DNA from: Actinomycetota bacterium
GTDB taxonomy: Bacteria; Actinomycetota; Acidimicrobiia; Spongiisociales; UBA5794
Assembly: GCA_027728645.1 (NCBI GenBank)
Contig: JAQCAA010000001.1
Span: 1-46,827, forward strand
Length of the DNA: 46,827 bases
Reading direction: 5' to 3'
A model generated the notes under the pieces. That model did not search any database, was not told where the DNA came from, and worked only from the letters and a program-made list of their open reading frames with translations. The translations under genes were made by a program, and so were the position numbers. Shown here piece by piece: positions 1 to 46,827 of the stretch; position 1 is the stretch's first letter; every line of letters starts with the position of its first letter.

Positions 1-122
1 GAACCGAAAATCTGACGCGGTGTCCGCGAACACGACGGGGCGGTAGCTTGGGTGGATATCGGGCTTCACGGGGTCTCCTGACTGGTGCGTTGAAATTGTA
101 GTGCCGGGGCTCGGCACTTCGA

Positions 123-1745
123 CTACTGGCTGTTCTTTGCGACAGACAGCAAGAACTCTACGTTGGACTTTGTTGCCTTGAGCCTGTCGATGAGCAGTTC
201 AAGCGCCGCTCCTGATTCGAGTGCGAGCAGTACCCGCCTGAGCTTCCAAACTTCTTGGAGTTCGGAAGGATCGAAGAGCAACTCTTCGCGGCGAGTGCCT
301 GAGGACTCGAGGTCGATCGCTGGGTAGATACGCCTGTCGGCGAGTTTGCGATTGAGACGGAGTTCCATGTTTCCGGTTCCCTTGAACTCTTCGAAAATAA
401 CCTCGTCCATCCGGCTACCGGTCTCGATGAGAGCAGTCGCAATGATGGTGAGGCTTCCGCCTTCCTCGATGTTCCTCGCAGCACCAAAGAAACGCTTCGG
501 CGGATAGAGGGCCGTCGAGTCGACACCACCAGAGAGAATCCGCCCGGAGGCGGGGGTAGCGAGGTTGTGTGCTCTGGCGAGGCGTGTGATCGAGTCGAGG
601 AGAATGACGACATCCTGACCCGTTTCGACCATCCGCTTGGCGCGTTCGATTGCAAGTTCTGAAACCTGGGTGTGCTCTTCTGCTGGTCGATCAAAGGTGG
701 AGTAAATGACCTCACCCTTGACAGACCGTTGCATATCCGTCACTTCTTCCGGACGCTCGTCAACGAGGACAACCATGAGATGGCACTCTGGGTTGTTCGT
801 GGAGATTGAATGAGCCAACTCCTTGAGGACTGTGGTCTTTCCTGACTTCGAGGGTGAAACAATCAGTCCACGCTGGCCCTTGCCGATTGGAGCAATGAGA
901 TCAATGATCCTTGCCATCACCCTGTTGGACTCGCCATCAATTTCGAGACGGAGGCGCTGGTCAGGGAACAGAGGAGTCAGCTTTGCAAACTTGGGGCGTT
1001 CTTTGGCTTCTTGTGGGTCAAGTCCGTTGATCTTGGTGGCCCGGACGAGTGCTGGGAACTTCTCTTGGGCGCGAGCCGGGCGGACGGGGCCCGAAACGAT
1101 ATCCCCCTTGCGGAGACGCCCCTCTCGAACAATGTTCGTCGCAACATACGCATCCTTGTCACCTGGCAGATAGCCGGTGCATCGCAGAAAGCCGTAGCCC
1201 TCCGGCAGGATGTCGAGGATGCCTTCGCTGATCTCGAGTTCAGACTCATCTATGGGTTCGTTGTTGCGACTACGGTTCCGGTTGCGGTTCCGGTTGCGGT
1301 TCCGACCGCCCTGCTGGTCGTCGGAGCGTTCACTTGAACGGCCGCCATCGCGGTCATTCCGACGGCCATCGCTGCCGGAGTTGCTCCTGCGAGTGTCGGT
1401 TCGAACTGTAGAAGTCTCAGACGAATCAGATCGATCGGTCATATCAGCGTCCTCTCTGGGAGCCTTCGTAGGCCTTGAATCACTTTGCGTCTCCTCCGGC
1501 AACATCGACTCTTCGAACTTGTCCGAGTCGATGATCGCGGCGATGAGCTTTGACTTCTGTACTCCCTCATGTTCAACGTCGACGGCAGCCGCCATGTCAC
1601 GAAGCGCTGGAAGCTTGAACTCTTGGAGTCTTGCTCTTGGTGTGCTCATCCCGAGTTGGCCCCTTTCGAGGTGGAGATGCGGGTCGTTTGGACCTGAGAT
1701 AGCGCTCATCGCAGAATGCAATTGAATCGCTGAGGAATCTCCCAC
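123..1745 (-). CDS. rho: Transcription termination factor Rho, actinobacterial type with an Arg/Asn/Asp/Gly-rich N-terminal insertion
   Basis: 540-aa ORF. Rho_N-like segment [30 protein letters not shown]-binding segment [14 protein letters not shown], Walker [14 protein letters not shown], RecA-like C-terminus. The more likely start is Met33 (ATG at 1649). Confidence 0.95.
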
Positions 1746-1838
1746 GACGGGACTCCTGAACAGAGCCGTGGTGGGAACCCTGAGATTATACGGAGTCTTT
1801 CTCAGTATCGGCGTTCTTTCGACACACCTAACAATTTG

Positions 1839-3008
1839 TTACCGAAGCGGAAGCGCTTCCTGTCCACCAGACTCAAGCTCATCAGGCTCGTCCAGGTCAA
1901 GAGTTTCGATCCGACCGCCACGGGTTTCGATCTTGCCAGCGCTCGTCTTGATTTCCTCGATATCGACCGCAGCCGCCGCGAAATGTCGGTCGAGGTTGCC
2001 CACTCTCGTCGTCAACCTTCCGATGTCTGTCAAGAGCACGCCAACCTCTTCTTGGATGACCCCGGCTTGCTTCCGCATTTCGACATCCCGAAGGATCGCC
2101 CTGACAGTCGTGAGCGTGGCCATCAGGGTCGTTGGCGAAACCAGATACACCTTGAGCTTGTGGGAGTCTGCAATCACATTCGGGTGATGGGCATGCAGCT
2201 CGGCGTAGACAGCTTCGGACGGAATGAACATCAGCGCTGTCTCTGACGTTGATCGAATCCCATCGATTGACTGGCCGACATACTTGTCAGCAATGTCCTT
2301 CACGTGTTTGCGAGTGTCAGCCGTCAGTTGCTTCGAAGCAGTCTCTCTCGCGAACGAGTCCTCCGCGGCGAGCATGTCCTGATATGCCTTGAGCGGGAAT
2401 TTTGCATCTACCGCAATCGGCCCCGGAGGGTCGGGCAACTCGATCAGACAGTCAACGACTTTCCCGTTCTCCAACTTCTGCTGGTGGCTGTACGCAAATG
2501 TGGGAAGCATTGCTTCGACAAGATCCCTGAGCTGGACCTCGCCGAATGCGCCGCGGGCAGGATTGTCATCGAGCACGTGTTGAAGACTCACAACCTTGTC
2601 CGCAAGCCCGACAATGTTCTGCTGCGCCCTGTCGATCGTCTCAAGCCTCGCAGTCAAATCTCCGAGCGACTTGGCTGTCTTCTCTGCTGAATCGGTGAGG
2701 GTGGTCCCGACGTTCTTGTCAACATGCTCAAGTCGTGCATTGACCTGCTTGGTCAGCTCCGCCTGGGACCTAGCGACAGTCTCGGAAATCGCTCGCGATG
2801 CTTGGACCTGATTGTCGTTGACAGACTTGATTTGGCCCGCGAGTTCCTGTTGGCCCCGCACCATCTCTGCAACTTGCGCCGCCAGCGCTGCCTGCTCCGG
2901 TGATACCGGTGCGGCACCTTCCTCGCGGTTCGCCTTGCGAAGCATCACGACCATGCCAAAGCCGAGCACGACCACAACCGCTATCAGCGCCCCAATCACA
3001 AACTGCAT
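1839..3008 (-). CDS. rmuC: DNA recombination protein RmuC
   Basis: 389-aa ORF. N-terminal TM helix, long coiled-coil region, conserved RmuC C-terminal region (ALMFIPSEAVYAEL, KVYLVSPTTLMATL). Confidence 0.85.
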   Translation of the reverse strand: MQFVIGALIAVVVVLGFGMVVMLRKANREEGAAPVSPEQAALAAQVAEMVRGQQELAGQIKSVNDNQVQASRAISETVARSQAELTKQVNARLEHVDKNVGTTLTDSAEKTAKSLGDLTARLETIDRAQQNIVGLADKVVSLQHVLDDNPARGAFGEVQLRDLVEAMLPTFAYSHQQKLENGKVVDCLIELPDPPGPIAVDAKFPLKAYQDMLAAEDSFARETASKQLTADTRKHVKDIADKYVGQSIDGIRSTSETALMFIPSEAVYAELHAHHPNVIADSHKLKVYLVSPTTLMATLTTVRAILRDVEMRKQAGVIQEEVGVLLTDIGRLTTRVGNLDRHFAAAAVDIEEIKTSAGKIETRGGRIETLDLDEPDELESGGQEALPLR

Positions 3009-3077
3009 GAGAGCCTCTTCTTCATCGTCATACGAACAGAGTAGACAGGGGGTGTGACAGATTCGGGATTAGAAGGG

Positions 3078-3119
3078 GCAGAAGGCAGAGGACAGAGGAC
3101 AGAGGACAGAGGACAGACC
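3078..3119. repeat. Tandem heptanucleotide array, (RCAGAGG)x6
   Basis: Read directly: GCAGAAG GCAGAGG ACAGAGG ACAGAGG ACAGAGG ACAGACC. Lies in the intergenic gap between the thrC stop and the rmuC start. Confidence 0.9.
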
Positions 3120-3141
3120 GGCACTGGGCTTGGCTTCCGTT

Positions 3142-3190
3142 CTGAAAGCTGAAAGCTGAAAGCTGAAAGCTGAATCGAAAGCTGAAAGCT
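3142..3190. repeat. Tandem heptanucleotide array, (CTGAAAG)n
   Basis: CTGAAAG x4, then a 12-nt variant unit CTGAATCGAAAG, then CTGAAAG and CT. Ends 7 nt before the thrC stop codon. Confidence 0.9.
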
Positions 3191-3196
3191 CGTCAC

Positions 3197-4219
3197 CTAC
3201 CACCCAAGTGCGGCTACGACCGAAGCGAGCGTTGGTGGCACCGCCGGCGCAATCATGATTCCTTCTACCGCTGTATCTGGGTCCTTTAGACCGTGCCCGG
3301 TCACCGTGCACACAACCTTGCCCTGTGGCAGGTCGCTCTTGAACTTGATAATGCCTGCCACTCCGGCCGCTGAGGCCGGCTCGCAGAACACACCGACGCG
3401 AGTAGAAAGAAGGCGATACGCCTCAAGAATCTCTGTGTCAGTGACCGCTTCGATCCTCCCGCCGGAGGCGTCTCTGGCTTCAATCGCACCCTCCCAGGAG
3501 GCTGGGTTGCCGATCCGAATCGCGGTTGCAATCGTTTCGGGGTCATCGAACACCTCGCCAGTCACGATCGGTGCGGCCCCTGCAGCCTGAAATCCCCACA
3601 TCTGTGGACGTGTCCCCACCTCCGTGTAGCCTTTCCAATACGCTGTTATGTTGCCAGCGTTTCCGACAGGGAGAGCGTGCACGGCTGGCGCACCGCCGAG
3701 ATCGCCGATGACCTCGAAGGCTGCCGTCTTCTGCGCCTCGATGCGATAGGGGTTGACAGAGTTGACCAGCGTCACATCGTGGTTCTGTGCGAGGAGTTTC
3801 ACGATCTCGAGAGCGTCATCGAAGTTGCCGTCGATAGGGATGATTGTCGCACCGTGTGCAGCTGCCTGTGCAAGTTTGCCTGCCGCAATCTTCCCGGCAG
3901 GGAGCACGACAATGCAGTCAAGACCTGCCCGCGCGGCGTAGGCCGCAGCCGACGCTGAGGTGTTGCCAGTTGATGCGCACGCTACTGCCCTCGACCCAGC
4001 CTCAACCGCCTTTGACACGGCGAGAGTCATGCCCCTGTCCTTGAACGACCCTGTGGGGTTCATGCCTTCGAATTTCAACAAGACGTCTCGTTCAACAATC
4101 TCGCTTACGACGTCAGCAGAAATCAGGGGTGTTCCACCCTCCAAGAGCGTCACGACGGGAGTGGTGTCGCTGACCGGGAGGTAATCAGCGTGTTCGCGGA
4201 TCACACCGCGCCAAGTCAT
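3197..4219 (-). CDS. thrC: Threonine synthase
   Basis: 340 aa. PLP-lysine motif FKDRGMT and [15 protein letters not shown]. Overlaps the hom stop by 4 nt. Confidence 0.95.
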
Positions 4220-5529
4220 CTTTCGACCCCGAGGACCCTGATGACCGCCGCAACCTCCAGCACCTCTGGAATCAGCTTCAGAGACTCAAGGGCGGCACGC
4301 TGGGACGACTCGACGGCTCTGTGGGTCACGACGATGAGAGATGCTTTGGTATCGACACCCTCTTGCCAAACGGAGCGGATCGAGACATTCGATTCGCCAA
4401 ACCGCGATGCAATTTTTGCAAGAACACCTGGCTTGTCATCGACCATGAGTCGCATGTACCACTCAGTCTCGACGTCTTCGAACGGTACGATCTCACCGGG
4501 AGAGAACCGAATCCGAGGTGCAACTTGTGCTCCGGCAAGTGTCTCTCTGGCGGCATCAATCACATCGCCGAGGACGGCCGTTGCAGTGGGTTCTCCACCG
4601 GCGCCTGGCCCTGCGAACAACAACGAGTCGATTGAAGGTCCCTCAATGAACACGGCGTTCGTGGCACCCCGAATCGAGGCAAGCGGGTGTTCAACAGGAA
4701 CCATGACCGGATGGACCCGTGCCGTGACACCCGAGCCCGTCCTGTCGCACACAGCAACCAATTTGATTATGTATCCGAAGTCCTCAGCAAACACCATGTC
4801 CTCGACCGAGATCGACTGGATGCCCTCGTAGTAGACATCGTCGAACCCAACCCAGGTTCCGAAGGCCAAGGAAGCAAGGATTGCGGCCTTTGCAGCGGAG
4901 TCGGCACCTGAGACGTCCGCTGTGGGATCCGGCTCTGCGTACCCAAGTGCCTGCGCCTGAGCCAACGCGTCCTCATAGGCCGTTCCCTCGTTCGCCATCT
5001 TGGTGAGAATGAAATTCGTTGTCCCGTTGACGATTCCGAGAACCCTGGTGACGGTCTCTCCTGCGAGCGTTTCCGAGAGAGGACGAATAATTGGAATTCC
5101 GCCACCAACCGCAGCCTCGAACAAGAACGGGACCCCAGAACGTTCTGCAGCGGCAATCAATTCCGGCCCGCGTGCGGAGATCAGTTCCTTGTTCGCAGAT
5201 ATGACGGGCTTTCCGGCCTCAAGGGCTGCGAGGATGAGATCGCCGGCAGGTTCGAGCCCTCCCATCACCTCAACCACGATGTCGACCGTTGGATCATTGA
5301 CGACAGAGAACAGGTCGTCTGTCAACAGTCCGTCGGTCACTTCGAAGTCACGGACCCGGCCGAGGGTCTTTACCCCGATTCGGCGAACGTCGAACACGAG
5401 TCCCGTTTTGGCAGCGATCGCGCCGGATTCACCAATGAGTCTGCGTACAAGCGCACCACCGACTGTGCCAGCTCCAAGGAGTCCTATGCCAATTGTTCGT
5501 TCCATCGTTGGCGACGATAGCGCTACCAA
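4216..5529 (-). CDS. hom: Homoserine dehydrogenase
   Basis: 437 aa. NAD-binding [10 protein letters not shown], catalytic core, C-terminal ACT-like domain. The likely start is MERTIGIG at 5505. Confidence 0.95.
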
Positions 5530-5600
5530 ACGGGCACTCGATTCGAGACAGACGCAGAGGATGGCCTACAGGACAGCCCGTTGGCTGCCGATGCCCCCAT

Positions 5601-7010
5601 ATGGGTCGAACCAACTCCTCGGTCGCTGTTGCGGCAGTGCTCGCTATCAGCTGCCTCATGTTGAGCAGTGTTTTGATTCCTGCCGCGTCCGCACAAGATC
5701 CGCCGCAGGAGACCACAGCGACCACGGCCACAACCGTTCCGCCACCTCAGGACCAAGAGGGAGAAGGCTCGTCTCCAGACGATATCCGGAAACCTCCGAA
5801 CCCTGTCAAGCGATACAACGTTAAGAAGGATTTGGTTTTCCCGATCGTCGGCTCCACCTACTTCTACTCAGGCTTCGGGGCGTGTAGAGACAACTGCACA
5901 CGCTAACACCACGGCATCGACATCATGTCGTATGGCTGGAAGGCCCTCCCCGTCGTCGCGGCTCACGACGGTGTTGTCACCAAAGTGACATACGACGAAG
6001 GTAATGCTGGTTGCTCGGTTCGTATCAGGGGAAGAGACCGGTGGGAAACCCGCTACTACCACCTCAACAACGACATACCCGGTACGGACGAGATCGGGTT
6101 CCCGTGCCCTGCAGCCGGAATCGAGGTTGGTTCCTCAGTCAGCGCCGGGCAGCTGATCGGCTATGTCGGCGATAGCGGCAACGCCGAGACAACTCCCCCA
6201 CACGTTCACTTTGAACTCCGGATGCCCAACGGGCACCCGGTGGACCCGTACAAGTCACTCAGGAACGCCAAACAAGTTACCTACGAATGGCTCCCGAGTG
6301 ACTTCAGCGTTGCGACCCTCGCAATTGCAGAGCGCTTTGACCCGGACCCTGCCTCGGTGACGTTGGTCGTGACCACGGACGAAGCACAAGAACTCATGTC
6401 GAGCGAGTATCGAACCATGCGTCTGGACGCACCGATTGTGGCTGTCGATCCGCAGAATCCAGTGCCGGCGCTCGCCGAGATCAGCAGGATCGGCTCCCAA
6501 GCGGTAGTGATCCTGTCCGACGTCGACGTGCGCTGGCTCGAAGACCTACTAATCGGCAACGTCGCGTTGGTCGAGACGCAGAGCATCCCCAAACTCGAGA
6601 CTCAGCGTGTTCCGAGTGTCCCAGAGGCGCTTGAAGAGTGGGAAGCAAGAGAACCGAACCCGACCGATGTCTTCGCAACCGTAATCGCGGGCCGAATCGA
6701 CAAAATATGGCGCTCAAGGGTCGAGCCGTTTGAGGAGTTCTCAGCCGAACACCGATCCCTTGTATTGGTTTCAGAGTCGTACGGCGCTCGCTACCTCGGG
6801 CTCCGATCAACTGCATCCCCAGGACGACACGCAGACCGAGACTTGCTCTGGTGGGCGACAGGCGACGGTTGGATCGGGACCGCGACAATTGAAGAAGTCC
6901 CCAATCGCGGCTATGCATATGTCACAGAGCGGCTTGCAACACCGTGGACGCTCGCATTCCTTGGCTCGCTCGCAGAAACACCACAGGTTCCTCGATGGAA
7001 GGCCAAGTAG
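5601..7010 (+). pseudogene. Secreted M23 (LytM-type) metallopeptidase interrupted by one in-frame TAA (5904..5906)
   Basis: ORFs 5493..5906 and 5925..7010 share one frame. A signal peptide starts at ATG 5601 (MGRTNSSVAVAAVLAISCLMLSSVLIPAASA). The stop lies immediately before the HxxxD zinc motif (CTR-stop-HHGIDIM). The HVHFEL motif lies downstream. The product aligns with the intact paralog at 41012..42049. Confidence 0.75.
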
Positions 7011-7030
7011 AGAAGGCCCCGTTGCCGTGA

Positions 7031-8305
7031 TCAGCCGATGTCACGCGCAACGAGATCTTCAAACGACTCTCGCTCTACGACAAGTTTCGATACCCCGTCC
7101 TTGACAAAGACGACGGCGGGCCGCAGGACCTTGTTGTAGTTGGATCCCATTGAATGACCGTACGCCCCGGTGACCGGTGTGCAAACAATGTCACCGATGA
7201 TGGTGTCGAGCGGAAGAGCTGCCTCATTGACGATGATGTCTCCGCTCTCACAGTGTTTCCCTACGATGCGCACTCGCAGCCCCCTAGGTGACGTGACTGC
7301 ACGAGGAAGGAACGCTTCGTAGCCAGAGCCATAGAGGACAGGTCGTGGGTTGTCAGACATCCCACCATCGACTGCGAGATAGGTCCGGACACCTGGAATC
7401 TCTTTGATTGTGCCAACCGTATATGCCGTCACCGCTGCCCGAGCAACAATCGAGCGACCAGGTTCCGCGCTGATTCTCGCAAGAATGCCCTCAGCCCTTG
7501 CCGCTTCGAGGACGAGCGCAGCCCATTCAGAGATTGTTGACTCCGACTCTTCTGCCAGATAAGCCACGCCGAGTCCACCGCCGATCGAGAACTCCTCAGC
7601 TGCTGACTCGTTCAGAAACGGCGTCAACGCCGCTATCGCTTTGCGATACGACTCGACATCGAATACCTGACTTCCAATGTGTGCGTGCACGCCCTTGTAG
7701 TTCATCGATTCTGATTCCGAGACACGGACAATCGCAGCCGACGCAATACCGCTAGCGAGAGGGAATCCGAACTTCGAATCAGCAATCCCCGTTTGGAGAT
7801 ACGCATGCGTGTGGGCTTGGATACCAGGGTTGACTCTGACAAGAATGTTCGGAACGTCATGCCCTTGTGCGACGAGTTGCTCGATGCGATCGACCTCGTC
7901 AAACGAATCGACGACGATTCTTCCAACGCCCTCGTCCATTGCCATCGACAACTCTTTGAGTGACTTGTTGTTGCCATGGAACACGAGCCGATCCGCTGGC
8001 ACATCGGCCGCAAGCGCCACGAAGAGTTCGCCGCCGGTTGCCACATCGATGTGCATCCCTGCCGCGTGGGCGATCCGCGCCATTGCCTTGCACAGAAACG
8101 CCTTGGATGCGTATGCAACACCTTCACCGAAGGCATGCACCGCTTCGGCGCATGTGTCGATGAGGTGCTGTTCGTCGTAGATGAATAGCGGTGAACCGTA
8201 TTCGGCCACGAGGCCAACGACATCGCATCCGCCGATCGACAGAGCACCATCATTGACGGCTGCTGAGTTCGGAAGCAACTCGAACGGGACAGGCGCGGTG
8301 GTCAC
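7031..8305 (-). CDS. lysA: Diaminopimelate decarboxylase
   Basis: 424 aa. PLP-lysine region AYASKAF, GGGLGV, and HCESGD near the C-terminus. Confidence 0.95.
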   Translation of the reverse strand: MTTAPVPFELLPNSAAVNDGALSIGGCDVVGLVAEYGSPLFIYDEQHLIDTCAEAVHAFGEGVAYASKAFLCKAMARIAHAAGMHIDVATGGELFVALAADVPADRLVFHGNNKSLKELSMAMDEGVGRIVVDSFDEVDRIEQLVAQGHDVPNILVRVNPGIQAHTHAYLQTGIADSKFGFPLASGIASAAIVRVSESESMNYKGVHAHIGSQVFDVESYRKAIAALTPFLNESAAEEFSIGGGLGVAYLAEESESTISEWAALVLEAARAEGILARISAEPGRSIVARAAVTAYTVGTIKEIPGVRTYLAVDGGMSDNPRPVLYGSGYEAFLPRAVTSPRGLRVRIVGKHCESGDIIVNEAALPLDTIIGDIVCTPVTGAYGHSMGSNYNKVLRPAVVFVKDGVSKLVVERESFEDLVARDIG

Positions 8306-10080
8306 ATTCTGTCCGGAATCTCGATGCCGAGGAGGTCAAGCAGACGGTCGAGAACGGCGAGCGCTAGCCCAACAAGGGCGAGCCACGACGCTTGTCGTCG
8401 CGGATCCTCCTCGCTGAGGATGTGGCATTTCTCGTAAAACCTCGAGAAATCTGTTGCGATTTCGTATGCATACTCGGCGATGACATTGGGGGCACGGAGG
8501 GATACCGCTCTGTCCACCATCTCTGGCAGTCTGACCAACCGCAGCATGAGGACGCGTTCAGCATCAACGGTTGGTGCCACGACCGGTCCTTCCGAGAGTC
8601 CGGCTTCGGCCGCTCGTCTGAGGATGGACTTGATTCTGACGGCTGAATACTGGAGGTAAGGACCTGTCTTGCCCTCGAAGGCAGCAAACCGATCCATGTC
8701 GAACGTGTAGTTGGATGTGCGATGGTTCGACAGGTCTCCGAACTTGAGCGCCGCGAGTCCGACCTTGCGAGCAATCTCCTCACGCTCTGCCTGCGGGTAG
8801 CCCTCAGCGATGTGAGCAGCGTCAAGCTTGGCCCGAGCAGACTCAGTGACGAGTTCGATGAGGTCGCCAAGTCTCACGACCCCGCCCTCTCTGGTCTTGA
8901 AAGGCTTTCCATCTGGCCCGTTGACGGTGCCGAATGCAATGTGTTCGAGATCCACGTCATCCGGAGCAATCCCTGTGTTCTTTGCTGCCCGGAACACTTG
9001 CTCAAAATGCAGACCCTGGCGGGCATCAACGACATACAGCATCACATCGGCATGCATGTTCTGAACCCGCATTTCGACAGTCGCGAGATCGGTCGTCGAA
9101 TACAGGTACGAACCATCCGACCTCGTGAGGAGCAGTGGCGGGACCTCCTTTGCATCCTCCTGGCGTGCGACATCGATGACAACGGCGCCTTCCGAAACCC
9201 TTGCCTGACCACTTTCAAGGAGCCGTTCGACGATTGGGGCGAGTCGGTCGTGGACAGTCGATTCGCCGTACCACACATCAAATTCGACATCGAGCGCATC
9301 AAAGTCCGACCGTTGACCCTCCACCGAAACATTCCGAAAGTGACGCCATAGAGCGAGGTAGCCGGCCCGACCGTTCTGGAGGTCGAAGGTGGCGACTCTG
9401 GCTCGGGCGGCGACGGCGGGGTCATCGGCGCATCGCTTCGTTATCACCGGGTACATGTCGGAGAGATCGTCAAGGTCGACCGGAGAGTCAGCTGGGTACG
9501 GTCCGTCGATTGCTTCGTCGTACTCTGGTTTGAAATATGGGAGCGCAGGTTGGCGATCCTCGAGCTCGATGATGAGTTGGCCGACCGGCATCCCCCAGTC
9601 TCCGATGTGGATATCGCCAGTAATTGTGTGGCCGCGAAACCTCACGAGGCGTTTGAGAGACTCCCCGATCACAGCTGACCGCAAGTGCCCGACGTGCAGT
9701 GCCTTTGACATGTTGGGACCGCCATAGTCCACGACAACGGTGAGCGGCTTGTCGACCGGTTGGACGCCGAGCCGTTCGGAGCCAGCCATGTCGGCGATCG
9801 CACCGATCAACGCGCGAGGACTCACAACGATGTTGATGAACCCGGGTCCAGCAATCTCGATTGACTCGATGAGATCCGGAGCATCAATCGAGGCGACGAC
9901 AGCTTCGGCGATCACGCGGGGATTGCGTCCCAATGCGTTACCTGCTCCGAGCGCTCCGTTGCACTGATAATCAGCGAGTTCTGGCCGCTGGGAGACAACC
10001 ACTTCCCCAAAAGTTGAATCTGTTCCGAGCGCGACAAATGCTTCTTCAAACACTCCGCTGAGCATCGATTGAAGTGACAT
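8302..10080 (-). CDS. argS: Arginine--tRNA ligase
   Basis: 592 aa. Class I HIGH-type motif HVGHLRS, DALR-type anticodon-binding C-terminus ending in DRM. Overlaps the lysA start by 4 nt. Confidence 0.95.
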   Translation of the reverse strand: MSLQSMLSGVFEEAFVALGTDSTFGEVVVSQRPELADYQCNGALGAGNALGRNPRVIAEAVVASIDAPDLIESIEIAGPGFINIVVSPRALIGAIADMAGSERLGVQPVDKPLTVVVDYGGPNMSKALHVGHLRSAVIGESLKRLVRFRGHTITGDIHIGDWGMPVGQLIIELEDRQPALPYFKPEYDEAIDGPYPADSPVDLDDLSDMYPVITKRCADDPAVAARARVATFDLQNGRAGYLALWRHFRNVSVEGQRSDFDALDVEFDVWYGESTVHDRLAPIVERLLESGQARVSEGAVVIDVARQEDAKEVPPLLLTRSDGSYLYSTTDLATVEMRVQNMHADVMLYVVDARQGLHFEQVFRAAKNTGIAPDDVDLEHIAFGTVNGPDGKPFKTREGGVVRLGDLIELVTESARAKLDAAHIAEGYPQAEREEIARKVGLAALKFGDLSNHRTSNYTFDMDRFAAFEGKTGPYLQYSAVRIKSILRRAAEAGLSEGPVVAPTVDAERVLMLRLVRLPEMVDRAVSLRAPNVIAEYAYEIATDFSRFYEKCHILSEEDPRRQASWLALVGLALAVLDRLLDLLGIEIPDRM

Positions 10081-10152
10081 GGGTTTGGTCTCGGTCCTTG
10101 GCTCATGGACACCATGTGAGGTGCCAGACCCGCAAGGTTACAATCCGCTGGC

Positions 10153-10224
10153 GCCCCAGTAGCTCAGGGGATAGAGCACTGGCCTCCGGAGCCGGGAGCG
10201 CAGGTTCGAATCCTGCCTGGGGCA
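10153..10224 (+). tRNA. tRNA-Arg (anticodon CCG)
   Basis: Hand-folded cloverleaf. Acceptor GCCCCAG/CUGGGGC, D arm GCUC-AGGGGAUA-GAGC, anticodon arm CUGGC-CUCCGGA-GCCGG, T arm GCAGG-UUCGAAU-CCUGC, discriminator A. No CCA is encoded. Confidence 0.9.
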
Positions 10225-10304
10225 CTCGCGTGGTTCACCTGAATGGTCTCATTCCAGTCGGATGAAGACTCTTCGGAATGGTCCGGCACATACCGACGGC
10301 TGCG

Positions 10305-10760
10305 CTAGCTGTTCAGCGCTTCCTGAACGAGGCGGTTCACGAGGGCCCCGTCGAGATCTTCGCCGGAGCGCATGACGGCGCCGACGACCTGGCCGACCTG
10401 CGGGTCAGAGTCGGATCCGATTTCTGCAATCACGTTTTCGACGAGTGCGCGCGTGCCAGCTTCATCGAGTTTCTGAGGCAGATACTTTGCCAAATAGTCG
10501 ATCTCAAACGCGATCGATGCGGACCGAGACTCTCCGGCCTCCCCGAGTTTGTCGTACTCGGCTTTTGCCTTCGTAATCCGCTTTACATAGGTTGAGATGA
10601 TCCTGAGGTACATATCGTCGTCGACGACTCGGTCAAAACCTGGAGCTGCTTGTGCCGTCCCAACTTCGGCGCGCACCGAGCGAACGACGTTCAGCGTGGG
10701 CTTGTCAGCCGCTTTCATTGCCGTTTTCTGGTCGTTTCTGAGTTGCTCGTCGATCGACAT
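10305..10760 (-). CDS. GatB/YqeY domain protein
   Basis: The conserved part starts at MSIDEQLRNDQKTAMKA (ATG 10760) and continues with TYVKRITKAKAEYDKLG...IDYLAKYLPQKLDEAG...GQVVGAVMRS. The 66 N-terminal codons of the tracked ORF look non-coding. Confidence 0.85.
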   Translation of the reverse strand: MSIDEQLRNDQKTAMKAADKPTLNVVRSVRAEVGTAQAAPGFDRVVDDDMYLRIISTYVKRITKAKAEYDKLGEAGESRSASIAFEIDYLAKYLPQKLDEAGTRALVENVIAEIGSDSDPQVGQVVGAVMRSGEDLDGALVNRLVQEALNS

Positions 10761-10943
10761 GCTGGTTCCCGTCTTGTGATGAGGTCCCATGGTACCGAGT
10801 CCCCGAGAATGAGACGTGCAAGGTCGCGAAAACCCACACAGACTTTCGCCACGCTTTCGGGCGGGAAGAATTCCGCGCTTCGTACACTTAGGACCAAGAA
10901 TTCTCACAAACATCTCAGAATCGTTTGACACGGCTGGGTTGAT

Positions 10944-10959
10944 TGTGAAAGAATTCACT
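10944..10959. promoter_or_regulatory. CRP/FNR-type palindrome TGTGA-N6-TCACT upstream of whiB
   Basis: TGTGAAAGAATTCACT matches 9 of 10 positions of TGTGA-N6-TCACA. It ends 36 nt upstream of the whiB GTG (10996), which has an AGGAG ribosome-binding site. Confidence 0.35.
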
Positions 10960-10995
10960 TTCTAAGCAACTGGCGAGATACGTAGGAGTGAGACC

Positions 10996-11268
10996 GTGCT
11001 GACTGTGATTGACTGGCGTGAACTGGCCGCTTGCCGAGACTCCGACCCCGACATCTTCTTCCCAGTCGGAACGACCGGACCCGCAGTCAGCATGATCGAC
11101 AGGGCAACTGCTATTTGCTCTTCGTGCACCGTTCTTGAGGAATGCCTCGTCTATGCCCTCGAGACAAATCAGGAAGCTGGCGTTTGGGGAGGCCTCGCAG
11201 AAGACGACCGCAGACGCTACCGGAAGCGTTGGCTCGCCGAACGGCGCCGTCGCCGCCAAGCCTCGTAG
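10996..11268 (+). CDS. whiB: WhiB-family transcriptional regulator (WhiB1-like)
   Basis: 90 aa. Four Cys in the Wbl arrangement (C-x21-C-x2-C-x5-C) and the GVWGG turn. GTG start preceded by AGGAG. Confidence 0.9.
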   Translation: MLTVIDWRELAACRDSDPDIFFPVGTTGPAVSMIDRATAICSSCTVLEECLVYALETNQEAGVWGGLAEDDRRRYRKRWLAERRRRRQAS

Positions 11269-11280
11269 CCCGAACCACGA

Positions 11281-11530
11281 TCCGCGTACCCAGGGTTGGC
11301 GGACCATCAAAACAGGGGGCTGGAGCCCACAGAAAGGAAATCCAGCCGATTCTGTTTGCCCTCAGGCATCAAGCGTTCCGCGCCCTCCACTGAAAGAGGC
11401 CGTCTGGAGGCAATCTCTGTCAGTTCCACACCATTGCTGTGTGGTATCTAGGCCGCTAGATGCGCGGGCTCACGCTTTCTGTGGGCTGGAACCCCACGAA
11501 AACATGGTCCGCCAACCCTGGGTACGCGAA
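11281..11530. mobile_element. MITE (about 250 bp) related to the IS481-family element at 45436..46797
   Basis: Left end TCCGCGTACCCAGGGTTGGCGGACCAT (11281..11307). The right end is its reverse complement (11504..11528). The inverted repeat extends inward for about 55 bp (GGGGCTGGAGCCCACAGAAAG). No credible ORF. Confidence 0.75.
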
Positions 11531-11538
11531 CAAGTGGG

Positions 11539-11763
11539 TTAGAAGCCGACGCCTCGGTCGATTGGTTTGTCGACTTCGAGAAACGCTATCGAGCTGACAT
11601 TGATGCCGAAACGGTGGCCACGGGTATCGGTGACCCAAAAGACAGAGTCTTTGCCCTTGACAGCCTTTTCGAATGAAGCAATCAGATCATCGGAATCCTC
11701 GACTGAGATCTCCAGTTCACGCGCTGAGGACAATCCGATCCGCACGGATATCGATTCTTTCAT
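11539..11763 (-). CDS. DUF3107-family small protein
   Basis: 74 aa. Pattern IGLSSARELEISVEDSDDLIASFEKAV...VTDTRGHRFGINVSSIAFLEV is typical of actinobacterial DUF3107. Confidence 0.75.
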   Translation of the reverse strand: MKESISVRIGLSSARELEISVEDSDDLIASFEKAVKGKDSVFWVTDTRGHRFGINVSSIAFLEVDKPIDRGVGF

Positions 11764-11789
11764 GGGGTTCCCTTCGTTTGGAGTAAGGA

Positions 11790-12887
11790 TTAGGAGATGA
11801 CAAGTTCGGGGTGGCTTCGGAGCCTTGGCTTTCGAGCCACCAATTCATCTGCAATTGAAGCAAATGCCAAAGTGGCTTCGCTCTCAGGGTCGGCAATGGC
11901 GATGGGGATGCCCGTGTCGCCTCCCTCCCTCAGAGCAGGAATCAATGGGATGCGACCGAGGAGCGGTACACCAAGTTCAGCAGCCAAGGCTTCTCCTCCC
12001 CCGGATCCGAACAGTTCGTAGCGTCTTCCATCGTCTCCCGTGAACCACGACATGTTTTCGATAACGCCAACCACCTCCTGATTGACCTTTCGCGCCATGA
12101 GTCCAGCCTTGACAGCCACGCGCTGCGCTGCGGGTTGCGGTGTGGTCACGACAATGATCTCTGAACGCGGCAAGTATTGAGAGATCGATATTGACACATC
12201 CCCGGTGCCTGGCGGCATATCGATGAGGAGGAAGTCGATGTCTCCCCAATACACATCGACAAGGAACTGTTCGAGGGCCTTGTGAAGCATCGGTCCTCGC
12301 CACACCACTGCTTGATCCGGATCAACAAAGAAGTCCATCGAGATCACGGCGACACCATGAACGACTGGAGGTATGAGCATGTCCTCAAGGACTGACGGAG
12401 CGCGGCTGACGCCCATCATCTTTGGGATTGAAAAGCCCCAGACATCAGCGTCCATGATGCCGACCGTGTGGCCCCGATTGGTGAGTGCGATAGCAAGGTT
12501 TGCCGTGACCGACGATTTGCCGACGCCTCCCTTGCCTGATGCAATGCCTATGACCCTTGTCTTTGTGCCAGGCTTTGCGAGGGCAACCTCCCTGTCGCTT
12601 GCCGCCTGACCACGCATTCGAGCACCGAGAGCAGCGCGCTCTTCATCTGTCATGGCTCTTGGCTCTATGCGCACATCCGTGGCACCAGCATCGGTTGCGG
12701 CGGCCCTGATCCTCGCGATGAGCTCTGCCTCCATGGGGTGACCACCGAGAGGCAAGGCGAGGTATACAACGGGCCGGTCACCATCGTCCGAGACATCGGT
12801 GACCATGCCGAGGGACCCAATTGTCGAGCGCAATTCAGGATCGACCACAGCCTCAACCGCCTGCCTGATCGCTGCTGCATCTGTCAC
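11790..12887 (-). CDS. mrp: Mrp/ApbC-family Fe-S cluster carrier ATPase
   Basis: 365 aa. DUF59-like N-terminus (AVVDPELRSTIGSLGMV) and deviant Walker A GKGGVGKSS. Confidence 0.9.
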   Translation of the reverse strand: MTDAAAIRQAVEAVVDPELRSTIGSLGMVTDVSDDGDRPVVYLALPLGGHPMEAELIARIRAAATDAGATDVRIEPRAMTDEERAALGARMRGQAASDREVALAKPGTKTRVIGIASGKGGVGKSSVTANLAIALTNRGHTVGIMDADVWGFSIPKMMGVSRAPSVLEDMLIPPVVHGVAVISMDFFVDPDQAVVWRGPMLHKALEQFLVDVYWGDIDFLLIDMPPGTGDVSISISQYLPRSEIIVVTTPQPAAQRVAVKAGLMARKVNQEVVGVIENMSWFTGDDGRRYELFGSGGGEALAAELGVPLLGRIPLIPALREGGDTGIPIAIADPESEATLAFASIADELVARKPRLRSHPELVIS

Positions 12888-13011
12888 GTAGTTGTCTCCT
12901 AGAAGGTTGCCCGAGCGAGGCTAGTGGTCTGTCGCAGGAGTGGATGCCGTGTCTCGGAGCAGCGCGAGTCGACCCTCGCTGCGCCGAGTCGTACAATACG
13001 GTGAAGGAGTA

Positions 13012-13683
13012 ATGGCTATGGCTGAATCAAGCTTCGACCAACAGATTGAAACGCTCACGGGAGCTCTCGGCGACACAACCCGGCGGGGGATCTACGTGAT
13101 GATTCGCGAGTCCCACGGGCCTGTGACCGCAAGTCAAATCGCTGCCAACTTCCAGATTCACCCCAACGTTGCAAGGCACCATCTCGACAGGCTTGAGACA
13201 GACGGGTTCATCAGAGTCTCAGAACGCCAGAAAACCAAGGCAGCGGCAGGGAGACCTGCCAAGCATTACGAAGCAACTGACAAGACCGTTTCAATCCAGT
13301 ACTCAGCCCGCAAATATGACGCACTGGCTGAGCTACTCGTGGCCGTGATTGACAGGCTCGACACCGGTGCTGCGTCTGATATCGCGACCGAAGTGGGACA
13401 CGACTACGGCATACGCCTTGGAGCGGAAATTGGAGTCCCAGACGATGAGGGCTACGAGGTCGCAGCTATGGCAATCGCCACATCAATGATGGGTGAAGGC
13501 CTAGGAGCTTCGACTGTTGCATCTGAAAATCGGATTGTTGCTCGATTCTGCCCTTTGGGGGGCTCCAACGACGATGGTCCAGGTGTTCTGCGAAGTCTCG
13601 ATCGAGGAATCGTTCGAGGTCTCCTAGAGAGCGCTGCCGCACGCCCGGTTGAAGTTCGAGTCGATCACCCGAGCGCAACCTGA
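13012..13683 (+). CDS. Winged-helix (ArsR/SufR-like) transcriptional regulator
   Basis: GAAGGAG ribosome-binding site 2 nt upstream of ATG 13012. wHTH segment LGDTTRRGIYVMIRESHGPVTASQIAANFQIHPNVARHHLDRLETDGFI...AGRPAKHYEAT. Its stop overlaps the start of the next gene (TGATG). Confidence 0.75.
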   Translation: MAMAESSFDQQIETLTGALGDTTRRGIYVMIRESHGPVTASQIAANFQIHPNVARHHLDRLETDGFIRVSERQKTKAAAGRPAKHYEATDKTVSIQYSARKYDALAELLVAVIDRLDTGAASDIATEVGHDYGIRLGAEIGVPDDEGYEVAAMAIATSMMGEGLGASTVASENRIVARFCPLGGSNDDGPGVLRSLDRGIVRGLLESAAARPVEVRVDHPSAT

Positions 13684-14234
13684 TGGCATGGATCGAGACT
13701 CCGAGAGAAGACACGTGGGACGGCGACCTTGCTGATCTCTATGCACAGCTCGTCGATCGCGACCATGACAGGGTCGACAACATCATGCAGATTCATGCCC
13801 TCAACCCCAGGGCAATGGCCGCGCATCATGCCCTTTACATATCTGCGATGGCGGGAACAAAGAACCTGCGAAAAGTCGACCGCGAGATGATCGCACTCGT
13901 GGTTAGCACGGTGAATGAGTGTCACTACTGAGTAGCCCACCATCGTCGCGGTCTGCGACGCCTTCTCAAAGATGACGAGCTGCTCGCAGCGGTCGAGTCA
14001 GACTGGAAGACTGCGCCAATCGACGGCCGAAGAAGAGCCATGCTTGCCTATGCGGTGAAGTTGACTGTGCTCCCACAGAATGTGGCGGCTGCCGATCTCG
14101 AGGATCTCAGAGCAGAAGGGTTCTCTGACAGAGACATCCTCGATATCTGTGAAGTGACGTCGTACTACGCGTATGCCAACCGAATCGCGGACGGGCTCGG
14201 CGTGCAACTCGAATCGTGGCTCCCCCCGGACTGA
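13683..14234 (+). CDS. AhpD/carboxymuconolactone-decarboxylase family peroxidase-related protein; candidate selenoprotein with UGA (13929..13931) read as Sec
   Basis: ORFs 13683..13931 and 14040..14234 are in one frame, with a single TGA and no other stop between them. The TGA replaces the second Cys of the family motif: NE-C-H-Y-[TGA]-V-A-H-H. A SECIS-like hairpin follows. Confidence 0.75.
13944..13960 (+). promoter_or_regulatory. Candidate bacterial SECIS hairpin
   Basis: CGUCGC-GGUCU-GCGACG is a perfect 6-bp stem with a GGUCU apical loop. It starts 12 nt after the UGA. Loop sequence and spacing resemble the E. coli fdhF SECIS. Confidence 0.6.
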
Positions 14235-14286
14235 CTGCGACGCCCCCGCCGCTTACGTTTTCGGAGCTTTTGCCGGTCGGTTTTCG

Positions 14287-14306
14287 GTCCTCCCTCGAGG
14301 GAGGAC
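14287..14306. terminator. Perfect 20-nt palindrome GTCCTCCCTCGAGGGAGGAC between convergent genes
   Basis: Read directly. No flanking U-tract on either strand, so it is not a canonical intrinsic terminator. Confidence 0.3.
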
Positions 14307-14400
14307 GGGCGAGCCTGCGAGCCAGGAGGGTGGCCGGGACACGCAAGACCGCAAACCACGAGCGTGCAATCCCCCTGAATCGTCGCTCCGCTCCTCTTCC

Positions 14401-14420
14401 GTCCCCCTTGAAAGGGGGAC
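14401..14420. terminator. GC-rich hairpin GTCCCCC-TTGAAA-GGGGGAC between convergent genes
   Basis: 7-bp G/C stem read directly. No clear U-tract. Confidence 0.3.
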
Positions 14421-14480
14421 CGATCTTCGAGCCGTTCTGGACGGTTCCTCGGTTATCGGGATTCCGTTCATCGCTTCCCC

Positions 14481-14508
14481 TCTGTCATCTGCCATCTGTC
14501 ATCTGCCT
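14481..14508. repeat. Tandem heptanucleotide array, (GRCAGAT)x4 on the minus strand
   Basis: Plus strand reads TCTGTCA TCTGCCA TCTGTCA TCTGCCT. Same unit family as 3078..3119 in the opposite orientation. It overlaps the acnA stop codon and last codons. Confidence 0.8.
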
Positions 14509-17177
14509 GCAGCCATGTCTCTCAGCACCATGTGAAGGATTCCTCCATGACGGAGGTAGTCGACCTCGATCGGAGTGTCGCAGCGGGCAATCGTCGTGAA
14601 CTCAACGACTGAACCGTCCAGCTTGGTAGCAGTGACCGAGATGTCTTTACGAGGCTCAAGGGCATCGGTCACATCGATGTCAAACGTCTCTGTTCCGTCG
14701 AGACCCAGCGAGTCAGCGGTCTGGCCTGGAGCGAAGGCGAGGGGCAGCACCCCCATCATGACAAGGTTCGATCGGTGAATGCGCTCATAGCTCTCCGCTA
14801 TAACCGCTTTGACGCCGAGGAGGAAGGTTCCCTTTGCTGCCCAGTCTCGTGACGATCCCATTCCATAGTCTTTGCCGGTCAGCACGACCAGCGGAGTCTC
14901 GGCCTCTGTGTAGTTCAAGCTCGCTTCGTAGACGGACCGCACTTCACCGTCGGTGAAATCCTTCGTCCACCCTCCCTCGGTTCCCGGCGCTAGCTGGTTC
15001 TTGACTCGGATGTTCGCAAACGTCCCACGAGTCATCACTCGATCGTTGCCACGACGAGACCCATACGAGTTGAACATTCGGCGCTCGACACCGGCCTCTG
15101 TGAGGAAACGACCAGCAGGCGTGTCTGCCCCAATTGAGCCGGCAGGGCTGATGTGATCCGTTGTCACAGAATCGCCGAGCTTCAAGAGAACACGAGCCCC
15201 GGTGATTGGTTTGAGTGGCTTCGGATCTGGACCGAGATCTTGGAAGAACGGTGGCTCTTGGATGTAGGTCGAGGACGGGCTCCAGTCGTACAGGTTCCCT
15301 CCTTCGTCCTTGATCGCCTGCCATTCGTCTGATCCATCAAACACCGACCCATACTCCCGCAGGAACTGGTCTGTCGAGAGTGACTGTGCAACGGTCCTTG
15401 CGATTTCCTCTTGAGAAGGCCAGATGTCAGCCAGATAGACATCCTCTCCGTCGTCGTCAGTTCCAAGCGGCTCGGTCGTCAGGTCAATGTTCACCGTGCC
15501 AGCAATGGCGTATGCCACAACCAGCGGCGGACTTGCGAGGTAGTTCGCTCGAACGTCAGGGCTGATCCGACCTTCAAAATTTCTGTTCCCAGAAAGCACA
15601 GAAGCCGCGACGATGTCGTTCTCGCGGATGGCCTTGCTGATTGGTTCGGGAAGCGGACCTGAGTTTCCGATGCATGTCGTGCAGCCATACCCAACGTTAT
15701 AAAAGCCCATGGCCTCAAGGTCCCGAGAAAGGCCCGCCTTCTCGAGATAATCGGTAACGACCTTCGATCCAGGAGCAAGAGAAGTCTTGACCCATGGTTT
15801 GCGATGCAGCCCGCGTCGGTTTGCTTTGCTAGCGACGAGCCCGGCAGCGACCATCACGGCTGGGTTCGAAGTGTTGGTGCACGACGTGATGGCTGCAATC
15901 ACGACGTCCCCATCCTTGAGGTCAAACGTGGAGCCTTCGAGTTGAACGCCCTCGGCCGTGGCTCCCCCACTCCCGTCTGGGCGAAGCTGACCGTCGATGT
16001 CGATGTGCCATTGCTGTTTCATGCCAGAAAGCGCGATGCGATCCTGAGGCCGCTTCGGACCGGCGAGCGACGGCACCACTGTCGACATGTCGAGTTCGAG
16101 ATAGGAGCTGTACGTGATATCGCGGGTGTCATCACGCCACATCCCTTGGAGCTTGTAGTACTGCTCAACCGTTGCAATAAGCTCCTCCGGCCTACCGGAC
16201 AAGCGCAGATATTTGAGCGTCTGATGATCCACAGGAAAGAACCCGACCGTGGCTCCGTATTCAGGCGCCATGTTTGCGATTGTTGCTCGGTTGGCAACTG
16301 GCATCTCTGCGAGCCCCGGGCCATAAAACTCAACAAACTTTCCAACAACCCCGTGGGCTCGCAGCATCTCGGTCACGACAAGGACAAGATCGGTAGCAGT
16401 CGCCCCATCTGGGAGTTCGCCGGTGAGCTTGAATCCAACAACCTCCGGAAGAAGCATGTAGATCGGCTGGCCGACCATGACCGCCTCTGCCTCGATACCC
16501 CCAACACCCCAACCCACAACGCCGAGTCCGTTGATCATTGTGGTGTGACTATCGGTTCCAACAAGCGAGTCGGGATAGAGGACACCGTCGGAATCCCACA
16601 CGACCTTTGCGAGGTACTCCAGATTGACCTGGTGGACGATGCCCGTTGCAGGAGGAACAACCGAAAAGTTGTCGAAGGCGCTCTGACCCCACTTTAGGAA
16701 TTCGTAACGCTCCCGGTTGCGCTCGAACTCGAGGTCCGAGTTGATGCCGAGGGCATCGGGTGAGTTGAAGGCGTCAACCTGGACAGAGTGGTCGACGACC
16801 AGGTCCGCTGGTACGCGGGGGTTCACCTTGGCCGCAGATGATACGTCACCCGTCATTCGGACGATGGCCGAACGCATCGCAGCGAGGTCGACGATGGAGG
16901 GAACACCCGTGAAATCTTGAAGGACCACGCGACCGGGTTTGAAGGCAACTTCGTCGTTCTCGACCTTCGATGCGTCATATTGGGCAACCGATGTCACGTC
17001 GATGTCTCGGATTACCCGACCATCGTGGTTCCGCAAGACGGACTCGAGGAGCACCTTGATCGAATATGGGAGTGCATCAATGTCACCCATATCCCGAAGG
17101 GCGTCGAGGCGGTAGACGGTCCGTTCACCGAGGGGTGTGTTGATGGTCGCTTTGGATGCAAAGGGGTCGTGGCTCAC
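14499..17177 (-). CDS. acnA: Aconitate hydratase A
   Basis: 892 aa. Fe-S ligand regions [10 protein letters not shown] and [13 protein letters not shown]. Full-length aconitase/IRP architecture. Confidence 0.97.
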
Positions 17178-17369
17178 AATGCCCTCTTCCGTCGGGGTGG
17201 GTGTATGTGTTCAGTTTCTAAGAATACCGGTTCGCCGTGGCCGAATTCGTGGGACAAAATCGTTCGATCTTTCGCTGACCACGAAGATGCTCCAAAAGCA
17301 CGAAGAACCCCTCGCCGCCTCGGATCGATGAGGCAGGAAGGGATCAATTTTCGATCCAGATTCGGAGGC

Positions 17370-17430
17370 TTTCTCGTTCTGTGGGCTCCAGCCCCCCGTT
17401 TCTATGGTCCGCCAACCCTGGGTACGCGGA
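17370..17430. mobile_element. Solo end (remnant) of the same MITE/IS family
   Basis: CTGTGGGCTCCAGCCCCCCGTTTCT followed by ATGGTCCGCCAACCCTGGGTACGCGGA (17404..17430). No partner end is found within several hundred bp. Confidence 0.6.
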
Positions 17431-17439
17431 CAATGGCGT

Positions 17440-17768
17440 TTAGGGGACGTATTGTTCGGTGAGGGTTGAGACCTTGCCGTCTTCGGTGTAGGTCAAGGTA
17501 CATCCACATGCCTCGACCGTCTGGGCCGCCGCTTTCTGTCCACGCAACCGACGCTTGAGCGTGCCTCTATACGAGTTTCGGGCCGTGTTCAGGGCGTTCG
17601 ATAGAGATATGCCCTGTGATTCGTCACCGTCGGCCACGCCTCGGCGTTTGTTGCCCTCAGCCACGCGTCAACCACGACATCCTGGGCGTCGAACGGCCCG
17701 ACAACGCCCGTCGCAAATCGAACAAGCTCGTCGGCATGTTTTCGATAGATTTCTTCGTTCATACCCAT
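17440..17768 (-). pseudogene. Sigma-70/ECF-type sigma factor remnant: region 2 only, frameshifted and 3'-truncated
   Basis: My translation from ATG 17768 gives MGMNEEIYRKHADELVRFATGVVGPFDAQDVVVDAWLRATNAEAWPTVTNHRAYLYRTP-stop. The motif continues in another frame (ORF 17440..17664) as ALNTARNSYRGTLKRRLR. No region 4 is present. The ORF stops 10 nt from the MITE remnant. Confidence 0.4.
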
Positions 17769-17811
17769 GAAACACCGAGGCGTGCCGGATCGGATGACAC
17801 AATTCTGGGAA

Positions 17812-17881
17812 GCTCTCAGCTCTCAGCTCTCAGCTCTCAGCTCTCAGCTCTCAGCTCTCAGCTCTCAGCTCTCAGCTCTCA
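17812..17881. repeat. Tandem heptanucleotide array, (GCTCTCA)x10, perfect
   Basis: Ten identical units counted by hand. Intergenic, between the stop of the Mo-oxidoreductase gene and the start of the sigma remnant. Confidence 0.95.
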
Positions 17882-17969
17882 GAACCCACAGTCTCCGGTG
17901 ACGGCCTGTCATCCGCTAATGCGCTATCCATCGGATTTCGTTTATCCGGATTCGGCATGCCCTCTTGCC

Positions 17970-18581
17970 TCAATCTCCCCAGTAGCGCTGTTCTTGGAAG
18001 GGGTCGCCGTACATGTGGTAGCCGTTGCGCTCCCAGAACCCAGGGGCATCCTCCGAAATCAGGGTGAAGCCGCGCACCCACTTGACGGACTTCCAAAAGT
18101 AAAGATGGGGAACGACAAGTCTCAGTGGGTACCCGTGGTTCAACTCGAGCGGCTCACCCTCGTAGGTGTGGGCAAACAAATTTTCGTGCGCAAGAAAATC
18201 CTCGATGGGGAGATTGGCGGTGAAGCCGTGGTAGGCGTTGATCATCACATGGGTGGCGTCTGGGCTCGGCGCTATCTGCTCCCAAAGATGATTCACGGGA
18301 ACACCTTTCCAACTCGTGTCGAACTTTGACCACTTCGTGACGCAGTGAATATCAGCAGTTGTGTCGGCCGTCGGCATCGCCTCAATCTCAGACCACGACC
18401 ACTTCTTTGGCTCGGCGACGAGACCATCGATAACAAAATCCCAGTCGTCGAGATCGACCTCTGGGACCGATCCGGCATGGAGCACAGGGAACCGCTTTGT
18501 GTGGTATTGGCCCGGAGGAAGCCTCGCGGGATCAATCCCGAGCGAGGCAAGCTCATCTCGGTTCCGTTTGAAAAATGACAT
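17970..18581 (-). CDS. Sulfite-oxidase-fold molybdopterin-binding oxidoreductase (YedY/MsrP-like, single domain)
   Basis: HCVTKWSKFDTSWKGV and GYPLRLVVPHLYFWKSVKWV. The likely start is MSFFKRN at 18581. Confidence 0.8.
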   Translation of the reverse strand: MSFFKRNRDELASLGIDPARLPPGQYHTKRFPVLHAGSVPEVDLDDWDFVIDGLVAEPKKWSWSEIEAMPTADTTADIHCVTKWSKFDTSWKGVPVNHLWEQIAPSPDATHVMINAYHGFTANLPIEDFLAHENLFAHTYEGEPLELNHGYPLRLVVPHLYFWKSVKWVRGFTLISEDAPGFWERNGYHMYGDPFQEQRYWGD

Positions 18582-18698
18582 GACGAAAGCGTAGACCAGC
18601 GGATCATGTGGGCGGGCGTTTGTCTGAGGCGGTCGGAAATCCAAGCGCCGCGCCGCCGGGCGGACCGTTATCCGGAAGCCGCCTCTACCTTTGTGCGC

Positions 18699-19232
18699 AT
18701 GCAGCGGTTCGTCACATCCACTCGAACAGCGTTGCTTCTCGTGGTGACGCTCACAGTCGTTGCTTCCGCGTGCAGCGCAGACAGCGCTGTCGAGATCCCA
18801 GGCAGCGATGCACGCACCCTCGAGCTAGCACCCGATTTCACCGTCCCCACCCACGATGGCGGGACATTTAGCCTCGACGACCATATTGCGAAGGACGGCC
18901 GACCGATTTTCATGAATCTGTGGGCATCATGGTGTTTCCCGTGCCGCGCCGAAATGCCTGCGATTGACGCTGCATCGAAGACCCACACCGAAATTGCGTT
19001 CATAGGCATTTCAGTGAAAGACACGAGAGCCGAAGCAACCGCATTTGTTGAGGAGATCGGCGTCACATACACCATCGGTTTTGACGATGACAACCAGGTT
19101 GATGACGAGTATCGCCCTCTCGGACTTCCCGCCTCCTACATCATCTCAGGAGACGGTGTCATTCTCGAACGGATCTTTGGCGAGGTCACGGAGGAAAGCC
19201 TCGCAGAGAAGTTCGCGAAACACTTCGGCTAG
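18699..19232 (+). CDS. TlpA/ResA-like thiol:disulfide oxidoreductase lipoprotein
   Basis: Lipoprotein signal ...LTVVASAC and thioredoxin motif WASWCFPCRAEMP. The start is taken at MQRFVTST (18699). Confidence 0.85.
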   Translation: MQRFVTSTRTALLLVVTLTVVASACSADSAVEIPGSDARTLELAPDFTVPTHDGGTFSLDDHIAKDGRPIFMNLWASWCFPCRAEMPAIDAASKTHTEIAFIGISVKDTRAEATAFVEEIGVTYTIGFDDDNQVDDEYRPLGLPASYIISGDGVILERIFGEVTEESLAEKFAKHFG

Positions 19233-19357
19233 CTCTCAGTCGGAATCGTTCAGCCGACACAAACAGCTGGGCACACCATCCATGTGCTGCTGGTCCTTGC
19301 GGTTCCTGCGATCCACCCAGGCGGTACCGTGTGCGGTTCGCGTAACGGGAGACCAGA

Positions 19358-20047
19358 GTGACAACGGAGGGACAAGCAACATGGCGCAACGGCGTGCGCG
19401 ATGTCGCCCCGATCATTCTCGGAATCGTCCCCTTCGGGCTCATCTTCGGCGTCACCGCAGCGGACGCAGACATTGACCAACTTGCAGCGTGGGCATCATC
19501 GTTTCTGCTCTTCGCTGGTGTCAGCCAGCTGGCCATAGTCGAAGTTCTCGGTTCGGACGGGATCGCCATAACCGCGCTCTTGACTGCCGTGGTGCTCAAC
19601 TCTCGCCACCTCATGTATTCAGCCGATATGGGGTGCTACACAGCAGACGAACCGCTCAGGACAAAAATCGGGATTGCATACCTGCTCACAGATCAGGCCT
19701 ACCTCGTATCGACCTCGCGATTCGGCGACCCAGACAACTCGGATGGCCTTACATCGTTCTATTTCGGTGCGGCTCTCACGCTGTGGGGAACCTGGCAAAT
19801 CACCACGACGGCCGGACTCCTAGTCGGAAACTTCATTCCAAAGTCATGGGAACTTGGCTTTGCCATCCCGCTCACATTCCTCGCGCTGCTCATCCTCGCC
19901 GTGAAGTCAAAACCGGGACTGGTCGCTGCCGTCGTTGGCGGTTCGGTCGCCGTGGCAACAATCGGACTTCCTCTTGGCCTCGGACTGATATGCGGCGCCG
20001 CGGCGGGGGTCGGGGCGGGCCTCATCTCAGAAAAGCGATTCGCATGA
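19358..20047 (+). CDS. azlC: AzlC-family branched-chain amino acid exporter subunit
   Basis: 229-aa polytopic membrane protein. N-terminus RDVAPIILGIVPFGLIFG is typical of AzlC. ATGA overlap with azlD. Confidence 0.85.
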   Translation: MTTEGQATWRNGVRDVAPIILGIVPFGLIFGVTAADADIDQLAAWASSFLLFAGVSQLAIVEVLGSDGIAITALLTAVVLNSRHLMYSADMGCYTADEPLRTKIGIAYLLTDQAYLVSTSRFGDPDNSDGLTSFYFGAALTLWGTWQITTTAGLLVGNFIPKSWELGFAIPLTFLALLILAVKSKPGLVAAVVGGSVAVATIGLPLGLGLICGAAAGVGAGLISEKRFA

Positions 20048-20352
20048 CGATGTGGATTGTGGTCGTGCTCGCAGGCATCGCAACATTCTCGATGCGATTC
20101 GTCTTCATCGCTCTCTTCGGAGTGATAGCCGTTCCGCCACTATTGGCGCGCGCTCTCCGATACGTCGCACCGGCTGTTCTCGCCGCGATCACTGTCCCTG
20201 CGTTCGTCGCTCCCGGCGCGTTGTTCGACCCGATCAACGCCTTCGTGCCAGCTGGGATCCTCGGCGGGCTCGCCGCGTGGCGGAGCAAGAGCATCGGGGC
20301 AGCTTTCGCTGTTGGTCTACCCGCTTTGTGGCTTATCAACTGGCTCGTCTGA
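20044..20352 (+). CDS. azlD: AzlD-family branched-chain amino acid transport protein
   Basis: 102-aa hydrophobic protein (MTMWIVVVLAGIATFSMRFVFIALFG...). It is the 3' part of tracked ORF 19489..20352 and is coupled to azlC. Confidence 0.8.
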   Translation: MTMWIVVVLAGIATFSMRFVFIALFGVIAVPPLLARALRYVAPAVLAAITVPAFVAPGALFDPINAFVPAGILGGLAAWRSKSIGAAFAVGLPALWLINWLV

Positions 20353-20364
20353 TTCCGACCCAGC

Positions 20365-21159
20365 TCAGCGACCCTTCCAGATCGCGTCGCGTTTGTTTAG
20401 GAAAGCGTCGACCCCCTCCGCTGCGTCCTCCGTCATCGACAAAGCGGTGAGACCTATTTGCAGGTGGTCAAGGGCCGTGTCCACATCCATATTCTCAATC
20501 GCGTAGAACGACTCTTTGCCAAGGGCCAGAGCCGCTGGAGACTTCGACAACAGAATATCGACCGTCGCTGCCACCTCGGAATCAAGATCCTCAGCAGGGA
20601 CCACGCGACTGACGACACCCAGCCGGAGTGCCTCGTGAGCATCGATGACTCGACCGGTCATCATCATCTCGATCAATGCTTTGCGAGGAACAATCGGAAT
20701 CAGTACGGCAGAAATCATCATTGGCCACAAACCAAGATCGATTTCGGGGGTACCGAAACGAGCTGAGTCCGAAGCCACGGCAATGTCACATGCCGCGACA
20801 ACACCGAACCCACCGCCAAGTGCCACACCGTTGATTCGACCAACAATCGGTTTCGGATTCCTTCGCATGGCCCTCAACAAGTCCGCGAGGGCTCCCCTTG
20901 CCTCGTGCCCAGGCAGCGGATCATCGACAAAGCCTCCCTTGAGATCGCCCCCGGCCGAGAACGCCTTGTCTCCAGCCCCGGTGACCACGACGACGGCAAC
21001 CGATTCGTCGACCGCTGAACGCTTGATGGCTTGCGCCAACACAGCCATCTCGATATTCGAAAGCGGGTTTCGCTTCTCTGGATCATCGATCGTGATCGTC
21101 CCCACACCACCCTTGACGTTGTATGTGATCACCGGTGCTCCGTTCTGATTCGATGCCAC
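20365..21159 (-). CDS. Enoyl-CoA hydratase/isomerase (crotonase family)
   Basis: 264 aa. VVVTGAGDKAFSAGGDLK and INGVALGGGF. Confidence 0.9.
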   Translation of the reverse strand: MASNQNGAPVITYNVKGGVGTITIDDPEKRNPLSNIEMAVLAQAIKRSAVDESVAVVVVTGAGDKAFSAGGDLKGGFVDDPLPGHEARGALADLLRAMRRNPKPIVGRINGVALGGGFGVVAACDIAVASDSARFGTPEIDLGLWPMMISAVLIPIVPRKALIEMMMTGRVIDAHEALRLGVVSRVVPAEDLDSEVAATVDILLSKSPAALALGKESFYAIENMDVDTALDHLQIGLTALSMTEDAAEGVDAFLNKRDAIWKGR

Positions 21160-21222
21160 ACGTTAGCGAAATTCAGTTCCTTGGCTAAGTGCCGAATATG
21201 AAGCGACCGCTATCCTTACCTC

Positions 21223-21783
21223 ATGCTTTGGATGCTTCTCGTACTTGTCTTGTCAGTAGCCGTGGGCTTCTTGCGGGGCGGAAGGCTCCGAAACCTGACC
21301 GAGATCCGCGTCACATCGTGGTGGCTTCTTCCCCTCGCTTTTCTCACCCTCACAGCGTCTTCGTTCACCCCTGCTGGCCAGGACGACCTCGCTGTAGCCC
21401 TCGTTCTCGTTTCCTACCTTCCGCTTTTGCTCTTCGTGTGGCTGAACCGAGACCTCACCGGCATCTGGATCGGGGGGCTGGGTGTGCTCATGAACTTCAC
21501 GGTGATCGCACTGAACGGCGGGATGCCCGTTCTCCTGGCTGCGGCCGAGATCGCTGGTCACGACGGGGAACTGATGCTTGACGCAAAACACGTGCTCTTG
21601 GACCAGTCGACACGACTTCCGTTCCTAGCGGATGTTCTGCCGCTTCCAAACACGGTCCTGTCGCTGGGAGATGTCATGCTCGCCATCGGTGTCGGCGCAT
21701 TCCTGGAGGACCAGATGCGAAAACCGCTGACGCTCTTTGCGCACAGAGTGCAAGGGATTCCAGGTTCAGCGTCAGATTCCTGA
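21223..21783 (+). CDS. DUF5317-like integral membrane protein
   Basis: 186 aa, about 5 TM helices. N-terminus LVLSVAVGFLRGGRLRNL resembles DUF5317, from memory only. Confidence 0.55.
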   Translation: MLWMLLVLVLSVAVGFLRGGRLRNLTEIRVTSWWLLPLAFLTLTASSFTPAGQDDLAVALVLVSYLPLLLFVWLNRDLTGIWIGGLGVLMNFTVIALNGGMPVLLAAAEIAGHDGELMLDAKHVLLDQSTRLPFLADVLPLPNTVLSLGDVMLAIGVGAFLEDQMRKPLTLFAHRVQGIPGSASDS

Positions 21784-21795
21784 GGCAGATACCGA

Positions 21796-23097
21796 TCAGA
21801 AGGTGATTTCGCCGCGGAACACCAGGACACGTCGGAGCGAGCTCCCGACTTGTGGGTCGAATTCGTACGCTGATCCCTGATGGATGCGCTCAAGGGATTC
21901 AATCGGTGAGAGTGCCAATTCGGTTCGAGCCTGATCGTACGCGCTCGCCACCTTGATGATTTTGGACGCTATTGGGATGTCGGGATCAACCTCGATCCCA
22001 GGGGATCGATACGGTCGGTGCTGCTGTGCAACAAGCGTGCTGACGTTCTGGAGATAAGGAGCTTCGGCGATGATCTGGGCTCCCCACCGTGCGATGTCCT
22101 CATCGGTGAATCCCGCCTTTACGATGGCTGGTTCGTTGAGCGTGATTCTTCCGACATCGTGCATAAGGGCCGCATACTCAAGCTCGACAACCTCGTTCGG
22201 GTGCAAACCCATCTCTTGAGCGATCGCGACTGCAAGGTCTGCCGTTCTGGTCGAATGTCCTGCGGGTGCCAGCCCAGCAACTTCGGGAATTTGGGCCAAG
22301 GCGCGAATCGTTTGGCCGTACGTGACTTTCGTTGAGTGGTAGCGCTCAAAGGCAAGATGGCCAAAGGTGTACGGAAGAACTGCAACCGCAACGGCCCACA
22401 CGCCCATAACCGGCCAGGTGAGTCCGAGGAGCGTTCCTGCGGCAAAGATAGATATCACAACAGCCCAGTCTTCGAGGGCGAGGAGCCACAGATAGCGACC
22501 GGCGAGATCGCTTCGCTCAAGCCCGACGAAAGCGGCCACGAGAGCTCTGACGACAAACCAGACAAGACCCGCAGCGAGCACGGCAGCCACCACAGACCAT
22601 GTGAGATCTATCACATCAGCTTCCACGACACTGTCGTAGGTAGCGAGGTAGACGAACGAGTACGCCGCCATCCCGAGAGCGTCAGTGAGGAAGTCACCGT
22701 CGGTGCGTTTCATCGAAAGGAAGAAATTCCTCTCAATGAGACCAGTGGCAGCGAGAGCGAGACAAATCGCTGCCCCAAGCGCCATCTGATCATCCATCAA
22801 GATTGCTGCTGCGACCGCGGCAGCAATGCCAAGGCTGAGCCTCGAGCCTGAGGGTGCTGGCACCGTGATAAAGGAAATCGTCGTGATGACAACGGCCCAA
22901 AAAATGACTGGTAAGAACCAGTCAAGGCTCTCAAGGTTGGTTCGGCCAACGCCTGCGGCGGTGAACACGACGGCTCCCACCATTAATGCAAGCCATGCGA
23001 TGACGCTGAGCGTCTTGAGCCTCAGTTCAGCCATGCGACCCACCAGGCTCATCGGAGGTTCCAACATCGGACTGCTCCCGTCGACCGCGCTGCTCAT
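21796..23097 (-). CDS. Membrane-anchored HD-domain protein (degenerate HD-GYP-like)
   Basis: 433 aa. Multi-TM N-terminus. HD region AGHSTRTADLAVAIAQEMGL...YAALMHDVGRI. The GYP segment is degenerate (QQHRPYRSPG). The start is ambiguous; M22 at 23034 gives an 8-nt overlap with the upstream gene. Confidence 0.8.
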   Translation of the reverse strand: MSSAVDGSSPMLEPPMSLVGRMAELRLKTLSVIAWLALMVGAVVFTAAGVGRTNLESLDWFLPVIFWAVVITTISFITVPAPSGSRLSLGIAAAVAAAILMDDQMALGAAICLALAATGLIERNFFLSMKRTDGDFLTDALGMAAYSFVYLATYDSVVEADVIDLTWSVVAAVLAAGLVWFVVRALVAAFVGLERSDLAGRYLWLLALEDWAVVISIFAAGTLLGLTWPVMGVWAVAVAVLPYTFGHLAFERYHSTKVTYGQTIRALAQIPEVAGLAPAGHSTRTADLAVAIAQEMGLHPNEVVELEYAALMHDVGRITLNEPAIVKAGFTDEDIARWGAQIIAEAPYLQNVSTLVAQQHRPYRSPGIEVDPDIPIASKIIKVASAYDQARTELALSPIESLERIHQGSAYEFDPQVGSSLRRVLVFRGEITF

Positions 23098-24430
23098 CTG
23101 ACCAGTCGCGTGGTATCCCAGAAGGTTGCGCGAAGCCGTGCTCCGCTCGGCGCCGAGCCTCGTCCTCTGTGATCTCGATCGGTGAACCGTATTCCTCTTT
23201 GGATGCCGAGAGCACCTCTACGAATGCCTCCACGACCTCTGGGTCGAATTGTGTTCCAGCAAATCGCCGCAACTCGGCGAATGCATACTCCTGGGAAAGC
23301 GCGACCCGATATGACCGAGTGGAGGTCATTGCATCAAAGGAATCAGCTACCGCGAGAATCCTTGCTTCAAGCGAGGGGGCGACTCCCTCGCCGGCGGAAC
23401 CGTGGTAACCGTTTCCGTCGACGTGTGCATGGTGATTCGCAGCAATCTCGACCATGGGCTTGAGGAACTCAACCTCGCTCAACAGGATCTCGACATGATG
23501 AACGTGTCCCTGCATCTCCTCGTACTCGTTCTCCGTGAGACGCGCCTTTTTGCGGATTACCTCACGAGGAACCGCAAGCTTGCCGACGTCGTGGATCAGC
23601 GCCGCCCAGCGAAGCTTCTCGAGCCTGGTTCCATTGAACCCGAGGTGCAGACCGATCATGTTTGAGAAGTACGCGACGCGCTCTGTGTGCCCGCGGGTGT
23701 AAAGATCTTTCGCCTCGAGTGCCTTGATGAATCCGGCAAGCGTCGAAAGCTGAGCCTCCCTGAGACCTGCATACGATTCGAATGCCATGTAGCCGGTGAA
23801 AAAGACGATGGCAATAAGCGGAAGCGATGCGGGCCCAACGAGCAGAAGCGCTGCTCCGAGCAACCCGCCGAGGAAGCCCATGCCGACATACGGCACAACG
23901 AGTTGGGCCATATGCGACCACTTGTTCATATTTTTCCCGCCGTACACGCGACCAACTATGAAGGTCACGAGGCCGAGATTGACGATGCCGTACACGACAG
24001 CGGACAGCCCCGAAGCGAGTGCAACAAGCCCCACCATGGTCGTCGAGACCTCCCATTCTTCGCCTGCATCACCTATTTGGACGAGTAGAAGAGAAAGGAC
24101 CGTCGTCGAGATCGCCGAATAGATGACGAGTTGACCAAAGTTCACGGCCGGCTGGAACCATCTCCGTTCTTTGACGTCCTGTGTCGTGAAGAGAGCGAGG
24201 GCTGCCATTGTCGTAGTACCGAGAACGGCGGAGCGGGGACCAAACGCAACGGCCGCGGTCATCATCACCATGATCGAAGGGCTGGCGAAGAGCTTGTCAT
24301 TGACCTCGACGGCGTTCCACTCGAAAAACACGAAGGCAACTGCGAACACACGCCCAGGCAAACCGTTCAATGTCTTCGGTTCAATGAACCAGCCCGACCG
24401 AGAGACCGCATGCACATCAAGTGTGCGCAC
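23027..24430 (-). CDS. Membrane-anchored HD-GYP-type phosphohydrolase (putative c-di-GMP phosphodiesterase)
   Basis: 467 aa. Multi-TM N-terminus. HTERVAYF...AALIHDVGKLAVP...ANHHAHVDGNGYHG, where GYP is replaced by GYH. Confidence 0.85.
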   Translation of the reverse strand: MRTLDVHAVSRSGWFIEPKTLNGLPGRVFAVAFVFFEWNAVEVNDKLFASPSIMVMMTAAVAFGPRSAVLGTTTMAALALFTTQDVKERRWFQPAVNFGQLVIYSAISTTVLSLLLVQIGDAGEEWEVSTTMVGLVALASGLSAVVYGIVNLGLVTFIVGRVYGGKNMNKWSHMAQLVVPYVGMGFLGGLLGAALLLVGPASLPLIAIVFFTGYMAFESYAGLREAQLSTLAGFIKALEAKDLYTRGHTERVAYFSNMIGLHLGFNGTRLEKLRWAALIHDVGKLAVPREVIRKKARLTENEYEEMQGHVHHVEILLSEVEFLKPMVEIAANHHAHVDGNGYHGSAGEGVAPSLEARILAVADSFDAMTSTRSYRVALSQEYAFAELRRFAGTQFDPEVVEAFVEVLSASKEEYGSPIEITEDEARRRAEHGFAQPSGIPRDWSDEQRGRREQSDVGTSDEPGGSHG

Positions 24431-24626
24431 GTCTCGGACTCCGCCAAGAGTCCAACGCTGCCAAAGCGCAGGCAGTGAATAGTCAACCTAGTGCTCATCT
24501 AACCCTGTCGCAAGGTTTATCGGTCGATTGGCCCGCGACGTTAAGCAAAGCCCGGTCATCACTTGACCACCCAGCGCGGCATTGATGCCACACCTGTCAC
24601 ACAACAATGCACTACGCTGACGCTCA

Positions 24627-25259
24627 ATGTCAGTGAACTTCAGAGAACTCGAAGAGGGTTTGACCCGCCTTGAATCGGTCGATGCCGCGCGGGTTGTGAA
24701 CCAGGGCGACAAAATCACAGAGATCCACATAATCGCGGCCTCGGACAAACCGTCCAAGCAGGTCGCTCGCGATGTGCAAAGCCTCGCAATGGCTCGCTTC
24801 GGCTTGCCGATCGATCACAGGGTTATCTCAGTTGTGCAGATCAGCCCGCACCAGCTCGACCTTGCCACTGCCGCACGGGCCGCGCTTCGAGGCATCAACG
24901 AATCACCCAACGGCACACGCACGACGATTGAGGTAGTTCTTCGGCATGACAACGAAGAGCACACAGGGACCGCAACCGGTCCCGCGGTTGCCTCGGCTCG
25001 TCTCAGACTCATTGGCGACGCCACCATCGACGCGATCGAGAAGACATTCGACACCGTTCCCCCAATCGCTCTCGACTCGATTACAAAGGCTCAGGTCGGC
25101 ACACGCGACGTAATCGTGGCCGTGGTCGCCACAGCAGGAGACCGCGGAGCCGAAGATCTCAATGTCGGATCGGCTCTCGCTCCAGGTTCCGTAGACGATG
25201 CTGCCGTCAAGGCGGTACTCAACGCTCTCAATCGACGGCTCGCCTCACTTGGCGAATGA
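24627..25259 (+). CDS. Hypothetical protein
   Basis: 210 aa. Codon usage is consistent with coding, and it has a 4-nt ATGA overlap with the downstream ggt-like gene. The C-terminus (DDAAVKAVLNALNRRL) loosely recalls LeuA-type allosteric domains. No confident family assignment. Confidence 0.55.
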   Translation: MSVNFRELEEGLTRLESVDAARVVNQGDKITEIHIIAASDKPSKQVARDVQSLAMARFGLPIDHRVISVVQISPHQLDLATAARAALRGINESPNGTRTTIEVVLRHDNEEHTGTATGPAVASARLRLIGDATIDAIEKTFDTVPPIALDSITKAQVGTRDVIVAVVATAGDRGAEDLNVGSALAPGSVDDAAVKAVLNALNRRLASLGE

Positions 25260-26860
25260 CGCTGCCTCGTCGGCCTGAAGCAGCGCAACTCAGCACCGGC
25301 CCCAAGCCCCGCGGGACCGCATTTGCCGTCTCGCCGCACTATTTGGCTTCGCAAGCTGGCATCGACATCATGGCTAGAGGCGGGAACGCCGCCGACGCTT
25401 CGATCGCGATCAACGCCGTACTTGGTGTCGTTGCCCCAGACACATGCGGGCCAGGCGGAGATCTGTTTGCACTCGTCCACCTCCCTGGTGAACCCACCCC
25501 GCGGACGCTCAACTCGTCAGGTCGTGCTGGATCGGGGCTCACAGCAAACGACCTGCGTGACATGGGCCTTGGAGAGATCCCTCTACGAAGCAGATGGTCA
25601 ATCACCGTCCCTGGCTGCGTCGACGGCTGGTATGCCCTATCGGACGAACTGGGAAACCTGAGCGTCGCGGAGTGCCTGGTCCCCGCAATCGAAATCGCTC
25701 GGTCCGGGTTCCCAGTGTCAGTCGAGCTCGCTGAATCCCTCATCCGCGCACACGACGCAATCGGCGGTCAGGGGTCAGCCGTTCCCCTCTATCCGGGCGG
25801 TGAGCCAGCTACCGACGGTGCGACAATCAAACGTGTTCGGCTGGCGGAGACGCTTGATGCCGTCGCGTCTGGCGGACGGCGCGCGTTCTTTGACGGCGAT
25901 GTTGCATTGGGAATTATTGAGGCGTCCGGCGGAGCTGTCACCCCCGACGACCTCGCCATCAATCAGGCCGAGTGGATCGTGCCAGCAAGTATCAACGTGT
26001 TCGGTCGGACCGCGTGGACCATCCCGCCAAATAGTCAGGGCTATCTGACACTGGCAACCCTCTGGATCTTTGAGAGCCTCAACCCCCCAACTGATCCCCT
26101 AGATCCTCTCTTCCAGCATCTCCTTATCGAGTCATACCGGTCCGTCGCATGGGAGCGAGCCCAATACGCGACCGAGCCATTGACAGCGCCTCTGCCAATC
26201 GACGAACTTCTCAACCCGACGAGACTTGAACAGATCGCATCGACCATCTCACTTGACTCCGCAGGGCGGTGGCCACGACCGAAGAAGGCCCCCTCAGGGA
26301 CCGCGTTCATCGCAGTCAGTGACTCGGACGACATGGCTGTGTCGTACATTCAATCGAACTACTGGGGATTTGGCTCTGGCTTTTCCGCCGGATCCACCGG
26401 TGTCTTTCTACAGAATCGCGGTGCGGGCTTCAACCTAATCCAAGGTCACCCAAACGAGTACACGCCTGGGCACCGGCCGATGCACACGCTTGCGCCGACA
26501 CTTTGGACCAAAGGCACCTCGCTAGAGCTGATTCTCGGCACCCGCGGTGGAGACCAACAGCCGCAGTACGTCGCTCAATTCGCGGCGAACCACTTCCATG
26601 CCGGGCTCTGCACCGACGATTCTCAAGTCTTGCCCCGCTGGACCATGGATCAACCCGAACCGGGGACCGACAGTTTCATCACGGTGGAACCTCGATTCCC
26701 AGACAGCGTCATCGCTGGCCTCGTGGGACGTGGCCACTCGGTGGAGACCGGTGCTGCATGGAACTCTGGGTACGGACCAATCTCGGCAATCGACAAATCG
26801 CGAGACAACAAGGCATCTGCCGATCCCCGCGTTTCGACATCAGCGGCACTGTCGATGTGA
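25256..26860 (+). CDS. ggt: Gamma-glutamyltransferase family Ntn-hydrolase
   Basis: 534 aa. N-terminus SPHYLASQAGIDIMARGGNAADA, GPGGD, putative autoprocessing site SGTAFIAVSD, C-terminal GTRGGDQQPQ. Confidence 0.85.
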   Translation: MTLPRRPEAAQLSTGPKPRGTAFAVSPHYLASQAGIDIMARGGNAADASIAINAVLGVVAPDTCGPGGDLFALVHLPGEPTPRTLNSSGRAGSGLTANDLRDMGLGEIPLRSRWSITVPGCVDGWYALSDELGNLSVAECLVPAIEIARSGFPVSVELAESLIRAHDAIGGQGSAVPLYPGGEPATDGATIKRVRLAETLDAVASGGRRAFFDGDVALGIIEASGGAVTPDDLAINQAEWIVPASINVFGRTAWTIPPNSQGYLTLATLWIFESLNPPTDPLDPLFQHLLIESYRSVAWERAQYATEPLTAPLPIDELLNPTRLEQIASTISLDSAGRWPRPKKAPSGTAFIAVSDSDDMAVSYIQSNYWGFGSGFSAGSTGVFLQNRGAGFNLIQGHPNEYTPGHRPMHTLAPTLWTKGTSLELILGTRGGDQQPQYVAQFAANHFHAGLCTDDSQVLPRWTMDQPEPGTDSFITVEPRFPDSVIAGLVGRGHSVETGAAWNSGYGPISAIDKSRDNKASADPRVSTSAALSM

Positions 26861-27090
26861 CTGTCGAGGTCGGGAGCCCAGATCAGTCGCCGTCGGCTGG
26901 ACAGCTAGCGAGAACGACCGTCGAGATGAGACGATACACCCATATATTGGCAGCACGCGGGTTGCTGTTGTCGGGGTTCACCTATACCCTGACGTTGTGA
27001 GCCGGCAACCAAGCACGGCCACCACACCGATCGGGGCGGAGCCCGAATAGGTGGAGCTAGGAAACGGACGAGCAAGATTCACGGGGACGC

Positions 27091-28152
27091 GTGAGACGGC
27101 CAATACCACTCGCATACGCTGGACTGCTGATTGTCGCCCTTGTGGCCGTAGTCGGGTTCGCCGCGTTCTCACCGAGTGCGGTTGACGCGGGAGAAGACAA
27201 CAGGACCGAGGCCGTGGAAGCACCAACAAGCCCAGTGTCCGCAAGGGTTGCTTCGGCGATTCTCGCCCTCCGCGTGTCTAACGCCGACGCCCGCCTTGCG
27301 GAAACTTCCTCGCCGTCAACACCGGAAGCTGCGCCTTCCACCGTGACCGTCGGAGAACCAGATGTCACTACACCCTCCACCGACGATCCAACAGCGACGG
27401 TTGCGCCGAACGCAACACCCGCGCCGAGCGTGACAGTTGCAACGGTTCCAAGCGACACCACTCCCCCAGATCTGCACATCACGTCCCCGTCCGACGGTGC
27501 GACGGTCAACGATCGTGTCGTGACGTTTGAGGGCACCTCAGAGCCTGGCGCTGAGGTCTCTTCTGGACCGTATGCGGCGCACATCGACGAAAACGGCAAC
27601 TGGTCAATCAAGCTCGTTGTTTCAAGCGAAGGTTCAAATGCGAGGATCACTGCAATAGATCAAGCAGGGAACTCTGTAACAGAATCGATCACGGTTACGT
27701 ACGAAGCTCCGGCACCTCTATCAACAACGACCACCACGAGCCCATCTTCACCACCCACCACATCCGCAGCGACGATATGGTCACCTCTTTGGCCCGCAGA
27801 CGCGGCAGGAAGGCGCGACGTCGAATACTGGCGGCCACTCGTCGAGCAGTATTGGCCTGAGTATCTGGTCAACTGCGCCCTGAACATCATCCACCTCGAA
27901 TCGTGGGGCAATCCGCAGGCATACAACCGCTCAGCGAGCGCCGAAGGGCTCTTCCAGCATCTCAGCAAGTACTGGAAGGGACGAGCTGCTAGTGCCGGGT
28001 TCCGGGATGCGAATGGACTCTATGCGACTCCGTACAACGCTGAGGCCAACATCGCCGTGTCGTGGTACCTTGCCAAAAACTCATCCCCGTGGGATCGACA
28101 TTGGTCTGTGGACCCGCAGCACCCGAATGCTCCGTACGAGTGCACGGAATGA
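27091..28152 (+). CDS. Secreted protein with an Ig-like domain and a C-terminal SLT-type lytic transglycosylase domain
   Basis: 353 aa. N-terminal TM/signal, Thr/Pro-rich linkers, Big-like segment (DTTPPDLHITSPSDGATV...ITAIDQAGN), SLT motif IIHLESWGNPQAYN...AEGLFQH. GTG start. Confidence 0.8.
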   Translation: MRRPIPLAYAGLLIVALVAVVGFAAFSPSAVDAGEDNRTEAVEAPTSPVSARVASAILALRVSNADARLAETSSPSTPEAAPSTVTVGEPDVTTPSTDDPTATVAPNATPAPSVTVATVPSDTTPPDLHITSPSDGATVNDRVVTFEGTSEPGAEVSSGPYAAHIDENGNWSIKLVVSSEGSNARITAIDQAGNSVTESITVTYEAPAPLSTTTTTSPSSPPTTSAATIWSPLWPADAAGRRDVEYWRPLVEQYWPEYLVNCALNIIHLESWGNPQAYNRSASAEGLFQHLSKYWKGRAASAGFRDANGLYATPYNAEANIAVSWYLAKNSSPWDRHWSVDPQHPNAPYECTE

Positions 28153-28174
28153 TTCGGCGTATCATCGAAATACG

Positions 28175-28504
28175 ATGAACCGAACATTCAAGAACGCGAT
28201 CAGGTTGGCCGGTGTAGCAGCAGGCTTGGCAGCCGCCGCTTGGGCAATGCGAGATCGCCTGCTTCCCGACCCCGCACCGCCGACCGACACTCCCCCGAAG
28301 TTTCGCACGGGTGGAGGAGAGTCCACCGACGACATCACGTCCATCAAAGGCGTAGGTCCCGCCTTCGCTCAACGTCTCAGCGAGGCTGGAGTGTCTACAT
28401 TTGCAACGCTCGCAGCCGAAGACGCCGCGACAATTGCCGAGATCGCCAACACGACCGAAGCAGCAGCACAGCGTTGGATCGACGACGCAGCTAGCCACCT
28501 CTAG
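28175..28504 (+). CDS. Small membrane-anchored helix-hairpin-helix protein
   Basis: 109 aa from ATG 28175. One TM helix (LAGVAAGLAAAAWAM) and an HhH motif (ITSIKGVGPAFAQRLSEAGV). Confidence 0.6.
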   Translation: MNRTFKNAIRLAGVAAGLAAAAWAMRDRLLPDPAPPTDTPPKFRTGGGESTDDITSIKGVGPAFAQRLSEAGVSTFATLAAEDAATIAEIANTTEAAAQRWIDDAASHL

Positions 28505-28506
28505 CA

Positions 28507-29535
28507 ATGCTGTACATCGCGGAGCCCGAGAACCTCGGCGACCTCCTCCCAGAGGAACCTTCGTACCGCACAGATCAACTGAAGAATTGGCTGTACAAGC
28601 ACCCTGTCCTCTCCGCCGACGAAATGACAAATCTCCCAACGGCGCTCAGAGACACAATCGGTCCGCAGCTGTGGCCGTTTGAGCTGGCACAAGAGCAGGT
28701 TGGGGACGGCGGTTCGACCCGCAAATGGCTGTTTCTGTGCACCGACGGTGCACAGATTGAAACTGTCCTCATGGGATATGCGAACCGCACCACCTTGTGC
28801 ATCTCCTCCCAAGTGGGGTGCGCCATGGGGTGCACCTTCTGCGCGACAGGTCAGTTCGGGTTCGACAGGCACTTAAGCGCAGGAGAAATTGTTGCACAGG
28901 TGGCGTATGCCAACGCGTATCTGGCTTCGACACCCATTCCCAGAAGCCCAGCACGGGTAACCAACGTGGTCTTTATGGGGATGGGCGAACCACTCGCAAA
29001 CTACAAGCACACCAGAGAGTCAATCCGAAGAATGATCGAGACAATGGGGATGTCTGCACGATCGATAACCGTGTCGACCGTGGGCTTCGTTCCGGGCATG
29101 CGAAAACTGATAGAGGAACCATGGCAAGTCAATCTGGCTGTCAGTTTGCATTCCACGATCCCCTCGGAGAGAACCAAACTCGTTCCAATCAACGATCGGT
29201 ATCCGATCGATCAGGTTGTTGCTACCGCAAAGGACTACTTCGAAGCAAAGGGCAGACGCGTATCTCTCGAATGGACGCTGATCGCCGGCGAGAACGATTC
29301 CGATGAGGAAGCCGTTGGGCTTGCAGCCATTGCGCGCGGAATCCACGCCCATGTCAACGTGATTGCGCTCAACCCGACCCCTTTGAGCACGGACAGACCG
29401 CCGGACAGAGACCATGTCCGCCGGTTCATCGCGACGCTCACGCGAGAAGGCGCCAATGTCACGCTCCGCGACACCCGCGGCCAAGACATCGACGCTGCCT
29501 GCGGCCAGCTTCGCCTTAGAGCAGCCAGCAGCTGA
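28507..29535 (+). CDS. rlmN: 23S rRNA/tRNA (adenine-C2)-methyltransferase, radical SAM
   Basis: 342 aa. CAMGCTFCATG radical-SAM cluster motif and a C-terminal conserved Cys (AACGQL). Confidence 0.95.
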   Translation: MLYIAEPENLGDLLPEEPSYRTDQLKNWLYKHPVLSADEMTNLPTALRDTIGPQLWPFELAQEQVGDGGSTRKWLFLCTDGAQIETVLMGYANRTTLCISSQVGCAMGCTFCATGQFGFDRHLSAGEIVAQVAYANAYLASTPIPRSPARVTNVVFMGMGEPLANYKHTRESIRRMIETMGMSARSITVSTVGFVPGMRKLIEEPWQVNLAVSLHSTIPSERTKLVPINDRYPIDQVVATAKDYFEAKGRRVSLEWTLIAGENDSDEEAVGLAAIARGIHAHVNVIALNPTPLSTDRPPDRDHVRRFIATLTREGANVTLRDTRGQDIDAACGQLRLRAASS

Positions 29536-29572
29536 GCATTATCCTGCGACAACGACATGAAACGAGGAACCG

Positions 29573-30034
29573 TTGAAACTTGAATCAGGAACCCAAGCCC
29601 CAACGTTCATTGCCAAGGATCAGACCGGCACGCTGCGCACAGCAGCCGAATTCTCAGGTCGCAAACTCGTCGTGTACTTCTATCCCAAGGCCTTCACGCC
29701 GGGGTGCACCACAGAGTCGTGCGACTTCAGGGACCGCCATGAATTCCTCGAGGCCCAGGGATATCAGATCCTCGGAGTGTCCCCCGACTTGCCAGAAAAA
29801 CTTGCTGCATTTAAGGAGAAGTACGAGCTTCCCTTTGATCTGCTCTCGGACCCGGACAACACGATGTCGACTGCATTCGGCGCGTACGGAACCAAAACCA
29901 ACTACGGCCGCGAGTACATGGGCATCATCCGCTCAACATTCAAGATCGACGAGCAGGGGGTGTTGGAGGACGTGTACTACAACGTCAAGGCCACTGGCCA
30001 TGCCGAACGCATCACGGAATCGATCGAAACCTGA
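29573..30034 (+). CDS. bcp: Thioredoxin-dependent peroxiredoxin Bcp
   Basis: 153 aa. YFYPKAFTPGCTTESC. TTG start. Confidence 0.9.
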   Translation: MKLESGTQAPTFIAKDQTGTLRTAAEFSGRKLVVYFYPKAFTPGCTTESCDFRDRHEFLEAQGYQILGVSPDLPEKLAAFKEKYELPFDLLSDPDNTMSTAFGAYGTKTNYGREYMGIIRSTFKIDEQGVLEDVYYNVKATGHAERITESIET

Positions 30035-30900
30035 TGGCAAGAGTGAAGACTGCCGTCTTCCCAGTGGCCGGCCTCGGGACCCGGTTCCTGCCGGCTACAA
30101 AGGCATTCCCGAAGGAGTTGCTCCCTGTGGTGGACCGCCCGCTGATTCAATACGCCGTTGACGAAGCACTCGACGCTGGGATCGAGAGCCTGATCTTCGT
30201 CACGGGACGTGGCAAGACCGCTATTGAAGACCATTTCGATGTGTCATACGAACTAGAGGCCACGCTTGCCGCTCGCAACGACTTCGAAACGCTTGCGCTT
30301 CTCCAGGACATTCGGCCTCAGCCTGGGCAAGTGGTTTACGTACGTCAAATGGAGCCGCTCGGGCTCGGTCACGCTGTTTGGTGCGCAAGAAACCTTGTCG
30401 GAAGCGAACCTTTCGCCGTCATTCTCGCGGATGATCTGCTCCATCCCACAGGCGGCGCCCTGAACGCCATGATCGACGAACATGAAACGACAGGCGCCAA
30501 TGTCGTTCTTGTTCAGGAGGTTTCTGCCACCGAAACCAGTCGCTACGGGATCATCGACCCTGGAGAACGGTCAGATACAGCGACGAATGTCACGGGCATC
30601 GTAGAGAAACCCGGGCCTGGTGATGCACCTTCGAATCTGGGAGTAATCGGCCGCTACATACTGGATCCTTCAATCATGGATCATCTCGCCACAACGCCAT
30701 CAGGCGCTTCGGAAGAGATCCAATTGACGGACGGACTTGCAGCATCACTGAAAGACCGGGAGCTCCACGCGATAACGAATCCAGGGGTTCGCTTCGACTG
30801 TGGTTCAAAGATCGGCCTTATTGAGGCGACTATCACGATTGCCCTCGAACGCGACGACCTCGGCCCTCAGGTCAAGGATCTTCTTCGACGTCTCGGCTGA
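30034..30900 (+). CDS. galU: UTP--glucose-1-phosphate uridylyltransferase
   Basis: 288 aa. AVFPVAGLGTRFLPATKAFPKELLPVVD. Confidence 0.92.
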   Translation: MARVKTAVFPVAGLGTRFLPATKAFPKELLPVVDRPLIQYAVDEALDAGIESLIFVTGRGKTAIEDHFDVSYELEATLAARNDFETLALLQDIRPQPGQVVYVRQMEPLGLGHAVWCARNLVGSEPFAVILADDLLHPTGGALNAMIDEHETTGANVVLVQEVSATETSRYGIIDPGERSDTATNVTGIVEKPGPGDAPSNLGVIGRYILDPSIMDHLATTPSGASEEIQLTDGLAASLKDRELHAITNPGVRFDCGSKIGLIEATITIALERDDLGPQVKDLLRRLG

Positions 30901-30957
30901 GCGACCGAGCATGCTCGGAAACCTGTGAGACTGGAACTACTAAACCCAAGGTGAAAC

Positions 30958-32043
30958 ATGACGAAACTCGACCTGCTCCATCAACACGGCCAGTCAATCT
31001 GGTACGACTTCATTCGCAGGGACATGCTGACCGGCGCCGGAATGGCCGATCTTGTCGCGGACGGGATCAGAGGTGTGACATCCAATCCGTCCATCTTCGA
31101 AGTTGCCATCGCAAAGAGCGATTTGTACGACTCTCAGATCGCGGCGCTCGGTGACGTGACCCCCGTGGAGGCATTCGAAGCAGTGGCGGTTGACGACATC
31201 CGTGCAGCCGCTGACATCTTGGAATCCGTCTATGACGAGTCGGATGGTGAGGACGGGTACGTCAGCCTTGAAGTATCTCCGCGCCTCGCCAACGACACGG
31301 CTGGAACGATTGCAGACGGTATGCGGCTTTGGGATACGGTGGACCGGCGGAACCTGATGGTGAAAGTGCCTGCAACGGATGCCGGTATCCCAGCCATCGA
31401 AGAACTCACCGCTGCCGGCATCAATATCAACGCAACATTGATGTTCTCGCTCGACGACTACGAAGCAGTGGCCCAAGCCTTCATCCGTGGCGCCAAGAGA
31501 GCATCTGACCCTGCCATCCTCGCATCGGTGGCGTCGTTCTTCGTTTCGAGAGTCGATGCTTCGACCGATGCTGCCCTCGACCGAGTCGGGACGGATCAGG
31601 CTCTCTCGCTGCGGGGCAAGGCAGCGATTGCCAACGCAAAGCTGGCATATCGTCGATATCAGCAGATCTTCGAAGGCGACGAGTTTGCATCTCTAGAAGC
31701 CGTTGGAACCAGACCGCAAAGGGTTCTCTGGGCATCCACATCGACCAAGAATCCCGCATACCGCGATGTCATGTACGTCGAGGAACTCATCGGGCCGAAT
31801 ACGGTCAACACTGCACCTCCACAGACGATCGAAGCGTTCTTGGATCACGGCGAAATACGGAGCGGATCCCTTACGAAGGGAGTTGATGAGGCAGCGACGA
31901 TGATCAACAGTCTCCCTTCACACGGTGTCGACTTCAATGCAATCACAGCCAAACTGCAGGTCGACGGAGTGAAGTCCTTCTCCGACGCCTACGAATCCTT
32001 GCTAGGGGCAATCAGCTCAAAGCAGACCCAGGTCGTCGGATGA
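30958..32043 (+). CDS. tal: Transaldolase
   Basis: 361 aa. VTSNPSIF and the Schiff-base lysine region NLMVKVPAT. Confidence 0.95.
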   Translation: MTKLDLLHQHGQSIWYDFIRRDMLTGAGMADLVADGIRGVTSNPSIFEVAIAKSDLYDSQIAALGDVTPVEAFEAVAVDDIRAAADILESVYDESDGEDGYVSLEVSPRLANDTAGTIADGMRLWDTVDRRNLMVKVPATDAGIPAIEELTAAGININATLMFSLDDYEAVAQAFIRGAKRASDPAILASVASFFVSRVDASTDAALDRVGTDQALSLRGKAAIANAKLAYRRYQQIFEGDEFASLEAVGTRPQRVLWASTSTKNPAYRDVMYVEELIGPNTVNTAPPQTIEAFLDHGEIRSGSLTKGVDEAATMINSLPSHGVDFNAITAKLQVDGVKSFSDAYESLLGAISSKQTQVVG

Positions 32044-33629
32044 GAATCAGTTTCGCCGGTTCTCCCGAGAATCGAGCGATTGCGAAGGAAGCAGCCCGCT
32101 GGTCAAGCGAGAGGCTCATGTCGCGGCTATGGAAAAAGGACCCAACCGTCTGGTCAAAACAACCCGTACCAGAGCTCGCAGACCGACTCGGTTGGCTGAC
32201 GTTGCCCACCAGCGCCGCTCGACATATTGACCAGATCCAGGCGCTGAGACGCGAGGCGCTCGCCGAGGGGGTGCGCCACATTGTCTTGTGCGGCATGGGC
32301 GGATCGAGCCTCGCCGCTGAGGTGTTCGCACAGTCGCTTCCTCGAGAACCTGGACACCCGTCTCTCATCGTTCTCGACTCGACCCACCCCGACAAAGTGG
32401 TCGCTGCCACCGACTCGATCGAAGTCCCAGAAACGTGGTTCATCATTGCTTCCAAGTCTGGTGGAACGCTTGAGACGCTGTCGTTCATGCGGTATTTCTG
32501 GGAGAAAGCATCTTCGATTACAGACACGCCAGGCGACCGCTTCATCGCGATCACGGATCCTGGCTCCGATCTGGAACAGCTTGCATCTGCACGAGATTTC
32601 CGAGCCACATTCCTTGCCGACCCTGAGGTAGGAGGACGGTACTCCGCCCTGAGCGCGTTTGGGCTTGTTCCAGCCGGTCTCATTGGATGTGACGTCTCGG
32701 CCGTGCTTGCCGCCGGAAGCGCCGCAGCAGCACTCTGTGGTCCGGAGACCCCTCTTGAACGGAATCCAGGGTTTGCAATCGGTGTCACGATGGCCATGGG
32801 TGTGCAGGCAGCTAAGGACAAGGTCCGGTTCGTTGGATCTGAACATGGTGGGCACTTCGGAATGTGGGCGGAACAACTCATCGCGGAATCGACAGGTAAA
32901 GCTGGGACAGGCATCGTCCCTGTCGACGGCGGCCCGGTCCGACCCGACGCATCCGACGAGTTGGTGATATCTGTCGGGACAAGGGACGATTCGATTGTGG
33001 CTGATGTCGACGTGGAACTTGCGAGTGCGGCTGAGCTAGCCAGCGCGATGTTCATCATGGAGATGGCCACCGCTGTGGCTGGCGCACAGCTCGGTATTCA
33101 CCCGTTCAACCAGCCAGATGTCCAGCGTGCAAAGCTGCTTGCAAACGAAGCAATGGACGGGAAACTGGCCGACGTCGCAGAGGCCACCTCAATCAGATCT
33201 CCTGACCTCCACACAGTTGTCAACTCTGCGCTCAGCCTTGAACAGGTGTCCTATGTCTCAATCCAAGCATACCTTGCACCCACTGGAGCCATTGATTCTG
33301 CACTTGAGCAGCTTCAGTTTGCCGTCGTCGGACAAACTGGGGCAGCCACAACGGTCGGATATGGGCCGAGATTTCTTCACTCAACCGGCCAACTCCACAA
33401 GGGGGGGCCAAGTGGATGCATCTTCTTTCAGCTCGTGGATACTCCACACAACGAGGTTCCCATCCCTGAGACGGCATTGACTTTCAACGCTCTTATTGCG
33501 GCCCAGGCAGCAGGTGACAGACTCGCGCTGACACATGCCGACCGAACCGTGATCTCAGTCTCGCTCGGTGCCGACCCGGAAGCTGGCCTCGCCGGCCTCA
33601 CCAACATCGTTCGTTCGGTGGCTCCGTGA
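32040..33629 (+). CDS. pgi: Glucose-6-phosphate isomerase
   Basis: 529 aa. CGMGGSSL and IIASKSGGTLET. 4-nt overlaps with tal and zwf. Confidence 0.9.
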   Translation: MRISFAGSPENRAIAKEAARWSSERLMSRLWKKDPTVWSKQPVPELADRLGWLTLPTSAARHIDQIQALRREALAEGVRHIVLCGMGGSSLAAEVFAQSLPREPGHPSLIVLDSTHPDKVVAATDSIEVPETWFIIASKSGGTLETLSFMRYFWEKASSITDTPGDRFIAITDPGSDLEQLASARDFRATFLADPEVGGRYSALSAFGLVPAGLIGCDVSAVLAAGSAAAALCGPETPLERNPGFAIGVTMAMGVQAAKDKVRFVGSEHGGHFGMWAEQLIAESTGKAGTGIVPVDGGPVRPDASDELVISVGTRDDSIVADVDVELASAAELASAMFIMEMATAVAGAQLGIHPFNQPDVQRAKLLANEAMDGKLADVAEATSIRSPDLHTVVNSALSLEQVSYVSIQAYLAPTGAIDSALEQLQFAVVGQTGAATTVGYGPRFLHSTGQLHKGGPSGCIFFQLVDTPHNEVPIPETALTFNALIAAQAAGDRLALTHADRTVISVSLGADPEAGLAGLTNIVRSVAP

Positions 33630-35056
33630 CCGAGCCCGTCACTTTCATCATCTTCGGTGCGACCGGCCACCTCTCAAGAACGAAGCTCATCCCTGCGCTG
33701 GCACACGTCCTTGAGGACAGGGACATGGGATCGCACGCTGTCATCGGCATTGGAAGCAAACCGCGCGCACACGATGACTTCAGGAGTTTTGTCGAGGAGA
33801 GCCTTGCCACATCCGCTGTCGATGCAGCTGCTAGGACGCGATTCCTCAACGGAGCATTTGCCTATCACGCCGTCACCTCGGACGATTCGTACAGAGTTCT
33901 CGCTGAATCGGTTGCACGAGTCGAGAGCGAGAAGGGCCTCCCGGGGAATCGAATCCTCTACCTCGCCGTACCGCCATCGCAACTCGACACCACGGTGCGC
34001 GGAATCAGCGCCACGGGTCTCGACACCGGAGGAGGCTGGACACGGATCGTTGTCGAAAAGCCATTCGGCAAGGACCTCGCCACTGCTGTTGCCTCCAATG
34101 CTGCGATCCACGAAACCTTCTCCGAGAACCAGGTCTACCGCATTGACCACTACCTTGGAAAAGAGACAGTCCGCAATCTGCTCGTTTTCCGTTTCACAAA
34201 CAGCCTCTTCGAGCAGACATGGAATCGCAGACACATCGAATCGGTCGAGATAACGGTCGCCGAGAGCGCTGGCCTCGACGGGAGGGCTGCATACTTCGAT
34301 GAGAGCGGGGCCGTCCGTGACATGGTTCAGAACCACCTCACTCAGATTCTCACGCTGATTGCCATGGAACCGCCGGTGACCATGGACGCCAGATCAATAC
34401 ACATCGAGAAGGTCAAGGTCCTTGCGTCTGTGCGACCGATAGAAGAGAACGACGCCGTCCTCGGCAGGTATACCGCAGGGACAATCGATGGCGAACAGGT
34501 CAGTGGATACCTCGATGAACCTGACGTTCCAAACGATTCGATTACACCTACGTTCGCTGCGCTCCGGATCAACGTCGACAATTGGAGGTGGCACGGCGTC
34601 CCGTTCTATCTCCGCACTGGGAAACGCATGTCGCAGCGGGCAACCGAAGTGACGGTGCGGTACCTTCGTCCGCCAATCTGTCTCTTCCACGAGGACGGCG
34701 CATGTCAAGGGCATCAGAATACGCTGACGCTACGCCTCCAACCTGACGAGGGATTTGAATTACTTTTCGATGTCAAACAGCCAGGGCCGGGGACCGCCAT
34801 TCGTCAGATACCACTCGCAGTGAGCTATGGCGAGGTGCTTGAGACAGCGCACGATGCGTATGAGACTCTCTTGGCGGAGGTCATCGACGGGGACCAAACC
34901 CTCTTCGTGAGTTCCGAGGAGGTTGAATCGGCTTGGGGACTCTACGACTCGTTACTTGATCGCAGCGACGTCAACGCCTATGCGGCCGGCACCGACGGTC
35001 CCGAAAGCGCTCAACGAGTAATCACTACCTACCCCGGCGACTGGGCCGCCATTTGA
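33626..35056 (+). CDS. zwf: Glucose-6-phosphate 1-dehydrogenase
   Basis: 476 aa. FIIFGATGHLSRTKLIPAL and RIDHYLGKE. Confidence 0.95.
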   Translation: MTEPVTFIIFGATGHLSRTKLIPALAHVLEDRDMGSHAVIGIGSKPRAHDDFRSFVEESLATSAVDAAARTRFLNGAFAYHAVTSDDSYRVLAESVARVESEKGLPGNRILYLAVPPSQLDTTVRGISATGLDTGGGWTRIVVEKPFGKDLATAVASNAAIHETFSENQVYRIDHYLGKETVRNLLVFRFTNSLFEQTWNRRHIESVEITVAESAGLDGRAAYFDESGAVRDMVQNHLTQILTLIAMEPPVTMDARSIHIEKVKVLASVRPIEENDAVLGRYTAGTIDGEQVSGYLDEPDVPNDSITPTFAALRINVDNWRWHGVPFYLRTGKRMSQRATEVTVRYLRPPICLFHEDGACQGHQNTLTLRLQPDEGFELLFDVKQPGPGTAIRQIPLAVSYGEVLETAHDAYETLLAEVIDGDQTLFVSSEEVESAWGLYDSLLDRSDVNAYAAGTDGPESAQRVITTYPGDWAAI

Positions 35057-37501
35057 ATCCGAGACTGACGCCGGCAACTCGAGTCGAAAGATAGAAAGTT
35101 CGTCGTGACGATACGTCAGTGATCCTCTCATGAGTTCCGCCAGCGTCCGGGAAACCGAAAGACCAAGACCGACCGACCCAGGGCGGCCTTCTGTGTGATG
35201 TGCACGCTCATACGGTTCGAAGATTCGCTCTCTGTCATCCTCAGGAATCGGAGGCCCATTGTCTTTGACTTCGATGACAAACAGCCCTGATGCGACGAAT
35301 CCGGTGACGTCGATCGCGTCGCCACCGTATCGGATGGCGTTCGACACAAGATTTCGCAAGATCTGTCTCAGACGGACGGGGTCGACATCAATGGTGACAT
35401 CGGGGATATCAGCCGTGATAAATTTCTCTGTTTGAGACTTGAAGCCGGCAACCACACTGTCGACCTCGCCAGTTACAGCAACCGGAATGATCTGTACCGA
35501 AACGTTGCCAATGTTTATCCGAGCCGCGACGAGCAAATCCTCGATGAGGTCTCCCATCTCCTCGCTCTGCCCGACGAGCATCTCAGTGAATTCCGTCATT
35601 TCCTCATCCGAGAGTGACACCCAGCGTTGGCTCAGTTCGTGGGCAAGGCCCATCACAACAGTGAGAGGGGTTCGCAGTTCGTGGGACACGCTCGCCACGA
35701 ATGCATCCTTGGACGCCACCAAGGCCTCCAGCCGGTTGTAAGCGCCAGCCCTGTCGACTGCTGCCGCAAGAACGCTCGAAACTGAGTAGAGGAAACTCAG
35801 ATCATCAGAGGAGAACACACGTTCCCCGCGGGCTACCGCCACGAGAGTCCCGAAGTTGATCTCCTTGCCTGGCACCATAAGGGCAATACACGATTGATAG
35901 CCGTGGTCGAGAAGTCCGGGAGCGGCGATCTTTACCTCGGAAGCAGATCGGAGGATCACCGGAGCCGCCGACATGTGCGCTCTATCTGCAATACCCGACA
36001 AGATGGTCGCCTCCACTGTGAGACCGGGACTGGCGCCCACAATCTGGAAAAAGCCCTTCGAGTCTCTGCGCATCACGGCAACGCCGTCAATACCCAACAC
36101 CTCCGACACAATATCGGCGAGCGATTCGCACAACGGAGTCACATCCTCGGTCTCGAGGGCAAGTTGCCCGATCGATGCAACCGCCTCTTGCTGAACTGCC
36201 CGTGCCCAAAGCTCTTCTTCAACGTTTCTGCGAGCTGTAACGTCAACCATCGCCCCCTCGTAGAACACCTCGCCCTGCGTGTCGATGAGTCGTGATGTAT
36301 CCCTAACCCAGCGAATCGTGCCATCGGCAGTCTTGAGCCGCCATTCGAACACTGCCACGGCCTCTTCCTCCCGAAGCATCCCGCTGAGCCGGTCGCGGTC
36401 GGATTCATCTGCGTAGAACGTCTGTGCACTCTTTCCGACGATTTCAGTCTTGTCCTTGACCCCAGAAAGATCAACCATCGCCTGGTTCACATGGACGATC
36501 TCGCCATCAGGCCTCGATCGATAAATGGCCACCGGAATCCTTTCAAAAAAGGTCTGGTAGTCAACCATGTTCTTGAGGAGTTGCTCCTCGACTCGGAGCT
36601 GACCTGTTCGATCGTTCAGCATCAGCTGCATTGCTAGGTCATGCCCGTAGTCGACAGCGTTCGCTGAGAGATCAACCCACACTTCCGATCCATCGGCTGC
36701 AACAAACGTTATCTGCTCGGCCTCAACCATTTCGAGGCGATCGAGCACTTTGTTCCGAATCGTCTTGAAACTGTCGACCGAGTCTTTCTCGATGAAATCG
36801 AAGAGGTTGCGACCAATGAGGGACTCGCCCGTAGGTTCGAGGAGGCGGGTTCCAGCGTGGTTTGCATAAGCGATACGATCCTCCACAACAACGATAAAGC
36901 CCGTCGGTGCGGTGTCCATGAGCTTTCGGTATCGCTCCTCGCCGGTCTCTGTAGCATCGTTTACAGCGACGAAATACCGTTCAATCAGCTGGAACGAGTA
37001 ATAGGCGCCAGCGATAGCCACTCCACCACCGACAATCAGGAGGACGCTCGAGTCGCCAGCCGCCACGACAGGTAACTCCGGAAAATACACGGCACCGAGC
37101 CAAACCACGACGAGTTTCGAGAATTCGATCGCCGTTGCGAGGTACGCCGTCGACCTCCCGACCTTGTTAGAGCCGAGCAAGACTGCGTAGGCGACGGCCC
37201 ACATTGCAAGCATCAGCGCCAGCCCGCTTAGAGCCGGCGCAAGTATCCACATCCCATAGGCGACGAGTAAATCGGACGCGGCGGCGGTTTGCACACCTGT
37301 GCTCTTGTTGAGGCGTTTGACCGCATACGGGCAAATCGAAGCCATGGCAATTACCGACACGCCAAAGATCAGAGCCGGAAGCTCGGCGTCTGGCAGCGCG
37401 AGGAGAGTGACGCCAGCTACGAGATATACAACAGCTCGGACGCGCAAAAGCGTCGCGATTAGCTGTCCTCGCTTGTTGAGGGCGGTTGTGCCTGAGGCCA
37501 T
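34952..37501 (-). CDS. Orphan multi-TM sensor histidine kinase with PAS and GAF-like modules
   Basis: 849 aa. N-terminal TM bundle, PAS-like repeats, H-box SHELRTPLT, N-box LRNLVSNAIRYGG, G2 GLGLSVSR. No response regulator gene is adjacent. Confidence 0.85.
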   Translation of the reverse strand: MASGTTALNKRGQLIATLLRVRAVVYLVAGVTLLALPDAELPALIFGVSVIAMASICPYAVKRLNKSTGVQTAAASDLLVAYGMWILAPALSGLALMLAMWAVAYAVLLGSNKVGRSTAYLATAIEFSKLVVVWLGAVYFPELPVVAAGDSSVLLIVGGGVAIAGAYYSFQLIERYFVAVNDATETGEERYRKLMDTAPTGFIVVVEDRIAYANHAGTRLLEPTGESLIGRNLFDFIEKDSVDSFKTIRNKVLDRLEMVEAEQITFVAADGSEVWVDLSANAVDYGHDLAMQLMLNDRTGQLRVEEQLLKNMVDYQTFFERIPVAIYRSRPDGEIVHVNQAMVDLSGVKDKTEIVGKSAQTFYADESDRDRLSGMLREEEAVAVFEWRLKTADGTIRWVRDTSRLIDTQGEVFYEGAMVDVTARRNVEEELWARAVQQEAVASIGQLALETEDVTPLCESLADIVSEVLGIDGVAVMRRDSKGFFQIVGASPGLTVEATILSGIADRAHMSAAPVILRSASEVKIAAPGLLDHGYQSCIALMVPGKEINFGTLVAVARGERVFSSDDLSFLYSVSSVLAAAVDRAGAYNRLEALVASKDAFVASVSHELRTPLTVVMGLAHELSQRWVSLSDEEMTEFTEMLVGQSEEMGDLIEDLLVAARINIGNVSVQIIPVAVTGEVDSVVAGFKSQTEKFITADIPDVTIDVDPVRLRQILRNLVSNAIRYGGDAIDVTGFVASGLFVIEVKDNGPPIPEDDRERIFEPYERAHHTEGRPGSVGLGLSVSRTLAELMRGSLTYRHDELSIFRLELPASVSDSNGGPVAGVGSDYSLSAFGTVGAGRIGVDVAAIK

Positions 37502-38949
37502 GCTTCATCATCGGCACGACGCGACCATGGCTTGACGGAAGGCTCCGCCCCTTTCTGCAAAACGTTATCGGGCGATAAAGCGACCAAGCACCAAGCCGCA
37601 CGCCGCCCCGATGATTCCCAAGACACTGGGTATGACGGCGATCTGTGCGCCCATCTGAGGACTGGGTGCCCCCTCAATTTGGACCATCCATGTGGAGAAC
37701 GTTGTGAAGCCACCGAGCAGTCCAATCGTGAGAGGTCGAGTATCGACGGTGTCGACACCGGTCGGGTTACATAGACATTGACACCCCCCAGAGCGTTCAC
37801 GACATTCACGAAACCGTTCATGTTCACAAACGCGTAATAGTCGATGTCAATGCCAAGAATGAGTTCCACAACATCGCGAAGAGCCGCGAGCCCTGGCTCG
37901 CGTTCAGTGGGATACGTGTCAACCCACTCTCTTGTGAACGGATAGATCGCATTGATCTGGTCAGGGAAGCAATAGCAGGGAACGAACTGATCCGGTTCAC
38001 CGTCTTCGTCTTCGTCCGTCCACAGCCTTCGCTCTGCCCACGGGGTTAGCTGCTTCTCGAGATCCGTGAACGCGGTGGACCACTCACGAGGAAGCGGGGC
38101 ATGAGTCATGTTTCGTGGGATTCCGAAGACAGCCGACTTGGCAGTCGCAGGATCGAACGTGACCACATTGATGGAGTCAGTCCGTGATCCAGATCGGCCA
38201 GGGCCGCCGTCTCCTCCGGCAAGCAGAATCGTGATTCGCTCCATGCCCTCTTCCGGTTCGGTCGGTCCTGGGTCATCACCAGTTGCGGGGAGCAATCCGC
38301 CCAAGTCCAAAAATCGATCAAGGGACGCCCGTGGGCGATCACCCTGGGGCTGATACCGAGGCACCGAGAGCTTCGGATCAGGTACGGCAGGAAGAATCTC
38401 GTCGGCCGCGAACAAATCGTCGGCATCGAACTCAAAAGGACGCTGGCCCTGATCGCCTTCACCAAGAAAGATCTCATCGAGTGCGTATGCAGCATCGAGG
38501 GTCACCTGGGTCACGACGACGTGGGGCAGAGTCACGGCAAGGCACAACGCAGCGACAATCCCCGTCCTCCACCACGTGGTCTTGCGATCGACAAGCGAGA
38601 ATGCGTCTGTAATCGCCATTATTCGCCAGATGACGATGACCAGATTGATGATCAAGACCGACTTGAGGACCGTCGGCCGTATCGCGTAGCCAATCAGATC
38701 GCTCGTCGAAATGTCGAGAATGAAGTATCCGATCGCCCCGCCAACGAGCAGGGGCGCGAAGAACAGCACGGCGCGTTTCCACTCGCCCAAATATCCCTGA
38801 CCGAGGCCAGGAATGAGTGCCGACAAGAACGCGGCTATGAGACCGTTACCAGCCACGGCCACCTCTCTTTCCTTCCCTCTTTTCCACCACTCGCAGCCTA
38901 CGCACGAGTATGAATTGCGCACGCGTTGAATCGGCCGATGCCAAAACAA
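37459..38949 (-). CDS. LytR-CpsA-Psr (LCP) family protein, apparently 3'-truncated
   Basis: TM N-terminus and LCP core ITILLAGGDGGPGRSGSRTDSINVV...IDYYAFVNMNGFVNVVNALGGVNVYV. Homology ends near 37760. The last 100 or so codons read out of frame through the crcB fragment, and the conserved C-terminal LCP Arg-rich segment is missing. Confidence 0.7.
   Translation of the reverse strand: MFWHRPIQRVRNSYSCVGCEWWKRGKEREVAVAGNGLIAAFLSALIPGLGQGYLGEWKRAVLFFAPLLVGGAIGYFILDISTSDLIGYAIRPTVLKSVLIINLVIVIWRIMAITDAFSLVDRKTTWWRTGIVAALCLAVTLPHVVVTQVTLDAAYALDEIFLGEGDQGQRPFEFDADDLFAADEILPAVPDPKLSVPRYQPQGDRPRASLDRFLDLGGLLPATGDDPGPTEPEEGMERITILLAGGDGGPGRSGSRTDSINVVTFDPATAKSAVFGIPRNMTHAPLPREWSTAFTDLEKQLTPWAERRLWTDEDEDGEPDQFVPCYCFPDQINAIYPFTREWVDTYPTEREPGLAALRDVVELILGIDIDYYAFVNMNGFVNVVNALGGVNVYVTRPVSTPSILDLSRLDCSVASQRSPHGWSKLRGHPVLRWAHRSPSYPVSWESSGRRAAWCLVALSPDNVLQKGAEPSVKPWSRRADDEAWPQAQPPSTSEDS
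37565..37759 (-). pseudogene. crcB: C-terminal fragment of a CrcB/FluC fluoride channel gene
   Basis: My translation of a frame not in the ORF track gives GVDTVDTRPLTIGLLGGFTTFSTWMVQIEGAPSPQMGAQIAVIPSVLGIIGAACGLVLGRFIAR-stop (TAA 37565..37567). The GGFTTFST signature is present. The N-terminal half of CrcB is absent. Confidence 0.6.
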
Positions 38950-38999
38950 ACCTGAGCGATGAGGGTGAGCCCAATCAGGTGCGCGGTACCCTCACACTC

Positions 39000-40820
39000 A
39001 TGCCTCACCAATCTATTCGTAACGTCGCGCTCATCGCGCACGTAGACCACGGCAAGACGACTCTTGTCGATGGCATGCTTCGCGCCGCAGGCGTCTTCGC
39101 AGACCACGAGAAACTCGTGGACAGAGTCATGGATTCAGACGACCAGGAGAGGGAGCGAGGGATCACGATCCTCGCAAAAGCCGCATCGATCATGTGGAAC
39201 GGGACAAAAATCAATCTCGTGGACACCCCAGGGCATGCCGACTTTGGTGGTGAGGTCGAGCGTGCGCTAGCACTCGTCGACGGTGTGCTTCTCCTCGTGG
39301 ACGCGGCGGAGGGACCGATGCCCCAGACCCGTTTCGTCCTTTCGAAGGCTCTTGCCCTGTCGCTCCCTGTCGTCGTGGTGGTGAACAAGGTTGATCGACC
39401 AGACGCCAGAGCAGCAGCTGTTGTCGACGAGATCTACGAGCTCTTCTTCGATCTTGACGCCCACGACGGTCAGATCGAATTTCCGATCGTTTCAGCGATC
39501 GCCCGCGAGGGCATCGCTGTTGCAGGAATAGGCATTCCGTCCGAAGGCGACACCCTTGCACCGATTCTCGACGCAATCATCGAGTCAGTACCGGAGCCCA
39601 AGGGCGACTCTGCTGAGCCAGTGCAGGCAATCGTCACGAACCTGGACGCCAGTGACTACTTGGGCAGGCTTGCGATAGGCAGAGTGATCAGGGGAACGCT
39701 CAGGGCCGGAAGCCAGATTGCGCTTCTCCAAGGTGAGGGCTTGCCGGTTGTGAAACGCAAGCTCGGGCAGCTCATGGGATTCGCAGACCTTGGCCGCATC
39801 GAAGTCACAGAACGCTTCGCAGGGGACCTCTTTGTAGTGGCAGGGTTCCCTGAGGTTCAGATTGGAGACACCTTCTCCGATCCCGAAGTCACAGAGGCGT
39901 TGCCGAGACTCAAAGTAGACGAGCCTGTCCTCAAGATGACATTCGGTGTCAACACCTCCCCGCTCGCTGGGACGGAAGGCACCTTCGTTACGTCGAGACA
40001 GATCAAGGAGAGACTTGAGAAAGAGGTCCTCGGCAATGTCTCCATTCGTATCGGCGAAACAGCTTCCCCAGAGATCATCGAGGTCTCAGGCAGAGGCGAG
40101 CTCCAGCTTGCAGTCCTCATCGAGTCCATGCGACGGGAAGGCTACGAACTCCAAGTCTCTCGACCCGAGGTCATCATCAAGGTCATCGACGGAGTGGACC
40201 ACGAACCGATCGAAAAGGTCACTGTTGACGTGCCAGATCAATATGTGGGTGCCGTGACCCAGGCCATCGCTCCGCGAAAGGGAAGGGTGACCCAACTCCA
40301 GCCAGGAGACCACGGGCGCACCGTCATCACGTTCACCGCACCGTCTCGGGGACTGTTGGGTCTACGAACCAACCTCTTGACGATCACCCGAGGAACGGCC
40401 GTGGCCCATCAGCGCCACGACGGCTGGGTGCCATGGGTCGGGGACCTTCCGCACCGCAACGGTGGAGCAATGGTGTCGGACCGCCGTGGAACAGCAACTG
40501 GATTTGCACTCGATAATCTCCAGAAGCGTGGAGAGATGTTCGTCGAACCTACGACTGAGGTCTACGAGGGCATGGTGATCGGCGAGGCCGCACGTGCAGA
40601 GAACATGGTCGTCAACATCACCAAAGGCAAGCAACTCACGAACATACGCACACATTCAACGGACGAAGCCATCAAACTCACGCCGCCACGGGATATGAGC
40701 CTTGAGCCAGCAATCGAGTGGATCGCGGCAGACGAACTCGTGGAAGTGACCCCGAAGTCAATCCGTGTCCGCAAGAAGCTCTTGACGGAAGCAGCAAGAA
40801 AGCGGGAAAAGCAGAAGTAA
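39000..40820 (+). CDS. typA: Translational GTPase TypA/BipA
   Basis: G motifs AHVDHGKTT, DTPGHADFGGE and NKVDR. The start is taken at MPHQSIRNVALIAH (ATG 39000). Confidence 0.95.
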   Translation: MPHQSIRNVALIAHVDHGKTTLVDGMLRAAGVFADHEKLVDRVMDSDDQERERGITILAKAASIMWNGTKINLVDTPGHADFGGEVERALALVDGVLLLVDAAEGPMPQTRFVLSKALALSLPVVVVVNKVDRPDARAAAVVDEIYELFFDLDAHDGQIEFPIVSAIAREGIAVAGIGIPSEGDTLAPILDAIIESVPEPKGDSAEPVQAIVTNLDASDYLGRLAIGRVIRGTLRAGSQIALLQGEGLPVVKRKLGQLMGFADLGRIEVTERFAGDLFVVAGFPEVQIGDTFSDPEVTEALPRLKVDEPVLKMTFGVNTSPLAGTEGTFVTSRQIKERLEKEVLGNVSIRIGETASPEIIEVSGRGELQLAVLIESMRREGYELQVSRPEVIIKVIDGVDHEPIEKVTVDVPDQYVGAVTQAIAPRKGRVTQLQPGDHGRTVITFTAPSRGLLGLRTNLLTITRGTAVAHQRHDGWVPWVGDLPHRNGGAMVSDRRGTATGFALDNLQKRGEMFVEPTTEVYEGMVIGEAARAENMVVNITKGKQLTNIRTHSTDEAIKLTPPRDMSLEPAIEWIAADELVEVTPKSIRVRKKLLTEAARKREKQK

Positions 40821-40822
40821 AT

Positions 40823-40842
40823 CGGAAGCTGTGCAGCTTCCG
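40823..40842 (+). terminator. Hairpin CGGAAGCT-GTGC-AGCTTCCG immediately after the typA stop
   Basis: Perfect 8-bp stem 2 nt after the TAA. It is followed by the T-rich heptamer array rather than a clean U-run. Confidence 0.45.
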
Positions 40843-40843
40843 G

Positions 40844-40899
40844 TTCACCGTTTACCGTTCACCGTCTACCGTTTACAGTTCACCGTCTACCGTTTTCCG
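40844..40899. repeat. Tandem heptanucleotide array, (TYYACCG)x8
   Basis: TTCACCG TTTACCG TTCACCG TCTACCG TTTACAG TTCACCG TCTACCG TTTTCCG. Confidence 0.9.
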
Positions 40900-40963
40900 T
40901 TTTGGGAGTTCCGGCTTGGCTGCCGCCTTTTCGGATTCGGCGTGCGTTCCGCCAGGTTCCGGG

Positions 40964-41008
40964 ACGGTAGACGGTAGACGGTAGACGGTAGGCGGTAGGC
41001 GGTAGACG
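40964..41008. repeat. Tandem heptanucleotide array, (ACGGTAG)x6, the reverse complement of the 40844..40899 array
   Basis: ACGGTAG x4, GCGGTAG x2, then ACG. It ends 3 nt before the stop codon of the convergent M23 gene. Confidence 0.9.
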
Positions 41009-41011
41009 CCG

Positions 41012-42049
41012 TCACTTCACCAGCAGGGCAGCTCTGGTTCTGGGACCCACCAGCCCATCAACCCACAGGCTATTTGCTCGCTGGAACTCCAATACGGCGC
41101 GTAGCGTGATCGGGCCAAAGACTCCGTCTGCCCTGCCAGCATCGAATCCGAGGTCGTTGAGCCCTCGTTGCAGTTCTCTGACAGGGTCGCCGCGCGATCC
41201 GATGAGGAGGACCTCAGAATCCGCGCTGCCCCTGCTGAGACCGGAGAGTGCAGTCTTGGTTTCTCTTCCGACCAGACCGTCGACGGTCATCCCAACCGAC
41301 GACTGGAACCTTCGAACTGCCGCGTCGGTCTTGGAACCGAAGAATCCGTCAATACGACCGAGGTCGTAACCCAGGCCGTCGAGAAGGTTCTGAAGCACTC
41401 TGACATCGGCACCGTCCACACCGGACTTCAGCACCCTGGACCCGCCGACCAGTGGGTCTCTCGGTCCAGACCCAACGTCGTTCCCGCCTGCAACGACGAG
41501 TGAGCTGTATGCGTTCACCACGACTCCGTCTGGGTTTCGTAGTTCATAGTGAAGGTGTGGGGCCGTTCCCTCAGCGTTCCCGCTATCACCGACCCAAGCA
41601 ATGTGCTGCCCTGCAACGACGCGAACACCAGGGGTAATCGCTCGCTTGATTCCCCATCCTTTGCCGTCATCAGTTCCCGTGGTGTCGTTGTCGAGGTGGA
41701 TATACCACGACTCCCATCCATCGTCGTGCCGAATAACAAGTGTGCAACAGCGGCTCGGGTTCATGTGGGGTTCTGCAGTCCAATTCACGAGACGGACGAC
41801 ACCGTCAGCTGCCGCAACGACGGGAGTCATCTTGTCGGCCATGATGTCTTGGCCAACATGGAACCCATGGGATCGACCGGCCCAGAAGGTGTCAGAGAAG
41901 TGGTGCTCCCCATCCACAGGGAAGACGAGGTCATAGTCGACGTCTGCTCCCATGTCAGTTGCAAAAGCTACAGGTGCCACGAGCAACGAGCCCGCGACTG
42001 CCAACGAAACGAGGGTCGCCGCTAGGCGCGGATGCATGATGGTGGTCAT
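41012..42049 (-). CDS. Secreted M23 metallopeptidase with two C-terminal peptidoglycan-binding (PG_binding_1) repeats
   Basis: 345 aa. Signal peptide, HVGQDI (HxxxD), HLHYEL (HxH), and two copies of the ...DG.FG..T..AV..FQ... repeat. Confidence 0.9.
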   Translation of the reverse strand: MTTIMHPRLAATLVSLAVAGSLLVAPVAFATDMGADVDYDLVFPVDGEHHFSDTFWAGRSHGFHVGQDIMADKMTPVVAAADGVVRLVNWTAEPHMNPSRCCTLVIRHDDGWESWYIHLDNDTTGTDDGKGWGIKRAITPGVRVVAGQHIAWVGDSGNAEGTAPHLHYELRNPDGVVVNAYSSLVVAGGNDVGSGPRDPLVGGSRVLKSGVDGADVRVLQNLLDGLGYDLGRIDGFFGSKTDAAVRRFQSSVGMTVDGLVGRETKTALSGLSRGSADSEVLLIGSRGDPVRELQRGLNDLGFDAGRADGVFGPITLRAVLEFQRANSLWVDGLVGPRTRAALLVK

Positions 42050-42153
42050 GCGTGATACATCGGGCGGATCGGACGCAACCCTTAGCTGTCAACCGACAGA
42101 AACACCTGATCCTTGTACCGACTTTTAGGCGTTGACCGGTGCAACGCCGCTCG

Positions 42154-43083
42154 CTAGATGGCGGCGATTACCTGCGGAGTTGGGTCGGTAACCCAAACAC
42201 CCACCGACTCGTCGACGGTCACAGTTGCGGAATCGATCGCCTCAAGGAACCAAGCGTCGACAGCTCTCGCTCGAGCATCAGAGTCAAGAAACTCCGAGAT
42301 GGTCTGGGCATCGGCGACCGACCGCTCGCTGACCACGATGATGTGAAATCCAAATTCGGTTTCAATGGGCTCGGTCGGGACTCCGATCACAGCGGCCATA
42401 GCCCCCTGTGCAAAGGGATCGACAAACTGTGATGCTGGCGCACATCCCAGATCGCCTCCGGTTGGGCCAGAACCAGGATCAATCGAAATATCGACAGCTA
42501 TTTCGGCAAAATCCTCACCGTCTTCGAGGCGGGCGCCTGCTACCTCAGCTTCCTCCGCAGTCGCAACCAGGATGTGCGATGAGCACACCTCGGTCCAATC
42601 AGCAGGAAAGGCTGCAAGCTCGGCTGCCACCTCTTTGTCCGTCGGTGGCTGGTGTTTATCTGCAAGAGCCGATTCGACGTCACGTTGGATGATCAGCTGC
42701 CGTGCATACTTTCTGATCCCTGTCTCAGACGCGTTCGCTGCCTCGAGGTACTCATCAAGCGTTGCAGCAGCGTTGTAGCCGAGAACCAGCGCGTCGATTG
42801 TTTCCTGTACTTCTTCGTCAGAAGGGTTGGTCCCGAAATCCGCAAACGCCTTCTACTCAACGGCTTCCCACTGAATCGCAACACTGAGATAGCGGAGGAA
42901 CTCGACGTCCAGGATTTCGCCCGAATCGGTGCGAACGAGACCGCGTACGTCGGCCTCAGAGATATCGGTGCCACCGACATTGGCAATGACGCCTGACGAT
43001 CCTGAGCAGGCAGCCAGAACGACCGAAACCGTGACGAGTAGGAGAGCCAACCGTTTCAGCGATGATCGAGGTTCAAAGTTCAT
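42154..43083 (-). pseudogene. PrsA/SurA-like parvulin PPIase lipoprotein interrupted by one in-frame TAG (42853..42855)
   Basis: ORFs 42853..43083 and 42154..42630 are in one frame. My translation across the gap is open except for a single TAG (WEAVE-stop-KAFADFGTNPSDEEV...). Lipobox VVLAAC. Parvulin core SHILVAT...FGFHIIVV. Confidence 0.7.
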
Positions 43084-43199
43084 GGATGCAAGGCTATGGA
43101 GTTCAAACTCTTACGATAGAAATGCAACGTGAGAATCAGATGAGGGCGCCGGATCGAGTTGATCGGCTTGCCGAGGAAGATGGCCAATGACGGACGTGA

Positions 43200-44573
43200 G
43201 TGCTCGTGAATAGTGACACACCGCAATCGGCGAGAGTCGTCATATGCGGCGCGGGAATCGCAGGGGTTTCGACCGCGTTCCACCTGACACGTCTTGGGGT
43301 CTCAGACATCGTTGTCGTCGACGCCCGTCCACCCCTCACACTCACCTCAGACAAGTCGACGGAGTGCTACCGCAACTGGTGGCCTTCAAACCCCATGGTG
43401 TCATTTATGTCACGCTCAATCGATCTGCTTGAGGCGTACGCACTCGAGTCAGGCAACCGATTCTCGTTGTCGAGACGTGGCTATCTCTACGTGACGGCGA
43501 GCATTCCACAGCTCGACTCGATGACTCACCAAGCGGCCGCGATATCTCAACTCGGAGCAGGCGATATCCGGAACTTCCGCAACAGTTCTGCGGGCTACGA
43601 ACCCGCTGCGCTCGACGGATACGAGGCGCCTGTCGATGGCGCGGACATCTTCAGGACCGGAGAGGCACTCAGGGAAGCATTTGACTTCGTCAGCGGTGAC
43701 GCCGTCGGTGGAATTCACGTTCGTCGCGCAGGCTGGCTCTCGGCGCAGCAACTCGGAGCATGGATGATCGAGGAAACAATCGAAGCTGGTGTGACCTATG
43801 TTCAGGGCGCGGTCACCAACGTCAGCACAGACGAGGTCGGTGTACGGAGCATCACGATCGATGGCGTGACGAGCGTTACATGCAAGAACTTCGTGAACGC
43901 GGCCGGCCCACTCGCAAGAGACGTTGGGTCCCTGCTTGGAACCGCAGTTCCTATCACCTCGGAGATCCATCAGAAGGTGTCGTTCAAGGATCACAAGGGA
44001 GCTTTCCCGAGGCACGCACCGATGGTCATATGGAACGATCCGCAGCGGATTGACTGGGAGGCCGAAACCCGAAAATTCTTGGTCGAGGAGGCGAGATACG
44101 AAGTCATGGACGAACTGCCTGCTTTTGTTCATGGAAGGCCGGAAGGCGGTAGGGACTCTGAATGGGCGCTTGGCCTTTGGGAGTGGAATACAAAGTCAAC
44201 TCACAGCCCGACCTGGCCCCTAGAGGACGACCCGTTGTACCCCGAGCTCGTTGTACGAGGCCTATCGACGATGATTCCCCAGATGGCCACCTACCAAGAA
44301 GCGCTCCCTGAACACACCGTCGATGGCGGCTACTACACCAAGACAATCGAAAACCTCCCACTAGTCGGTCCGATCGGACCCAAGGGCTCGTTCATCTGCG
44401 CCGCCCTCTCTGGCTACGGGATCATGGCGGCGTGTGCAGCGGGCGAGCTCGCCGCAGCACACATCTCTGGGGCACCCCTCCCCCCGTACGCACAAGCGTT
44501 CTCCGTCGATCGGTATGACGACCCACAGTATGTGAGATCTATCCGGTCCATCAACACGACGGGCCAAATCTGA
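43200..44573 (+). CDS. FAD-dependent oxidoreductase (DAO/glycine-oxidase-like family)
   Basis: 457 aa. N-terminal dinucleotide fold VVICGAGIAGVSTAFHL. Confidence 0.85.
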   Translation: MLVNSDTPQSARVVICGAGIAGVSTAFHLTRLGVSDIVVVDARPPLTLTSDKSTECYRNWWPSNPMVSFMSRSIDLLEAYALESGNRFSLSRRGYLYVTASIPQLDSMTHQAAAISQLGAGDIRNFRNSSAGYEPAALDGYEAPVDGADIFRTGEALREAFDFVSGDAVGGIHVRRAGWLSAQQLGAWMIEETIEAGVTYVQGAVTNVSTDEVGVRSITIDGVTSVTCKNFVNAAGPLARDVGSLLGTAVPITSEIHQKVSFKDHKGAFPRHAPMVIWNDPQRIDWEAETRKFLVEEARYEVMDELPAFVHGRPEGGRDSEWALGLWEWNTKSTHSPTWPLEDDPLYPELVVRGLSTMIPQMATYQEALPEHTVDGGYYTKTIENLPLVGPIGPKGSFICAALSGYGIMAACAAGELAAAHISGAPLPPYAQAFSVDRYDDPQYVRSIRSINTTGQI

Positions 44574-44677
44574 GGACGGGCCCTCAGTTGGAACCCCGCC
44601 GCCAAAGCGCAGCCACGAAGACATGGGAACCTCCGACAGATACCAGAACGTCACACCTACAACACAAGGAGCCACCC

Positions 44678-45418
44678 ATGAAAAGAACCCAAATAGTCAT
44701 CGCAATCGCAGCTGTTGCGGTCTTCGTCTCGGCGTGTACGCCTTCGGTCACCGTGGAGTCACCTACTGCAGCGAACGGCTTGCCAGAAGGCATTTCTGTA
44801 AGTGGAACCGGCGAAGTCACCGGAACACCCGACACCCTAACGATCACCTTCGGAGTGACAGTGCGAAGGGATTCAGTCTCTGAGGCTGTGGCTGTGGCCG
44901 CGGAGAAAGCCGAGCTTGTCATCGCCTCACTTACAAGCAACGGCGTAGAAGAGAAGGACATCCAAACGGCGAACTACTCCGTCTACCCGGAATACGACTG
45001 GACAGAGAACATACAAAAACTGATCGGATATCAGGTCAACAATTCTGTTATCGCCAAAATCCGGAACATTGAAAATGCCGGAACGGTCATTGATGGGGCA
45101 ACCGCCGCCGGAGGCGACGAAACAACGGTCGGAGGGGTTTCATTCTCGATCGAGGACAACGATGAGCTCATCGAGGCGGCCCGCGCCGCTGCATGGGCTG
45201 ATGCAAGGTCCAAGGCGGAGCAGCTTGCGTCACTGTCTGGCGTCACGCTCGGTGCTCCGACCATGATTACCGAGACCTTCGCTCCTCGATCCCAGCCGGT
45301 CTACTTCGGTGAGGAACGGTTTGCAGGGTCGGATAGCGCCGACTTTGACACGCCAATCAACCCAGGAGAGCAGCTCGTGGCTGTATCAGTCTCAGTCCAG
45401 TTCTCAATCGACAGCTAA
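44678..45418 (+). CDS. SIMPL/DUF541-family lipoprotein
   Basis: AAGGAG ribosome-binding site before ATG 44678. Lipobox VFVSAC. Pattern GISVSGTGEVTGTPD...NYSVYPEY...GYQVNNSV is typical of SIMPL proteins. Confidence 0.85.
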   Translation: MKRTQIVIAIAAVAVFVSACTPSVTVESPTAANGLPEGISVSGTGEVTGTPDTLTITFGVTVRRDSVSEAVAVAAEKAELVIASLTSNGVEEKDIQTANYSVYPEYDWTENIQKLIGYQVNNSVIAKIRNIENAGTVIDGATAAGGDETTVGGVSFSIEDNDELIEAARAAAWADARSKAEQLASLSGVTLGAPTMITETFAPRSQPVYFGEERFAGSDSADFDTPINPGEQLVAVSVSVQFSIDS

Positions 45419-45435
45419 CCAAGACGGGACCACCT

Positions 45436-46797
45436 TCCGCGTACCCAGGGTTGGCGGACCATGTTTGTAGGGGGTGTGTTGTCGCGGGACATCCCGTACA
45501 CATGTCGCGGGTCATCCCTGACAGTCTTGGGGTATGCGAAAAGAGATACCTATGAGCCTGAGGCTTGCTATTGCCCAGATGGATGTGACCAAGGTCAACG
45601 TGGCAGAGTTCTGTCGTGACCATTCGATTAGCCGTGACCGGTTCTACACGATCCGGCGCCGATTCGAGGCGGGTGGGGAGGCAGGTCTTGTCCCGTTTTC
45701 TCGGGCCCCCAACACGGTGGCGAACAGGACGTCGCTTGTGGTGGAGGATCTGATTGTCTTATTGCGTAAGCAGCTCGACGATGACGGGTTAGATGCTGGT
45801 GCTGAGACGGTCAAGTGGCATCTTGACGAGGCTGGTGTTGGTGCGCCAACGGCTTCGACGATTTGGCGCGTGTTGGTGAGGAGGGGGTTTGTTGTCCCTG
45901 AGCCCAAGAAGGCACCAAACAAGTCGTGGCACAGGTTTGTTGCTGACTATGTCAACGAGATGTGGCAGACCGATGCAACCAAGGTTGAGCTTGGTGACGG
46001 TACCGAAGTCGAGATCGTCAACATTGTCGATGACCACTCGCGGGTTTGTGTCAGATCACATGCTGTTGATGGGTCAACCACAGGTCCTGATGTGTGGGAC
46101 GCATTCGTCAAAGCCGTTGAAACATTTGGGATCCCGGCGTTGCTGTTGTCAGACAACGGTGCACCGTTCACCTCAAAGCTGTTCACGGAGAACCTCAAGG
46201 CTGTTGGAGTCAACACAACGAACTCTCGACCGTACCACCCCCAAACCTGCGGCAAGGTAGAACGGTTCCACCAAACACTCAAGAGATGGCTTGGAGCCAG
46301 AGACAAACCAGACACCGTTCAAGAACTCCAACAGCTCCTTGACGTGTTCACCAACATCTACAACACCAAACGGCCTCACCGCGGGATCGGGCGGCGGACC
46401 CCCATTGACGTGTTCACCACGGCACCAAAAACCGGGCCAGACGCATTCTCGATCCTCGATGACACCACCGTGCATCACAACACAGTCGACCGTGCTGGCA
46501 GAGTTGAGATCCCTGGCCCAGCAGCGATCACTGTCGGCGCTAAATACACACACAAGACAGCGACCACAATCCGTACCGGGAACAACGCTCACGTCTATAT
46601 CAACAATGAGCTCGTACGGAAACTAGTCATCGACCCAACGAGAAGATCACAGCCCCTCTACAACAAACCAGGAAGACCCACATGACAACCCCAACCACAC
46701 CCACCAACCTGTACGGGATGTCCCGCGACACCTGTACGGGATGTCCCGCGACACTACACACACTGTTTTGATGGTCCGCCAACCCTGGGTACGCGGA
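45436..46797 (+). mobile_element. IS481-family insertion sequence (about 1.36 kb)
   Basis: Perfect 27-bp terminal inverted repeats TCCGCGTACCCAGGGTTGGCGGACCAT (45436..45462 and 46771..46797). Subterminal 20-bp motif GTCGCGGGACATCCCGTACA at 45481..45500, with two inverted copies at 46710..46729 and 46733..46752. Single DDE transposase ORF. Confidence 0.85.
45534..46685 (+). CDS. IS481-family DDE (rve/integrase-core) transposase
   Basis: 383 aa. N-terminal HTH. Catalytic-core landmarks WQTDAT, LLSDNGAPF and PQTCGKVERFHQTLK. An alternative start is M7 at 45552. Confidence 0.9.
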   Translation: MRKEIPMSLRLAIAQMDVTKVNVAEFCRDHSISRDRFYTIRRRFEAGGEAGLVPFSRAPNTVANRTSLVVEDLIVLLRKQLDDDGLDAGAETVKWHLDEAGVGAPTASTIWRVLVRRGFVVPEPKKAPNKSWHRFVADYVNEMWQTDATKVELGDGTEVEIVNIVDDHSRVCVRSHAVDGSTTGPDVWDAFVKAVETFGIPALLLSDNGAPFTSKLFTENLKAVGVNTTNSRPYHPQTCGKVERFHQTLKRWLGARDKPDTVQELQQLLDVFTNIYNTKRPHRGIGRRTPIDVFTTAPKTGPDAFSILDDTTVHHNTVDRAGRVEIPGPAAITVGAKYTHKTATTIRTGNNAHVYINNELVRKLVIDPTRRSQPLYNKPGRPT

Positions 46798-46827
46798 TTC
46801 GACCATGTGGGGTGTGTCACGATGCCA

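Follow-up and report, generated by a model that had tools for sequence, protein, structure and literature searches.

The window, the whole 46,827-nt stretch of DNA analysed here, carries on its forward strand a gene for a predicted AhpD-like selenoprotein, directly behind a winged-helix regulator gene. The features of the locus are listed by window coordinates.

12969..12997, forward strand: promoter-like site upstream of the regulator, a weak consensus match only (9/12 hexamer positions).
13018..13683, forward strand: HTH_20/ArsR-type winged-helix regulator of 221 aa (Pfam HTH_20, 34.6 bits).
13683..14234, forward strand: gene for a predicted AhpD-like selenoprotein (TIGR01926 peroxidase-related enzyme), 183 codons including one putative selenocysteine (Sec) codon, then a terminal TGA.
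13884..13943, forward strand: catalytic signature E68-x11-C80-x-x-U83-x3-H87 (AhpD-type E...CxxC...H), from the translation.
13929..13931, forward strand: in-frame UGA, probably read as Sec (U83), where CxxC has its second Cys; called from conservation and Cys homologs.
13944..13960, forward strand: putative SECIS hairpin, stem 13944-13949/13955-13960, loop GGUCU 13950-13954, spanning codons R88-R93.
14287..14306, no strand assigned: perfect 10+10 GC-rich palindrome (inverted repeat I2), 100% complementary.

One-frame translation of 13683-14234 (+) gave 183 sense codons, the one internal stop included, and a terminal TGA at 14232-14234. The internal stop is TGA 13929-13931 at codon 83, and the interval contains no further stops or frameshifts. 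The ORF list holds two tracked ORFs here, 13683..13931 and 14040..14234, which the earlier note took to be one frame split by a single TGA; the translation confirms this. The same note described the joined 183-codon product as a full-length AhpD/CMD-type protein, and profile searches agree. With Cys placed at codon 83, the joined protein scored 142 bits against TIGR01926, above the curated threshold (cut-off 81.8), and aligned end to end, with residues 2-175 on profile positions 1-174 of 178. It also matched Pfam CMD (AhpD/CMD fold) and the AhpD core profile TIGR00778 (40.6 bits, cut-off 27.8). A match to PDB 2pfx (E = 2.5e-31, residues 18-172) gave an alignment that crosses the TGA. Both halves of 13683..14234 are under purifying selection, with dN/dS at 0.15 in the N-terminal and 0.13 in the C-terminal one.

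The regulator is annotated as 221 aa in independent assemblies also, and its matches to SufR and SdpR were weak and below cut-off. Its stop codon (TGA 13681-13683) overlaps the selenoprotein ATG (13683-13685) by 1 nt, as TGATG. From this overlap a two-gene operon had been proposed; the overlap stands, and adjacency extends to three relatives only (L008, L016, L083). In four other loci the regulator lies within ~3.2 kb of the gene without adjoining it (L004, L006, L059, L080), for a total of seven loci, and it is absent near the gene in the remaining ~70 related loci. Co-transcription of the selenoprotein gene with the upstream regulator is plausible in the window. The promoter-like site was found once, against 0.5 expected in shuffles. 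The palindrome at 14287..14306 separates the selenoprotein gene from the aconitase gene, which runs towards it, and is possibly a terminator hairpin lacking a U tract; a terminator scan found no canonical site. Clustering of neighbouring ORFs across related loci, aimed at a conserved partner, was too noisy in this GC-rich DNA with its many antisense ORFs; its one yield was a short-chain dehydrogenase lying upstream in 36 loci. No AhpC gene is adjacent to the selenoprotein gene.

Conservation was assessed in the best 80 species-representative loci of at least 585 relatives. These share 60-72% identity and are mostly Acidimicrobiia MAGs, with most labels reading Acidimicrobiia or Acidimicrobiales. 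TGA occupies the codon 83 position in 80/80 of them; TAA, TAG and sense codons occupy it in 0/80. The local sequence is N-E-C80-H-Y-[TGA]-V-A-H86-H87, and alignment A1 shows no variation at E68, C80, H86 or H87. The earlier note had placed the UGA on the second redox cysteine of the family and proposed aligning Cys-containing homologs to it. The alignment bears this out: Cys is found at the UGA position in protein homologs P0003, P0009-11, P0025, P0043 and P0065, is encoded by TGC in homologous loci L081 and L082, and is present in the solved homologs 2pfx and 3c1l. Such a pattern, UGA in one form and a catalytic Cys in its homologs, is the hallmark of Sec/Cys exchange. The identical gene, TGA included, was reproduced in four independent assemblies, and TGA 13929-13931 is not a sequencing error. 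Closed MAG chromosomes OZ241894.1, NZ_OZ241975.1, OZ220727.1, OZ241903.1 and OZ240616.1 carry the AhpD-like gene.

The hairpin CGUCGC-GGUCU-GCGACG begins 12 nt past the UGA, at exactly the coordinates at which the earlier note had drawn it (13944..13960). It has a perfect 6-bp stem and a UGA-to-loop distance of 18 nt. On the window sequence alone it is not beyond chance. A single-sequence fold of 13920-13990 was not significant (z = -0.89), and the CGN Arg codons of the peptide R-R-G-L-R-R force 4/6 stem pairs. Of synonymous-codon samples drawn at window usage, 4.3% held a 6-bp hairpin and 0.8% a hairpin that also had the GGTCT loop. Rfam, which has no bacterial SECIS model, matched a tRNA-Arg alone in the window at the gathering threshold.

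It is the comparative data, not the single-sequence fold, that place the hairpin far beyond chance. It occurs at the identical offset in 81/81 sequences (80 relatives and the window), with 97.6% of cells paired. Across these, pair 30-42 is GC in 61, GU in 9, CG in 3, AU in 2 and UA in 1, and pair 33-39 is CG in 74, UG in 2 and UA in 1. Compensatory changes thus appear at both wobble-wobble pairs, the sole two pairs free to vary silently, and the covariation signal was reached in 0/500 shuffles. The window itself shows U-A where the consensus is G-C. The Gly codon of the hairpin is GGT in 80/81 sequences; counted over ungapped genes, Gly90 is GGT in 41/42, whereas five further conserved Gly positions use GGT in just 15-26%. 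Hairpin codons have an entropy of 0.16-0.77 bits, those elsewhere in the gene 0.86-2.07 bits. Synonymous sites of the hairpin are near-frozen when set beside the gene's other Gly, Leu and Arg codons. The consensus hairpin has no conserved lower stem and no bulge. In a distant AT-rich homolog (L091, 47% identity), TGA is followed after 12 nt by GGAAAA-GGUC-UUUUCC, a stem wholly different in sequence at the same offset as the window hairpin. Two Cys-form homologs retain almost the same hairpin, so the hairpin alone is no proof of current SECIS function. A search for TGA-N18-GGTCT flanked by a stem of 5 bp or more returned just two other sites on both strands of ~1.3 Mb, neither in an open frame. 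In consensus form the putative SECIS of the gene reads TGA-N12-CGGCGC-GGUCU-GCGCCG; it is specific within the ~1.3 Mb scanned, which suggests a possible metagenome marker for the gene.

Taken on sequence and conservation, 13683..14234 very probably encodes one 183-residue AhpD-like thiol/selenol oxidoreductase of the TIGR01926 subfamily, in which the UGA at codon 83 is decoded as Sec. The hairpin at 13944-13960 would act as a bacterial SECIS and recruit SelB-GTP-Sec-tRNA(Sec) while the ribosome is at the UGA, and Sec would be inserted at codon 83 in place of termination. The inserted residue would thus be Sec, and SelB would be the ligand of the hairpin. Within the C-x-x-C redox pair, Sec83 would stand where the family has its second Cys. 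By analogy with M. tuberculosis AhpD, U83 is probably the attacking nucleophile, which C80 would resolve as a selenenyl-sulfide. The physiological substrate may be a peroxiredoxin partner or a hydroperoxide.

Genes for Sec insertion were sought in the window and around related loci. ARAGORN detected no tRNA-Sec, either in the window (46.8 kb) or around 83 related loci (~1.3 Mb of flanks), and no selA, selB or selD was detected by tblastn with E. coli SelA, SelB and SelD (from NC_000913.3) in the window and the ~1.3 Mb of related flanks. The only match, a SelB-like one at 38910-40820, is to the GTPase domain of a protein that NCBIfam identifies as TypA (846 bits), not SelB. A window scan for other TGA-interrupted genes returned noise only; the one uncovered candidate, at 22217, is antisense to a real 433-residue gene. 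The predicted decoding implies that selABCD is present in the source genome. As indirect support, all 84 complete Actinomarinales genomes are reported to have selA, selC and selD with a below-threshold selB (2026 preprint, bioRxiv 10.64898/2026.04.03.716425). Actinomarinales belong to the same class and a different order.

This absence of Sec machinery from the window and the ~1.3 Mb of related flanks would also fit read-through of the UGA without selenium, in which the hairpin stimulates insertion of near-cognate Trp, Cys or Arg, or some other local recoding takes place. The site does read W in database translations P0002, P0005 and P0017, an effect of gene calling under code 4. Such read-through is nevertheless very unlikely. 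The UGA lies exactly at the catalytic Cys position, where Trp or Arg would destroy the redox pair; the loop and spacing match the fdhF SECIS; and PMC13188914 lists the family among selenoproteins. Within the window TGA is also the most frequent genuine stop, terminating 20/31 long ORFs, so there is no genome-wide TGA reassignment.

Public gene calls bear on another account, by which an 82-residue N-terminal and a ~100-residue C-terminal polypeptide are made separately and then associate. Among the top 120 protein-database relatives, at least 90 are 100-residue pieces whose gene call starts at the codon following the TGA; several bear the name "peroxidase-related enzyme". That codon is GTG in 21/81 sequences. 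It is a possible start in only 22/81 sequences, however, and is GTA in the window, where the next in-frame start (14040) would lose H86, H87 and 36 domain residues. A ribosome-binding site at the junction would break the conserved C-H-Y codons, and the solved homologs are single chains across it. Separate synthesis of two halves is thus extremely unlikely. A pseudogene, nonsense mutation or assembly error, for which a single internal stop resembling a fresh nonsense mutation and the TTA at the site in relative L083 could be cited, is effectively refuted by the recurrence of TGA in 80/80 species and four independent assemblies and by a downstream half at dN/dS 0.13 with no other stops or frameshifts.

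With UGA decoded as Sec, the gene is properly annotated as a single selenoprotein of 183 residues, using a translation exception at 13929-13931, in place of two short ORFs, and it would mark its host as a selenocysteine user. The Sec form was found in Microthrix, Aldehydirespirator, sponge-associated Poriferisodalis and marine "Acidimicrobiaceae". It is possible, though rather unlikely, that the Sec form of the AhpD-like enzyme is essentially fixed across the class Acidimicrobiia. If so, Sec machinery would be class-wide in a lineage of actinobacteria that is abundant and largely aerobic, the SECIS would have tied the protein to the peptide R-R-G-L-R-R, and public annotation would routinely split the gene in two. 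In the literature searched, Sec use in Acidimicrobiia was reported only recently and only for Actinomarinales; the search found no published selenocysteine in Microthrix, Ilumatobacter or Poriferisodalis, and no published biochemical Se incorporation for any AhpD-like TIGR01926 member. The earlier note regarded actinobacterial selenoproteins as sparsely documented. For this gene that understates the case: the Sec form is present in 80/80 best-matching species, mostly Acidimicrobiia, which makes the finding less unusual. This 80/80 spread was not found stated in the AhpD-like family literature.

Several known systems resemble the locus. NF041238, AhpD_rel_CFYUT (seleno)protein, is "hypothetical protein 1" of the Sargasso study and is also a CxxU selenoprotein with an AhpD-related domain. 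Membership of the window protein in it was rejected: the score was 44.8 bits versus a cut-off of 175, on only the C-terminal part of the 357-position profile. M. tuberculosis AhpD and the solved proteins 2pfx, 3c1l, 2oyo, 6k40 and 2prr share E-x11-C-x-x-C-x3-H with the window protein; all of them use Cys and none has Sec. The closest solved AhpD/CMD-fold proteins are structural-genomics entries labelled "uncharacterized".

In E. coli fdhF, the gene of formate dehydrogenase H, the GGUC loop is closed by A-U, the upper stem has a bulged U that E. coli SelB requires, and a long lower stem extends from the UGA. The window hairpin differs in its perfect 6-bp stem and 5-nt loop without the bulged U; the shortness of the stem and the missing bulge count against the SECIS reading. 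The AT-rich homolog L091 has the fdhF-like A-GGUC-U form. The likeness in loop and spacing that the earlier note saw is borne out on the MG1655 record (NC_000913.3): GGUCUGC starts 18 nt after the UGA, as here, and the Gly-Leu codons GGU CUG stand at +7 and +8 in both genes.

The AhpD-like family (COG2128/TIGR01926, CxxU) was predicted as a selenoprotein family from the Sargasso Sea and GOS metagenomes (PMC1088965, PMC2398784) and is tabulated with TIGR01926 in PMC13188914, which upholds the earlier statement that AhpD-like proteins are a reported bacterial selenoprotein family. It has been catalogued as such since 2005, and the family, the motif and the signal type were described in 2005-2008 (PMC1088965, PMC2398784). 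With the family listed in 2005, the selenoprotein call is a correct one and not a new kind, and it opens no new question. The window gene belongs to the same HMM family, has CxxU with a predicted Sec at the second Cys, and likewise carries a SECIS-like hairpin directly downstream, with G in a small apical loop. Nothing essential differs; this copy, which its relatives, WhiB and the synteny assign to an Acidimicrobiia-type actinobacterium, overlaps an HTH regulator gene.

Positions 13683–14234 (+) comprise 183 sense codons in one frame, interrupted on translation only by TGA at 13929–13931; a second TGA, at 14232–14234, is the terminal stop. The two tracked ORFs, both present in a mechanical ORF list, thus join across one internal TGA, as the earlier note had proposed. 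When codon 83 is read as Cys, the product aligns end to end with NCBIfam TIGR01926 ("peroxidase-related enzyme") at 142 bits (cut-off 81.8), in agreement with the full-length peroxidase-related AhpD/CMD-type product claimed for it; TIGR00778 (AhpD core domain) and Pfam CMD are matched as well. Membership in the related NF041238 "CFYUT" family was rejected (44.8 bits versus a cut-off of 175). Residues around the UGA are N-E-C80-H-Y-[UGA]-V-A-H86-H87. E68 lies 11 residues ahead of C80 and H87 three residues past codon 83; the AhpD-type motif E-x11-C-x-x-C-x3-H is therefore complete, with UGA as the second redox Cys. Among solved structures, the closest are 2pfx (E = 2.5e-31), 3c1l, 2oyo, 6k40 (deposited as AhpD), and 2prr; alignments span the UGA junction (residues 18–172) and place Cys opposite the UGA. 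The most likely product is one AhpD-fold redox protein in which Cys80 is paired with Sec83, and codon 83 is very probably a genuine site of selenocysteine recoding. Selenium-free read-through of the UGA is highly unlikely, as it would put Trp or Arg at the catalytic Cys position and leave the fdhF-like signal downstream unaccounted for.

A protein-database search returned 583 relatives. About 90 of the best 120 are ~100-residue C-terminal halves starting M-[TV]-H-H-R-R-G-L, gene-called from the codon right after the TGA, and several carry the name "peroxidase-related enzyme". Database matches P0002, P0005, and P0017 are full-length only via TGA translated as Trp (W at the site, code 4); others have Cys there. 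This selenoprotein family is systematically mis-annotated in public protein data, where the gene is routinely split in two. When one genome per species was scanned, relatives proved to be encoded at 585 or more loci. They were ranked with a query carrying Cys at codon 83, so the ranking had no bias toward TGA. The best 80 (60–72% identity), labeled mostly as Acidimicrobiia, Acidimicrobiales, Microthrix, Aldehydirespirator, or Poriferisodalis MAGs, have TGA at exactly codon 83 in 80/80 cases (C-x-Y-TGA-x-x-H-H). Median dN/dS is 0.15 and 0.13 for the two halves, indicating purifying selection on both. Four independent metagenome assemblies contain the identical gene (552/552 nt, TGA and hairpin included), confirming the TGA as a real base call. 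Two separately translated polypeptides would agree with current gene calls, but the codon after TGA is GTA in the window and could initiate translation in just 22/81 sequences (the window gene plus the best 80 loci), a start being missing in 59, and homologs are single chains; this explanation is close to untenable. Sequencing error or pseudogene is excluded by the TGA in all 80 loci and four assemblies and by selection on both halves. TGA is the usual stop of 20/31 long window ORFs; recoding at 13929–13931 is local, and the code as a whole is not reassigned. All Acidimicrobiia sampled here appear to share the Sec form.

The recoding signal lies where the earlier note had placed it:

13944–13960 (+): hairpin CGTCGC-GGTCT-GCGACG, starting 12 nt after the TGA

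Folded as a single sequence, the 71-nt region around the hairpin was no better than shuffles (z = −0.89). Four of the six pairs are forced because the hairpin lies on R-R-G-L-R-R codons (CGN Arg), and synonymous-codon sampling with window usage gave the 6-bp hairpin in 4.3% of encodings and hairpin plus GGTCT loop in 0.8%. Taken alone, the window's hairpin is not more than chance; the case therefore rests on comparison between species. The hairpin is at the same offset in 81/81 sequences (consensus CGGCGC-GGTCT-GCGCCG). Only two pairs can vary silently, because only in those are both bases at wobble positions, and each has compensatory changes (alignment columns):

Pair 30–42: G-C 61, G-U 9, C-G 3, A-U 2, U-A 1 (the window itself), one mismatch
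Pair 33–39: C-G 74, U-G 2, U-A 1

This covariation was reached by 0/500 shuffles. Synonymous sites in the hairpin hardly vary: GGT encodes Gly90 in 41/42 ungapped genes, against a GGT share of 15–26% at five other conserved Gly positions of the gene.

Codon entropy in the hairpin and at other conserved positions of the same residue
Gly90: 0.16 bits; other Gly, 1.44–1.85 bits
Leu91: 0.16 bits; other Leu, 0.86–2.07 bits
Arg88, Arg89, Arg92: 0.62, 0.37, 0.77 bits; other Arg, 1.29–2.01 bits

The distant AT-rich homolog P0017 (47% identity) encodes H-H-G-K-G-L-F-L versus H-H-R-R-G-L-R-R in the window. Its TGA is followed after 12 nt by GGAAAA-GGUC-UUUUCC, keeping offset and loop with every stem position changed, which provides an independent test. 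Only two other sites in ~1.3 Mb (both strands) fit the strict motif (TGA-N18-GGTCT, stem ≥5 bp), and neither is in an open frame. At related locus L020, ARAGORN called a 92-nt "tRNA-Arg (gcg)" (1860–1951) ~25 nt after the Sec TGA (1835), overlapping the SECIS region in the CDS; the GC-rich hairpin almost certainly set off this false call.

L083:3001–3549 (GCA_024275815.1, JAJRYI010000263.1; 67% identity) has TTA (Leu) in place of TGA, the window's exact hairpin, and the same synteny (WhiB, DUF3107, Mrp, HTH_20); the TTA reflects a G-to-T error in a contig of low coverage or, alternatively, recent inactivation of this copy. L081:3001–3552 and L082:3001–3582 (sample ERZ25039492) are Cys-form (TGC) homologs adjoining ApbE and sulfate-transporter genes. 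Their nearly intact hairpins (L081, CGGCGC-GGTCT-GCGTCG; L082, CGGCGG-GGTCT-GCGCCG, closing pair broken) make them look like recent Sec-to-Cys conversions with fossil SECIS. Acidimicrobiales contig CBDEFI010000006.1 carries two separate TGA-containing copies (L055 and L062, matches ~12.3 kb apart), each with a hairpin. Acidimicrobiia-type genes also occur in L002 (PBOU01000167.1, labeled Planctomycetaceae) and L036 (CAXMSE010000057.1, labeled Gammaproteobacteria). L002 equals L003 (labeled Acidimicrobiaceae) over the 87-nt compared region, 12 nt before to 72 nt after the TGA; the L002 and L036 contigs are probably mis-binned in their MAGs.

Bacterial Sec insertion uses SelB, Sec-tRNA(Sec), and a SECIS hairpin (PMC9312934). 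With the ribosome at UGA 13929–13931, SelB loaded with Sec-tRNA(Sec) would dock on the hairpin. In Mycobacterium tuberculosis AhpD, the attacking residue is the second Cys of CxxC. By analogy, the U83 selenolate would act as nucleophile, with C80 as resolving thiol. Substrate and reducing partner are likewise inferred, and the nearest solved relatives are labeled "uncharacterized". A tRNA-Sec search of the window and 83 related loci was negative, and tblastn with Escherichia coli SelA, SelB, and SelD against the window and related loci matched only a GTPase domain at 38910–40820, rejected as SelB since the gene is TypA. From the conservation pattern of the TGA gene, we infer that the source genome has selABCD. 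In Actinomarinales, 84/84 complete genomes have selA, selC, selD, and a divergent selB below threshold, the only direct report found for the class (2026 preprint, bioRxiv 10.64898/2026.04.03.716425).

The window is ordinary actinobacterial chromosome:

10153–10225: tRNA-Arg
After tRNA-Arg: WhiB-family gene, then DUF3107 gene (Pfam labels)
Between DUF3107 gene and regulator: Mrp/ApbC Fe-S carrier gene
13018–13683 (+): HTH_20/ArsR-type winged-helix regulator
14287–14306: inverted repeat GTCCTCCCTC/GAGGGAGGAC, perfect, without U tract
14398–14423: inverted repeat TCCGTCCCCCTT/AAGGGGGACCGA, without U tract
Right after the AhpD-like gene, convergent to it: aconitase gene
Farther on, in order: ResA-like oxidoreductase, enoyl-CoA hydratase, gamma-glutamyltransferase, RlmN, thiol peroxidase, TypA
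45534–46685, right end: IS481-family transposase (226 bits, cut-off 224)

The regulator stop (13681–13683) overlaps the ATG (13683–13685) of the AhpD-like gene, which suggests translational coupling. For the two-gene operon proposed earlier, the overlap is real, but direct adjacency of regulator and gene is limited to L008, L016, and L083. The order WhiB, DUF3107, Mrp, regulator, AhpD-like gene, aconitase is whole or partial in L004, L006, L008, L016, L039, L059, L080, and L083, and the gene lies elsewhere in the other ~70 loci; judged by gene order, the pairing is a trait of the window's subclade, not of the family. The regulator has weak SufR similarity (27 bits, below cut-off) and is divergent from the Mrp/ApbC gene and near aconitase, which may point to a role in Fe-S or oxidative-stress control. 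The AhpD-like and aconitase genes converge on a 264-nt gap, in which the two GC-rich inverted repeats may be bidirectional terminator hairpins. At least five copies of 7-nt direct repeats (CTACCGC/CTACCGT) occur at ~40970–41014 (−), just downstream of a peptidoglycan-hydrolase-like gene (41012–42049).

In the E. coli MG1655 record, fdhF has TGA, 18 nt, then GGTCTGC, the same spacing and heptamer as the window gene, upholding the proposed fdhF-like loop; however, the fdhF SECIS has a bulged U that the window hairpin lacks. The "AhpD-like protein" family (COG2128, CxxU) is one of the new selenoprotein families predicted from Sargasso Sea data, where it comprised 27 sequences and was illustrated with a SECIS figure (PMC1088965). 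In GOS data, 299 genes made it the fourth most abundant family (PMC2398784), and a 2026 review assigns it to TIGR01926 and gives CxxU as its motif (PMC13188914), so the earlier note was right that the family is a reported one. The candidate CxxU selenoprotein call was right in both observation and interpretation. Of modest interest are the Sec form across sampled Acidimicrobiia and the routine splitting by public annotation. The window gene, which passes the HMM cut-off and has the motif, is a further member of this catalogued family and would not surprise a specialist.
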